DNA of 58,204 bases, filler included, from Sphacelaria rigidula (lineage: Eukaryota): NCBI GenBank assembly GCA_964200075.2. It is 8 parts of 8 records of this genome, joined end to end, with 100 filler letters (N's around TTAATTAATTAA, not from the genome) between each part and the next. Parts side by side here need not be neighbours in the genome. Positions count along the whole stretch, not along the records: positions 14,577 to 21,764 come from CAXNAA020016057.1; 7 more parts are not named here. One strand, written 5' to 3'. Positions 1 through 58,204 of this stretch are shown here, in pieces; the first letter of the stretch is position 1; each line of letters begins with the position of its first letter. The translations under genes and the position numbers were made by a program. The notes beneath the pieces are model-generated. The model was not told where the DNA came from and searched no databases. It saw only the letters and a list, made by a program, of their open reading frames with translations.

Positions 1-90
1 ATGCGTGGTCAATGGTCAAACGACTAAGGGGAGCAACAAATGAGTACGCCCCCATATTGCGCGTTTTGTTCTCTTTTTTCGCTGGGACAG

Positions 91-275
91 TCACGCAAGC
101 CCTCGCATCGCGCAAGAATCGCGTGGAGCTTACCCGGAAGGAAATCGACGAAGCCGAGGAGAGCCAGCGACATCCCTTCCCGTCGGAAATGTCGCTCTGG
201 ACTGTGGATGACGTGGGCCGGTGGTTGGACACCCTGCAGCTGGGAGAGTACAAGCAGGCATTCCGGGAGGGCAAG
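91..275 (+). CDS. SAM + ankyrin-repeat protein, internal exon (N-terminal half of SAM domain); 5' exons lie outside the contig
   Basis: Pyrimidine tract + acag| acceptor at 90/91 and aag|gtgaat donor at 275/276. Encodes WTVDDVGRWLDTLQLGEYKQAFREGK, a SAM-domain start motif. Confidence 0.85.
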
Positions 276-1124
276 GTGAATTGGTGCTGGACCTCCATTT
301 TGGGTAAAGATGTTTCCATTGAGAAGCGGGAGACATCAAGTCTGCTTGTTTTTTTCTCCCGTTTCTTCGCCTTGCTGCAGCCGTGGTTGACTTGACCGGT
401 GGATTATGCTTTAGACTTCGTCAGCTACGATCGGTTCCGTGAAGAATAAAAAGACAAGTAGAGCACATGACACGACATTACTTTTTTGGGGGGGGAAATT
501 TCAACCGGATAAGATACTTTGGACACATACAGGTTCGCAGCTTCCGCCCGTAATGGTATAACTACTGTACTACGAATGACGCTTAATGGAGGAAGCGTAA
601 TGCCAAGCAACGAGGTGAGCAAAGCGTGGAGGGGTGATTTTTGCTTGTCTTGAACGAAAGCACTCTCCCCCTCTGTGTCAATATATTCTACTTGTTTGGT
701 TCGTTTTGCCTTCCAGACCGGAACCAAATCCATCTCCCCGCTCAACGGTCGACGTTAACATTCACCTTATCAATGGACGGCATTGTACAGCTCATTTCTC
801 CGCGCTCCACAGGCGATAACAAGATGTACAACAATTGGGAGGGAAATACTGTATCATTGACAAAACGTTTGGTAAGCGCCTTTTTAAACAAGGAATATTT
901 GACCGACGGGAGACGTTCGACATGTTCCTATCCTCGACCCATAGTGTTAGTCAGGCTTACTTCTATAACCCGAAGTCGGGGAGGGTCTTCTAGCCTCGAT
1001 TGGGACAAACGCGATGCTCTCGAAGCAACGAACAAGTGAATGTGAGCTTTGACGATTTGCTTCATGCCTTCAGAAAATAGGCGCCGCTTATGCCATTTCC
1101 TGTTTTTCCGTACAACTGCTCAAT

Positions 1125-1338
1125 AGAGGTATCTCAAACTCGGCTCCCGGTACCCTGGTTTATTCGCTGACTCTGAGTTATTATGTACTATTTTTTCAAG
1201 TGAAAGTGATCGCGATTCATAGGAGGACCTGGTCTGGCGGTCAAAGGGTCTCATCATCTGATGAATCGGCGTCACTTTCACTTGAAAAAATAGAACACAA
1301 CAAACCAGGATACCGGGAGCCGAGTTTTAGATACCTCT
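1125..1338. mobile_element. MITE with nested inverted repeats in an intron (PIF/Harbinger-like if the TSD is AAT, Tc1/mariner-like if TA)
   Basis: About 37-bp TIR AGAGGTATCTcAAACTCGGCTCCCGGTAcCCTGGTTT (2 mismatches) plus an inner ~32-bp IR (TATTTTTTCAAGTGAAAGTGA...GATTCAT). Flanked by AAT on both sides. Confidence 0.85.
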
Positions 1339-1765
1339 AATAAGGTCTGTAGGTTTTGCGTCTTTGACGTGTCTTCATTCGTATTGGTCCCATTTTTCTA
1401 CAGACGTAAATCGTCTGTTTTCTACCTTCACAGTACACGATCGGGGATGAACCTTCGTAGAGCCTACACTACTGATAGGTGCAAAGCTGAGCCGTTCGAC
1501 TACACCGAAGGGGATGCGATCCAAACCACCTCCAGATCATGGTAACCTTTTCCTTTGCTACACGTCTGGGCGCAGTACTGACTCTACCCCGTATCTAAAG
1601 TTTTTCTAGGACCTCCTATCAGTGTAGTATCATGTTTGTCCGGTCTTGTGGAGCTTCGAAGCAAATGTCGGGAACAGCACGCAGCAGGCCCGGGGATGGA
1701 CATTGCCCGGGTATCATACCGATATCCCCATGTTTTGCACCCCCTCCAACCGTTGGGCGACACAG

Positions 1766-1981
1766 GTGGACGGGACATTCCTCGCCGAGCTACGAGAATC
1801 AGACCTCGTTGACTCGATCGGCATGGAGCACAAGCTCCACCTCAAAAAGCTTATTTTGGCGAGGCAAAAGCTGACCCCGCTGTCTGCAAGCGAGCAGTCG
1901 ATGGCGAGCTCTGTGAGGAGGGAGGATGCGGCCAAGATGCTGCGGGAAGACATCCCGGACATCGACACGGCCTTCTCCCAG
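1766..1981 (+). CDS. SAM + ankyrin-repeat protein, exon (C-terminal half of SAM)
   Basis: acag|gtggac acceptor and cag|gtacac donor, 216 nt, phase 0/0. VDGTFLAELRESDLVDSIGMEHKLHLKKLI continues the SAM fold in frame with the previous exon. Confidence 0.88.
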
Positions 1982-3276
1982 GTACACTACGACAGTTGCA
2001 AAGGTCCGTTCGGAACGGCACTCTGGGGGAGCTGGGAGAGAATAGCGGCATCGTTGAGAGCGAGGTGTACGTCGGATGTGTTTAACAATGAGCAAGAGGA
2101 GTTTGTTTCTACCCCAAACTTTTCACTTCGAGGTTTGTCGTATTGTTCGTTTCACTGTGACGGCCTGAGGGAACTCATGAACAAACAAAATCGGCAAGTG
2201 AATGGTGAGCGTAAAGTGGAAATGGACATCGTCGAAAACGACCTGCTTCTCCCGAGAAATTGGCGTGTGTGGAAATTAGCAATAAAGACAGCAAACTAGA
2301 AGACCACTCGACCGTGATTTCTTCATCCAAGAGTAGTACACACACGGAGTGCATATATTTTGTAGTCTACGCTGACTTGTTTCCACAGTGCTCAACCATT
2401 TAGCCCCAGGTTTAGTCCGCAGCTTGAAATCGTGAAGTCCACATTGTGACGAGAAAGGCGGAACGATCTTGCAGTATCCCGTATATCTATTCTGCACTTT
2501 TTTTTCGCTATAGGCAGTGCTCAGAGAGGGTGAAAAACTTCTGGAAGAGATTTATTTTCACGCGTCCCAGCAGAGGAAATGGCCGTACGTGTCACTTCTA
2601 GGTCATGCGTCGTTCTTGTAGACTCTGGAGCTCTTTTTTGCGTTGCCTCCGTGGTGGTGCCGATAGACTCGTAGCAATTTCTTCCGACTGTAATGTTGTG
2701 GTGCTGCGTAGCTGTTGCTTTCAAATCATGTGCAACTCGAGAAAATTGAAAGAGGTAACAAAAGGCTGATTATGGGAGAGCCAGGAAAAGTGATTGTGAT
2801 GAGTCCGTTCCACATCGCACTGTGCGGAATTGGGCGTCAGGCGACTTACGAGTACTGTTGCGAAATATCCGTGCAGCGTACGCCCTGAATTTGTATGCAA
2901 AACTACTTCGCAATGAATGCGTGTCGAACTGAAGGGCACACGTTCAATTGAGAGGTACTGCGAAGGTCGGAGAACACGTACCCATCGATGTTTCTTACTA
3001 GTGGGATTCTGGGGGTGAATACTACTTGCAGCTGAAAAATGATTGTCTCCAAGAACAAATCTTGAGGATGCCCTTCCAATGAGGGAAGCTTCGGTGTCAG
3101 TTGCAGCGTCACGGGGGCTTGAGAAAATATTTCGTCTCTGACGCGTGCCCTCCGAACACCAGACGCTATTGGACGTGCAATCCGGGGAAAGTGACCAAAC
3201 ACTTTCTCCTACTCCCTCTCCCCACCCCTCTTCGATCGCTGCGTGACTATTTCACGATGTCTCCCGTTCACTCCAG

Positions 3277-3390
3277 GCGAGACACGGCAAGAAGAAACGG
3301 TTGGAGGAATCGTTGAACGTTGGATTTGACATCGAATCTGAGGACGAGACCGGAAACACGCTTCTAATAATTGCTGTGCAGCAGCTTCAA
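3277..3390 (+). CDS. SAM + ankyrin-repeat protein, exon (ankyrin repeats)
   Basis: ctccag| acceptor and caa|gtgagg donor, 114 nt, phase 0/0. ARHGKKKRLEESLNVGFDIESEDETGNTLLIIAVQQLQ carries the ankyrin D-x-x-G-N-T-x-L motif. Confidence 0.85.
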
Positions 3391-4217
3391 GTGAGGCTTG
3401 TAGCGTGAACATGAGCGGTTGTATGAGATACATGACTTATAAGCAGTGGTGATGTGGATGTGTCACAGGGTAAACCATTCATGTTTGGCATATCGAGCGG
3501 GGAAACTACGAGTGCTTTCCTAGATCATGTCCTCTCGGATTCTTGTTACTATTTTTTTCATATTACTTTCGTTTTTCACACCTCATCGTTTGATGTGGAG
3601 GAACACACGGCAGCTTCCTGCTTGGCGCGACGAAAGTAGGACGGCCTATTTGAGTAGTAGCTTGCAAGATAGACTAGGGTAAAATATTGTCAGGGCTAAC
3701 AGAACGAGCGCAAGCCTACGGATATGATACAAACGTGTGATAGGTAGCTGAATACAAGCTACATCCATTGGATGTGTCTGTTTGCTCTTGCCATCTACGA
3801 CGTGATATTTTTGAAGCAAGAACAGCAACATCCAGCGCCTATCTGATACCCACAGCAGGATACATTACTTGAAATCTAAGCACCCTCATGTTTTCCTCCT
3901 TCTCATGCAGGGGAGATCAAAGGTATGTATATATATATATATATATATATCTTGCGTGCCTCGTTTCGTGCTCGCGCGCTGTTGAAGACTTCAACGCAAT
4001 CTAACTTGATTTTCAACACCCTTCCGCCATTTCCGATTGACTGAAGGGCAATGCGGACGTCATGAGAGCACCTGTTCATTTCAGAAGATGCAGGCGGGTT
4101 TCTGTCTAGTGATATCGATAAGACATCATTGTACGCTCGTGTCTTGGTGAGCCTCATTTTTTCCTCTCCGCCAAACTCGACCCCGTTTAAACTATGTCCA
4201 TATATGCCCCGTGACAG

Positions 4218-4392
4218 ATTGCGGTCGTCGAGTTCCTTTTAAAGCGGGGTGCCAACATCAATCACGCCAATGCGGCCGGGAATACGGCTCTGCACTTCGC
4301 CATGTCATACGACACTAGCGGGAAGATGGGGGAGTTCCTCATCAACAACGGGGCCGATGACTCCCTCGAGAACAAGAACGGTTTATCTCCTT
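4218..4392 (+). CDS. SAM + ankyrin-repeat protein, exon (ankyrin repeats)
   Basis: gacag| acceptor and t|gtaagc donor (phase 1). IAVVEFLLKRGANINHANAAGNTALHFAMSYDTSGKMGEFLINNGADDSLENKNGLSP gives canonical ankyrin repeats. Confidence 0.9.
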
Positions 4393-5134
4393 GTAAGCTT
4401 CCCCTCCCCCCTAAACCAAGCCGTGTATTTCGAGAAAACCAACAAAAAAGGCAAAAATATATTACTGTATGTGTGTATACATGTGTAAACACAACATGCA
4501 AAAAATGCACACATACGAGCGATGCTACGATAGGGTTGCACAAATATTCTCCGAGGTTAAAATTGCTAGGAGCCCTTTATTTAATGCAAAACACGACATA
4601 TGAAATATATGAAAGTACGCCAGGATTAATATTCCAATGTGCTCCGGATATCCCGAACGAATTTGCAAACGGGGATGCCCTGATCCATATTCTTGTGCAT
4701 CTAGAATCGTTGGGGACCCCTGAACCAGACACGATTTCGCGCCAAAAGTGCATCCCTACCGTAGCATTGCTCATACACAACACGCAAAACACCTGAACAT
4801 GGCGCCATCCGACGACACTCGACGGAGGCGACGAGCCTCCACACACCTTGGATCGGAATGGGTGAAGATCGTCTGATCGTATGCATACGCCACACAGGAC
4901 TCAACATACAGTTCGTTGCCAACACGCACGTGGTGAGCCAAAATGTCTGACAGTGCTATTTTACCATCATTACTTTACCTTGTTCTTCCGTCACTATGGT
5001 GAAAAAAAAACTCTTGTATCCTAACAAACATATTGATCGCGACCGCCCCCTCCCCTTCCCCTCCTCCCGCCCGGTATTCTAACAACCTCATGGTGCCTCT
5101 TTGTGCCATCTCCAATGCGGTGGTTAACTTTCAG

Positions 5135-5148
5135 ACGACGGCATCTGA
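5135..5148 (+). CDS. SAM + ankyrin-repeat protein, probable terminal coding exon (YDGI-stop)
   Basis: taactttcag|ac gac ggc atc tga completes the phase-1 codon T|AC, giving ...GLSPYDGI*, a natural ankyrin-type ending. Confidence 0.65.
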
Positions 5149-6809
5149 ACTCTGCTGGGTACATCTCCAGATTGATGGTCGGGGCTGCGATTGACGGGCG
5201 CGGCACGGAGAACTTCCTTTCCACCACGGCCGGCCGAGACCGTAATACTGTAGTCCCCCACGAAGGGGGTAACGGACTGATATTATGGCGTCCGGGACAA
5301 GATCCGGTGCTTCGCTCATTCGCTGCACTCGAGCACGCATGTAGAAGTCAGCTGATATTGTGAGGTTCCGTCTCGAGAACCTTCAGTTCGCTACTTTTTG
5401 CTATATTCGTACAATAGCGAGGGTGCTTTCGGAAAACATCATGTTGGTTGATGCTTCGTTCGGACCACCGCACTACTACAACATGGCCTCCACGGAACAG
5501 TTTGTGAAGTACAGAAGCCTTTCAAGTGTGTAAAAGTATCTTTTATGTGGGTGCCATCGTATCGTGCACGCCGGAATACGTCTCCACTATTAGTCGGCGG
5601 GGGACGCGTCGTGATGCCCAGCGCGAATCATATACTCTTATCCGTTGTGCGTGGTCGTTTGCTCGTCACCGAAAAGGCCAGGGGTAGAAATTTGTTTCTT
5701 TTTAGTGTCAAGTGGAGACAAGAGTAGGGCAAAACGCTCTCCGCTCGCATGCTGAGGCGCGTCTTTCTTTCAACCGAAGTTGGCGGGTATTTTTCCCGTC
5801 CATGGTGACCCCAGTTGTGGCACTCCTCTTTTAATTTGTTCAGCTTGCTTTTGTAGGGCTCATGGGTAAGAACTCATGCCCATAATAGTGTAGGCCGAAA
5901 TTGCTGAGCCGCAATCTCCTCCCACGATCTTTTGGTTTCGTGTTGTGTATGGATGCACGCGCTTTTTGGTGCAAGGCCTTGTTCACCTCAAGCTATGTTC
6001 CAGAGGCCGGCCATTTCTAGTTTCATTTGGCTTTTTTTTAATACATAGAACTATGTATGTATTTTCCTAGCATTTGTCCCTTCCCTTCCTTTCCTCTCTC
6101 TGCTTGGCTTTGTCTTGTCTTTGTTAATTTTTAGTCTATTTCCTTTGTTACTTGTATCCTCCTGATTTTTCCATCTATATTTTTTCTTCTCCAGCAAGTG
6201 TTTCCGTTTTGTGTAGGTTAGGTACGTCTATTCTGTGGCCACTAATGGGTCATGACTCCTAGGGGATCAGTTAATTTACAACAACCAGTCGATCAATCAC
6301 TCATTCCCCCAGTTGCTTGCTGCTTTCAGTTTCAATGGCCCAAGTGATTCATATGTAGCTCACAGAAAACAATAAATAAAACAAGATGCTAGACAAAAGA
6401 GTAGAGGGGTACTGTACCGCCGCAACAAACGCTCGCACGGGTGCTTACATCATCGAAGGCGACCGAGCACACTAACACCCCCCAGCGTGACAACTGCCCG
6501 ATCCCATTGTTGTCGACTATTGCTGCGGCTGCGCCGTTGGGGGTTGGACGCCACGACTAATGATTCGTCCATTTTCGACTTCTTCGCAAATTATTCACCA
6601 TAGAGTTCGTTCAAGGATGGGGATTCGCACTTATTTAGGACTCGTTAGGGGGGGGGTATACTCATGATTTTGTACACCATAGTCATGGATTCATTGACAT
6701 CGTATCCCTACAAAGACGGGACGGAGCACGCCGGGTTTTCGCCGGACCAAGCTCGCCATCAGCAGGCGCGAAGCGCCGTGATGTGTCTGGCGAGTCGATG
6801 AGGGTTGAC

Positions 6810-6950
6810 CTGCACCCTGCTAAGATCATTTGGCCTGAATCGTACTAATTATTTGCATGTGGATGACAGCCTCGAATGAGTTGCTTCATTTCTGGTTTCG
6901 TCATTGCTAGAGACAGCCACGGGTTGCATTGCACCATGGGTGTCTCACCA
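6810..6950. repeat. Dispersed repeat, diverged copy of 7292-7436
   Basis: Colinear shared blocks CTGCA-CCTGCTAAGAT, TTGCAT--GGATGACAG, AGAGACAGCCA and GGGTGTCT-ACCA on two different contigs. Confidence 0.7.
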
Positions 6951-7188
6951 TGTACGCACTGCGCGGCACGACCATCCCCTTTGCGCGAGTTTGAGGTCCT
7001 TCGTCACGCACGATATGGTATAATTCGATCATCGTCATGGTTTTTGCCCCAAAATACGGGGAGAAACAGTAACCTGCTTGCTTAGCTGACGTCGTGAGTG
7101 GCGTGTTTTACTCTGTCGTTGCTAACCCACGTCAACCCTGAAAGGGACATATGATGGGGGGGGGGGGGGGGGGGGGGCAGTGTTTTGT

Positions 7189-7288
7189 NNNNNNNNNNNN
7201 NNNNNNNNNNNNNNNNNNNNNNNNNNNNNNNNTTAATTAATTAANNNNNNNNNNNNNNNNNNNNNNNNNNNNNNNNNNNNNNNNNNNN
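7189..7288. other. Artificial 100-bp contig linker (also at 14477-14576, 21765-21864, 29053-29152, 36341-36440, 43629-43728, 50917-51016)
   Basis: N44-TTAATTAATTAA-N44 (stops in all six frames) recurs every 7288 bp. Confidence 0.98.
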
Positions 7289-10041
7289 GAGCTGCATCCT
7301 GCTAAGATTGTTCGGCCCAAAGCCCACTGATTATCTTGCATTCGGATGACAGTCAACGATGAGGTGCTTTATTCTGTGGTATCGCCACTTCGAGAGACAG
7401 CCATGGCTTTTACACTGCCTCACGGGTGTCTAACCAGGGGGGCTTGTTTCGTTTTCTTGGCAGGAGCAAGTGGGGCGAATTGCCCAGTCTGCTTTGGATC
7501 GCACTCGTAGGTGGGAAGGACAGTGTTTTTGTGCGTCGAACTGGGATCATTCGTAGTGGTTCTCTGAGTGGAATTTTTCTAGATTACAATGATGAGTAAG
7601 TACCCTGGTGGGACCTCTGGGACTGGCAAAAGAAAAACGCTTGTACCACCGCTGTAGGTGTCGCGACGATCCCGAGGGGTTAGAGTTGGAACTCTGAGAG
7701 CCGAAGAGCGCTGCCGCTGCATTTGGGCTGGGTCCCCTTAGTGTGTCAATATTTTGATCGTCGGGAGCTAATTGTACGGTGACAGGTCGTGTTGGTTCGT
7801 CGGGGATTCCGCCCCTCGAGACGGCGGTGTGACTCACCGGGTGTTGTGTTGAGACGGACACCGGCGGAAACCACACTAGTTTGCTGTTGTTTTTCGTGTG
7901 CGAACGAAGCAAGAGCCACGTGGTTGGCACAAGAAGTGCAAGATCTGATGAGCGGGGGCAGACACGGTACATGCAAAGCGGGGCGGACCCCTCTTTTTCA
8001 TCATTTACTAGTGAAGTTGGCAGGGTTTGGCCCTCGCGTTTTAGGGTTCGCTGTTCTTCTCTCGCCCGTGAGTGGCAGCGGGCGTCGTGCCCCATATTGT
8101 GTACGGCCTTGATCTTGTACCGTATGCTTAACCAGGATGGAGGGAGAATCTATGAGTGGGCATTTATTCGCGTGCAAGAAACATCAAATCGTTTCTTCAT
8201 GCGTGGGCAGATGGACGACACGATGATATTTAGTGTGTGCCGTCGATTGTGCCCAAAAAAGGCAACAGGCCAACTACAAGAAGTGTAGGACTCGTGTCTG
8301 CTTTTTGTAAGTTTTGCGTTCTCAAATGTAGGACATGTTAAATAGTCCAACACACTTCAATCAGTGCACTGGATATGTATGAGTATATGCCTGCTTGGGC
8401 TGTCATGATCCAATAGCGACTGCCAATGAACGTAGCATAACAGAACAACGCACGGGGGTTTATCGTACTAGACGCCAGACCGCCCTAGCCGGCTGGTCTG
8501 AAGTGAAAAATGGTCGAAGGTTGATCGAGTTTTGGGTAGGTGGTCGTTCATATATATATATATGGTAGGCGTGTCCTAGCATGTGCTATGTCGTGGGTTT
8601 CAAGTTGTAGAGGCACGACTCCATGTTACTCGTCGGCGTGGTGCTCCTCGTTTTTGTTTTGATTTATGTACTTTTCGCGTGTCATTGAATCCATTTCCAA
8701 TAGTTTGGCGTGGACTAGCAATCCAGCTTTACATTACTTGGAATTTGTGGAGACAATGTTGTCTGTGATGAAATGGGCCGAGTTTCGAAAGAGTGGTGCT
8801 CAAAATGTAATCCCAGCTCTTTTTTACAACAGTGAAGAGCTGTCGTACTGTGATTGGTTGGCTACGGCTTCGACCGTTCAGTCGGTGTGTCGTTGACTCA
8901 GACCGACTCGTTGCGCTCACAGACAAGTTCATGTTGGGAAGAAGAACAAGAAGTCTAAGCACTCATATGGATACTCACTGAAGAGGAAATTCAGGATGCC
9001 GACGGCTGTCGTGACACAGGCTGGTAATCAACTGTCCTTTCAGCATATGGCCAATGAGCGTGTGCATTGGTCGAGCATGATAGGGTGATGACCACAGCAA
9101 ACATGTGTCCACATGCGCAGGAACATGATGACGCACGAACATGCTTGAGGGTTGGACAGATGCAGAGTCGAAAGGTCTGTCAGCATGAGACACATTCAGA
9201 GGCATGTTTAGCTCGTGTCGATTTTTTCTTCACACCCTCGATGCCGTACCTCGTTTCGCAAAACACCGCAGGCTGATCTCTAAGGCAAGTAATCACGACA
9301 CTAATTAGCTGAGAAATTCATGCTAGCGACCACCACCACCGATATAAAGATGATTGCTGCGTCCTACATGTTGCCCAACTCCTGACTCATGATCATCACT
9401 TGACCAAAGCATGCGTTCTTCACATACTTCCAGTGGCCCACCTAGCATCACCCATCTCAAGGGTTTGGGCGCAAAAGGGACTCACCCAACGAAGACACAT
9501 GCAAACGCCAGCAACGCGAAGTAAACTGCCAGGATAGGGGAAAATGACCCTAGTAGTGTCTCATCCGGGATCCGAACCGGAACAAAAAGTGGGAACACTG
9601 GCACCAACGCAGCGAAAGGGCGCGTTTTACCATTTTGTGAAGAAACACCCCGTCACCTTGAGATGAAGGTGTAGATGTTAAGGGGCCCTTTCAAGTTTGT
9701 ACTTCTGACACTGCTTAGCCGCCGTTCCTGGATTTCCAGAACGTGAAGTGTCTTTGCAATCGAGTCGAGTGTAATCCACGATACGGTATCGTTTCATGTG
9801 ATGAGCGTAAAAAGCTTGAGAGGTCTCGAAGCTTGTACACATCACTATACTGATCAAGAGGAAAGCGCGATGTCCCTTTCAAGTACCACACGGCGAGATT
9901 TTGAATCCAAGAACACCAACTAACTTCGTGCAGCGAAAGTTAGCGGGTTGCGTTGTTGGTTGACCTTTAGCACCGAAGGTAAGACGGTCATGCTTGTCCT
10001 TATGCTCGATCAGCAGCCACTCCCTTTCCCCCTCTCTCCTA

Positions 10042-11483
10042 CTAAATACTGCTGGAGTAGGCAACAATATTAGTAGGGAGCGGCGAGGATCCCTCAACCA
10101 ACATAACTCTATCCAATCCTACTCCTCCCGCGTCTCGCGCGGTTGCTACACGTCGGGAGGTCGAACAAGAGGAACGTGGTCGATGATTTCTCCGTGATGG
10201 TGCTCCCCCCGTAAATGCCGGGCTGTTCGCCGTGGACGCCCGGAGAGTGGGGGCACTTGCCTCTCGGAACGGAGACATCTCCGTCCGCACAAACGGCGTA
10301 CGATTGTCCCAAGGCACAGCACGTCGTCTTACAGGCGACCTTGCACCTACACCTTTTCTACCACGCCGAGTAGATGACCTCTCCGCCGCGATTGATGCAA
10401 GACCGATTGCACAAGACATCGTATGAAGTCTTCGGGGCACCTCTGACCCGCTATCCGTAATCTTTCTATCACTCTGCGCAATGGGCGATGGTTCAGGCGC
10501 GGCTGATGAACGACAGACCCGAGAGCTGGCGTCACTGTCTCTCAGCGCGACGCCGTTCTGCTCCTTCCTCCGACCACCCCCTCGTTGTTCTCTCAACTGC
10601 GCCTGAACAACCTCGATTGCCACCGCCCTTTTTAGCGCACATATCGTCGGGTACTCACCACGGTGATGCGGGCCGCTGAGTTCGTTCAACTTCTCCAGCA
10701 ACCGTACCTCCTCCTTCTTCGACCTAGACAAACGCGACGACGGGCGACGACGACCAACACTACTACTACTTGCACAACGTCGGCCCGAAGGCAGAGAAGC
10801 TGATGTTATTTTTCTTTTTCCTCCCCCATCGCGCGGAAGGTCGGTCGTTGGACCTAGAGCAACCACAGTGCCAGTGCCAGCATCAGTAATATAATCACTC
10901 ACAGCACGAATGCCACGGGCTGGCGGTGGTGGTATCACAGGCCGGGGTAACGGAATATCGGGGTTCCACCCCGTGCACTGCTGGTGCTGCGGCTCCTGCC
11001 TTGACCGGCTAAGACCGGGTGCGGTTGCTGGTCTTACCGTACATAGGTCTCGATCTAGTGCTAGTTTATTCACCCCGACGTCACCAAAATATTCTTGTTT
11101 ACAACGTCTTCGACCGGCGCTACTGGGTGCGTGCTTGCCAGGCCGTGTTCCTGGAGTACTCTTACATGCACGCGTTGAGCTGGGGAGAGGTGAGCTACTG
11201 TCCGCTATCCCGATGTAGGCGCGCCGACCCGGAGAAAATACAGGTTCGCCCAACGGCGAAGCGTCAAGCTTCGAGACACGCGCTTGTATATACGCCGCCA
11301 AGTGACCATCCCGACCATATTTTGAGGGGCTAGTTTTCTTGCGTGATACTTTCCGCCTCTCAGCTGACCGCTTAGTGTCTACCTCTGCAGCTCGCTGACT
11401 CCTGCGCCCCACGGTACATGTTTTGACTGCGTCGCCGAGTTTTCTGTTCCGAGATCTACTGGTACGGTCAGTGCCAAACATTT
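10042..11483 (-). CDS. Unknown Arg/Ser/Pro-rich, probably disordered protein, large exon
   Basis: 1.44-kb open frame (479 aa), far longer than neighbouring chance ORFs, preceded by a gacag| acceptor. No domain recognised. An internal donor (GGTGAGT near 10655) could shorten the exon. Confidence 0.65.
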
Positions 11484-11555
11484 CTGTCTTGTATTGTTGT
11501 CGGGGGGGGGAATGAGCGCTGCTTGATAGCCTCTGCGAAGATGTTCATAACTAAC

Positions 11556-11601
11556 CGGGCCGAGAACGGTGTAGAAGTGGATTAATTGTTCTTGGCGGCA
11601 T
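11556..11601 (-). CDS. Probable first exon of the unknown minus-strand gene (MPPRTINPLLHRSRP)
   Basis: ATG at 11601 and g|gttagt donor. A 72-nt intron (11484-11555) joins it in phase 1 to the 479-aa frame (G|AA ATG). Confidence 0.5.
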
Positions 11602-12030
11602 GCACTCTTGCGAATGGTCTCTGAGTGTGATACTGCGCAAGTTCATTTCCAACTGACAAAAAACAGTTGAACAAATAAATGCACTTTACGTGCACGTTGT
11701 TCTAACAAAAGATCAGTTTCAACGCTAGGAACGATTTCACGATATTTATTTGACAGAAATCACAGCAAGCGAGGTACTTGTCTTCAAGCAAATTTCCATA
11801 TGAGGGAAAGTAATCTTTGCAGTTGCTACCTTTCAGATCGTACTTGTGACCAAGGAGTGTGTACTTGATGATGTCTTGCCTTTTGTGTAAGTGTATGACA
11901 ATCTACGGGTCTGAACAACAAAAAATAGCTCTATGAAAAACAACACGTAAATCTTGCGCCAAGGTCTTTCCCTTATCATCTTCTACTGAGTACAGTACGC
12001 AGCAATAGATTACGGCAACATAAATGCGAG
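11602..12030. promoter_or_regulatory. Putative bidirectional promoter region
   Basis: About 430-bp AT-richer interval between two divergent start codons on one contig. Confidence 0.4.
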
Positions 12031-12374
12031 ATGCGGAGGCTAAGCTTTCAAGGTCTTGTACATCAACACACCAAAACAAAAACAGACGACATATTAGACA
12101 CAGAGACGGGAGAAATTAATATTTCTGCTCGTAGCGCTAGCGAAAAGAAAGTCAGGCGCCGATCCTCCATCTCCGTGACGTCCGTGTCGCCAGCGGCTGT
12201 CAAAGCCAACCTGAACAAAAGGATGAACTGGGTGAGGCGGTCTCTAGCTGTGGCTGTTGACAAGGCCGCGAATTTGCTGATGGAAGACGAAGATGACGAT
12301 GCTGATGACGATAGGACATACTACGGGCTGTGCATGCAGAGGGTGCAGGGGCAGCTAATCGAGTTCGAAGACAG
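12031..12374 (+). CDS. FHIP/FAM160 (RAI16-like) family protein, exon 1
   Basis: ATG-initiated frame ending at a gacag|gtgggt donor (phase 2), which splices in frame to the 13142 exon. Confidence 0.75.
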
Positions 12375-13141
12375 GTGGGTGTCGTGGTTCGGGTCGAGTC
12401 TTTTCGTCGGCGCAATGGTTGTGTATAGTGTTCAGTACTGCGATACGGTGGAGAGATGTTTCTGTAGTTCGAGTACCGACAGGACAGTGCAACAGGTCGT
12501 GCAGGGTTGCCCTGCCGAGTGGGCCGATATGAGATGGGGTTGCGACAGGGATACTTCAATAGGGTGCGCATTTCCGTCGCAGTGTTTTTGCACCTTCATT
12601 TTTGTCCGCATGTGAGCCCATGCATCACGATTCTCTCTGCCCCTGCACTGTGAGGAGTCGTTGGCGAATGTTCTTGTCCCGCAGATCGGGTGAGCAGACA
12701 GTCGCCACATTTGAAAAAACGATTATCCCGCCACGATATATTTTTGTTGGCACAACACAGCAGTCACAGTTATAGTGTAAAGCCAGCACACATGATACTT
12801 CACGATCAACATGCTGCACTGACTGTTGTCAGCAGTACACGTAGTTGCACGTATGTTTGGAAGCTGATCGTCGGAAAACCGTGACGCAACATCGCTGCCC
12901 CACCGTTCTCCCGGGGCATACTTGTGTATCCCCTCCATTGACGTTGTGCCCTCCCTGCCGCTCACACGCACCCCCTGGACGCTTACACGCCCTTGAATGC
13001 ACCTACTTCAATCTCGTACACAGCTCACGATATGCCGTCTGCCTGTATTGTGCTGATGCCCTGCCCTCGCTGCCCTCGTTGAATGAACAAACGTGCCCTC
13101 CTCCGGTGAAAACACACGAAACAAACACGAGAACAAAGCAG

Positions 13142-13508
13142 ATACAGAAACCTCATCGGGACCTTGGGCGATCTCAGCTTGGCGGCGGATGTCAACCCGG
13201 AAGCGGCCGCCTCTCTCCTGCGTAAGTCGCAGGCCCAGGATGACCTTGACACTATGCTCGCCTTGCTGCGCGCCGAGGAGCGGCAGTGCTCTCGCAACAG
13301 CGCCGATGGGGAGGATTTTTCGGCATCAGGCGGGGGCGGCATCCGCGTCATGAGGGCCAATTCACAACCGGACCGACTGGCCGCTCCGTGCCTCGAGTTT
13401 TTGCTCGAAGAGCGTATTGTGAAGTTGCTGTGCGAGGTAGGCGCAGCTGACCGCCCTGCAGGTACTATGGCGCTCGTTTTGGGGGGCTGCGCGTCGCTAC
13501 TTGGGCAG
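13142..13508 (+). CDS. FHIP/FAM160 (RAI16-like) family protein, exon 2; remainder lies outside the contig
   Basis: aagcag|a acceptor and cag|gtgcga donor. LDTMLALLRAEE...APCLEFLLEERIVKLLCEVGAADRPAGTMALVL resembles the FHIP N-terminal motif L-x2-M-x2-L-L-x2-E-E...G-P-C-(L/M)-E-Y-L-L-x3-I-L-x2-L...D-x-P-x-G. Confidence 0.78.
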
Positions 13509-15296
13509 GTGCGATGCATCTCGTGTGTTCTCATTGCGGGTTGACTGAGTAAAGCTGTCTCGTGCTGTTGGGTGATGGTCAGCGACGGGGGGTGGGGCGG
13601 CGGCGAGGTTGGGGTAGGGGAGGCGCGGGGGAAGTACACTTTTGATGCGCTTGATGGGAGGATATGTTATATCCATTCAGAGAGGCAAGCAGCCCAAACA
13701 TGAATTTCGAGCAGGTTTCGTGTGCGAGTTGCCGTACTCGCATGTTTGCTCAGATTTTCAACAACTTTCGATTCGCGGTGAGGTGAGATTAACTCTACTT
13801 GACCAGGGAGAATTCATGGGACGTTTGATTTGTTTTGTATTGTAATTATCAAGTGCAGTTGGGGACGGTTTTATAACTCAAAGTACAGTATAGTCGGTGC
13901 ATAAATCAGTTTGTTCAGACAACATAGGTGGATCCAGTAGGATGTTTTTGTAACTGGACGCTCGAACAGTAGCAGTGTTACTCCTTTTCGATAATATGGA
14001 GGCTGTGTTTTTGAAGGTTAGGCGTCAAGAAAATCCGCACCTCGCTTGTCATGACACCGAAACTTGGAGGATGTCTTGATTGCTACTACAGCAAGGTGTA
14101 GGAGCCTCAACCGTGGCTGCACAAGGCGCCGATGGCCTGATCTGCATTGAAACGGTGGGTACCATTCTCATCAGATTCTTTGTTTTTTTGCCACCTCCTG
14201 TCTGATGACGAATATAGTATGTGCAATTGCGGTCAGGCTCGTAGACCGCACGGATCCTTTAGGCGTCATCGTCAATCTTCGCCCAGTTAGGGATGAACGC
14301 TCGCAGAAAACCAGAAAATAAACAGCATCTAGGCCCCACCATATATGTGAGGGTCTAGACTGAACAATTTCCGGTCCGAAAAGCTCGACACGTCAAGGTT
14401 AAGCCTATCTCACGCGACCGCTGCGTTCTGCCGTGGACCCTGCCCCACGTACCCGACAAGTGGGCAACATCCCCGTNNNNNNNNNNNNNNNNNNNNNNNN
14501 NNNNNNNNNNNNNNNNNNNNTTAATTAATTAANNNNNNNNNNNNNNNNNNNNNNNNNNNNNNNNNNNNNNNNNNNNGTGCCGCAGTCAAGGAGGTCGTAC
14601 GCAACCCCCCCCCCCCCTCGACCATGCATGGGGAGCATGCATAATCATGGGTACACCCCCCCGCCCCCCCCCACCCCCCCCACTGCCTGGTCCGGCGAGA
14701 ACCTGGTGTGCTCCGTCCCGGCTTCGTAGGGGCGGACCCCCTGTACCAATAGACTGATACTTATGAGGATGTACTTTACACATACGTACTTGTTCCGGTA
14801 TGCGACAATGTATGCAGACAATAGTCCAAAAGATCCGGATGGTCAGACGGAAATTGACGTACTCATGATGGCAAACATCAACCATCCCATCAAGCTGCAC
14901 AGCGGTATAAAATTAAGCCAATGAAATCCGATAATGCCACCTAAGCATTTTGGAATATGAAGGCATCAGCAAGGGAGTCGATGAGTTCTGACGAGCCCTA
15001 TCCCAGTAGGTCTGCGCGGCTCCTACACCCAGAAGCACGTCAATATTAAAGATTATTCCGAGGCTTTTCCACTCAGAGCCCCTACAACTGAGACGACGAC
15101 GACGAAAAGAGAGCGTAGCACAAACCGAAGAGCTGCGAACCTGACCTGCACATCGAGCTTGTAACAGGCGGGGCATTTATTCCCGACTGCGGTACAAATC
15201 GTGCCGTTGTCCTGTACTGCCTCTACATACAACATCGATCGATATATACGAAGAATCGAAGGCTCAATACAGGTTCACGACAACTTCTTCGTCGTT

Positions 15297-15834
15297 ATGA
15301 ACGACCCTCGACTCGACAATGCTGCGGCAACCTTCGATTTCTCCATAGATGACAACTCCTCGATACTTGGGGGTTCAGTTGGGGATGATTCCTTCCTGAA
15401 TTCCCTCGAATCTGGAGGCGCTTTGCTAAGCATGGCCGGACACTGGAGCACAGCCGATGGCAGCATGCAGTGGACAGGCGGCAAAGAAGAACTCTTTGAT
15501 CCTTGGAGCACCGCCGGCCCGGGCGCAGCCGCAGACACCCGTGGCTGCACCCCCGCGTCTGCAGGGGCTTCAGAGCCCATCAAGCCAGACCCGGGTGGGG
15601 CGTGGCTTTCATCTGCGCTCATCGGTGACCTAGAAACCAAAACATCTAGCACTGTTACTAATTCGCAGTCCCTTCCCGCCCCCGCAGCCTCCGCTGAGGC
15701 GCCCAACAACGATGGTGGGAACCTGCGACCGTTTCCAAATCGTTATGCGCGCGATGGTGTTTCTATGAAAGACGAGGTGATTGATACTAAGTGGCAGCAG
15801 CAGCAGCAGCAGCAGCAGTGTCAGCAACCACCAG
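15297..15834 (+). CDS. AUREO: Aureochrome, first coding exon (low-complexity N-terminus with poly-Q)
   Basis: Open frame from ATG 15297 to a cag|gtatgg donor (phase 1), compatible with the 18396 exon; (CAG)8 at 15795-15818. Its link to the aureochrome is inferred from phase and position. Confidence 0.72.
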
Positions 15835-17147
15835 GTATGGCACCGCTATGGTGTAGCGCTGCGTGCATTGTGGGCTCGTCGTGGCGGCGTGTTTGTCCTA
15901 CTGTATGTTTCCCCAGATGGCGCCGGTGGGCGTGAGAGAGAGTTCTGCTCGGTAATTCCTATTTTCGAGACTTGGACATCAACTGCAACCTCGTCTCCTC
16001 TATCCACACCATGTTTTTTATCGGGGAGGCAGGAGGCGGGGGGGTGGGGGGGGTGGGGGGGGATGAGCTACAGAAGAAACAATGTATCACGAACAATTGG
16101 CTTTCCAGATGTTTGTGGGCAAAAACGTCGTTGGCTATCGCCTTAGCGTGTAGGGGTTAGGTTGTGTTGGCATCAGGGCTGCGCGCGAGGGGGGTGCCTT
16201 CTAGGAGATTTGCCAAGTGGCTCGCCCACACGACATCTGGTATTCATTGGTTGTTTCATGTTTCGAAACTAGGTGCCACGTTGTCGCAGATGGCTCAGCA
16301 AACGTGGACCGAGACAAACCGGTCGGTCTCTTTCATGGTACGCGGGCACGTACGTACGCAATCGAGTCATCTGTTGCGAGCCATGCCCTTGCGTTGGATC
16401 TTCCTTGTGCATCCGATGCACTAGGTGCAAATTGAGGAGGTGTATCGTTACTGTCACAGTACAGTCGTGGTCGATAGACGCGACTGCTGACAGTGTTGAT
16501 GTATCATGCACAACAACCTTTCGCAATTTCTCGCAGTCGCAAAACCCGATTGCCCGCCAGCTGGACGTTGCAGTGGTAGTTTTTCGCTCCATCATGTATA
16601 GAACGTACACATACTACTATTATTCTGTACAGTACTACCTCCACATCACCAGGTATAAACTACTCGTGGTCGTCCACAGAACTACAACGAGTACTTGTTT
16701 TGAGACAGCAATACAACAGTCACGCATGGTACAGTTGATGCCGTTAGTTGAGTCGGTCGTCATGGCAGAGCAACAAGCGCTTTCCTCCCAACTCCTCGAG
16801 AAGTGGATACTTTCGGGGCTGCTCTGTGCGATGTATGCCGTATCGCCTGTGTTTTATGTGATTGAGCCTCTTTCACGGATTGTGGACAACTTTGGTCATG
16901 CGCCTAGACCGGGGCTTCCAGAAATCACGAAGTGTTGGTTTTGAAAATAGTGACTGCGAGTTCAGCATCTGAATCACCATCCGGTTGACACAACCAAGCA
17001 CTAATTTACACTTGCTTCGCTCATCGCCCCCCAAAATGGTTTTTAGTGAGCCGCTACAGCCAAGCACCGAATGATACTCGTCGTTCGGTGTCTGTAGAGG
17101 GGTTCGATTCAGTTGTACTCTGCTGCAGGCAACTTACCCGCATTGAC

Positions 17148-17205
17148 ACCCTCTAACGGCCAGGCCAGGTCGTGTGCTGAATCGGCATCACTTTTACTTG
17201 AAAAG
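17148..17205. repeat. Degenerate fragment of the 1125-1338 MITE family in aureochrome intron 1
   Basis: ACCCTCTAACGGCCAGGCCAGGTC...TGAATCGGCATCACTTTTACTTGAAAA matches the reverse strand of the MITE interior (about 1190-1250). Confidence 0.6.
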
Positions 17206-18395
17206 TTACTGCTTGGCCCAGATGATATACCCTGGCGGGGAAATTGTTGACCCACTGATCGTACAATAAGGCCGGTGACAACGCTCATTCTCGGTGAAGT
17301 CACACGATCTGGGTTTTTATCTCGCACCATGCCCAACAGACAGGCAGCGATGTCGTGGGTACACAAAGTTCGACTCCACATTCGATGAGGAAAAGGGGCC
17401 GGTAAACGCTTCTCGCGATAAAATTGTAAGGCAAGCGCCGCAGAAGAAACGTGAAGTTTTCCAAAATATATATATATAATATAAACAGGAGAAATACAAT
17501 AATAATTAATTAATTAATTGGATGGATGGTTGGTCATTTGATTTATTTTTTTGGAGCAAGGGAAAGACAATATAATCACTCCCGTGATGATCTGCCTCAT
17601 GTGTTTCTCCCGGTGATTCGCCCACATACACCGAAAGCTGTAGACTGGCGTCGAAAATAGACGGGATGACAACACACACGTACATCTTCCTATAGTCGAC
17701 ACTGTTTTTTTTCAGACAAATCGTATTCTACGTTTGGGCTTCTCCAACAGTGAATCGGTTTGATTTTTTCAAACCTTCATTTCGTATACTGCAAGTCTGA
17801 GAAATTAATACTGCAACCCAGTATGTCGAAGAGCTGCCCTCTGTGTACGCCGTGGTGTTCACAAGCTTTTCAAGGAACATCAACGTCCGATTTTTTTCGG
17901 ATATCTGTGAAAATTTCGGGACTGGCAAGGTACCTGATGACTCTCGAACGCTTGCGAACCCCACGGCGTATACACAGGGCAGCTGATCGAAGTGCTGCGT
18001 TGCCGTCCGTTTTTTTTTACTTGTCCAGAAGATGAAGCTTCGGATAATATTCAACTTCGGTTGTAGTAAGTATTGATGCATAGTCCGAAAAATTCGAAGT
18101 CTTTTTACATCTTCAGGGAACATAGCCCATAATAATGGGCCTAATTCTCATCACATTCGGGTGATGTCTGTGGATGTATAGTTATATCGTCGGCTAGGTT
18201 GTCGTTCGGAGATAACCACACTCTTCTCCCCGCGTGTTTCAAACAAAAAAATGTCGCTGATGTACTACTGTGCTGATGCGCTGAGATACAGATACTTGGG
18301 ACTTGTACTTTCTTTTCGTTTTTCCCGTCCCTGATCGCCCCGCTCCCCCCCCGCTTCTGTTTTCCGCACCATCGACGACATTCTGTACACCTCAG

Positions 18396-18721
18396 GTCAC
18401 CAGCTACCACCAACAACGGCGCCCGCCCCCACGACCACTGCCGAAGCAGTAGCTGCACTGCCGAACCGAACGACTCGAAGGCAATCATCGCTGATTGCCC
18501 GCGGCCGCACGCCTGCGGCCCCCGTCGCTGCGGCAACCTCGGCCGGCGCGAGATTTCCCGGCGGAGCCGGCGTGTCTACTGTTGAAGCGCCCACTGCACC
18601 TCCGCCCACGGGAGAAGGCGCCGACGACGACGATGATGACGACGATGAGGGCGATGAGATGGGCGAGGGCTCCGCCGGGATGGACAGCGAGCTCAGCGAG
18701 AAACGTCGCCGGAACCGCGAG
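18396..18721 (+). CDS. AUREO: Aureochrome exon 2 (acidic tract and start of the bZIP basic region)
   Basis: cctcag| acceptor and gag|gtgtgt donor. Ends DDDDDDDEGDE...SEKRRRNRE, which joins HAKRSR to form the bZIP N-x7-R motif. Confidence 0.9.
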
Positions 18722-18935
18722 GTGTGTGGTAATTCGCCGAGTAGTTCTAAAGTGGTTCAATACGAGACACGGACCATTGGGATGTTGATTCGATAGACCC
18801 CTCATGAAGAGTTTCTTGGTTCGTGATGGTTCACCGTTCATGGTACCCGGTACCTTATTCTCCTTTTTTTCTTGCAATATCTTGAAACATGTATCCCTCG
18901 CAACAACTTTGTCCTGTCCCGAATTTTGCCTTCAG

Positions 18936-19579
18936 CATGCTAAACGGAGTCGTATGCGGAAGCGTGTCCGCCTGGGGGGGCTAGAGGATATGGTCTTGGA
19001 GCTCCGCCGTGAAAACATTCGTCTGAGGCAAATCGTCAAACAGGGGATCCCCGACCTCGCGGAAGACATCCTCCGCAAGTGTGCCAAGGACAACATCAAC
19101 GCGGACCTCGTGGACAAGGAAGACGTTGTTCAAGGTATGCGCCCAGCCATGACGATAGCTGGATCATCTAGCCATAGCGGCGGCGGTGGTAGCGCAGGGT
19201 CTCGCGCGAGACCAAAGCTGGAGGGAGGGAGCAGCAGCAGTGGTAGCGGTAGTGGTCGACGGCACAAGGATCGTCGGGTACCGTCAGCCCTCAAGCTGAT
19301 GTCTCCGAGCTACCAGTCGGTTAGAGCTTTGTCGGAGAGCCAGGCCAATTTTATTCTGACGAACCCAAATCTGCCAGGATGCCCGATTATATACGCCAGC
19401 CCCGGGTTTCTGGAGCTGACGGGTTATGAGGCAAGCCAGGTTATGGGAAAGAACTGTCGCTTCTTGCAGGGTCCCGGTACGGATCCCGTGGCGGTTTCGA
19501 TTATTCGAAACAACTTGAAGTACGGGAGGGACACGAGCGTGTGCATTCTGAACTACAAGGCCGATGGAAAGCCTTTCTG
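18936..19579 (+). CDS. AUREO: Aureochrome exon 3 (bZIP zipper, linker, most of the LOV domain)
   Basis: ttcag| acceptor. HAKRSRMRKRVRLGGLEDMVLELRRENIRLRQIV (bZIP), then NFILTNPNLPGCPIIYASPGFLELTGY...GKNCRFLQG...ILNYKADGKPFW (LOV; Cys codon 19455-19457). tg|gtgagt donor, phase 2. Confidence 0.96.
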
Positions 19580-19987
19580 GTGAGTAGCAAGCCTTTATCC
19601 TCGCGTTAAATTTTAGAGAAGGCATAAATATCAAGTAGAAATCAGGTTGAGTTTCATGTCTTTTGGGATACCACCATTGCACGTGCTGTGTATATCGTCA
19701 GATGCTTTGCATGTGGACCACCCCATCGCCTCGTCACCTCATAATTTCCTGGAGTATCCCATGACGGTTTAAGCGCATCATGGCACATGTGTGGTACCCT
19801 AAATCCCCTGCCCTGAACAGTTTTTACATACATGGATATGATCTCAAATGCAGGTCGAGTAGAGTATACTCAATTGCGGGGTATTTTGAAAGTCGTACAT
19901 GAAGTACACAAATTGGGGGTAGGGTCTTGGGGATCTCTTTCTAGTTATTTGTTGGGTACGACTCATGACACTCTAACTTAGTTCGAC

Positions 19988-21316
19988 ACACGCGGCCATT
20001 CGGCTCCTGTTTGGAAATCCTCTTGAGGGCATCTGACGCTCCAGTGACTTCTGAGGTCTGAATACCCTGTAGGGGTGTTACATCCCTCTGGAGGGTATCT
20101 GATGCTCCAGTGAGTACTCCTCGAGTTTCCCGAATCAGTCCGATATATACATGACCATATCGCTGCTGCTGTGAAATGCATACCCCAGCAATCTTGTGGT
20201 ACTTTATCACCCGCCGCGTTCAAAGCCGCGTTCTCATATCGAACCATGCAAACCCCGCACAACACTTATTTCCAGCTACCACAACAACCCTGCATGAAAG
20301 AGCACGGGTTGGGCACAGGCGCGGCGGCGGAAGCACGCGGGGTACATGAAGTGCGGGGAATGACCGGCTTACTGCCTACACACTCGAGTCATCATGGACA
20401 GTGCAGCCATGGACAAAGCTGCGCACGCTGTTCAAGTCATTTGCACGTCTCACTGTGAACAGAAAACATAAATGATCTGCGCTGTCTGTACTGTACTTTG
20501 TCCGCTTCCCTTTCACCCCTTACTGACGGCAGTTGTGCGCATGCTGTAAGAACACGCGTCGTGGTCTATACTGCAGTAGCTGATGGTATATAACACCCCC
20601 ATGTACGCAAAGTTACAGGCATCCACTCTGTATAGCCATACGTAGCCCATGTGCCACGCTAGAACTCTGTAGTATATTGCACCTTACGTGTGTTGGCACG
20701 CTATATAGTTCTGTCCTGTATATTGTACAGTCCAGTATATACAGCACCAAACCGCGTGCCTATTCTCGTTGTGACCGTCACATCAAAGTACATGCATGAA
20801 AAAAATTGTTTTGCGGTTTTTGTTCGATTCGTCGACCATGGACTACGAGGTTTTGAGAAGCTGTATCAATACAGTAGCGAGGTAGTTCCCCTCAGTGCAC
20901 CATATACCCACCGACTGAAGCTGTGTAGCGCGGCCGTGTGGAAAAACACTCGTATGTGGGACTTGAATAGCAGAGGCTGCTCGTAAATGTCTTTCCTTTG
21001 CCCGATTACAGGATGAAATGATTGGCAAAAAGATTTTTTTTTCGAGCAGCTTTTGCTTATGCCCGACGTCGGGCATGAAGGATTTATTTCGAACAGCACA
21101 GGTTGTCCGAATTGCGTTTTCCATAGCATGCGCGTGCCTTCAAAAATAATCCAAACGATTTCGATACGGACGCAGAGCTTCGAGCGAGACCCCAACCTTG
21201 AGAACCCTCTGGAGGATTACAAATGCCCAATATCCTCTAAAGGACATTTTAAAAACGGATGCTACGTAGGGTTTCGTTTTACAAAATCCTCTACAGGTAG
21301 CCGAATGGCCGCGTGT
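19988..21316. mobile_element. About 1.3-kb non-autonomous TIR DNA transposon inside aureochrome intron 3
   Basis: Perfect 18-bp IR ACACGCGGCCATTCGGCT (19988-20005 / 21299-21316) extending inward with CCTGT. Subterminal CCTCT-GAGG palindromic repeats near both ends. No transposase recognised. Confidence 0.78.
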
Positions 21317-21528
21317 AGAGCACCCCAAGTACGTGTTTGAAATTATCCCGCAATCGAGTACACTCTACTCGACCTGCCCTTGCAGATTTCCCCCGTCGGA
21401 ATCTGGTCGCGTTCTCCGCTTTCTCCATTGAATACCCCGCATCTACCTTACTACTTTTCCGAAATACCCCGCATCCGCCTGATCCTTTGGTTGTTGTCTC
21501 GGATGTCGGTTATTGTACCACTCCTCAG

Positions 21529-21645
21529 GAATCAACTATCGATCGGTAATCTCCTCGACGCACATGGAAAGGTGGCGAACCACGTTGGAGTGTTGTGCGA
21601 GGTGAAGCAGATGCCGCCCGCGGACTTCCGCCGACTGCTGCACAG
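21529..21645 (+). CDS. AUREO: Aureochrome exon 4 (LOV H-beta/I-beta strands); the last exon appears to lie beyond the contig end
   Basis: ctcctcag|g completes the Trp codon. NQLSIGNLLDAHGKVANHVGVLCEVKQ aligns without gaps to the LOV C-terminal strands; cacag|gtacgc donor. Confidence 0.92.
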
Positions 21646-21894
21646 GTACGCACGATGTTTTCAAGCCACTCTCAGACCGCAGAATTATTTTTCATCATTG
21701 TTGCGCTTGATGTCGGAAGTCCCCTCACCCCCCCCCCCCCCCCCCCCACCACCGCAGGCACACTNNNNNNNNNNNNNNNNNNNNNNNNNNNNNNNNNNNN
21801 NNNNNNNNTTAATTAATTAANNNNNNNNNNNNNNNNNNNNNNNNNNNNNNNNNNNNNNNNNNNNAGATATATCCAATACGGACAGGGGGTGTTA

Positions 21895-22143
21895 GAGTCA
21901 TCCTACGATAGGGGGGGGGTGTTTGGTTGCACGAAAAAAGAGGCTCAAAAATGTGTCAGCCATCCTTCCACACTTGCGTTGCGCTTGTATTCGGTTCCAA
22001 ACGGTGTCAGACAGTACAGATGAGCGTTATTGATCCACAACAAGCTTGTTCGAACAACCGTTGCTGCTTTCAACGACGATCTGACTCGAAATTTCGAGCG
22101 ACAAATGGCCCAAAAGACCCCCCCCGCTATCGTAGGATGACTC
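21895..22143. mobile_element. Short TIR element of the GAGTCATCCTACGATAG(G)n family
   Basis: GAGTCATCCTACGATAGGGGG at 21895 and its reverse complement ending at 22143. The same terminus occurs at 29161-29186, 52457 and 53197. No clear TSD. Confidence 0.7.
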
Positions 22144-22148
22144 CATAC

Positions 22149-22597
22149 ATGGGAAACTCCTGGCCCCCTGTCAACCTGTTCGGGCACACATGGGAAACCC
22201 CTGGCCGCCTGTCAACCTGTTCAGAAAGCATGAGAAATCCTGGCTGCATGTCAACCTGTTCGAACACGTATGAGAAACTCCTGGCCTCCTGTCAACCTGT
22301 TCGAAAGCGCATGGGAAATCCTGGCTCCCCTGTCAACCTGTTCGAAAACACATGGGAAATTCTGGCTCCCCTGTCAACCTGTTCGAACACGCATGGGAAA
22401 CTCCTGGCCCCCTGTCAACCTGTTCGAAAACGCATGGGAAATCCTGGCTCCCCTGTCAACCTGTTCGAACACGCATGGGAAACTCCTGGCTCCCCTGTCA
22501 ACCTGTTCGAAAACACATGGGAAATCCTGGATCCATGTCAACCTGTTCGAACACACATGGGAAATCCTGGCTCCCCTGTCAACCTGTTCGAACAAGC
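22149..22597. repeat. Minisatellite, 11 copies of a ~41-bp unit
   Basis: Consensus ATGGGAAA(C)TCCTGGCTCCCCTGTCAACCTGTTCGAA(C/A)AC(A/G)C, head-to-tail with no unique spacers. Confidence 0.95.
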
Positions 22598-25500
22598 ATG
22601 CTCTTGACACCTTGAGCCTTCGTCCTCGCCCATTTTCCTCTCTGCAATCAACTCTTGCTTGTTCGCTGTACGGCTCAAGCATATATATATATGTATATAT
22701 ATATGGTTCATACAACTTTCTCGTTCATCCATTCGATGTCCGGCTTGTATGTTAGCAACTTGCATAGTCTCCACGATAAACACATGGGTCGTTCAAAACA
22801 AGCCAGCAACTTTCATCAGATTATTTTCGGTGTAAATCTCGGCAAAGGAATGTGTGGAACCCATGGACTCTCAAGACCAGAAGAATGTAGCCCTGCCCCG
22901 GGGACAGTCATAGCGCACAGGTAGATGGTCATCTTCATATTGATTGTCAGAGCGTGCACGAGTATAGACGGTCAACGGGAACTGGCGGAGCATCCGTCTG
23001 GTGGCCTCATGCAAACATACAGCATGCAGCTTCACTCATAGCCGCTCAATCCTTGTGGATCCGGGTTGATTATCACTCATGAGTAGCTACATAGAAATTG
23101 GGAGGCGGGCACCAACAACGATTGTTGACGAGCACTGTTGCAGCCTTCATGCAGTCCTGTGACCCACCGCTGCGGGTATTATCAATCAAATAATGGTATA
23201 TTCAACAGTACACCTGGAAACACCCCGTTCTTGTATTGAAAGTCGTGAACTATATAAAAATACACGGTTGGGCAAGGTGTATTCAAAACCGGAGCAGACA
23301 TCACACAGCCTCAAGTTATCCCACAGGGAGAACTGCGTTGAGGTCATATCCATTTTCCATGACAATAAATATTCCGACTATCAATGACCTGCCCCCCCTG
23401 ACCAGGGGGTAGGGTAAATGCCTCATGTTTCGTCCATTCAAACCTCGTAATTTCACGACAAATTGGCTGCCTAGTCTGGTAGCATGCGTAATTCGTGATT
23501 CGATGGAGATTCACTACAGACAGGTCGCGATGCGTTTTCGGAGTTGATAGACACAAACATTCCACACCACTGCGTATGGTCCACTTAACCGCCATCCTTC
23601 TCAGCATCATATTTACCCAACACGCGGCAGCATTGTAAACCTGCAGGATCATGACGGATAACGGTACGCGGCGGCATTGTGAAGCTGCATAACGATCAGC
23701 ATGTCAGGTTTTGCGGTAATAGCTATTTCAAGCGTGGCTGACGTTGGTGAACGAACCGGAACACCAAGACCTGACTGCCAGCCTCGATATACTTGCGTCG
23801 TGAAGCTAATCGAATGCAGCGGTAACAAACCGCAGTGCTATGGAGGAGATAGTGCGGGCAGTTTACAATCGGTTCAGTCATCTTGTACAGCCATCCTGAA
23901 ACAGTATCACAGTAAATAAAAGGGTAGCATGTGGTGAAAACGAAGTGGCGTATACATAAACTAAGCATCAAAATGCAAAAATCAAGGCATACGGCGACAG
24001 CGGCGTCATCTGTGAACGAGTCCAAACCAACGTTACTCCGTCCAGCGGCAACGCCTAGAGCTTGAACTTGAAGCAGTGGGGTTAAAATGATATAAATCTA
24101 ACCTAGTTTGCATGCCCCATGCCGTTTCTGCATGTGTCTGTAACACGCGGATATTCGCGCCTACAGTGAATGCACGTCACTCGCTGCTAAAGTGCCTAAA
24201 TGCATGAAAAATATCGCGCCCCGGCAAGCTTTGGGCACGTAAAGCACTCTACCGTGCGTCTGTGACTTTCGAAAGCGATAGACGTAGCATTCAAGCAATA
24301 CTGTATGTCGCTTACAAACAACCATCCTTTATAGCATCATCACTACCAATCGCAACGGTTGTTTCACGACGGAGTTGCAGGGTTGAACACTTCAACTTCA
24401 AGCCCAGCTGGCGTGTTGTCCCGGTTTTTGTGCCGGAACGGAAGGTGTAACAACAGCTGCCATTTAGTGCGTAACGTACATACAACGGTGTCCATTACAC
24501 GCCCCGTCTATCGCCCACCTCAGCGGTTGCTTGAGCTGTGAATACAACCATGGTTACTCCAGTTTTTTCCACACTATCGCCGCTAAGATGATTGGTAGCA
24601 TTCGAGGTGGTACCGGCATGTCGCATTAGGTTACACAAAGCCGGGTATCAGATCGCATTATACTGCCGCATGCAACACATGATGGTCTGTCCGCACGTCA
24701 ATAATCTCACCGTCATACAAAGACATATATCACAGCAATATAGCAAAAATAAAGCATGGAGTACCCCGCTCTTGAGCTGGTATCCCTTCACGGCGCGGTT
24801 CGCAGGCATAGAACGAGTGAACTCGCGTCACCTCCATGCTACTATAACCCACTGCAGAATAGTATAGGAGAACGGTATCTTGCCTTAGCGTGGAAGCATG
24901 GTTTCGAACTGTTGGCGAGCGCGGTAACCCGAAAGAGGTGGGTCGTGTGCACACAAAACTACTCGTGCGCGTATTTGGGAGATGCAAATGTTACATTTAT
25001 TCGAGCTGGCGGACTTGCACAAGCTAGTTGCATAACCCCAGCACCCTACTACAAAGCCAGCAACACGGTGTCTCCTTCCACAGCGAAAGACTGTGTACAG
25101 CCACATCTATGCGTTGTGTACAGTAAGTCTGCAGCCGCTTCATCACGCGGCGCGGAGACGGTGTGAAACCTGTTTGCAGTAGATTGTGCCAGAACCTCCT
25201 TTTGTCCACCTACGCTGCTTTTAATCGCGTGGGAACTGTACTCCAAAAAGCTGCATTCTCGAACTTCAAACTCAATGGGTAAACGATAATTGCTGCCTAA
25301 TGCCGTGGACACGGAGACTTGGTGGCATAGGATAAACCAGTAGGTAGCGACTTTAAGCGCACATGAGATCGACCACGGACACAGTTGATTTACTTTCACA
25401 TCCCAAGGCAACGCCTCAGTATACTTTTGATCCACGGCCTTGAAAACAGAGCATAGTTTCCGGGCGGGTCTGAATCTAAATCAAATAGCCCGAAATTATA

Positions 25501-27485
25501 TCGTTAACTGTGTGGCTACGGCCAGCTGACTCGCTTATGTAGCGGCCAGTTAACTCACGTGTGTGGCGGGCTTTTATATTCTCCATTAATTTCACATGTA
25601 CGCATGCGAAACTTAACACTCCGCCCGGACAGCGGCTGCATCTTGAGTGTGGGCAGCTGCTACATATTGGGCAGCTGCTACATATTGAAGCTCTTTACAA
25701 AATTGTAACCTTGGAGCTTTTTTTTTGTCCAGACTACCTCCTTCTTGCTCTATTGAGCGCAGCTCTGTGCATGACCGTGTAATGATGGCTCTGTTGATTG
25801 ATGTTCGCTCCGGTTTTAGTTTTGCATACGCTTCGCAATGAAAACACAGCTCTTGCAAATGAGTACAGATGGGGATCACCCGATTCAGACGTGTCCATAC
25901 TAATGTTTGTAAAAGGTGCGTTGTTGACCAATATCTCAACGTTTCTCCCCAAAAGCGGCCCGCTATCCGGAGTGAGTTTATTGTCCCCACCCTGACTACA
26001 TGCGTTTCCGCAGTTTGATTACCCCTGTACTGGCGCAAAACGTGAGCGCGTCGCTCCCAGCAAACATCCCGATAGTTCTTATTTTTCTGTCAAGTTATGT
26101 CCTTGTAAAACAAATCTGCTATGGTGATGCAACAAAATTGCACCGTGTCATTCTCATCTCATATTTCGAAGTATATATGAAAAAAGGAATCCCTGAGCCG
26201 CTGCTACGCATCTCCTCCTGCGGCAAAGGTGTGACTAGCCCGCAGATGATCTGATAAGACACCATAGTCCCGGTTGGAAGCACCATGATACAAACGGAAT
26301 AGTGTTGTTCATGTTGTTGTTGACATTGCGTACATCTACATGTGCAAGCCGAGTACTAGGGCGAACAACAACACAATTTCGGTCATGCAAGTTACGATGT
26401 CATCGCTAGCTCATGCGAACACAACTCCCTTTTACCAAACGAATGCACATTCCACCATTCCATTTGGCACACAGTTCGTTTTTACTATTTTGTCGACTTT
26501 CGTTCATCTGCTCGCTGTTGGAATCAAACATCTTACAGTCTCACCGTTATTCCTGGAACAATCGTAAGCTCACAGCACGTGGGAAAGTCCAACGCAGAAC
26601 GATACACGACGATCGTCACGATATCTCGATCAACAGCTTCAGGCCGATTCGACTTCTCTTTCTTCTTGGTGGTGTTAACTCGGTACTCCAGAGAGAAGAA
26701 AAAAAACACCAGGGCGCTGGTTGAATCGATCCTTGGAAAGAACCAAATCCAACCAGCTGTAAAGAGGCATGTTAATGTATTCCGTCTCTTGACGGATTAC
26801 ATCACCTTCACCCCTGATTGCGGTACTAGCCAGTTCCCGCAATCAGCCCTCCGGGCGTAGTGTCGTTTTGAAACCGACGACCCATCATCGTACTGCCTTC
26901 ATCCACCACGCCACGCCGCGATCTGTAGCACATCTGACACTCTGGCTTCCCGAGCAAAAGAGCGTACCACACGCTAGTTGAGGGGGGGTGTATGAGAGAT
27001 CAAACACTTGTAGAGACCTTCTTGACATGTAGAGTGAAAAACGATACCTATGGTGGTGACCTAACTGTTGCTAGCGTGGTGCAGAGGGGTGCGTCCAGCA
27101 TGTACGCACCGAATTGCTGCCAGAACACCTCGCCACAGTACAGTAGCTTTGCATATGAATTTCGATGTGAGAAGGTCATGCATCATTAGCTGGAGCGAGA
27201 TATGACCCCACGAGGAACAAGAGTGCTCTATGTATGAGCAACCACTTGTCGTTGCATTTGACACCCACGCCATCAACCGCCGACCGCAAAGGTCTTGTGG
27301 CTTTCAAGCAACGCTGGCGGCAATACGGCAGGCAAACCCGATCATAGCTAGCTTTCGTTGCTCCACCGTACTGACTGCCGCCTGCACAGAGGTCACCCCT
27401 GAAAACAACATGCTGCACCGGATTTCGCAAGAGCTGAAAATATAAAACAGCTCTGTTTTCTCAACTATTTCCATATCATTTAAAG

Positions 27486-27910
27486 GGAAAAGTGAGATCA
27501 ACCACCGGCACAAAGTTCTTCCTGGCGGATGGACCTGTTCAATTCTCCTCGAGCCTACAACGGATTATAGCTATTTCAACAACCGAGGCAGAACTAATCG
27601 CTCTACCAAAGTGCGGAGATTTTGGGACGTATCTCTTCGACCTCCTACCAGAGCTTGGATGGTCATCCATTGAATCTGCAAGTATATACTCGGACTCCCA
27701 AAGCGCACCAAATATTTCATCAAACACCAACTACGGTTCCAGCTCCAAGCACGTGGCAATAATGTTCTTCGATTTATACGATATTATTCGGACGGGAAAA
27801 CTTAAAACCAACCACGTACGTTCCGGACATCAGCTTGCAGACATCCTGACTAAGTTCTGCAGCAAGGTTATACTTCAAAGACTACTCAAAGCAGTAAGTG
27901 AATTTTGGGA
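27486..27910 (+). mobile_element. Ty1/Copia RNase H remnant
   Basis: RSTTG...IIAISTTEAELIAL...IYSDSQSA...SSKHVAI...QLADILTK are the Copia RNase HI motifs. Confidence 0.88.
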
Positions 27911-28423
27911 AGTAACAGGTATCACGGATGCATGTCTATTGGGAAGAAATGCCTTCAACACTCAACAGTACGTACGTCTCGGTCAAGGTGAATTTGTTTT
28001 GAGGGAGCCCAACGCACATCACTTCACATCATTCCCTTATCACTTCACAACTTCTCCAACACCATCATACCACCACACCTCCTACAAGACTACATGAGTG
28101 GACGCGTCAACAACAACCGCAACTCCAACAACATCAACGGCAGAAGACGGGCTGACAGAAACTCGCACGGACCGAGACACTTTTCACACCCCGGTGTGAT
28201 CAACCGCGCCCAGCCCAACCAACGAGGGAGGCACCATGCCATGACCATTAAAGCTCGTGCCTGCCTCGGATACCTACCTCCACTACGGCAAACTATTCAA
28301 GGTGCTTCAAGCGTCTACATCGACTGAGGTTTCAGGGTCTACCTCGTGCTAGACATCATGGTCCCCGGACAATCTCTGGAAGCGCGGCACACGTGGACAA
28401 ATGGCCCCCTATGGAGGGGGTCT

Positions 28424-28603
28424 ACAGGGTTTGCGTACCCTGCGCAGTGTTTCTGGCGGGAATTTTACTGTACAGTGTTTTCCAGCGTAGCACAGGACGC
28501 TTCACAGGGTTTCTCTATAGTGGTCATGAATACTGTGCAGTTTTTCTGGCGGGACGTTTACTGTACAGTGTTTTGTGCGTCTTACAGGATGCATCACAGG
28601 GTT
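28424..28603. repeat. Two tandem ~92-bp direct repeats
   Basis: CTG(C/T)GCAGT-TTTCTGGCGGGA--TTTACTGTACAGTGTTTT...ACAGGA-GC-TCACAGGGTT occurs twice. Confidence 0.75.
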
Positions 28604-28704
28604 CCGTCGCCCCGTGAAGAGTTCATCGCTGCTGGCAATGCTGTGCAGTGTGTTTACGCACAAACACTACCCTTCACATGCAGCTGCGGGCAAGGTACTG
28701 GCGG

Positions 28705-28800
28705 AAAAAAAAGACTGGGCAAGGTTGGACGGGGAATCGAACCCACGTCTTCATCTTCATCTTCATGAGGATGACCAGTTGTCCACTGCGCTACACATGA
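28705..28800 (-). pseudogene. tRNA-derived (Met-like) Pol III element / SINE head
   Basis: Minus strand: A-box TAGCGCAGTGG, stem TCATC/GATGA around a CTCATGAA loop, B-box GGTTCGATTCC, then T8. The acceptor stem does not pair. Confidence 0.6.
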
Positions 28801-29186
28801 TAGTCGTTATGAATGGTGTGTTTTCTTTGTACTTCTCAATTTGGAGGATTTTCAATTTTGGGGCCCTCGAAGGTCCGTGTCAACATTGGAATCCCCCGGA
28901 TTATTTTTAAAGGCACAAGTGCAATGGAAATCTGGAATTTGAACAGCCTCTAACTGGAGATTCTACAAAATGAGGTTGATCAGACTAATGCCGAGATAGC
29001 CCCCCCACAAAAAGTGCACCGGAGACCATTCAACGAACCGGCTGCGATCCCANNNNNNNNNNNNNNNNNNNNNNNNNNNNNNNNNNNNNNNNNNNNTTAA
29101 TTAATTAANNNNNNNNNNNNNNNNNNNNNNNNNNNNNNNNNNNNNNNNNNNNCATAATACCCCCCCCCCCTATCGTAGGATGACTC

Positions 29187-32100
29187 ACGGACGTACAGCG
29201 ATAGGCGGAGTGCCATCAGGAATATTGTTGTGAAACGGTGTCGTGGTACATCGACCTAAATCCAAGGGTACAGTAGAAAACCGTTCAGAGTATCTAATCA
29301 AGATGGATTTCAATCTGTCGATTACAGTGGGTGTCCAACCATCGCCAGAAAGATCAAAAACAATACGCCGTAAGTGAGGGGGAATGTCATCCCATAACTT
29401 TTGAAAACTGGCGCGTTGTTCTGGATTAAATCTATCCAGTAATGCAGTTGGGGGTTGAGGTTCAGGCGCATCCGGTGGATTTGTCACCACCATGGGGTCA
29501 GACGTGTGTAGCGGAGGGGGGCCCGTGGATTTCGGGGGGTCGGTCGGAGACTTGTTCGCAGGGGGGCACACATCTGACAGGGCGGTTCGTATGAGAGGCG
29601 CTCGAGCATAACCCAACAACTGACCGTCAAGTATATCGAAACATGCAGGGGGCGTGAGGTAAATGGCCTGCCTATTTTCGTGGACAAAGACTTCGGTCTG
29701 TTCAAACGGACCAACCTGTGCTCGGTCAGGTTTGAGCAATTCGACCAACTAATGTCCTGCGAGGGCGGGCGATCCACTGCGTCCCACGAGGTTCAATGGG
29801 ATAAGTTGGGGTTCACGAGAAAGCTAGACTACAGGTTCACCACCATAGTACAGACGGAAAGCATTACCTGTTTGCGTGGGGTCATCCTCATGAGCATGGG
29901 CTCCCGAATCAGTGTCAAAGTGACCCAGTGACAGTTTGCCTGTGACTGGACGGTTCGGGACAGGTGTGTCCGTCATGTACGTGTGTGTGGAAAAACGAAG
30001 CCAACTATGTCGACCCAACAAAACGTCAAAAGACATGGAACCGTCGGGCACTATTAGTGCTCATACGGACAATCGAGCAGTGGGAGTAGTATCCTGGTAG
30101 AATTGTACACTTAGTCTCACCGATTGATTGACCGAAAGAGATGTGGAGAAACCAAACCCACCAAACACACGAGGGCGCACGGTGGACAGACAATACTCGT
30201 CCGCCGCACCCGCGTTGATCATCTGTTGCCAGCAGCTGGCTATAATGAACGTTTGAGGTGAACCAGAGTCTGGTAGTGCAAGAGCTATTAAATGACAGTT
30301 TGCACGCGCTCCACTATGTAAACCTATCTTGGTCGTAAAAGAAACATCATCCATAGTTGTAGTACCACTGACGAGATCGGGCCCGAATTCGAGTAAGACA
30401 TCGGACACATCCTGCGTTGCGTTTTGAACGAAGGTGCTAAAATACACCCGTTGATGATCCTGTGGGATAAGCTTTTGGTCGGAAGGATGGTGCGTGCATG
30501 GAGTGTCAATGTTTGTGCCTGGAATATTTGTCTCATCAGTCGAGGGTTGAATATCATATACTGCAACGGAGGGGCGATGCCGGGGAAGGGCAGTTGTTGT
30601 GGTTGGACCCGATAACTGATCTATGCGTGGTGTTTCACCCTTAGTGGCCAACAGAGGGAGAGAATCGTCATTGTGCAAAGCGGGATCAATTACATTATCT
30701 AGCTTGGTCAGAACGGGGGACGATTCATCGGGGCGCGATGTTGAGTTTGATACGCCAATCTACTCAATACCACCACTAGTTTAGGCCAACATGGGAGGTT
30801 TTGGAGACGATTTGTCAGGACGCGGGGTTGGTAAAGCTGTACTGTTCAACCCGGCGTCAATTGAAGGGGCCAACGTGGGCGAGTTAGGAGACGAGCCATC
30901 TCGCGTAACACTTTGTTTGCCTGGTGACGAACACACGACCGAGGTGCCTTCATGACTAGGATGTGGACGTCCATGATTCGGCGGAGTCTCTGTCCCTACA
31001 GACAGCAACGCTTTATTGGAATTGGGTTCTAACGCAGTGCACGGGGGTTGGCCAGGGAGCAGTAACGATCTGTTCGAAATCTGGGGAGTACCGGCCTCTT
31101 CCACTTTAAAGTTTTCATCTGTCTGAGCCCACACGCAATCTCTTCCTTGGACTTCACGTGCGCTTGCTACATCAGGGTTATCTACATGATCATCTGGAGG
31201 ATCCCGCCTAGGGTGACGCGTATAGCGCACGAAAGAGTCGGCGGCTCCAGGAGCTATTGAAATGGGTTCTCGGACAGTCGAACCTAGGTCACGCTCTTGG
31301 CGCACAACCTGAGTCGCTGTCACTTGGGGTTCCATTCCAACCCGCTGAGCGACGGAAAGCATGGGTTCTTTGCGATTGCGACCCTTCAAGGAATAATTAC
31401 GCTTATCAAATAAAAGGGAACCGGGTACCGTCGTTTTTGCGAACTCGGTAGGGTGCTTAGCCGGGCACTTGAGCAGTTGGGGGGTGCTTGAGTGTGTGGC
31501 TTTGAATATGGTGTTCTCCGATGAACGGTTGAAGAGACAGTGTCTACCGTACCAGAAGATATTTCGGCTCCAGATGCGTTAGAAACTGCACTACATGACT
31601 TCCTCTCCTCCGAAGGGGGGGGGTTCGATTGAATATGATAAGTACCTCGTGGATGTAAAACTGGGTGATCAAATCCAGGATTAAAACGTTGGGTTTGATC
31701 ACTGTTCAATTGATAGCCATGCAACGGTACACGGGCTTTGACTGTCTTGGAACCCTTCAAGGCAGTGCCAGCATATCCAGGGAACCCACACCACATGGGT
31801 AAACCCGCGGTGGCCGCCGTTGATTTACGTGTGTGGTGCTTGTGACCTGGCCGAGCGAAAACAAAATGTCGACATAAAATTGGTGGATACTTCTGCGGTG
31901 AATTACCGGTCGTTGTTATTTCTAATTGTGGGATTGTGTCAACTAATGAGAGATGAACTACAGAAGTAGAAAATAAACAGGCAGGTAGCGGCGCTTAGGC
32001 TTTGGGCTAAGCAACGCGTCCTGGGTTATCCCACTGTATGCTATTTGGAATCTCCGAGCTTGTAGAACGTTCCGAAAAGGTTGTCAAGTTGTGAGGTGCG

Positions 32101-33300
32101 AGCATCAGTGCTATGTGGGTACCGCATTGGCAGGGTTCATCCGCGGCACTAGATCCACTCATGTGTAAACGTCTACTGTTTTGTGAATGAGCCGGTGCAT
32201 GTGGTTGAAAGTGTGCCAGGTCAGGTGGGTCAGGCGGTGAATCAGTTGTCGCTTCTGGGGCGGAGCAGGCGACCGTACGAACGCAGTTGTGATTGCCAGA
32301 CTTGCCAACATAGTCCAAAATGACGCGAAGCTTCCAAGTGTCTTTTGGTCAACAGCTTATATTCTTGCTCCGCAATTTCCAGAGCCTTCGTGGATACGCG
32401 TATCGCGTGTTCTAGTTCATTCTGTTCCGTCGGCTTTTTCTCGGCGTGGACATCTACATTATGGGAGGCCTGAGCGGGCTCCTGGACTCTTGTAGATACC
32501 TGTAGGCGGGCAAATTCCAACTCTCTGAGTTCAATCTGTGCTAGATCGTTGCTGCGAATCTGATCCCAGCACGCTGTTCAGCCACTGAAAAGTTGTACCA
32601 ATGGCGCGGGGGAATGAAGGTTGGACGCTTTTGCCGAAGCCGGTCGTTTGTTTCGTCACGCGTGGGCAGGGATTATTCCAATTTGGGCGGCGTATCAAAA
32701 GCCAGAGTTGGGCGATCAGAGGGTTCAGCACCGGTTTGGGTGCGGAGGTCATCGTCAGGGAAGGTTTTTGTAGCATCAGGGATCACGTGGAGAGATGCCA
32801 TCTGAGAAAGAAGAGTGGGAATACCGTCAGCGCTTTGGGTGGCTGCTTGGTGTGTAGTGGTATGTTCACTAAGGGAGGGGGGGGTGAGCATGGGGAGGAG
32901 AACTACGGTCCTCATCGAAATTTTCAGCCACATCCCTGAAAATGTGCCCTGCAAGAACGCTGTCATCGACATCAAAACGTTCCGGATTGTTGTTGGCAAC
33001 CATCTCTTTACGCATGGGTGACTGTACAGTTGTTTTACCACTGTCTGTAGGGAGCGCACCGTCTTTCGTGACGTCGTGCTCCGATGAAGTCGAAGGGCGG
33101 TTGATATAAGACATGGCTTGTACGCCTGCGCAATTGCGCCAGACTGGTAACGTAGAAATGCAGAGGTTGAAAAGGGAACATTTCGCTGTGGAATTGAGCA
33201 TAGTTGTTGAGGACTGAGGCGGCGTGAACAAAAATAAAGGAAATAGAGTGGCAAGGTACTGTCGACAGTTTTCGATCGATATGTAGTTCCGCGCACGCCG
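29187..33300 (-). mobile_element. Decayed Ty3/Gypsy-like LTR retrotransposon, 5' part (gag-like region, aspartic protease, start of RT)
   Basis: Broken ORFs with ALPDSGSPQTFI (protease DSG) and FDVLLGRHSW, then LGRCTTTPFHNNIPDGTPPIAVRP (typical Gypsy pre-RT segment). Cut by a TIR at 29186. The 5' boundary is approximate. Confidence 0.75.
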
Positions 33301-36300
33301 TACATGAATGCGGTCTACCACCATTTCAATCGGTTGCAGACGAAAAGGAAAAACAAATGTCGAAGGCACACAACAAACCGTATGTGTGTGTTGGTGGATA
33401 TATTATACGCTGTAGCAAAGAGACAAGAAGAAAACGGAGGTTGTCACAATCAACAGACATAAAGAGACTGTCACCAGCGCAACAGAGCGTTGGACAAACC
33501 TGCATGCCATGAAGGGATATACGTGTGGGACGCAGCGAACAGCAACGTCGAATCGCTCAGTTCTGTTTTGAGAACTTGTTGAGGTTGAGAAAAAAAACAA
33601 TTGTCGGATGCCGCATCGTATTTCCAGAGGCAATATCAGCGCACCTGGCGATACTCATATAACAGCACCGCCTAGTTCACTGAAAATAGCCGAGTTGGGG
33701 TCTTGGTGACGTACATCGTACGGGTAGACAATCAAAAGATGGACACGCACAACCGCGATATCGATATGCAGTGCAGTACAAACAGCAACGCACAAAGTAC
33801 CGGACAGCAAATGCTGGGTGGCACAGTACATTACGTATGATATTCGGGTGGTGGAGCGGAGGGTCGGGTCAATGGTACAGGACCAATGTCAATTCGTTCG
33901 TATCACACGAAGGACACCCGGCACAGTGCTATACCCGCGTCGTGTTCATATCTACAGTCCACTATAGATGACTTCGTTCAGATAGTGCAGCAGTACCAAC
34001 GTATGCTACAGCACGGCACCTCACCGTCCGCAACATATTGCCCGCCGAGACCATTTGTAATTCAAACGGCGCTGTACTGGCGTCAGTACTTCAATTCGGA
34101 ACAATAGTTCAATGCGAAAGGCACGCGGCCTTACGGACGATCAATTATGCACTGAGTGCGTGTTGGTGGGGCGGCAATGAAATTGTAGTGTGCCCTGGTG
34201 CCGTGTGAAAGTGAAAAGAGTACAAAGTCGAGAGATTGTGTACAAGTAACATGAGCCTCGCGCCTCGCCGTGTTCAATGATGCTCGTGTACAGACAAAAT
34301 CTTGTGTATCTGGCCCAATGTCACATCGATATAATTCTCTGTACATGGTGAGTTCAACGTTCCGTGTTTGGGCAAGAGGAGTCATCTGCACAGCGGCTGC
34401 GATTGAAATAGCCCCCGTGCTCCCTACCTGCAAGCATGGGTCTGCGTGTGTTGGGACACATGTCGGCCGGTGCGGTCGATACAGAGTTGACGAGCGGTGA
34501 GCGGGGGCACTGGCGGGGGCATTCGGGGGGTGTTTGCTTCGGGAATCTTGGAAAACTCCACGGGTCCGTCAGAGGCGTGTTAAAACGTAGAACATGTGAG
34601 CGGTTCTTTTGTTTTTGAGAACCGCTCGTGGTGAAATATGAAAAGGAAAACCGCAGTTCAGATCGCGTGTACGTGTACCTCAAGCGCCTGATGGTCCGGT
34701 CGCCAACGCCTAAAACCAGCGTGGATACTGTATGACACATCGAAGACCTGAAGCTAGACCCGACTCGGAGAGTTCGTCAACTCGAAGATGAAAAGGAGGC
34801 AGCTGCCTTCGATAAGAAAACAGCTGATCACCCGATGAATGGTGTTTACAAATATCAAGTGAAAATCAAAGGCCGGAAGTACAGTACTTGAAAAAAACAA
34901 ACAAACGTGAGCTTGTGTTTGGCTGCTGCGCGAACAGCGACCGACGAGAGAGACAGCCCTACCGCTTGAGACAACAAGCTACCTCTGAAGCCCCATAAGT
35001 GTAACGGTATACACTAGCAAGCAAGCCGCACCCCAATGGTGGGATATGGCAAGCTGATCCTGTGTCCAACTTGAATTATCAAAGCTGAGGATTCTCTCCC
35101 AACGTACAAGCCAGCTGTATTGAGCTGCAGACCAGATCCCAACTCTTGCGTGCAATGGATGAACAAATAGAAACGAGGGGTTATGTTACACGTGACTCAC
35201 TCACGTTAGCTTGTCACGGCTTGCAGACCAGTGTGTGTCAGTAGCCAGGAGCGCAGAGAATAGCTGTTGACCCTTCTTGTATTAATGCTACGTAACCCAA
35301 AACGGTGGCTAGATGGTCCAAGGATGCAAGTGAACTCGTAAGCGATGGTGGGCGCTGCTCGCAAAAACTCCTAGCTACGCATGCAATGGCCATAGTACCA
35401 ACTCGTTGTGGCGCGTGCCTTGTATCTACCTGTTTTGGCAGGTGCGTGCCCCATATGGCCAATCCGATACAATCAACCCGACTACGGCCTGCAGGCGCAA
35501 CAACGCCGATTGGGCTGTATTAGTCCAGTTTGTACGTTACACAATCACACATTCGACTAGAATCTTTTCATACTCGCCGGTCGTTTCTGGGGACCATCTG
35601 CAAATCCCAAAGAACTAGTTTAATTCAGGCAGTCATTTACCATCACATTAGCCCACCCTGGATCGTTCAAAGACAGTTCAGTTTCAGAAGGGACGAACTT
35701 GCATCGAGCCACACCTCTCCCACACCACAGAAAACTGAGACTCATGTTGAGGATCGAGTCTTCCTTGGTACGGGGAACGGGAAGGGGTGATCAACACAAA
35801 AAAATAATAAAATACAAACACAAGCACAAAGCAAGAGAAAAAAATCGAACCGATACAATAATTCAGTGTCCTCAGGTTCCGTGAGCCTTTCAGACGAAGT
35901 CATGGAAAATCCAAAAAACAAAACAAAATCGACAATCAAAATCATATACCACGAAATGCAGTGTCTTCAGAATGCCGTGAGCATTTCCGGGATAGCCACA
36001 GTAAATCAGAGACCTATCACTGAAACGATTATCCTACCCTGCAAAAACTGTATCATGAATAAATAGTTCACTCTTTTCCGGATGTTCGATTTGTTTTAGG
36101 TCATTGGTAAAACAAGCAAGCTCGCCAAAGCACTATATCACTCCGATAACCAAGTTCATGCTAATCACTCGTCCCAGTCAACCGGCAAAAGCCAGCAACG
36201 TACAGCCGATTTCGTCGCGAAAAAGGTAGTTTCCAGCGAAAATCACACGATGGGAAAAAAATAAGGGCAATGGCCTAGAAAAGGTATACCTTCTGGTTCT

Positions 36301-36440
36301 TTGCCTAAGGAAGGTACGAAAAATGGCCAGAAACGCGAAANNNNNNNNNNNNNNNNNNNNNNNNNNNNNNNNNNNNNNNNNNNNTTAATTAATTAANNNN
36401 NNNNNNNNNNNNNNNNNNNNNNNNNNNNNNNNNNNNNNNN

Positions 36441-36637
36441 TCTGGTGATACCGTCATCGACACGCGTGTACACCGCGTTCGTTAGGTGCACCTAGCCACA
36501 GCTGCTTAAGTGCTGCGGACATTTGGGGGGGAAGATGGCTTCGCTCGGTCGTAGGTGTTTCGCGCAATTCCTGCAAAAAAGAAATGTCACTTCAACCTCA
36601 TTTTTGAGATGGACCCCATTTTTCAGGATCCACCGTT
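36441..36637. repeat. Terminal part of the AAC(A/G)GTG-ended TIR family, inverted copy of 50088-50287
   Basis: Close reverse-complement match, e.g. TCATCGACACGCGTGTACACCGC and GGTGCACCTAGCCACA, ending GGATCCACCGTT. Confidence 0.85.
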
Positions 36638-37714
36638 ACATCCAGATTTGGTGCATTGAGTGCCTCTGCTCGAAATGTATTGATTTTAGTATGGAACCTT
36701 TGCGCGCCCTTTGTCGAGACAGATAACGAGTTACACAAAAGTGGAGGTCGATCGTTTCCCCGTGCTCCAGGGAATGTCAACACCAAAAATCGTCACCATC
36801 CGCTGTATATATCGTTCGGGGTTTCATGTAGCCTTTAGTATTGACGCTATCTCCGTATGGTGCGTAGCGAAGTCTAGTTTACAAAAACAAGCAGTAATAA
36901 CAATGGAGACTTGCGGCAAAATCCAACTTCATTTCAGAATCAGAGTGGAAGAACTTGAAAGTGGAAGCTGATGAAACTTCAGCGTGGACGCTGGAAAGTT
37001 CAGAACGGAAGCTGAGTGACACGGCTTGATGTGGATTATTGACTTCAGCTCATGGAAAATACGGGTACGGTATCATTTCGTTTTTTTCCTTGATTATGCC
37101 CTTTTCACACCCTATGCCAAATCGGAATTTTCAAATCTCAAAGTTGAGGTGAGGCGGGGCCTGCAAACCTACTAATCCGCGTCTAGGCTGGACCAGCTCG
37201 TAGCGAGTCTGTTTTGTGCCATACCCTGCGGCACCGTATCGTACCGCATCGTACGATACGCTTCACCTCTATTGCACTACCTCACCATGTCTTCTTCCAG
37301 CTGAGGCTGGCAAGAGTGAGGAGCTGTATCCAAGGCAACGTCTTGTTTGCGCCGAGCATTTATATTGCTGATATCATGGCGACCGCAGGGACGACCTCTG
37401 ATTGAGATGCCAAGCGTTGCTAATTTGTGAGTGGTCCATTGTGATGAGCATGACAGTTGAGATGGGTGTCCCATTTTGCTTGTTAGGGTATAGTGATGAT
37501 TGTGAACTGGCTGTCACAGTGGTGGTGGGGGTGGTGGAGATGGTGGTGGTTCCTTTCCGTTTCGTGCTGAAGGCTGACGAGGCACATCGGATTTCAGTGC
37601 GAAGTGCTCACAGCAGGGCTCTGACGCTGAAAAAATGGTGCCAAAGTTTTGGTTCAGTGTGAAATTCATACGTGACGTTATCGGTTTCCCCCCCTTCCGT
37701 TTTAATCCTGAAAT

Positions 37715-38137
37715 AACAGTGGATTCTCGAAAATGGGATTGAAAACAAAAGTAGGGTTCAACTCGAAAGCCGTGCTTTCCCTGACCTACATTCATGACAA
37801 GTGACTTTCATATGAACGACCTCATCCCTCCTGATTCCCCTAAAACTATTTCGAGGGATTTCAGCCTTCCGTTCCCTCAAAGGGTATGTGCGGAAGCACA
37901 CCGTTGCCCCGATTTTGGGGGTGAAAAAAGGACGTGTTTTGGTCCCAAAATCGTGCTTTCGCACATACCCTTTGGAGGAACGGAAGGCTAGAAATCTCCC
38001 AAAATAGTTGTGGCAGGTCGGGAGGGATGAGGTCGTCCATATAAAAGTCATTTGTCATGAATGTAGGTCAGGGAAAGCACGGCTTTTGAGTTGAACCTCA
38101 TTTTTTTTTTCCAATCCCATTTTTGAGAAAAAACATT
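37715..38137. mobile_element. Foldback/MITE with ~175-bp inverted arms
   Basis: 37724-37899 is the near-perfect reverse complement of 37952-38129 (e.g. AAAGCCGTGCTTTCCCTGACCTACATTCATGACAA). The left end AACAGTGGATTCT...AAAATGGG...GGTTCAA resembles 50088. Confidence 0.88.
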
Positions 38138-38954
38138 GATTTTCCGAAAGCCCCAAAGGAAGCAATGAAACTAAACAATGATGAAAGTACAGCAAAGATA
38201 ATAACGAACGAAAAATAATAAAAGTATAAATAAATAATGATAGAATATGAAACTACAAAAAATAATGATAAAATAAAAACGAAAATAAAATATTGATCAA
38301 AAGGTGTTGTCAGTCATGTATTTCGTCGGAACGCGCTACAAACGACCACTGTCATAGGTTCATCGTGAGTCCCTTCCGTTATTACTGGCTTGCTCAAGCT
38401 GTATATTGCCGTTGTTATTTTGTGTAACTTTGTCCGAAGTTGTCGCGGGGAATGGTTTTGGTTGGGGGGTCGCTTTTAATCATGAGGGGTTAATCAAGCC
38501 AAGCCAACGAACAGCAGGGGGGTTCTACAGTAATCCAGGTCATGTTTTGATATTTTCGAATTTGGCACATCCCGGAACTTATTAAGAAACCAAAGGTGGA
38601 CCAACGCCGGGTTATAACGGCAATAACAATATATACTGTCTGGGTATACTAGAGACCGCCGCTAGACAAAAGAATTCCCCGGACCAACTGACACCAACAA
38701 CCCAAAGAACCAATTTTGTTTCTTCGCAGTGAAACAAAAACTGGATATAGAAATGAGGTAACAAAGCTGACCGTCTTTTCCTCCTGTTTTTGTCTGTTTC
38801 TTTTTTTCCCCTAGTTTTCCAATTTTCACAACCTCGTTTTCCTTGTTCTCTTCTTTTCCCCTTCTTTTGTTTTTTCTCTTCCTTTTTGTTCCTCCTCTTC
38901 CCTCTGGTTTTATTTGTTTCTGATTCTTCTTCTTTTTCCGCTACCAAAATACTC

Positions 38955-39180
38955 CCTAGACAGACATGAAATGACGAAGCTAACCACTTTTCTCTTTCAC
39001 CTACCATAACAGCGCGGACAGGAACATAAAATAATGAAGCGAACCGTCATTTTTCTTCAACCTACCATACCACAACCCGGACATAGAAATGATATGATGA
39101 AGCTAACAAGATTTTTATTTTACCCATCAGAACATGCCCCAGACATAGACATGAAACAATTAAGCTGATCGTCTATTTTT
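38955..39180. repeat. Degenerate ~60-bp tandem repeat
   Basis: The pattern GACA-A(G)A(C)AT(G)AAA...AAGC(T/G)AAC...TTTT...CCTACCAT recurs about four times. Confidence 0.5.
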
Positions 39181-40689
39181 GCATTCAACAGAACACAGCT
39201 CGAACTTAGACATGGAATAGCGAGAAAAAACAGTAATATTTCTCCATATTACGACGGAAAACATCCAAGATTCTTCCCCCATATTATAACAAAGGTGGGA
39301 GATAAAATAAGACCAAAAGCCAGACATGTAAGTGTTGGCGTGAAGGTTGACCACCTTACATGCACGTCGAAACAGGAAGATACAACATATATATATATAT
39401 AACAATTACAGATAGGATAAGGTCACCCCGATATCATAAATTCACATGAAGGTTGGGTCTCGTAGTGAGATACCCGTAAGACTTTACCACTTTCCATTGG
39501 GGGGGGTGGAAATCTGGTCGGACATTTTCCTGAAATTCCCGACATTGGGTGCGTAGGCGTCAAATAAAGGGAAGGGGTGGATAATGCATGATATAAACGT
39601 CAAGACCTACTGCACTCATGAAACAAACACCTTATCGATGACCGACCACATGGCCTACGAGAAGGAGCACCAAGCAATTCGTACGTAGACTTTTTGAGAT
39701 CTTGAAGGATAGAAGCTCGTACGAAGTGTGGGGGAATCGTCGACCAAGCTTCGACAGCGAAGATCTACTCGGGAGCATTAGTGGACTAGCGATCCATGGT
39801 GAACCGTACACGGCGTGGGATAACATTATTATGTGCGGGACATCCCGATGTGCGAGTAAATCCTTGTGCTATACAAGCCATCCTTGAACCTTACACGGTT
39901 CACTTAACTACCCTGAAGGAAAGTAACCAGAACAGCAGTGGGTCAAGAAGATACAAAATACGATCGTGAGACGCCTGGATGGTTTACCACGCAGATCGTC
40001 TGGTACAAACGTGGGGTACTAGTCTTAAGGGTGATGAACTTGGATCAAGCCACGAGCCCATGTTGGAGGCCTTATTGAGTATCGGTGAGCCAGCAAAAAA
40101 AAACCCAACAAGTACTAGGATTGGTATGTCCCAGTACGTTGGCCTCATCCCACCACAATACTTAAAACGAACAAGCTTGAGATACTCTCGAAGAGGTGGA
40201 GAGAGAGCCGGTGTGGAAGGGTGGATGGAGAAGTAAAGAGTGGACGGGTGAAGTACTAGTAGTGCCGGTACTCGGAGTTCGTAACGACATGACGAGAATA
40301 GAGTTTCAAATGAAATGCAATGAAGTAGGACTATACTGTTTGGCAATAGTAAAAGTAGAAAGAGAGGTAGAACACTTCCGAGTCACGCTAAGACAGAGTG
40401 CGAGCAAGAAGTGGAAAAGGACAGAGACGAGTACGGTGTCGGCATGGGTTAGAAGGGTAGGGTGGAGAGTATATGTAGATAATGAAATAACAAACCTGAG
40501 AGTCAGCGGGTAAACGGAGGGAAGGAGAAACAGGAACACGGAATAGCGCCCGGAAGGGAAAGGGGAGGGAAGAAAGCGGCCCGAAACAAGTATACAAATG
40601 GGTAACTGGAATCAGGAAGGAAAATCGAGCGAGGGAAAATAGCGGTAAACACGACGGAGAGAGAACAATGGATAAAAAGAGAGTGGGGA

Positions 40690-43474
40690 ATGGTTCGAAA
40701 AGGAAGCTGAGAATAGGATCGTGGGGAACGTGTGTGGATTTGCCACAGATGAGCGCAAAAGAATAGAGATAGCCCAGCAAGCCGCGACCTAGATATAGCG
40801 AGAATCCAAGAGCCATGCGAGAAAGAGGGGGCGAGAATAAGATGCAAAGTCAGACAGTACGCATGGATAGGGAAAAGGCCGAAGGCACAGAACCCCAAGA
40901 ACAGGGGAGCCGGAGGAGTAGAATATTCTTAGTCATGGAATGCCTGTGTGACATCATATAAGTGATCACAGACACAAAATTCCAAGGTTGTGTTCTGTAA
41001 GGTACGGGTACGTTCTCTAGGGTATGAGATTCCGTACAGACTTTACAAAACTGTCGGGTACCGGTTTGGAAGTCTCACAGAGTTTACAGAACTGTCGGGT
41101 ACCGATATGAAGTCTTACAGACTTTACGAAACTTCTCGGGTACGGTACGGAAGGCTTACAGGGAACCGGTACCGGCAGTCGGGTAACTCTTTTCGGGTAT
41201 ACCCGCCCCTCGGGTTCGGGTAAATGTTATGTACAGAACTTACAGAACTGTCGGGTACCGGTATGAAAGTGTTACAGACTTTACAGAATTTGTCGGGTAC
41301 GGTATTGGAGGCTTACAGAGAACCGGTAACGGCAATCGGGTAACTCTTTTCGGGTATACCCGCCCTTCAGGTTCGGGTAAATGTATTGTACAGAACTTAC
41401 AGAAGTATCGGGTAAGGGTATGAAAGTCTTACAGAGATTACAGAACTGTCGGGTACCGGTATGAAAGTCTTCCAGAACTGTCACAGAACTGTCGGTTACG
41501 GTACATACCCCGTAGAATACCCCGGGTATACAGAAAACCGTACATTACAGAACACAACCTTGCAAAAGTCGACGAGAGAATATGAATGAGGGTACCAGGA
41601 GAGCGGGAAACCAAACACTGTTTCCGTAGGGAACATCTGTATGCCCCCAGAACCAAAGAGTGGGGTGAAAGATATACAACGGAAGTTCGGAAAGATAGCA
41701 GTAGATGTACATACGTACAAAAGGCAAGGAGGAGCAATGTTAGTGGGAGATTACAATGCAAGGGTTAGAAAAGCAGGGCAGCCGAATAATATCATTGGGT
41801 AATGCGGGGAAGAAAAGAAAAACACGAATGGGGTAGAGACCCTGATTTCCTTGAGCATAACGAGATCAAGACGCTGAACGATAGAGAACAAAAGCCAGAG
41901 GCGCAATGGACATGGACTAGAAATGCAAAGACGAGAGAGAACGTTCTGTTCTTGACTATATAGTAGTGGTAGCGTACGGGAATAGCAAGAAACTGTAAGC
42001 ACATGTATGCGTAGACGACGGGGGAACTACAGAACACTGTGAACAGAATGCCCACAGACAGAGCTAGAAGAAATAATAGGACATTGTAGAAATGGATAGT
42101 GAATAAACTAGAAATATACGAAAAACCACAAGAGCTCCAAGAGGAGATGACCCAAAATGCAGGGAAATTCTCCAAGGTGTTGAGACGCGTAGGTACAGTT
42201 GATACCGACATGGAAAGGGATCGGGCAGGAGCGAGGACTATAGAAGGATGGGAGCAGTTGGTGAAGAATACAGTCAGGAAAGTCATAGGGAAGAAACTAA
42301 TCGTATGCAACGGAGCAGTAAACTGGTGGGATGAGGAAGTAAAAGAGGCTATAAGAGTTAGAAAAGAGGCCCCACGCAAAATATACAAATATTTATATCG
42401 AGTAACACTACGGTGGTTGAGAGGAATGCACTGAAGCTAGGAAGGAGGTGAAGCCAATGGTACAGAAGAAAAAAAGCAACATGGAAAGATGTAGTTAGGC
42501 AAAACTGATTTCGGTGGCGATATGAAACAAATGTGGGTAGGGATAAAAGGGATAATGGGAAACCAGGCAGAAGAGACGGACAAGGGGATAACTACCCAAA
42601 GAGCAAAAAACGGTAAATGGTTGGTTGTTCGAAGGGGAGAAGTGAAGCACTAGCACAGCACTACAGACAACTAGGGGCACCAACAACTAACGAGAGGTCC
42701 GAGGCGAAACTCGAAAAAGAAACCAACGCGTGGGCAGAGGCGAATGTAGAGGCATCCAAACGGGAAGATAGTGGTTCATCATAATTGCAGAGAAATTCAT
42801 AAAAGAGGAAGTAAAGGTATGTGTACCTAAACTCAGAAACAGAAAGCAGCAGGGGCAGACGGAATAGTGAACGAATTTCCAAAGTACAGGGGAGAGGCAG
42901 TGGTTACCATGATGTTTATGCTGTGTAGTTGGATATGGGAAAACGAGTGGAGTAGTAGTAAACCTTTCCAAGAAAGGAGACAAGGCTGGTCCAGCGAATC
43001 ATAGAGGAATCACGCTGTGAAGCACCGCAGGGAAAACATTCTCTAAGGTTCTGAATGATAGAGTGGGACCGATGCTGGAAAAGGATTACATAATCAGCGA
43101 GGGACAAGCAGGTTCAAGACCAAACCGTAGTTGCGTAGACCATGTGTACACATCAGATAAAATTATTCAAGGTAGGAAGGACGCCGGGCTGACAACGTAC
43201 TGTTTCTTTCTAGACGTACAGTAGGCCTATGACACAGTATGGAGGAATGCGTTGTGGTACAAGAAGTAGGGCACTGGCATACGAGAAAAAATGTCGAGAG
43301 TGATGAAGAAGATGCCAAAATGTGCCAAAAGTACTACTTCCTCTGTCCCATAAGTCTGTATCGTTATGGACGTTTAATCGTGTGGGTATCAATGCTCACG
43401 ATCATGCTACAGTTGGGCTCGTTAGAGAGATAACGTGCAGACGAAGCTGACTGAGAAAAAAAAAGAAAAGAAAA
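40690..43474 (+). mobile_element. Decayed LINE (APE endonuclease + reverse transcriptase) with internal deletion and A-rich tail
   Basis: LRIGSW, RGAGGV and MLVGDYNAR (APE); WWDEEVKEAIR; KKGDKAGPANHRGITL*STAGKTFSKVLNDR...EGQAGSRPNRSCVDH...FLDVQ*AYDTVWRNALW (non-LTR RT). Many stops and frameshifts; RT breaks off near 43330. Confidence 0.9.
40983..41562. mobile_element. hAT-type MITE inserted in the LINE endonuclease
   Basis: TIR CAAGGTTGTGTTCTGTAA(G/T)GTACGG; 8-bp TSD CAAAATTC/CAAAAGTC (7/8). Interior made of ACAGAACTGTCGGGTACCGGTATG-type repeats. Confidence 0.88.
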
Positions 43475-43730
43475 GCTGTTTTCAATACTAAAATCATATC
43501 AAAATATACCCCATTTTGGTCCTTTTGGGTCCACTTATACCCCGATGTTGACCGATTTTGGACGTTTTGACGTCGAGTACTCGCGATTACATGCTGAAAA
43601 GTTGTCAGATGAGGGTGTGTAAAGTAACNNNNNNNNNNNNNNNNNNNNNNNNNNNNNNNNNNNNNNNNNNNNTTAATTAATTAANNNNNNNNNNNNNNNN
43701 NNNNNNNNNNNNNNNNNNNNNNNNNNNNTA

Positions 43731-43920
43731 CTGTTCAGATTCGCTTGGCTCCGAGGTTTCGAGATTGGCCGCTGAACAATAATTCGTGTGCAATAATATG
43801 TGCTTGCCAACATGTGGCAGTTTGCCCAATTAGCTGTGGAGATCGCCGTGGACTCTATTGCACACGGATCATTGTTCAGCGGCCACTCTCGAAACACTGG
43901 AGCCAAGCAAATCTGAAAAG
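43731..43920. mobile_element. MITE with ~65-bp TIRs
   Basis: TTCAGATTCGCTTGGCTCC...GGCCGCTGAACAAT...CGTGTGCAATA mirrored at 43856-43920. Flanks TA/TG, possibly a mutated TA TSD. Confidence 0.8.
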
Positions 43921-44126
43921 TGGGCCAGGTTCCTCTCGGTGGGGTAATACAAAGTGTCCAAGACGTGCGTTGGCGATTTTCCCTGTTTGGGAATGAAAAA
44001 GTGGGTCAAAGGGCCCAAAATTGAACAATCCGTTGGCTAGAAATCTGTGTGCCATAACATCCGGCCCAAGATACGCCCTGAAACGCTTCTCTGCACTGCC
44101 GGATGAAAGTTTCGAAATCGGTATAG

Positions 44127-44548
44127 AGGGTAAGGCAGGTACCCGGTACTGGTATTTGGGACATCTCATACCCCGAAGATACCGACCAAACCGGGTATTT
44201 CCGAATGTCATACCTACGATTCCTACGATACCACGGTATTCCGAGATACCAGTACCCACTGTACCTGCCCAATCGGGTATTTTCAAATGCCGTACCTGCG
44301 ATACCTACGATACCACGGTATTTCGAAATACCAGTACCTACCGTACCCGCTCAATCAGGTATTTTCAAAACTCACACCTACGACGACTACGATACCTACG
44401 ATACTACCGTATTTCGAGATTTCAATACGTACCATACCCGCTCGATCAGGTATTTTCAAAACTCATACCCACGATACCCACGCATACCACGGTATAAGAT
44501 ACCCCGGTAAATACCGATGGTACACTCGGTACGGTACCTTACCTACGG
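44127..44548. repeat. Element built of ~78-bp GATACC/GGTAT tandem units
   Basis: About four units of GGTATTTTCAAA...GATACCTACGATACCACGGTATTTCGA; GGTAAGG and CCTTACC near the two ends. Confidence 0.7.
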
Positions 44549-44679
44549 TTCCCGTGAAGAAGTCAAGAAGTGAAAACACCTCTTGATTGATTGATGTCGC
44601 ACTTTAACTGACCCCCCAGACCTCGTCCATTGAAAGTTGCGTAATGACCAATAGCACATTTGTGCAAAGCTTTTGGGTC

Positions 44680-44919
44680 CGTGACGCCAGCCAGAATAAG
44701 AACTGCTGGATCACTGCTGTTACAGGGACTCCTCAGTCGCACAGGGACTCCTCAGTCGCACTGGCCTCAGTTTCAGTTGTCAGTCTCTGCAACATCTCAT
44801 TATTTCTGAATGCCCTTGCAGACACAGCCTCCCAGACACGCCAGGGTATTATCCCCGTGTCCCCGGTCATTATCCAGATAATCATTACCAACTCAACATA
44901 ACGGCGTGATTTCGTCACA
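44680..44919 (-). repeat. 3' LTR of the Gypsy element (only 50049-50087 of the 5' LTR remains)
   Basis: Bounded by (c)GTGACG...CGTCACA. Its first ~40 bp match TGTGACGCTAGCCAGAATAA-ACTGCTGG-TCACTGC at 50049. Internal direct repeat CAGGGACTCCTCAGTCGCA x2. Confidence 0.75.
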
Positions 44920-47900
44920 GCACCCTCAAAGCGCGTTGGACGAAAATCGAGAAACAAGCTTGACACATAAAAAACTCCAAAACGATGAGCAAGTCACAAA
45001 TGAATACCAAACTCACGCGTAATGCGAGCAGCAACGACTCGAGTCACGCGCAATTCACGCAACTCGTTCGTGAGAAATCCCGGAGCGGCCTCAAAAATAT
45101 CCTTGAAAGGCTTCCACGTACGCTCCTGAACTTCGAAACCATCCCAGTCGACCAACACGATCAACGAATGATAGTCTGCCACTCGGACAATACAAGCCAT
45201 CTGAAACTGCCCCTGATTGAAAGCATGCTGGAACACGTCCTTAACGTCAGCCGTCACATAAGCTGCAAGTCTGCATCAAAACGCAAACGAGTTACATGGG
45301 CAGTCTAAACACGACCCGAAACATTGTTCTGGATGTTGAACACGTGCGGGTGGTGAGCACCAACAACTCTTTGACGGACCAGTCCACGTCACCATCAACT
45401 TGGGGGTAACGCCTGGACGACGCACGCGTGCATACAGGATATAGTCGCCCACCTCGAAATTCGGCAATTCCAGCCCCGACGAGGACCCCGCACGTCTACG
45501 CGCACGTTCAGCGGCAACAAGCCCCTGCACTTGAACGTGGAAACGCTCTTGAAAGTCCAAGAATCCTTGCAATGCACGCTTAATTTGACCATCATCTAAG
45601 AAGTCACAATTTCATTCCCCCGCCGACGAAGACGCTAACACCGAGAAAGACGTCCGAGGAGCACGGTCAAACATCACGTGGTACGGCGTACTATCGTAAC
45701 GATGACGATGCGCTATATTGAGCGCCCATTGCACCGCAGGTAACACGTCTACCCACTCGAATATCGCTGTACGCTGCTCGAAACAAACAGACCGAAGAGC
45801 ACGAACTACTTCCTTGACCATGCGTTCGCACGTGCCGTTAGACCACGGAGAATACGCCACCGCCAACTGGTGATCAACGTGCAAAGCCTCTCGCAATCGG
45901 GCCAAGATCGCATTCTTGAAATGCGTGGCGGTGTCACCCATCCACACACGCGGCACCCCCAAAGTCTTTCACCAATTTAGCAAAGGTGCAGCAGTCGATC
46001 CAGCAGTACACACAGCTCCTGGTTCTAGAGACACAAAGTTGCTCAGAACATCCATGATTACCAAAATGTATCGAAACCCAGCATCCTCCGACAAACCTTG
46101 GGAAGGTAGCGGGCCACTCTTGCCCACGTACAAGAAGTCAAAACGAACGACTTCATTCGGCATGGTCCCATGGACCGTTTCGCCGAGCGGGCGGGAAACA
46201 ATATCGCTCGCCCTCGAGTCAGCACAATGAAGAAAGACACTCGCGGACAAATTCGCGCACATGAGCTTATATCCCCTGCCAAACACAAAACTCTTGCAAG
46301 CGTACGAGCGTCGTAGCCACACCATGGTGCCCGGCGTCGCGCATGTGCGTGCAAATCATCAGACGTACCTGCAACTGCTTGTCAGAACTCGGAATCCACA
46401 AAAAATTCCGGGCACGCACATGCACACGAAACAGACCTTCATTGTCCAAGTACCAACGTCCCACTCGAAGGATTGCACATCCGCATCTTCGGCCCCAAGG
46501 TCTTTCCGTTGCGCTTGGCGGACAACGGATTTGGACGACATCGAGTCATCAGGTTCACACGAACCATACACAGTCACAGCGCGCACGGGCAAAGCCGGAA
46601 TGTTCACCCAACGTGAAAGCAAGCCACCCCACGCGTTACGGTCACCCGAAATGTGACAAACCGAGTAACGATACTGCCAAGAACACCTTTCCAACCCTCA
46701 AAACGTTGTGCCAACGCCTTCGCCACAGACGAAACGCACGCTTCCGGGTTAATAATATACACGAGATTTCGGTGATCCGTGATAATGTGCACGTCATTAC
46801 ATAAAAGATGCTCCAAACGACGAAAAGTGCTCACGATAGCAAAGCCTTCTTTGTCAATTGTGGCCCAACGCAACTGCGAACCCTTGAAACTACCACATTA
46901 AGCCAGCGGTTCATGCGTCATATCCTCGACCTGCAAGCATCGTTGCATTTCAGCTCCTGGTACCTGCGTGACCAAACTACCCTAATGGCACCCACAAGCA
47001 TCCGGAAACATCAACACCTGGCAATCAGGACGAGGATGGAACAGCGTCACGGCATGGGCCACCAGATCCTTCGCTGCCGCCCGCGCCTGCAGCCTGCCCT
47101 CCGTCCACGATGCAGGCGGAATAGCGCGTCTTTTTTCCGCACGCTTCGTCGGCATCGCAGCACCTGCCATGAGTTCTCCGAGGAAAAAGCGCAAGGGAGC
47201 TACGATTTCTGCCATACGCGGCAACGAGGTACGCAGCCAATTCACGGCCTGAAGGAGTTGCATGAGCTCTGCGGCCGTCTCCGGGCGCCGCATGCCAGAC
47301 AAAACTTGCAATCTCACAGGGTCATGAGGTACGCGTCCTTGTGAGTACACTTTCCCACACCACACGAATTTACTAGCGAAAAAGGTACACTTGGGCGCAG
47401 CCGCAAACAAACTAACACTCTCTAAACGAGCACTCAACAGATCAAGCATGTCCGACTCTTGGTTGGGCATCACACCCGGCGACTTCTCAACCTGCCCATT
47501 CACGGCCTTGTAGTCGCCTACCAGGCAGAACGAGCCCATCTTCGGAAGCGCCATAAACGGACTGAACCACACCGCCTGCAAGTTCCGGAACATCATCCCG
47601 AGCGCCAAAAGAGCCGCCATGTACGACGTCAACCAACTCGACTTCACCGGATCGTACCGCCGCGGCTTCGGCTTCACCGGGGACGCCCCAGGTTTTAGCT
47701 GGACACGAATGGGCTCCACGCGCGCAGGGGGATCACCTCGCAGCGCCCGACGAAACGCGTTCACGCGGCGATGTAAGATGCAGCGCAGGCGCTCCGCTTT
47801 CAAGACGCTGAGGCCTTTCGCCACAGCATCCGCCACGCTCTCCTCCAGAGCGACCTTCCGAGCGGACTTCTCGTCCGCCGGATCCATAAACATCTCCGGA

Positions 47901-50087
47901 CCGCGCTCCACCAAGCGTTCCACCGCCTTATCCCACTCCTCGGTCACCTTCCCCCCAGCCTCCTGAAAAGCATCCACCGACAAGCTCACGCGATGACTGC
48001 CCAAAAAGGCGGGCGTCTCCACGCGCGGACCAGGTGAAGACATCCGCGTCTTCATGGAGTCTCCATGGAGTCTCACAACCGCGCATACGGGTCGACTCCA
48101 AGATCCTGAAGCGTCGTCAGCCCCAGAAGAATGACGCCATCCGACTCCGGTATGATCGCAAACGAGATCGGAGGCAATGGCGCCGCCCCCCAGGAATTCG
48201 TGAAAGTGAACTGCAACGGAGCAGTACGCTCCGTGACGGAAACATGCTGACCTGACGCGATGACAGCCTGCCGCGCCCCGAGCAAAAATGGAAGGCGCAG
48301 CGGCACACCCGGGACAAGACGCTCCAACATCTCTACAATCTGCACCGAGAGATTCTTGAAGTGGGCGCCATAATCCAACACAGCCCGAACCGCAATGGCT
48401 CCACGCTCCCGTGTATTTGAAAGACACAGCTCCGCAGGAACGTACTTGTCCGCAAACTCCACTGGCACTTTATCCGCCGACTACTGCGTCGCTAGTCCCG
48501 CTTGACGCCACGGCCGGCTGCGCAAACTGCGTAAGCTGCGCAGGCGAAGACGCCCCGGCAGGTTCAAACGGTACCGTCGGCGGGTACGGCCCCCAGCTAG
48601 CATACCAAGAATTTGGCGAAACTCCAACCAGTGCATCAGCAGGCGTCGGGCCTGGCGTTGCTGCCGGTGTCGCCACCGGCGCCACCACCGGCACCGGCGC
48701 AGTGTTCGACCCTATAGGAATTCGTCCCACCTGCTCCGCTCGTTGTGGAGCAGCAGCACCTACGGTGGCGCCGGACCCAGAACCAAACCCATGCTGACGC
48801 CGCTGCCCTTGCTGCTGCTGCTGACTCGACTGCAGCCCTCCATCGCGGGGGGATCCGCCGCCGCCACCACCCCTTACCTCGTCCTTTGCCCTTGTGCTGA
48901 CGATCCTGATGGCGCGCGGGATGAGACTGCCCAGACTCCCCACCGGAAGACGTTGGGTAATCGCGCGTGTAATGGCCGATCTGGCCCCAGCGGTGGCAAG
49001 TGATGGTCGCGGCGCGGCCGGCCGATTTCGAGCCGTGGTGGCGCAAAGACTTCGGCGAGGAGGTGGACGACGGGCCGAACACCTCTATTTTCCGCCACTC
49101 CTTGGCCTTGGCCACGACGGTGTCCACGACGGTGTCCATCACCAGGTAGGGGTCGGTCTTCCAAATTGTCTCGTGCTGCAACTTGACAAGCACGGCTTGC
49201 TTAAATTTCGCCGGCGCCAATCCCTCCACCAAAGCCTCGGTGATTACCGCAGCCAGGGTAGGAAAGAACTCACCATCGGGGGAACGGTATACAAGTTCCA
49301 CGTTCGGATTTTTAGTGAAGTACTCCTCCAGATTGGACAAGATTGGCTCCACCCGCTCCAACACAGTCTTTCCCCGAGAATCCATGGCGACAGCTTTCGC
49401 CACGGCCACGGACGCTTGGGTCAGCTCCACCTCGGCGCCCGGCGCATGCCTAGCATGCTTTTTGATCGCCGCAATCAACTGCGGCGTGGTGATTGTGCTC
49501 TCGTCATGTTCCAAACGAGCAAAACCTCTCTGCATATGCGTTGGCACTTGTTGAGCCATCGACACCACCTGATGCCGCACAGCACCCCCTGCGTTAGCGT
49601 GCTCCACACGCTTGGTGTACTCCACGTACTTGGTATAGAAAGCGCAAGATGCACTTTCGGAGGAACTATCCCCGTATTGGGGAGGTCGCAACTCTTCCCG
49701 CATAACCACAGGCGTCACACTGGACGCAGGACGCGAGCCGGTCGCCATAGCAGCAGCCGGCTACCTGCGAACCTTCTGCACGCCAGCGGATCTTCGCGAA
49801 TTGCGCACTTCACCCTTGCTTCGTCGCCACACCACATAGTCGCAGAAGCATCCAAACTCTCGCTGCGCGCAGCTTCAGCAAGTCTCCAGTCTGGATTAAT
49901 CACAGGCAAACCGCCTTCCCGCAGCTACCTTAGCTTGAACCCTCTCCACGTGTCCGTGGTGAATCAGGTTTTCCCCAGCTGCCAGACTCTTCCGCCAAAT
50001 TTTTCCAGCAGGTTCCGTTAAGTACTAGCTCTATATTAATATCGATATTGTGACGCTAGCCAGAATAAAGACTGCTGGGTCACTGCC
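44680..50087 (-). mobile_element. Decayed chromodomain-bearing Ty3/Gypsy LTR retrotransposon (gag-PR-RT-RH-INT-chromo)
   Basis: Gag 48636-49748 with a degenerate zinc knuckle (CHRWGQIGHYTRDY); protease AVLDYGA; RT PVKPKPRRY...DYKAVN; RH WATIDKEGFAIV/TDHRNL; INT HMRDAGH, GVPRVWMGD, YSPWSNGTCER, WTGP; chromodomain VLVDWDGFEVQERTWKP. Many frameshifts. Confidence 0.93.
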
Positions 50088-50460
50088 AACAGTGAATCCT
50101 AAAAAATGGGGTCGATATCTAAAATGAGGTTCAAGTGGCATATCGTTTTGTAGGGATGACGCGAAACAGTTACTGTACACGAAGCGAAGCCATATTTCCC
50201 CCCAAATGTCTGTAGCAGTGAAGCAGTTGTGGCTAGGTGCACCGAACAAATGCGGTGTACACGCGTGTCGATGATGATATCACCAGAGAGAGAAGCAACG
50301 ACAGAGAGGGAGCTCCTCGCCCGCGTCCTTTGTGTGTCCCCGCTCGCCGATTTTCAATCGCTCGAGAGACTGGCATCATGCATGTTTCCAGCATGTTGTA
50401 CCGAATTTCTCAATATACCGGTAGGCATGTTATTATATTGCTGCGCACAATATACCGGTC
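50088..50460. mobile_element. TIR-family repeat inserted into the Gypsy 5' LTR
   Basis: Begins AACAGTGAATCCT exactly where LTR similarity stops; matches 36441-36637 in inverted orientation. The right boundary is approximate. Confidence 0.7.
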
Positions 50461-50783
50461 GCCCCGGTGGTTCAGTTGGTAACCTCGTAACCTTCTGACG
50501 GTTGAGTAGTGGGGTTCGNNNNNNNNNNAACAGTGGAGAGCGACTATGTCGTGGGTACCCATAATTCGACTTAGCGGTCGACGAGGGAAAGGGACTACTG
50601 AACCCCTCTCACGATAAAAATAGAAAAAGGCAAGCACCGCAGAAGGAAGGTGGGGCATTACAAAAGAACAAAATGCTCCTGTGTTGACCTTCCTCCTGTG
50701 TGACCCCGGCTGATACGCCCACATATACCGAAAGGTGTAGACTTGCGCCCAGAATAAATGGGAAGGCAACACAACACACACAC
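50461..50783 (+). mobile_element. tRNA-derived SINE (Gln-CTG-like head, CA-rich tail)
   Basis: A-box TGGTTCAGTTGG at tRNA position 8 (50468); arm TAACC-TTCTGAC-GGTTG; B-box GGTTCG running into a 10-N gap; ~250-bp body ending CAACACAACACACACAC. Confidence 0.72.
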
Positions 50784-51597
50784 AGCCCCCCAAAGAGCAT
50801 CGAGTGGCGGAGGGATATCGTCTCTTCTTGTCTGTGGAGCTCACCAATGCGAAGATCGATTTCTCTCTGCCTCTCCTTTTGGACAGAACGCGCCTCTGTG
50901 CGCTGAAAAACATGTCNNNNNNNNNNNNNNNNNNNNNNNNNNNNNNNNNNNNNNNNNNNNTTAATTAATTAANNNNNNNNNNNNNNNNNNNNNNNNNNNN
51001 NNNNNNNNNNNNNNNNAGTGAACTCTCTCTGCAATTCTGTGGAGCCTCTATCCTCCCGTTTCGACGTTTCTACCTTTGCCCTTGCTCACGTGTTGATTTC
51101 TTTTTCGAATTCCGGTCCGAGGAAGGGAGGAAGGGGTCGGCCAAAGTGCGACGAATAAATGAAAAGAAGTAAATAATGATCAGAAATAATAGCAATAATA
51201 ATAGAGTAGATTGGTTCGATTGAGTAATTGGAGTGATGCCACGTTGGGGGTGCACTTTGTCAGCCAAAAAGGTTCTCGGGGCTGATCTGGGTGTTGCAGG
51301 GGCCATTTTGTAAATCTGGGAGTCCGGTCCCCAAAGGGTTAGGGCTGCACAGTAAACCCCAGATATTTGTGCCCCTACAAGAAAAAGAGCGCTCGAACCA
51401 AAAAGTGCACCCCTAACTTGGCATTTCTCATTGGCTGTCGCACATTAGCTCCTTTCTTCTTTTCTTTCTGTGGTTGTTGCTTCTATATTTTTATGTTCTT
51501 TTGCTTTCTTACTCTTCTCTTTTTGTCGCTCCTAACCACGGGCTGGATTGTTGCAGTTAGCTATTGTGAGACGATGAATCAATCAATCAATTGGCTG

Positions 51598-51732
51598 ATC
51601 CACGAGGGACACAGCCGTTGTCATTATCCACCATCCACAAGAAGGATCCAGCCGTAGTCATTATCCACGAGAGGGACGCAGCCATAGTCATCATCCACAA
51701 GAGGGATCCAGCCGTAGTCATCAATCATCCAC
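51598..51732. repeat. About four copies of a 30-bp tandem repeat
   Basis: ATCCAC(A/G)AGAGGGA(T/C)(C/G)CAGCC(G/A)TAGTCAT(T/C) repeated. Confidence 0.8.
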
Positions 51733-52484
51733 AAAATATACGTGTATCCGAGGAAAACAAAATTGAAGCGCTGGCGGAAGATGAAGAGACGTGGAAAATA
51801 TATTTGTACGGAACAAACGAAAAGGAGTAAACCGAGAATGGAGAAACGAAAACAAGATAAACACGAAATCAAGTCGAACCAAAAAAAGTAGAATTAACAA
51901 AAGCATAGACTTGGCCGTCCGCGCGACTATTCTAGTCAGCCTGGATTCCGCGTTTCATTTCGCGAACAAAATTACTGTACCCCCTCGTTTTTGTTCCTCT
52001 GCAGTCCACCAAAAAATTCAATATGCCCCGAGCGCAAAGCTAGAAATTGGATGATGACGCATCAGAAAGTGACGTCATTCATGTGCCCCACAACAACCAC
52101 AAACTGCCGACAGGCAGTAGAGGCAGGAAGGCTTCTACACGCCCACAATAAATAGCTGCCAATTGGCACAGATAACCGACCACACTGCAAGGGATCGCTC
52201 AGAGTCTTAACTTGGTGTGCCTACTGTAGTGTGCTGCTCACGCACAGTTTGCATGCAAGGTGTTCGCCTCCTTGCCCATCACAAGTCTGGGCAGCGTTGT
52301 TATTCGTTGCGCACACTCGCATGATGCTTAATTGCCATGGTAGCACGGGATCCTGAGAAATGGGAACGATACTTTTTTATGGGAACGAGCTGAGGTCGAA
52401 GTTATATATCATGGTGCAACTGGTATCCATCAAACGCGCCGTTGAAGGATACCAATGAGTCATGCTACGATAGAGGAGGGGGGG

Positions 52485-52995
52485 GGTAGGAGGGGCACTC
52501 ATTTGTTGCTTTCTTTAGTCGTTGGATAATTGGCAACGTATCCCTTTCGAGACGGAGCACCGTTCCTACTACTAATAGAGACACCTCCAACATTTCGGCG
52601 CTCACTACGTTTCTTCCGTACATCACACAGAAACGTTTTACGTACCTTGAGCCCGTGCTGTTTCGCCGCCTGTGGCCACCATCTACCTCCTAGCATTGCC
52701 GTCGTTTTATCCCTACAGTACTGCTTAATGCATCAAACGATTTCGTGCCACCGTCGTTCACGTCCCGATAGGGTGGGAGGGCGTACTCATTTGTTGTCTG
52801 CCTTAGTCGTCTGACCATCGACCACGCATTCCTCTCGAGACGGAGCACCGTTCCTACTCCTAATAGAGACACCTTCAACATTCCGGCGCTCATCACGTTT
52901 TTTCATACATTGCACAAAAAACGTTCACATATCTTATCCCCGTCCTGTTTCACCGTCTGTGGCCACCATCCATCTCCTAGTATAGCCATCGTTTT
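52485..52995. repeat. Two diverged direct copies of a ~220-bp repeat next to a GAGTCAT-family terminus
   Basis: 52485-52708 and 52772-52995 share ACTCATTTGTTG, TCGAGACGGAGCACCGTTCCTACT-CTAATAGAGACACCT and CTGTGGCCACCATC. Confidence 0.88.
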
Positions 52996-53899
52996 CTCAC
53001 TTACTCGGGGGGGGGGGGGCAAGTAGCACGAAGCGAATACGGATTATGGGCAATGCCGTAGATACGCCCTCAAAGCGCCCTCTCCGCGGTCCAGACTGGG
53101 TGAAACATGAGTGAATGCATATGTTGACGTTGGCGCGCTCATTTCCACGTCGTAACCTGCTGGGCGGATTCTGCGCTGGCAAGCAAACATCTTGTGGAGC
53201 CATCCTACAATAGGGGGGGAGGGGTGTTTCCCAGCAAAGAAGGAGGTACATGGATATTCAACTACTTCCGTTTTTCACCAAACCTCAACAGGTCTGATGA
53301 GAGCTCATCCGATGCACCTCCCATGACTATACGAGGCAAGCGTGTCTGTCAGTTGACGAAGTTGATGATATCTACTCTTGCCCTAGAATCCCCCATCCTA
53401 TTCCGATGGTGCTTTGCGTGCGACAAGAAAGTGATCCATGTCGCGCCCCGATTTCGTTGGAGGGTCGACGCGGGTCGAAGCCGTCGAGCTGTTCGGCTAA
53501 GCACTCCTACATACGCCCAAACATTCTGCTCACGTCTAGCTCCCTTTTCGTAACAGAGCTGTCGTTGGACACCCGACGCGACTACTTCGTTGTTGGCGGT
53601 ATGATGCCTTCGCGAGAGACGGGTGCATTTTCTCCGATCTACCGTCGCGGCAGCTGCTGCACCTGCACGACTAGAACGCGGGTTGCCTGAGCGAACCTTC
53701 GCCGCTAGAACGACATATTGCGGCGAAAGGGACGAATGCTTCTAGCTGAGTATTTGAAGCGCTGCTGCCCACAGGTAGTAGCATGAAAGTGAGGTGTGAG
53801 TGAGGAAATAAGCTTATGGTGCTGTTTCACGGGAGAGTTGTGGGTCCAATTTCACTGGAGAGGAAGGCGGCGTGCGAATTTCTCTTCCAGACTCCCATA

Positions 53900-55340
53900 A
53901 CAATAAGTGAGTGCAATTTTCGCTACGGACTTCACGCGCGCACGCAATATTGGTGCTGTTCCTGCTATGAGGGGTAGGATCTGGATATTGATACAGAAGC
54001 ATACAGAAGAAATTATCAATGATAGACTCGCTGCACGTATGGACACCATGCGCAGTGTGGCTATATGGGCGGTGATAGATTATTCGTGGGCTCAAGAAAA
54101 GGTGCTGTGCCGCTGTGAAAGCTAGCCCGGCAAGCACTGCCCCCTGGGCCTAAATGTGGCCACTGCCCTACATGACGTGTGGGGCATCTTCGTGAGTCGT
54201 ATTCCATGTGCGTAACATTCTGTTTGCGTATGTCCGAGCCAGCATCCTGGGGGTTCAAGAGATCTGGTGAAGCCTACACGTGCGCGTCAGGCGCAACAAA
54301 CTTCGTTTTGCTTTTCGTATGCAAGAGGACGACGTTCTTACGCGGATACAGACTTGAAGTAGCCCAAGCGCATGTGGATGGCAACTGCGGTCATCTCCCT
54401 CTCAGTTAAGAGCACGAGGAACACATGCTATGGTACATTTAATGCCACCATCGCTAGGCATTGTGTACATTCTGGCGAAGATCAAGAGAGAACGAGGGGT
54501 TCTCATAGCAAAAATGCAAGTCACACAATTACACATACAAATCTATGAAATGATGCCTTACCGCAGATGCGAGTTTGAGGATACCTATCGATGCAGATCC
54601 TTCGTAGTTCCAAGCATGAAGCGCACCCGTCGTCTCCTACACGTCTCCGGGCGCACGCATTCCATGTGGTTGTCGGGGACCAACGGCTCCTGACAGGCAG
54701 GGTCTGTTTACTCGTGTGTCAGTTAGTTCTCGCTTGGCGACTGCTGAGTGTTCCTGTGTATGCTATTACATCTACAGTGAAGGAGATGGTGTCGGTGCAG
54801 CTGCGCTCGCGGTCCTGCTCCCTACTATCAATTCGTGGTCAACGCACACGCCAAAGAAACACGAGCGGAAGTGCTTCGGTATGTGGCAGCATTGCGACAC
54901 CACGATATATTCTTCCCGCTTGCATGAACCGCCGGAGACGCTCATGCATCAAAATATGGGTCGACATCGCTTACACGCTAACGACGAATATCCTGAGCCA
55001 AGCGGAACACCTAGAATGTGGCGCACGGGTGAGTCGACCGATCTGCTCTGTGTTTACTGGGGGCAGGAGACGGCGGGGGAAAGGGAGGAAGTGGGTCATC
55101 ATCACCAGTCATCATTGCGCGCTACTCACAGGAGCGATGGGTCGCCCGGAGACCAAGCATCGCATCTGCGGTTCTCGCAAGCGGCGACGAATTCTTCCGA
55201 AATGCCGTTGCCCAGACTTCGCTTCACGGAGGAGGAATTGACGGTGTTGCCAGCAGCCCATCCTGTAAGTGCCCGACTCGTCTATCCCCCCATTGCGGAA
55301 GCCTTATTGGCGGGCTTGGAAAGGAAGCTTTTCGCGGCCG
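53900..55340 (+). mobile_element. Possible fossil of an RLE-type non-LTR retrotransposon C-terminus
   Basis: Eroded motifs in the expected order across frames: SVCGSIATPRYILPAC (CCHC-like), YTLTTNILSQ, GRPE, ELTV, LERK. Confidence 0.35.
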
Positions 55341-56007
55341 CGAAAATCACGTCAGAGTCGTGAGTAGCGGTGGTGGTGAAGTCCTCGGGGGTCTTGAAGA
55401 ACGAGTATCGGATCATGGTACGCACAACTCTGCCCCGGATGCGAAAACTATTCCGTGGCCCGTGGCGAAGGATAGATACTTTCATCTTTTTTTGTATTAT
55501 TGGAGAGTGCCTAGACTGAGTCGGCCCTATGACTGAGGGATCAGATGTTGAGTGAGCCCAGGTGATAGCGTGGTTGCCAGCCCGGGCGTGGTACTGTAGT
55601 CACACAAACTCGACTACCAGTACCCGCACGTCCGCATTAATCTATCCGCACATGTGCATGTTCACTCAGTGTACCTGTTCACATGAACACCCCCTCCGAA
55701 CCGGTACACAAGTCGTCGTGGCTTTCTCCCTCTCAAAAAGAAAAAGTTTCAAGGGGGAGGAAACCCGACCACCCAGGCAAAAACCCCCTCCCCTCAACAG
55801 CTTGTGCTCCATCTTGATAATCCGTGGACGCCGGTCAAGGCAAATTCACGACATGTCAGCAAACGCCCTACAAAACCCATGCCCCTCAAAGTAGCGTGGG
55901 TGGCTTAACCCAAAATGCGTATAAGTGCATTACTTGAACATCTGAAAATACCAGGCACGAGCACAATGGTACACACAAAAGACGTACCTACTTGTCACCT
56001 TCCAAGT

Positions 56008-58204
56008 TCATAAAGAACGTATGTAACTCGTAAACAGGCTGATCGAGAGAGGCTTCGTCGAAATATCTGCATGCTGCCATCTTGAGCCTACATGTACAAC
56101 CCTGACTTTTCCCGTCCCCACCAGCTCTCGAATGAAGTGATATCTCACGCCTATGTGCTTACTCCTTTCGGAACTAAGAGAATTCCCGGCCAGAGCGTTT
56201 GCTCCCTCGTTGTCCTCGTACAAAAGGATACCTTGGTCCTCCCCGCACCCCGACACAGTCTGCAGTCGCAGGAACGTCAGCACTGCCTTCACAAACAATC
56301 CCTACCTTGCCCCGTCGGCCATTGCAACATACTCTCTGCCTCCGTAGTTTACAGAGTTACGCACCGACACTACCACACCACCGTACATCAAGGCTACCCC
56401 TGATACCGAACGCCTATCCGTTTCCTTCTTAGCGTTATCTTCATCGCAGTAGACTGAGAGCCTATCATGACCTTTCTTGAACGTAAGTCCAAACGCCTTT
56501 GTCTCATTGAGATACTTCGAAACTTTCATCACAGCTTCCCAGTGTCTCTCGCATGGGTCATGCGATTGGCGAGCAAGCGCTCGTACCGAATTCGCGATGT
56601 CGGGTCTGGTGACTGTTGCCAGCCACATCAACCCCCCCACTGCGTTACAGCATGGGCGATTCACCTTTTTGTCTTCGCCCGTTGTCGGCCCCAACGTTAC
56701 AGAAACAGAGGCAGGGATTTCCGAGTACCCCCTCGCCTCAAAACGCTCAAGGGGCGTGTCACTGAACGTGGTTTGCGTCACAGACAGCGTGCCTCTATCC
56801 CAGTCTCTGTCCACTGCGCACCCCATGTACCAGGTGACCTCTCCGAGATTGTTCGTGGGAAACTTTGTGTTAAGGATTTGGCCCACCTTTCCTACGTATT
56901 CCTCAGGACCACTGATAAGGATGTCGTCCACATGGAAAACTGAAATCACACGTACGTCTCCTGCATTCTCCATCTTGAAAACACATGGGTGAGCCTCACA
57001 CTGCACCATCCCGACATCCTCCAGCAAATTTTGGCACAAAAGACGAGACCACTGCCTGTCCGCTTGCTTGAACCCGTAAATAGATTTTTCAGGCTTTACG
57101 GTCACGTCCGTTAGAACGGAGCATCCTTCAGGCAACCTCATGTACACTGCAGTATCCATTTCTGCTTGAAAAAAAGCCCGTGTCATATCAAAATGGTACA
57201 GCGGCCGCTCTTCCTGGACTGCCACTGCAATGACCAGTTTGATGGAGGTCATGGAGGGCGTTGCCGCGAAAGTCTCGAAATAGTCGACTGCAAAACGTTA
57301 TCCGAAACTTCGCGCTACCAACCTTGCTTTTGCCTTCGTTACAGTACCATCTGCGTCGGTCTTCCAACTAAAAACCCACTTCGCTGAAATCACGTTTGCT
57401 GCTTCCCGTACAGAGCCAGTCGAAAATGTTCCAGCCTTTTCGTGACCTCCTAGCTTGGCCTGCATCGCGCCTAACCATGCCTCTAGAAATTCTGATTTGG
57501 CAATGTCATCCATACTGGTTGGTGCCGCCTCTATTTCGCTGAAGTGTAGACTAACCGGTGAACGCAAACCGAATTCAGGCTGCCCTACCCTATTTTCCTC
57601 ATCAACAAAACAAAAAAGAAGTCGTTTTCAGCTAACTCGTGTTGAGTCGAAGCCATCGCGTCTTGTCCGGCCAGCTGTCCTGCTGCCGCGGTGATCATCT
57701 CCATGGTTAAGCATTTATCCTCCGCCATTCCCGCCAGCGCCATCTCCGCTTACTTTTTGTTCTCCTCCGCTCCGCTAGCCACCAGCGTTTCATCTCGTGC
57801 GTGTGCCGACCCCATGACCTCGCGCGTTTGGCTCCTCGCACGCCCCGCCCTTGGTGTTGGTAACCGGTCAGCCCATGCAAGACGGCGTTGCTCGGTCCTC
57901 GGGAGTTGAGAAGCGTCGCTGCTCCCCCCGCCATCTTGCGAGGGAACCGTGAAAGAGGGTGACAGTGCGGGCGACGAGGCAGTGTCCGATGCCGATGTGA
58001 GCGTCGGCGTAGGTGTCGGCGTCGGCGTAGGTGTCGGCGTCGGCGTAGGTGTCGGCGTCGGCGTAGGTGTCGGCGTCTGCGCTGGTGTCTGCGTCGGCGT
58101 AGGTATCGGCGTCTGCGCTGATGTTGACGTTGATGATGATGATGATGATGATGATTCCGGCTCAACCTCACCCCCTCCGTTGACAAAATCTGAAACGGGG
58201 ATCT
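56008..58204 (-). mobile_element. Decayed Ty1/Copia retrotransposon (INT-RT linker, RT, RNase H)
   Basis: NVISAKWVFSWK...AKARLVAR; HFDMTRAF; KSIYGFKQA; HVDDILI; TRPDIA; DRRSVSG; YEDNEGA; RSKHIGVRYHFIRE; QHADISTKPL. Frameshifted. Confidence 0.95.
58003..58118. repeat. 18-bp tandem repeat (Pro-Thr-coding on the minus strand) in the Copia linker
   Basis: GTCGGCGTAGGTGTCGGC repeated about six times, with variants. Confidence 0.85.

Follow-up and report, generated by a model that had tools for sequence, protein, structure and literature searches.

A conserved glutamine has long been regarded as the relay of the LOV light signal, and the locus studied here, an aureochrome gene of the brown alga Sphacelaria rigidula, encodes leucine in its place. 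This raises the question of whether the substitution is genuine and shared by a lineage, and whether a LOV domain altered in this way may still serve as a blue-light receptor. The hallmarks of aureochromes are FMN binding, blue-light-enhanced dimerisation, and binding to TGACGT. The window, that is, the whole stretch of DNA analysed (58,204 nucleotides), consists of 7188-base pieces with identical 100-base linkers every 7288 bases. Every exon found sits in one piece (14577-21764), which ends 119 bases past the last base of the exon that carries the substitution.

This exon encodes the LOV strands H-beta and I-beta and extends into a short helix beyond I-beta. Translation of the + strand from 21530 gives, within the exon, NQLSIGNLLDAHGKVANHVGVLCEVKQMPPADFRRLLH, and the I-beta strand reads ...NHVGVLCEV. 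The leucine codon, TTG, occupies the position of the LOV active-site glutamine, at which other LOV domains have Gln, and stands two bases apart from CAG. The canonical I-beta glutamine (Q513 of AsLOV2) is hence absent from the gene. The leucine sits 63 residues past the adduct cysteine, the same spacing as between C450 and Q513 of AsLOV2, and in a gapless alignment to the PtAUREO1a LOV structures (5a8b, 5dkk) the leucine of the Laminaria orthologue lies opposite the conserved glutamine. Frame 1 from 21529 meets a stop codon within the exon, so the leucine reading is valid only with a tryptophan codon split as TG|G across the preceding intron. Splice sites are canonical GT-AG, with donor GTGAGT after 19579 and acceptor CCTCAG before 21529, and the next donor, GTACGC, follows just after 21645.

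Comparison with related proteins supports this reading. A tblastn search with the Ishige orthologue P0122 matches 21530-21646 at 90% identity (E = 5e-17), and this is the sole match in the window for that part of the protein, which excludes a chance match. Identity to four orthologues ranges from 82 to 90% (tblastn), and the junction PFW|NQLSIG occurs in annotated or transcript-derived orthologues from other species. Neither tblastn with the four orthologues nor a six-frame motif scan found an alternative Gln-bearing H-beta/I-beta-like exon in the window. Upstream, the adduct motif GKNCRFLQG is present. Its adduct-forming Cys is intact, as are the Asn, Arg, and Gln residues that bind flavin (Table 1). 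A sequence-only reading of the same DNA had called the gene an aureochrome, taken the two-base difference from CAG as a sign that the leucine is no base error, and described the adduct motif and both flavin-binding asparagines as preserved. These points stand: bZIP_2 and PAS_9 fall on one exon, the leucine is genuine, and the Cys and Asn codons have been located individually.

Table 1. Positions of the aureochrome gene elements, key codons, and adjoining linker in the window
Feature	Position	Strand	Detail or basis
Probable first coding exon, N-terminal, poorly conserved	15297..15935	+	From first Met of open frame 15165-15935 to its end; 3' boundary provisional
Exon: acidic stretch and first half of bZIP basic region (...SEKRRRNRE)	18397..18721	+	Identical to P0141
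Intron, 214 bases, GTGTGT...CTTCAG	18722..18935	+	Splits bZIP basic region
Exon: remaining bZIP, linker, A'alpha, LOV A-beta to start of H-beta (...PFW)	18936..19579	+	Pfam
Adduct Cys codon (TGT)	19455-19457	+	GKNCRFLQG
Flavin-binding Asn codon	19551-19553	+	LNY
Split Trp codon, TG	19578-19579	+	Last G at 21529
Intron, 1949 bases, GTGAGT...CCTCAG	19580..21528	+	Between Trp codon TG and G
Exon with Leu substitution	21529..21645	+	tblastn, PDB alignment, column counts
Flavin-binding Asn codon	21530-21532	+	FWN
H-beta Phe to Leu (CTA)	21536-21538	+	Exon 21529-21645
I-beta Phe/Tyr to His (CAC)	21581-21583	+	Exon 21529-21645
Leu codon at Gln site (TTG)	21593-21595	+	Exon 21529-21645
Filler linker, 100 bases: 44 N, TTAATTAATTAA, 44 N	21765..21864	.	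Closes gene-bearing piece

The remainder of the gene model is of uneven certainty. Within the probable first exon, 15306-15743 aligns to orthologues P0122, P0124, and P0125 with 29-33% identity (tblastn, E = 3e-6 to 1e-8); Pfam returned no family on this exon or on the short exons of the gene. The 5' boundary of the second exon is approximate and follows a pyrimidine tract and cag at ~18394-18396. The spliced basic region, RRRNRE|HAKRSR, agrees with all orthologues. Translation of 18936-19577 matches Pfam bZIP_2 (residues 2-36, E = 3e-6) and PAS_9 (residues 145-214, E = 7e-11), and the exon is 100% identical to P0002 and P0141. One or more exons for the C-terminal tail, which in orthologues runs VPLPESLL...DRLRRTR, were not found in any window frame by tblastn or motif scan. 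Because these tail motifs occur nowhere in the window, the gene is 3'-incomplete here. Sixteen other long open reading frames of the window, compared with Pfam, gave a single match, a reverse transcriptase.

By sequence, the gene is an orthologue of Ectocarpus aureochrome 5 (AUREO5), a bZIP-LOV transcription factor of brown algae. With the LOV exon as query, 24 close relatives emerged (59-100% identity), the next relatives dropping to 44%, and one 90% cluster among the 24 includes "aureochrome 5 [Ectocarpus siliculosus]" (CBJ30584.1). The polypeptide has a bZIP followed by a single LOV domain, the order also seen in the full-length orthologue P0124, and the host is a photosynthetic stramenopile (Sphacelaria rigidula, Phaeophyceae). 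The histidine of the basic region (NREHAKRSR) is present as HAKRSR; a preprint (10.1101/2022.05.19.492614) describes this residue as peculiar to aureochrome bZIPs. P0141, a partial record from Sphacelaria rigidula, matches the window exons exactly and breaks off at ...PFW, without the exon at 21529-21645. Eighteen of the 24 relatives likewise stop at ...PFW, and one more, P0005, continues beyond. Such ends are expected from a gene caller if the same intron follows, since the read-through is TGG TGA in frame, and the intron position after PFW appears to be common to AUREO5 genes. The public model is one exon short and merits extension.

Given these truncated models, the residue at the glutamine site was read from AUREO5 proteins that span the exon, taken from annotated genomes and transcriptome-derived records. 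Additional rows were collected with the 44-residue in-frame stretch 21518-21649 as query, which gave 5 candidates, and with the Saccharina orthologue, which gave 12 AUREO5 rows in 17 matches, query included. Leucine occurs in Sphacelaria rigidula (the window), three Sargassum species, Ishige okamurae (P0122), Saccharina japonica, Laminaria digitata, Dictyopteris undulata, and one ENA fragment. Methionine occurs in two Ectocarpus species, Nemacystus, Cladosiphon, Hapterophycus, Petalonia, Scytosiphon, and a second Ishige copy (P0148). Counted over 15 named species, the site holds Leu in 8, Met in 7, and Gln in none; counted by row, the 16 AUREO5 sequences divide into 8 Leu and 8 Met, whereas all 55 other aureochrome LOV rows have Gln. 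The comparison set of 55 omits P0081 (misaligned) and P0115 (intron read-through). Loss of the glutamine is thus fixed throughout the AUREO5 clade in the 15 named species. Apparent non-Gln residues in P0099, P0115, P0096, and P0151 were discarded; these sequences depart from the family immediately after NYV/NFV, as would genomic open reading frames that run into an intron.

A wider search with HMMER, using the Laminaria orthologue against 1.84 billion representatives, was followed by a profile read-out on 405 LOV domains. In proteins with a bZIP motif, the site is Gln in 98 domains, Leu in 11 (10 AUREO5 and P0215), and Met in 10 (9 AUREO5 and one read-through), with a single Tyr (a read-through) and a single Thr (P0265, on a long branch). 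Two bZIP-LOV relatives with Leu at the site, P0215 and P0278, sit in a separate starred group, which implies two or more origins of the Gln-to-Leu change among aureochrome-like proteins. Another relative, P0281, combines an AUREO5-like tail with Cys at the Gln site and ECTF replacing NCRF; it sits on a very long branch and cannot be placed safely.

The main LOV tree was computed from 71 rows with the Gln-site column (127) removed and without P0081 (branch 7.65) and P0115. The 16 AUREO5 rows, including the window and P0137 (Ectocarpus), form one clade with an SH-aLRT of 100, and trees with and without the Gln-site column give the same result. Because the alignment is short (130 columns) and the tree was built by a "quick" method, only the AUREO5 branch is reliable. 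The residue at the site requires three changes on the tree, with Leu and Met swapped within AUREO5 at least twice. The seven Ectocarpales Met rows form one starred clade; Ishige, although assigned to Ectocarpales in NCBI taxonomy, lies outside it. In the first tree, which included the Gln-site column, the AUREO5 stem measures 1.27 changes per column against end branches of at most 0.33; so long a stem under so short a crown points to a shift with constraint thereafter. An alignment and tree of the kind that the sequence-only reading had proposed recover AUREO5 as a single clade from which Gln is absent. Its guess that leucine marks a conserved brown-algal clade was right as to the clade and the clade-wide absence of Gln (Leu or Met in all 15 named species); leucine itself is not the universal mark, since Ectocarpales have Met.

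Beyond the lone loss of glutamine, the more interesting point is a fixed signature of nine positions with natural Leu and Met forms. In nine of 130 LOV columns, one residue reaches at least 95% in the 55 other rows, and every one of the 16 AUREO5 rows has a different one. Two lie in A'alpha; three lie around A-beta (Ser to Thr, Asp to Asn, and, before B-beta, Asn to Cys); two lie in H-beta (Phe to Leu at model column 108, and Phe to Ser); and two lie in I-beta (Val to Ala, and Gln to Leu/Met at column 127). In addition, the Phe/Tyr four residues N-terminal of the Gln site has become His in 15 of 16 rows. The H-beta leucine lies 19 residues before the I-beta leucine, and the pair equals F298/Q317 of Vaucheria AUREO1 and F494/Q513 of AsLOV2; these equivalences, like that of C450, rest on spacing and gapless alignments, not on direct alignment to those proteins. 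A general rule linking loss of Gln to loss of the H-beta Phe was considered and rejected, as Leu at the H-beta site is also common in domains that keep Gln. Cys-bearing Gln domains have Phe 151, Leu 95, Val 10, and Ile 1 at the H-beta site, and Leu/Met domains have Phe in just 1 of 40 (rows not independent in either count). The signature and the Ectocarpales methionine had escaped the sequence-only reading, as had the published finding that the glutamine is largely dispensable.

The set of residues holding the flavin is, by contrast, unchanged. All 35 AUREO5 rows retain the Cys, Arg, and Gln of NCRFLQ, as well as the second Arg and the LNY Asn. Of the 18 rows long enough to include the FWN Asn, 17 keep it, the exception being an intron read-through. 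On the other side, the Phe of NCRFLQ is not constant and differs in 7 of 35 rows. Residues of the proposed relay, N414 and D515 of AsLOV2 mapped by spacing from the Cys, correspond to Asn in 16/16 and Glu in 16/16 AUREO5 rows. The position 34 residues before the Cys, which equals V28 of YF1, is Ile in the window; across AUREO5 it is Ile in 11 and Val in 5 rows, and in other aureochromes Val in 29, Thr in 15, Ala in 11, and Ile in none.

Structural comparison agrees with an ordinary LOV fold. The Laminaria orthologue aligns without gaps to the PtAUREO1a LOV domain (E = 2e-41). An AlphaFold model of the Sargassum orthologue, based on a 48-row alignment, gives the LOV core a pLDDT of 86-96 per ten-residue block and predicts a helix at 195-204 right after I-beta, with the rest disordered (mean pLDDT 65.9). 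Its top Foldseek matches are the aureochrome LOV structures 5a8b, 6t74, 6i20, and 5dkk. The model is ligand-free and hence mute on flavin binding.

Published mutants indicate what such a change may do. As reported by Dietler et al. 2022 (PMC9098866), replacing Gln with Leu in YF1, NmPAL, or AsLOV2 leaves flavin binding, adduct formation, and signalling in place, with spectra shifted to the blue and a signal amplitude of about half. Recovery is slowed 10-fold in YF1 Q123L, 1.2-fold in NmPAL Q347L, and 22-fold in AsLOV2 Q513L. In YF1, nearly any residue can substitute for the glutamine while the light response persists, and Val to Ile at V28 makes recovery ~10-fold slower (PMC9098866). The same source reports ~350 natural Gln-free LOV receptors, most often with Leu or Ile and most commonly with Leu, and a natural Mesorhizobium LOV receptor with Met at the site that is blue-light regulated. 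Its model for a Gln-free relay has water carry the signal to the Asn at the start of A-beta. For Vaucheria AUREO1, PMC8184817, in its summary of Kobayashi et al. 2020, states that light still raised both the dimer fraction and the affinity for DNA in every mutant at F298 and Q317. Since this work shows the glutamine to be largely dispensable, its loss in AUREO5 is less surprising than it would otherwise be.

The reading we favour, and consider probable, is that the AUREO5 LOV domain is a flavin-binding, adduct-forming, and slowly recovering receptor that signals without the glutamine. Its flavin binding, photocycle, kinetics, and output are extrapolated from mutant data on other proteins. In an early AUREO5 lineage, the active-site Gln would have been replaced by Leu, with Met arising later in Ectocarpales and the second Ishige copy. 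Eight other clade-specific changes would have accompanied the loss, including the H-beta Phe to Leu at the position of F298. The domain would still bind FMN and form the Cys-flavin adduct in blue light, and the signal may pass to the beta-sheet and flanking helices via water or changes in packing. Relative to Gln-bearing aureochromes, a blue-shifted spectrum and slower dark recovery would be expected, the latter giving higher steady-state sensitivity, together with a smaller output amplitude. That the domain is probably still a flavin-binding photoreceptor is argued from the flavin-site residues kept in 35 of 35 rows. Flavin binding could nevertheless be weakened, because several pocket sites have changed and the NCRFLQ Phe is variable. 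Slow cycling is not assured either, because the Gln-to-Leu effect spans 1.2-fold to 22-fold between proteins. The earlier suggestion of a photochemically distinct paralogue, such as a slow integrator or a weak-output partner, is conjectural but agrees with the published Gln-to-Leu data.

A bolder proposal is possible but doubtful: AUREO5 could form an ancient and separate photochemical class, with a remodelled pocket, a replaced J-alpha, and a Gln-independent relay, acting as a slow and highly light-sensitive integrator. The remodelled pocket would comprise Gln to Leu/Met, Phe-Phe to Leu-Ser, Phe/Tyr to His, and Asn to Cys, all held across the sampled brown algae. In the place of J-alpha would stand a short MPPxxF[RH]RLLHR helix, with a conserved tail after it. 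If this is true, the integrator could serve, for example, in dim-light or day-length sensing, and AUREO5 would allow Gln-free LOV signalling to be studied in a eukaryote, on natural proteins that come in Leu and Met versions.

Several rival explanations compete with the flavin-binding receptor. The exchange of Gln for Leu or Met may be near-neutral drift, in which case AUREO5 would behave like other aureochromes and any special role would reside in the N-terminus, linker, or tail. At least two exchanges of Leu and Met inside the clade fit such tolerance, as do the unrelated bZIP-LOV lineage of P0215 and P0278, which likewise carries Leu, the wide replaceability of the YF1 glutamine, and the merely 1.2-fold slower recovery of NmPAL Q347L (both in PMC9098866). 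Drift is nonetheless unlikely. The 55 of 55 other aureochrome rows that keep Gln imply that the site is not free to drift in aureochromes, and within AUREO5 Gln has been regained in 0 of 15 species. Under the genetic code, Leu to Gln takes one base change from CTG or CTA and two from TTG. Furthermore, the loss is coupled with fixed changes at neighbouring pocket positions, and the stem of 1.27 against end branches of at most 0.33 again suggests a shift and then constraint.

The main rival to a flavin-binding domain is a non-sensory one. Under this alternative, which we regard as rather improbable, the LOV domain would be light-insensitive, either flavin-free or without a photocycle, and AUREO5, as has been proposed for class 2 aureochromes, would work as a bZIP partner or regulator independently of light. 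A precedent exists in PtAUREO2, reported in PMC4937327 to be unable to bind flavin owing to a Met in the cavity, and Ectocarpales AUREO5 has a Met at the Gln site. The nine clade-specific replacements, several of them pocket-lining, point in the same direction, as do the variable NCRFLQ Phe (7 of 35 rows) and the ECTF motif of P0281, with its AUREO5-like tail and Cys at the Gln site. On the other hand, all 35 rows, from species of five NCBI brown-algal orders, retain the Cys together with the Arg, Gln, Arg, and Asn that coordinate flavin, which is difficult to explain without flavin. Moreover, PMC9098866 describes a natural Met-bearing LOV protein that works as a blue-light receptor, and Gln-to-Leu variants of three receptors that bind flavin. 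Finally, it is hardly credible that we are dealing with an artefact of assembly or annotation, with a pseudo-exon, or with an exon of another gene: although artificial linkers join the 7188-base pieces of the window, the public model P0141 lacks the exon, and the C-terminal exon is missing, the exon shares its piece and strand with the other exons, has canonical splice sites in the correct phase, is 82-90% identical to the matching part of four orthologues, and yields a junction seen in proteins elsewhere.

Natural Gln-free LOV receptors are already known as a kind, and AUREO5 sequences have been public for years. Our literature search found no paper on the AUREO5 Gln site; the ~350-receptor list of PMC9098866, or earlier literature, may include AUREO5. 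Work from 2020-2022 established that the LOV glutamine is dispensable, and AUREO5 would add the case of a eukaryotic transcription factor. Its Leu and Met forms, combined with fixed changes of the H-beta Phe, offer a ready natural set for the question of how the signal exits from the flavin. AUREO5 could also help to decide whether brown algae, farmed kelps included, possess a slow and sensitive blue-light channel beside the ordinary aureochromes.

The nearest known systems are the AUREO5 orthologues themselves. Ectocarpus AUREO5 (CBJ30584.1 / D7FQI9; P0137) and Saccharina japonica A0A126X1N8 (P0124) fall in one LOV clade with the window gene. Orthologues and window gene share the layout of bZIP, linker, and LOV, the motifs FWNQLSIG... 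and NHVGV[L/M]CEV, and apparently the intron position after PFW. They differ in that Ectocarpus AUREO5 has Met where the window has Leu, with a deposited model (310 aa) that lacks the bZIP, and in that the tail exon of the orthologues is absent from the window. At a greater distance, the class 1 LOV domains (PtAUREO1a, 5a8b/5dkk; VfAUREO1, 3ue6; OdAUREO1a, 6i20) align with AUREO5 without gaps at ~50% identity. They share the fold including A'alpha, the adduct Cys, and the flavin-holding residues. Class 1 domains, however, have the I-beta Gln, an H-beta Phe-Phe pair, and Phe/Tyr four residues before the Gln, where AUREO5 has Leu/Met, Leu-Ser, and His; after I-beta, the MPPxxF[RH]RLLHR motif of AUREO5 stands against the J-alpha sequence of class 1.

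Three further systems bear on function. PtAUREO2 is, like AUREO5, an aureochrome paralogue with a changed flavin pocket, and provides the precedent for a non-sensory LOV domain. Its reported change is one cavity-blocking Met, whereas AUREO5 keeps the full flavin-coordinating set; the window gene has no Met among the pocket positions counted, and in Ectocarpales AUREO5 the Met lies at the Gln site. LOV-deltaQ receptors resemble AUREO5 in retaining the LOV signature while replacing Gln with Leu or Met. The one natural Gln-free receptor tested in PMC9098866 is a bacterial diguanylate cyclase, whereas AUREO5 is a eukaryotic transcription factor with its sensor C-terminal to the effector. The closest experimental counterparts are the Vaucheria AUREO1 "Photozipper" mutants at F298 and Q317, the positions equal to those naturally replaced in AUREO5. 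In those mutants a class 1 protein bears one laboratory substitution at a time, whereas AUREO5 carries both changes and seven more, all fixed by evolution.

The public record of the window's AUREO5 gene, the brown-algal aureochrome 5 orthologue with a bZIP-LOV architecture, is truncated. Compared with window positions 18440-19579, the partial Sphacelaria rigidula model CAM9834867.1 (P0141, 300 aa) stops at ...PFW and leaves out exon 21529-21645; the residue at the site of the LOV active-site Gln is consequently missing from the model as well. In Ectocarpus, the E. fasciculatus protein (754 aa) has a bZIP that is missing from the 310-aa model of 'aureochrome 5' of E. siliculosus.

Beyond the LOV domain, AUREO5 proteins, including those of Ishige okamurae (P0122) and Saccharina japonica (P0124) as well as P0136 and others, share the motif MPPxxF[RH]RLLHR directly after I-beta, for which an AlphaFold model predicts a short helix. 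In the orthologues it is followed in order by VPLPESLL, an acidic Ser-rich stretch and, close to the C-terminus, DRL[RH]RTRAAA. These tail motifs are absent from the window, and to our knowledge they have no known function.

Identical 100-base linkers, each consisting of 44 N, TTAATTAATTAA and a further 44 N, carry stops in all six frames. Their recurrence every 7288 bases indicates that the window consists of 7188-base pieces strung end to end, so that consecutive pieces may come from separate places in the genome. Long poly-C runs occur near both ends of the AUREO5-bearing piece, at 14607-14618 and 21725-21749.

Features of the window outside the AUREO5 gene
Feature	Position	Strand	Details
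Linkers	7189-7288, 14477-14576, 21765-21864, 29053-29152, 36341-36440, 43629-43728, 50917-51016		Identical 100-base sequence
10-N run	50519-50528		Distinct from linkers
Tandem array	22148-22600		41-base unit, 11.1 copies, 86% matches; 123-base period also scored
Strongly strand-asymmetric region	40001-44500		GC skew 0.24-0.27, AT skew 0.24-0.27
Several tandem arrays inside the asymmetric region	41035-41503 and 44192-44495		Periods 41, 82-91 and 157 bases
Open frame with Ty1/copia-type reverse transcriptase domain	56302-57297	-	Pfam RVT_2, E = 3e-25

Just past the third linker, the tandem array of 41-base units gives rise to extended open reading frames of repetitive sequence in both orientations. 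G+C content is low (0.42-0.47) in the strand-asymmetric region. The reverse transcriptase frame is probably a retrotransposon fragment; of 16 long open reading frames outside the AUREO5 gene that were searched against Pfam, it alone gave a match.

The Gln is also lacking outside the AUREO5 clade and outside the window, in the aureochrome-like JGI records P0215, P0278 and P0281. P0215 is a bZIP-LOV protein with GLL and P0278 carries GVL, both placed elsewhere in the tree. In P0281, Cys occupies the Gln site, ECTF replaces the NCRF of the adduct-Cys signature, and the tail resembles that of AUREO5. Very large proteins from outside the window, namely P0153 (3055 aa), P0154 (4197 aa), P0155-P0161, P0170 and P0173, contain as many as 10 LOV-like repeats apiece. 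In many of these repeats the Cys is retained and the Gln site is occupied by Leu, Met or His.
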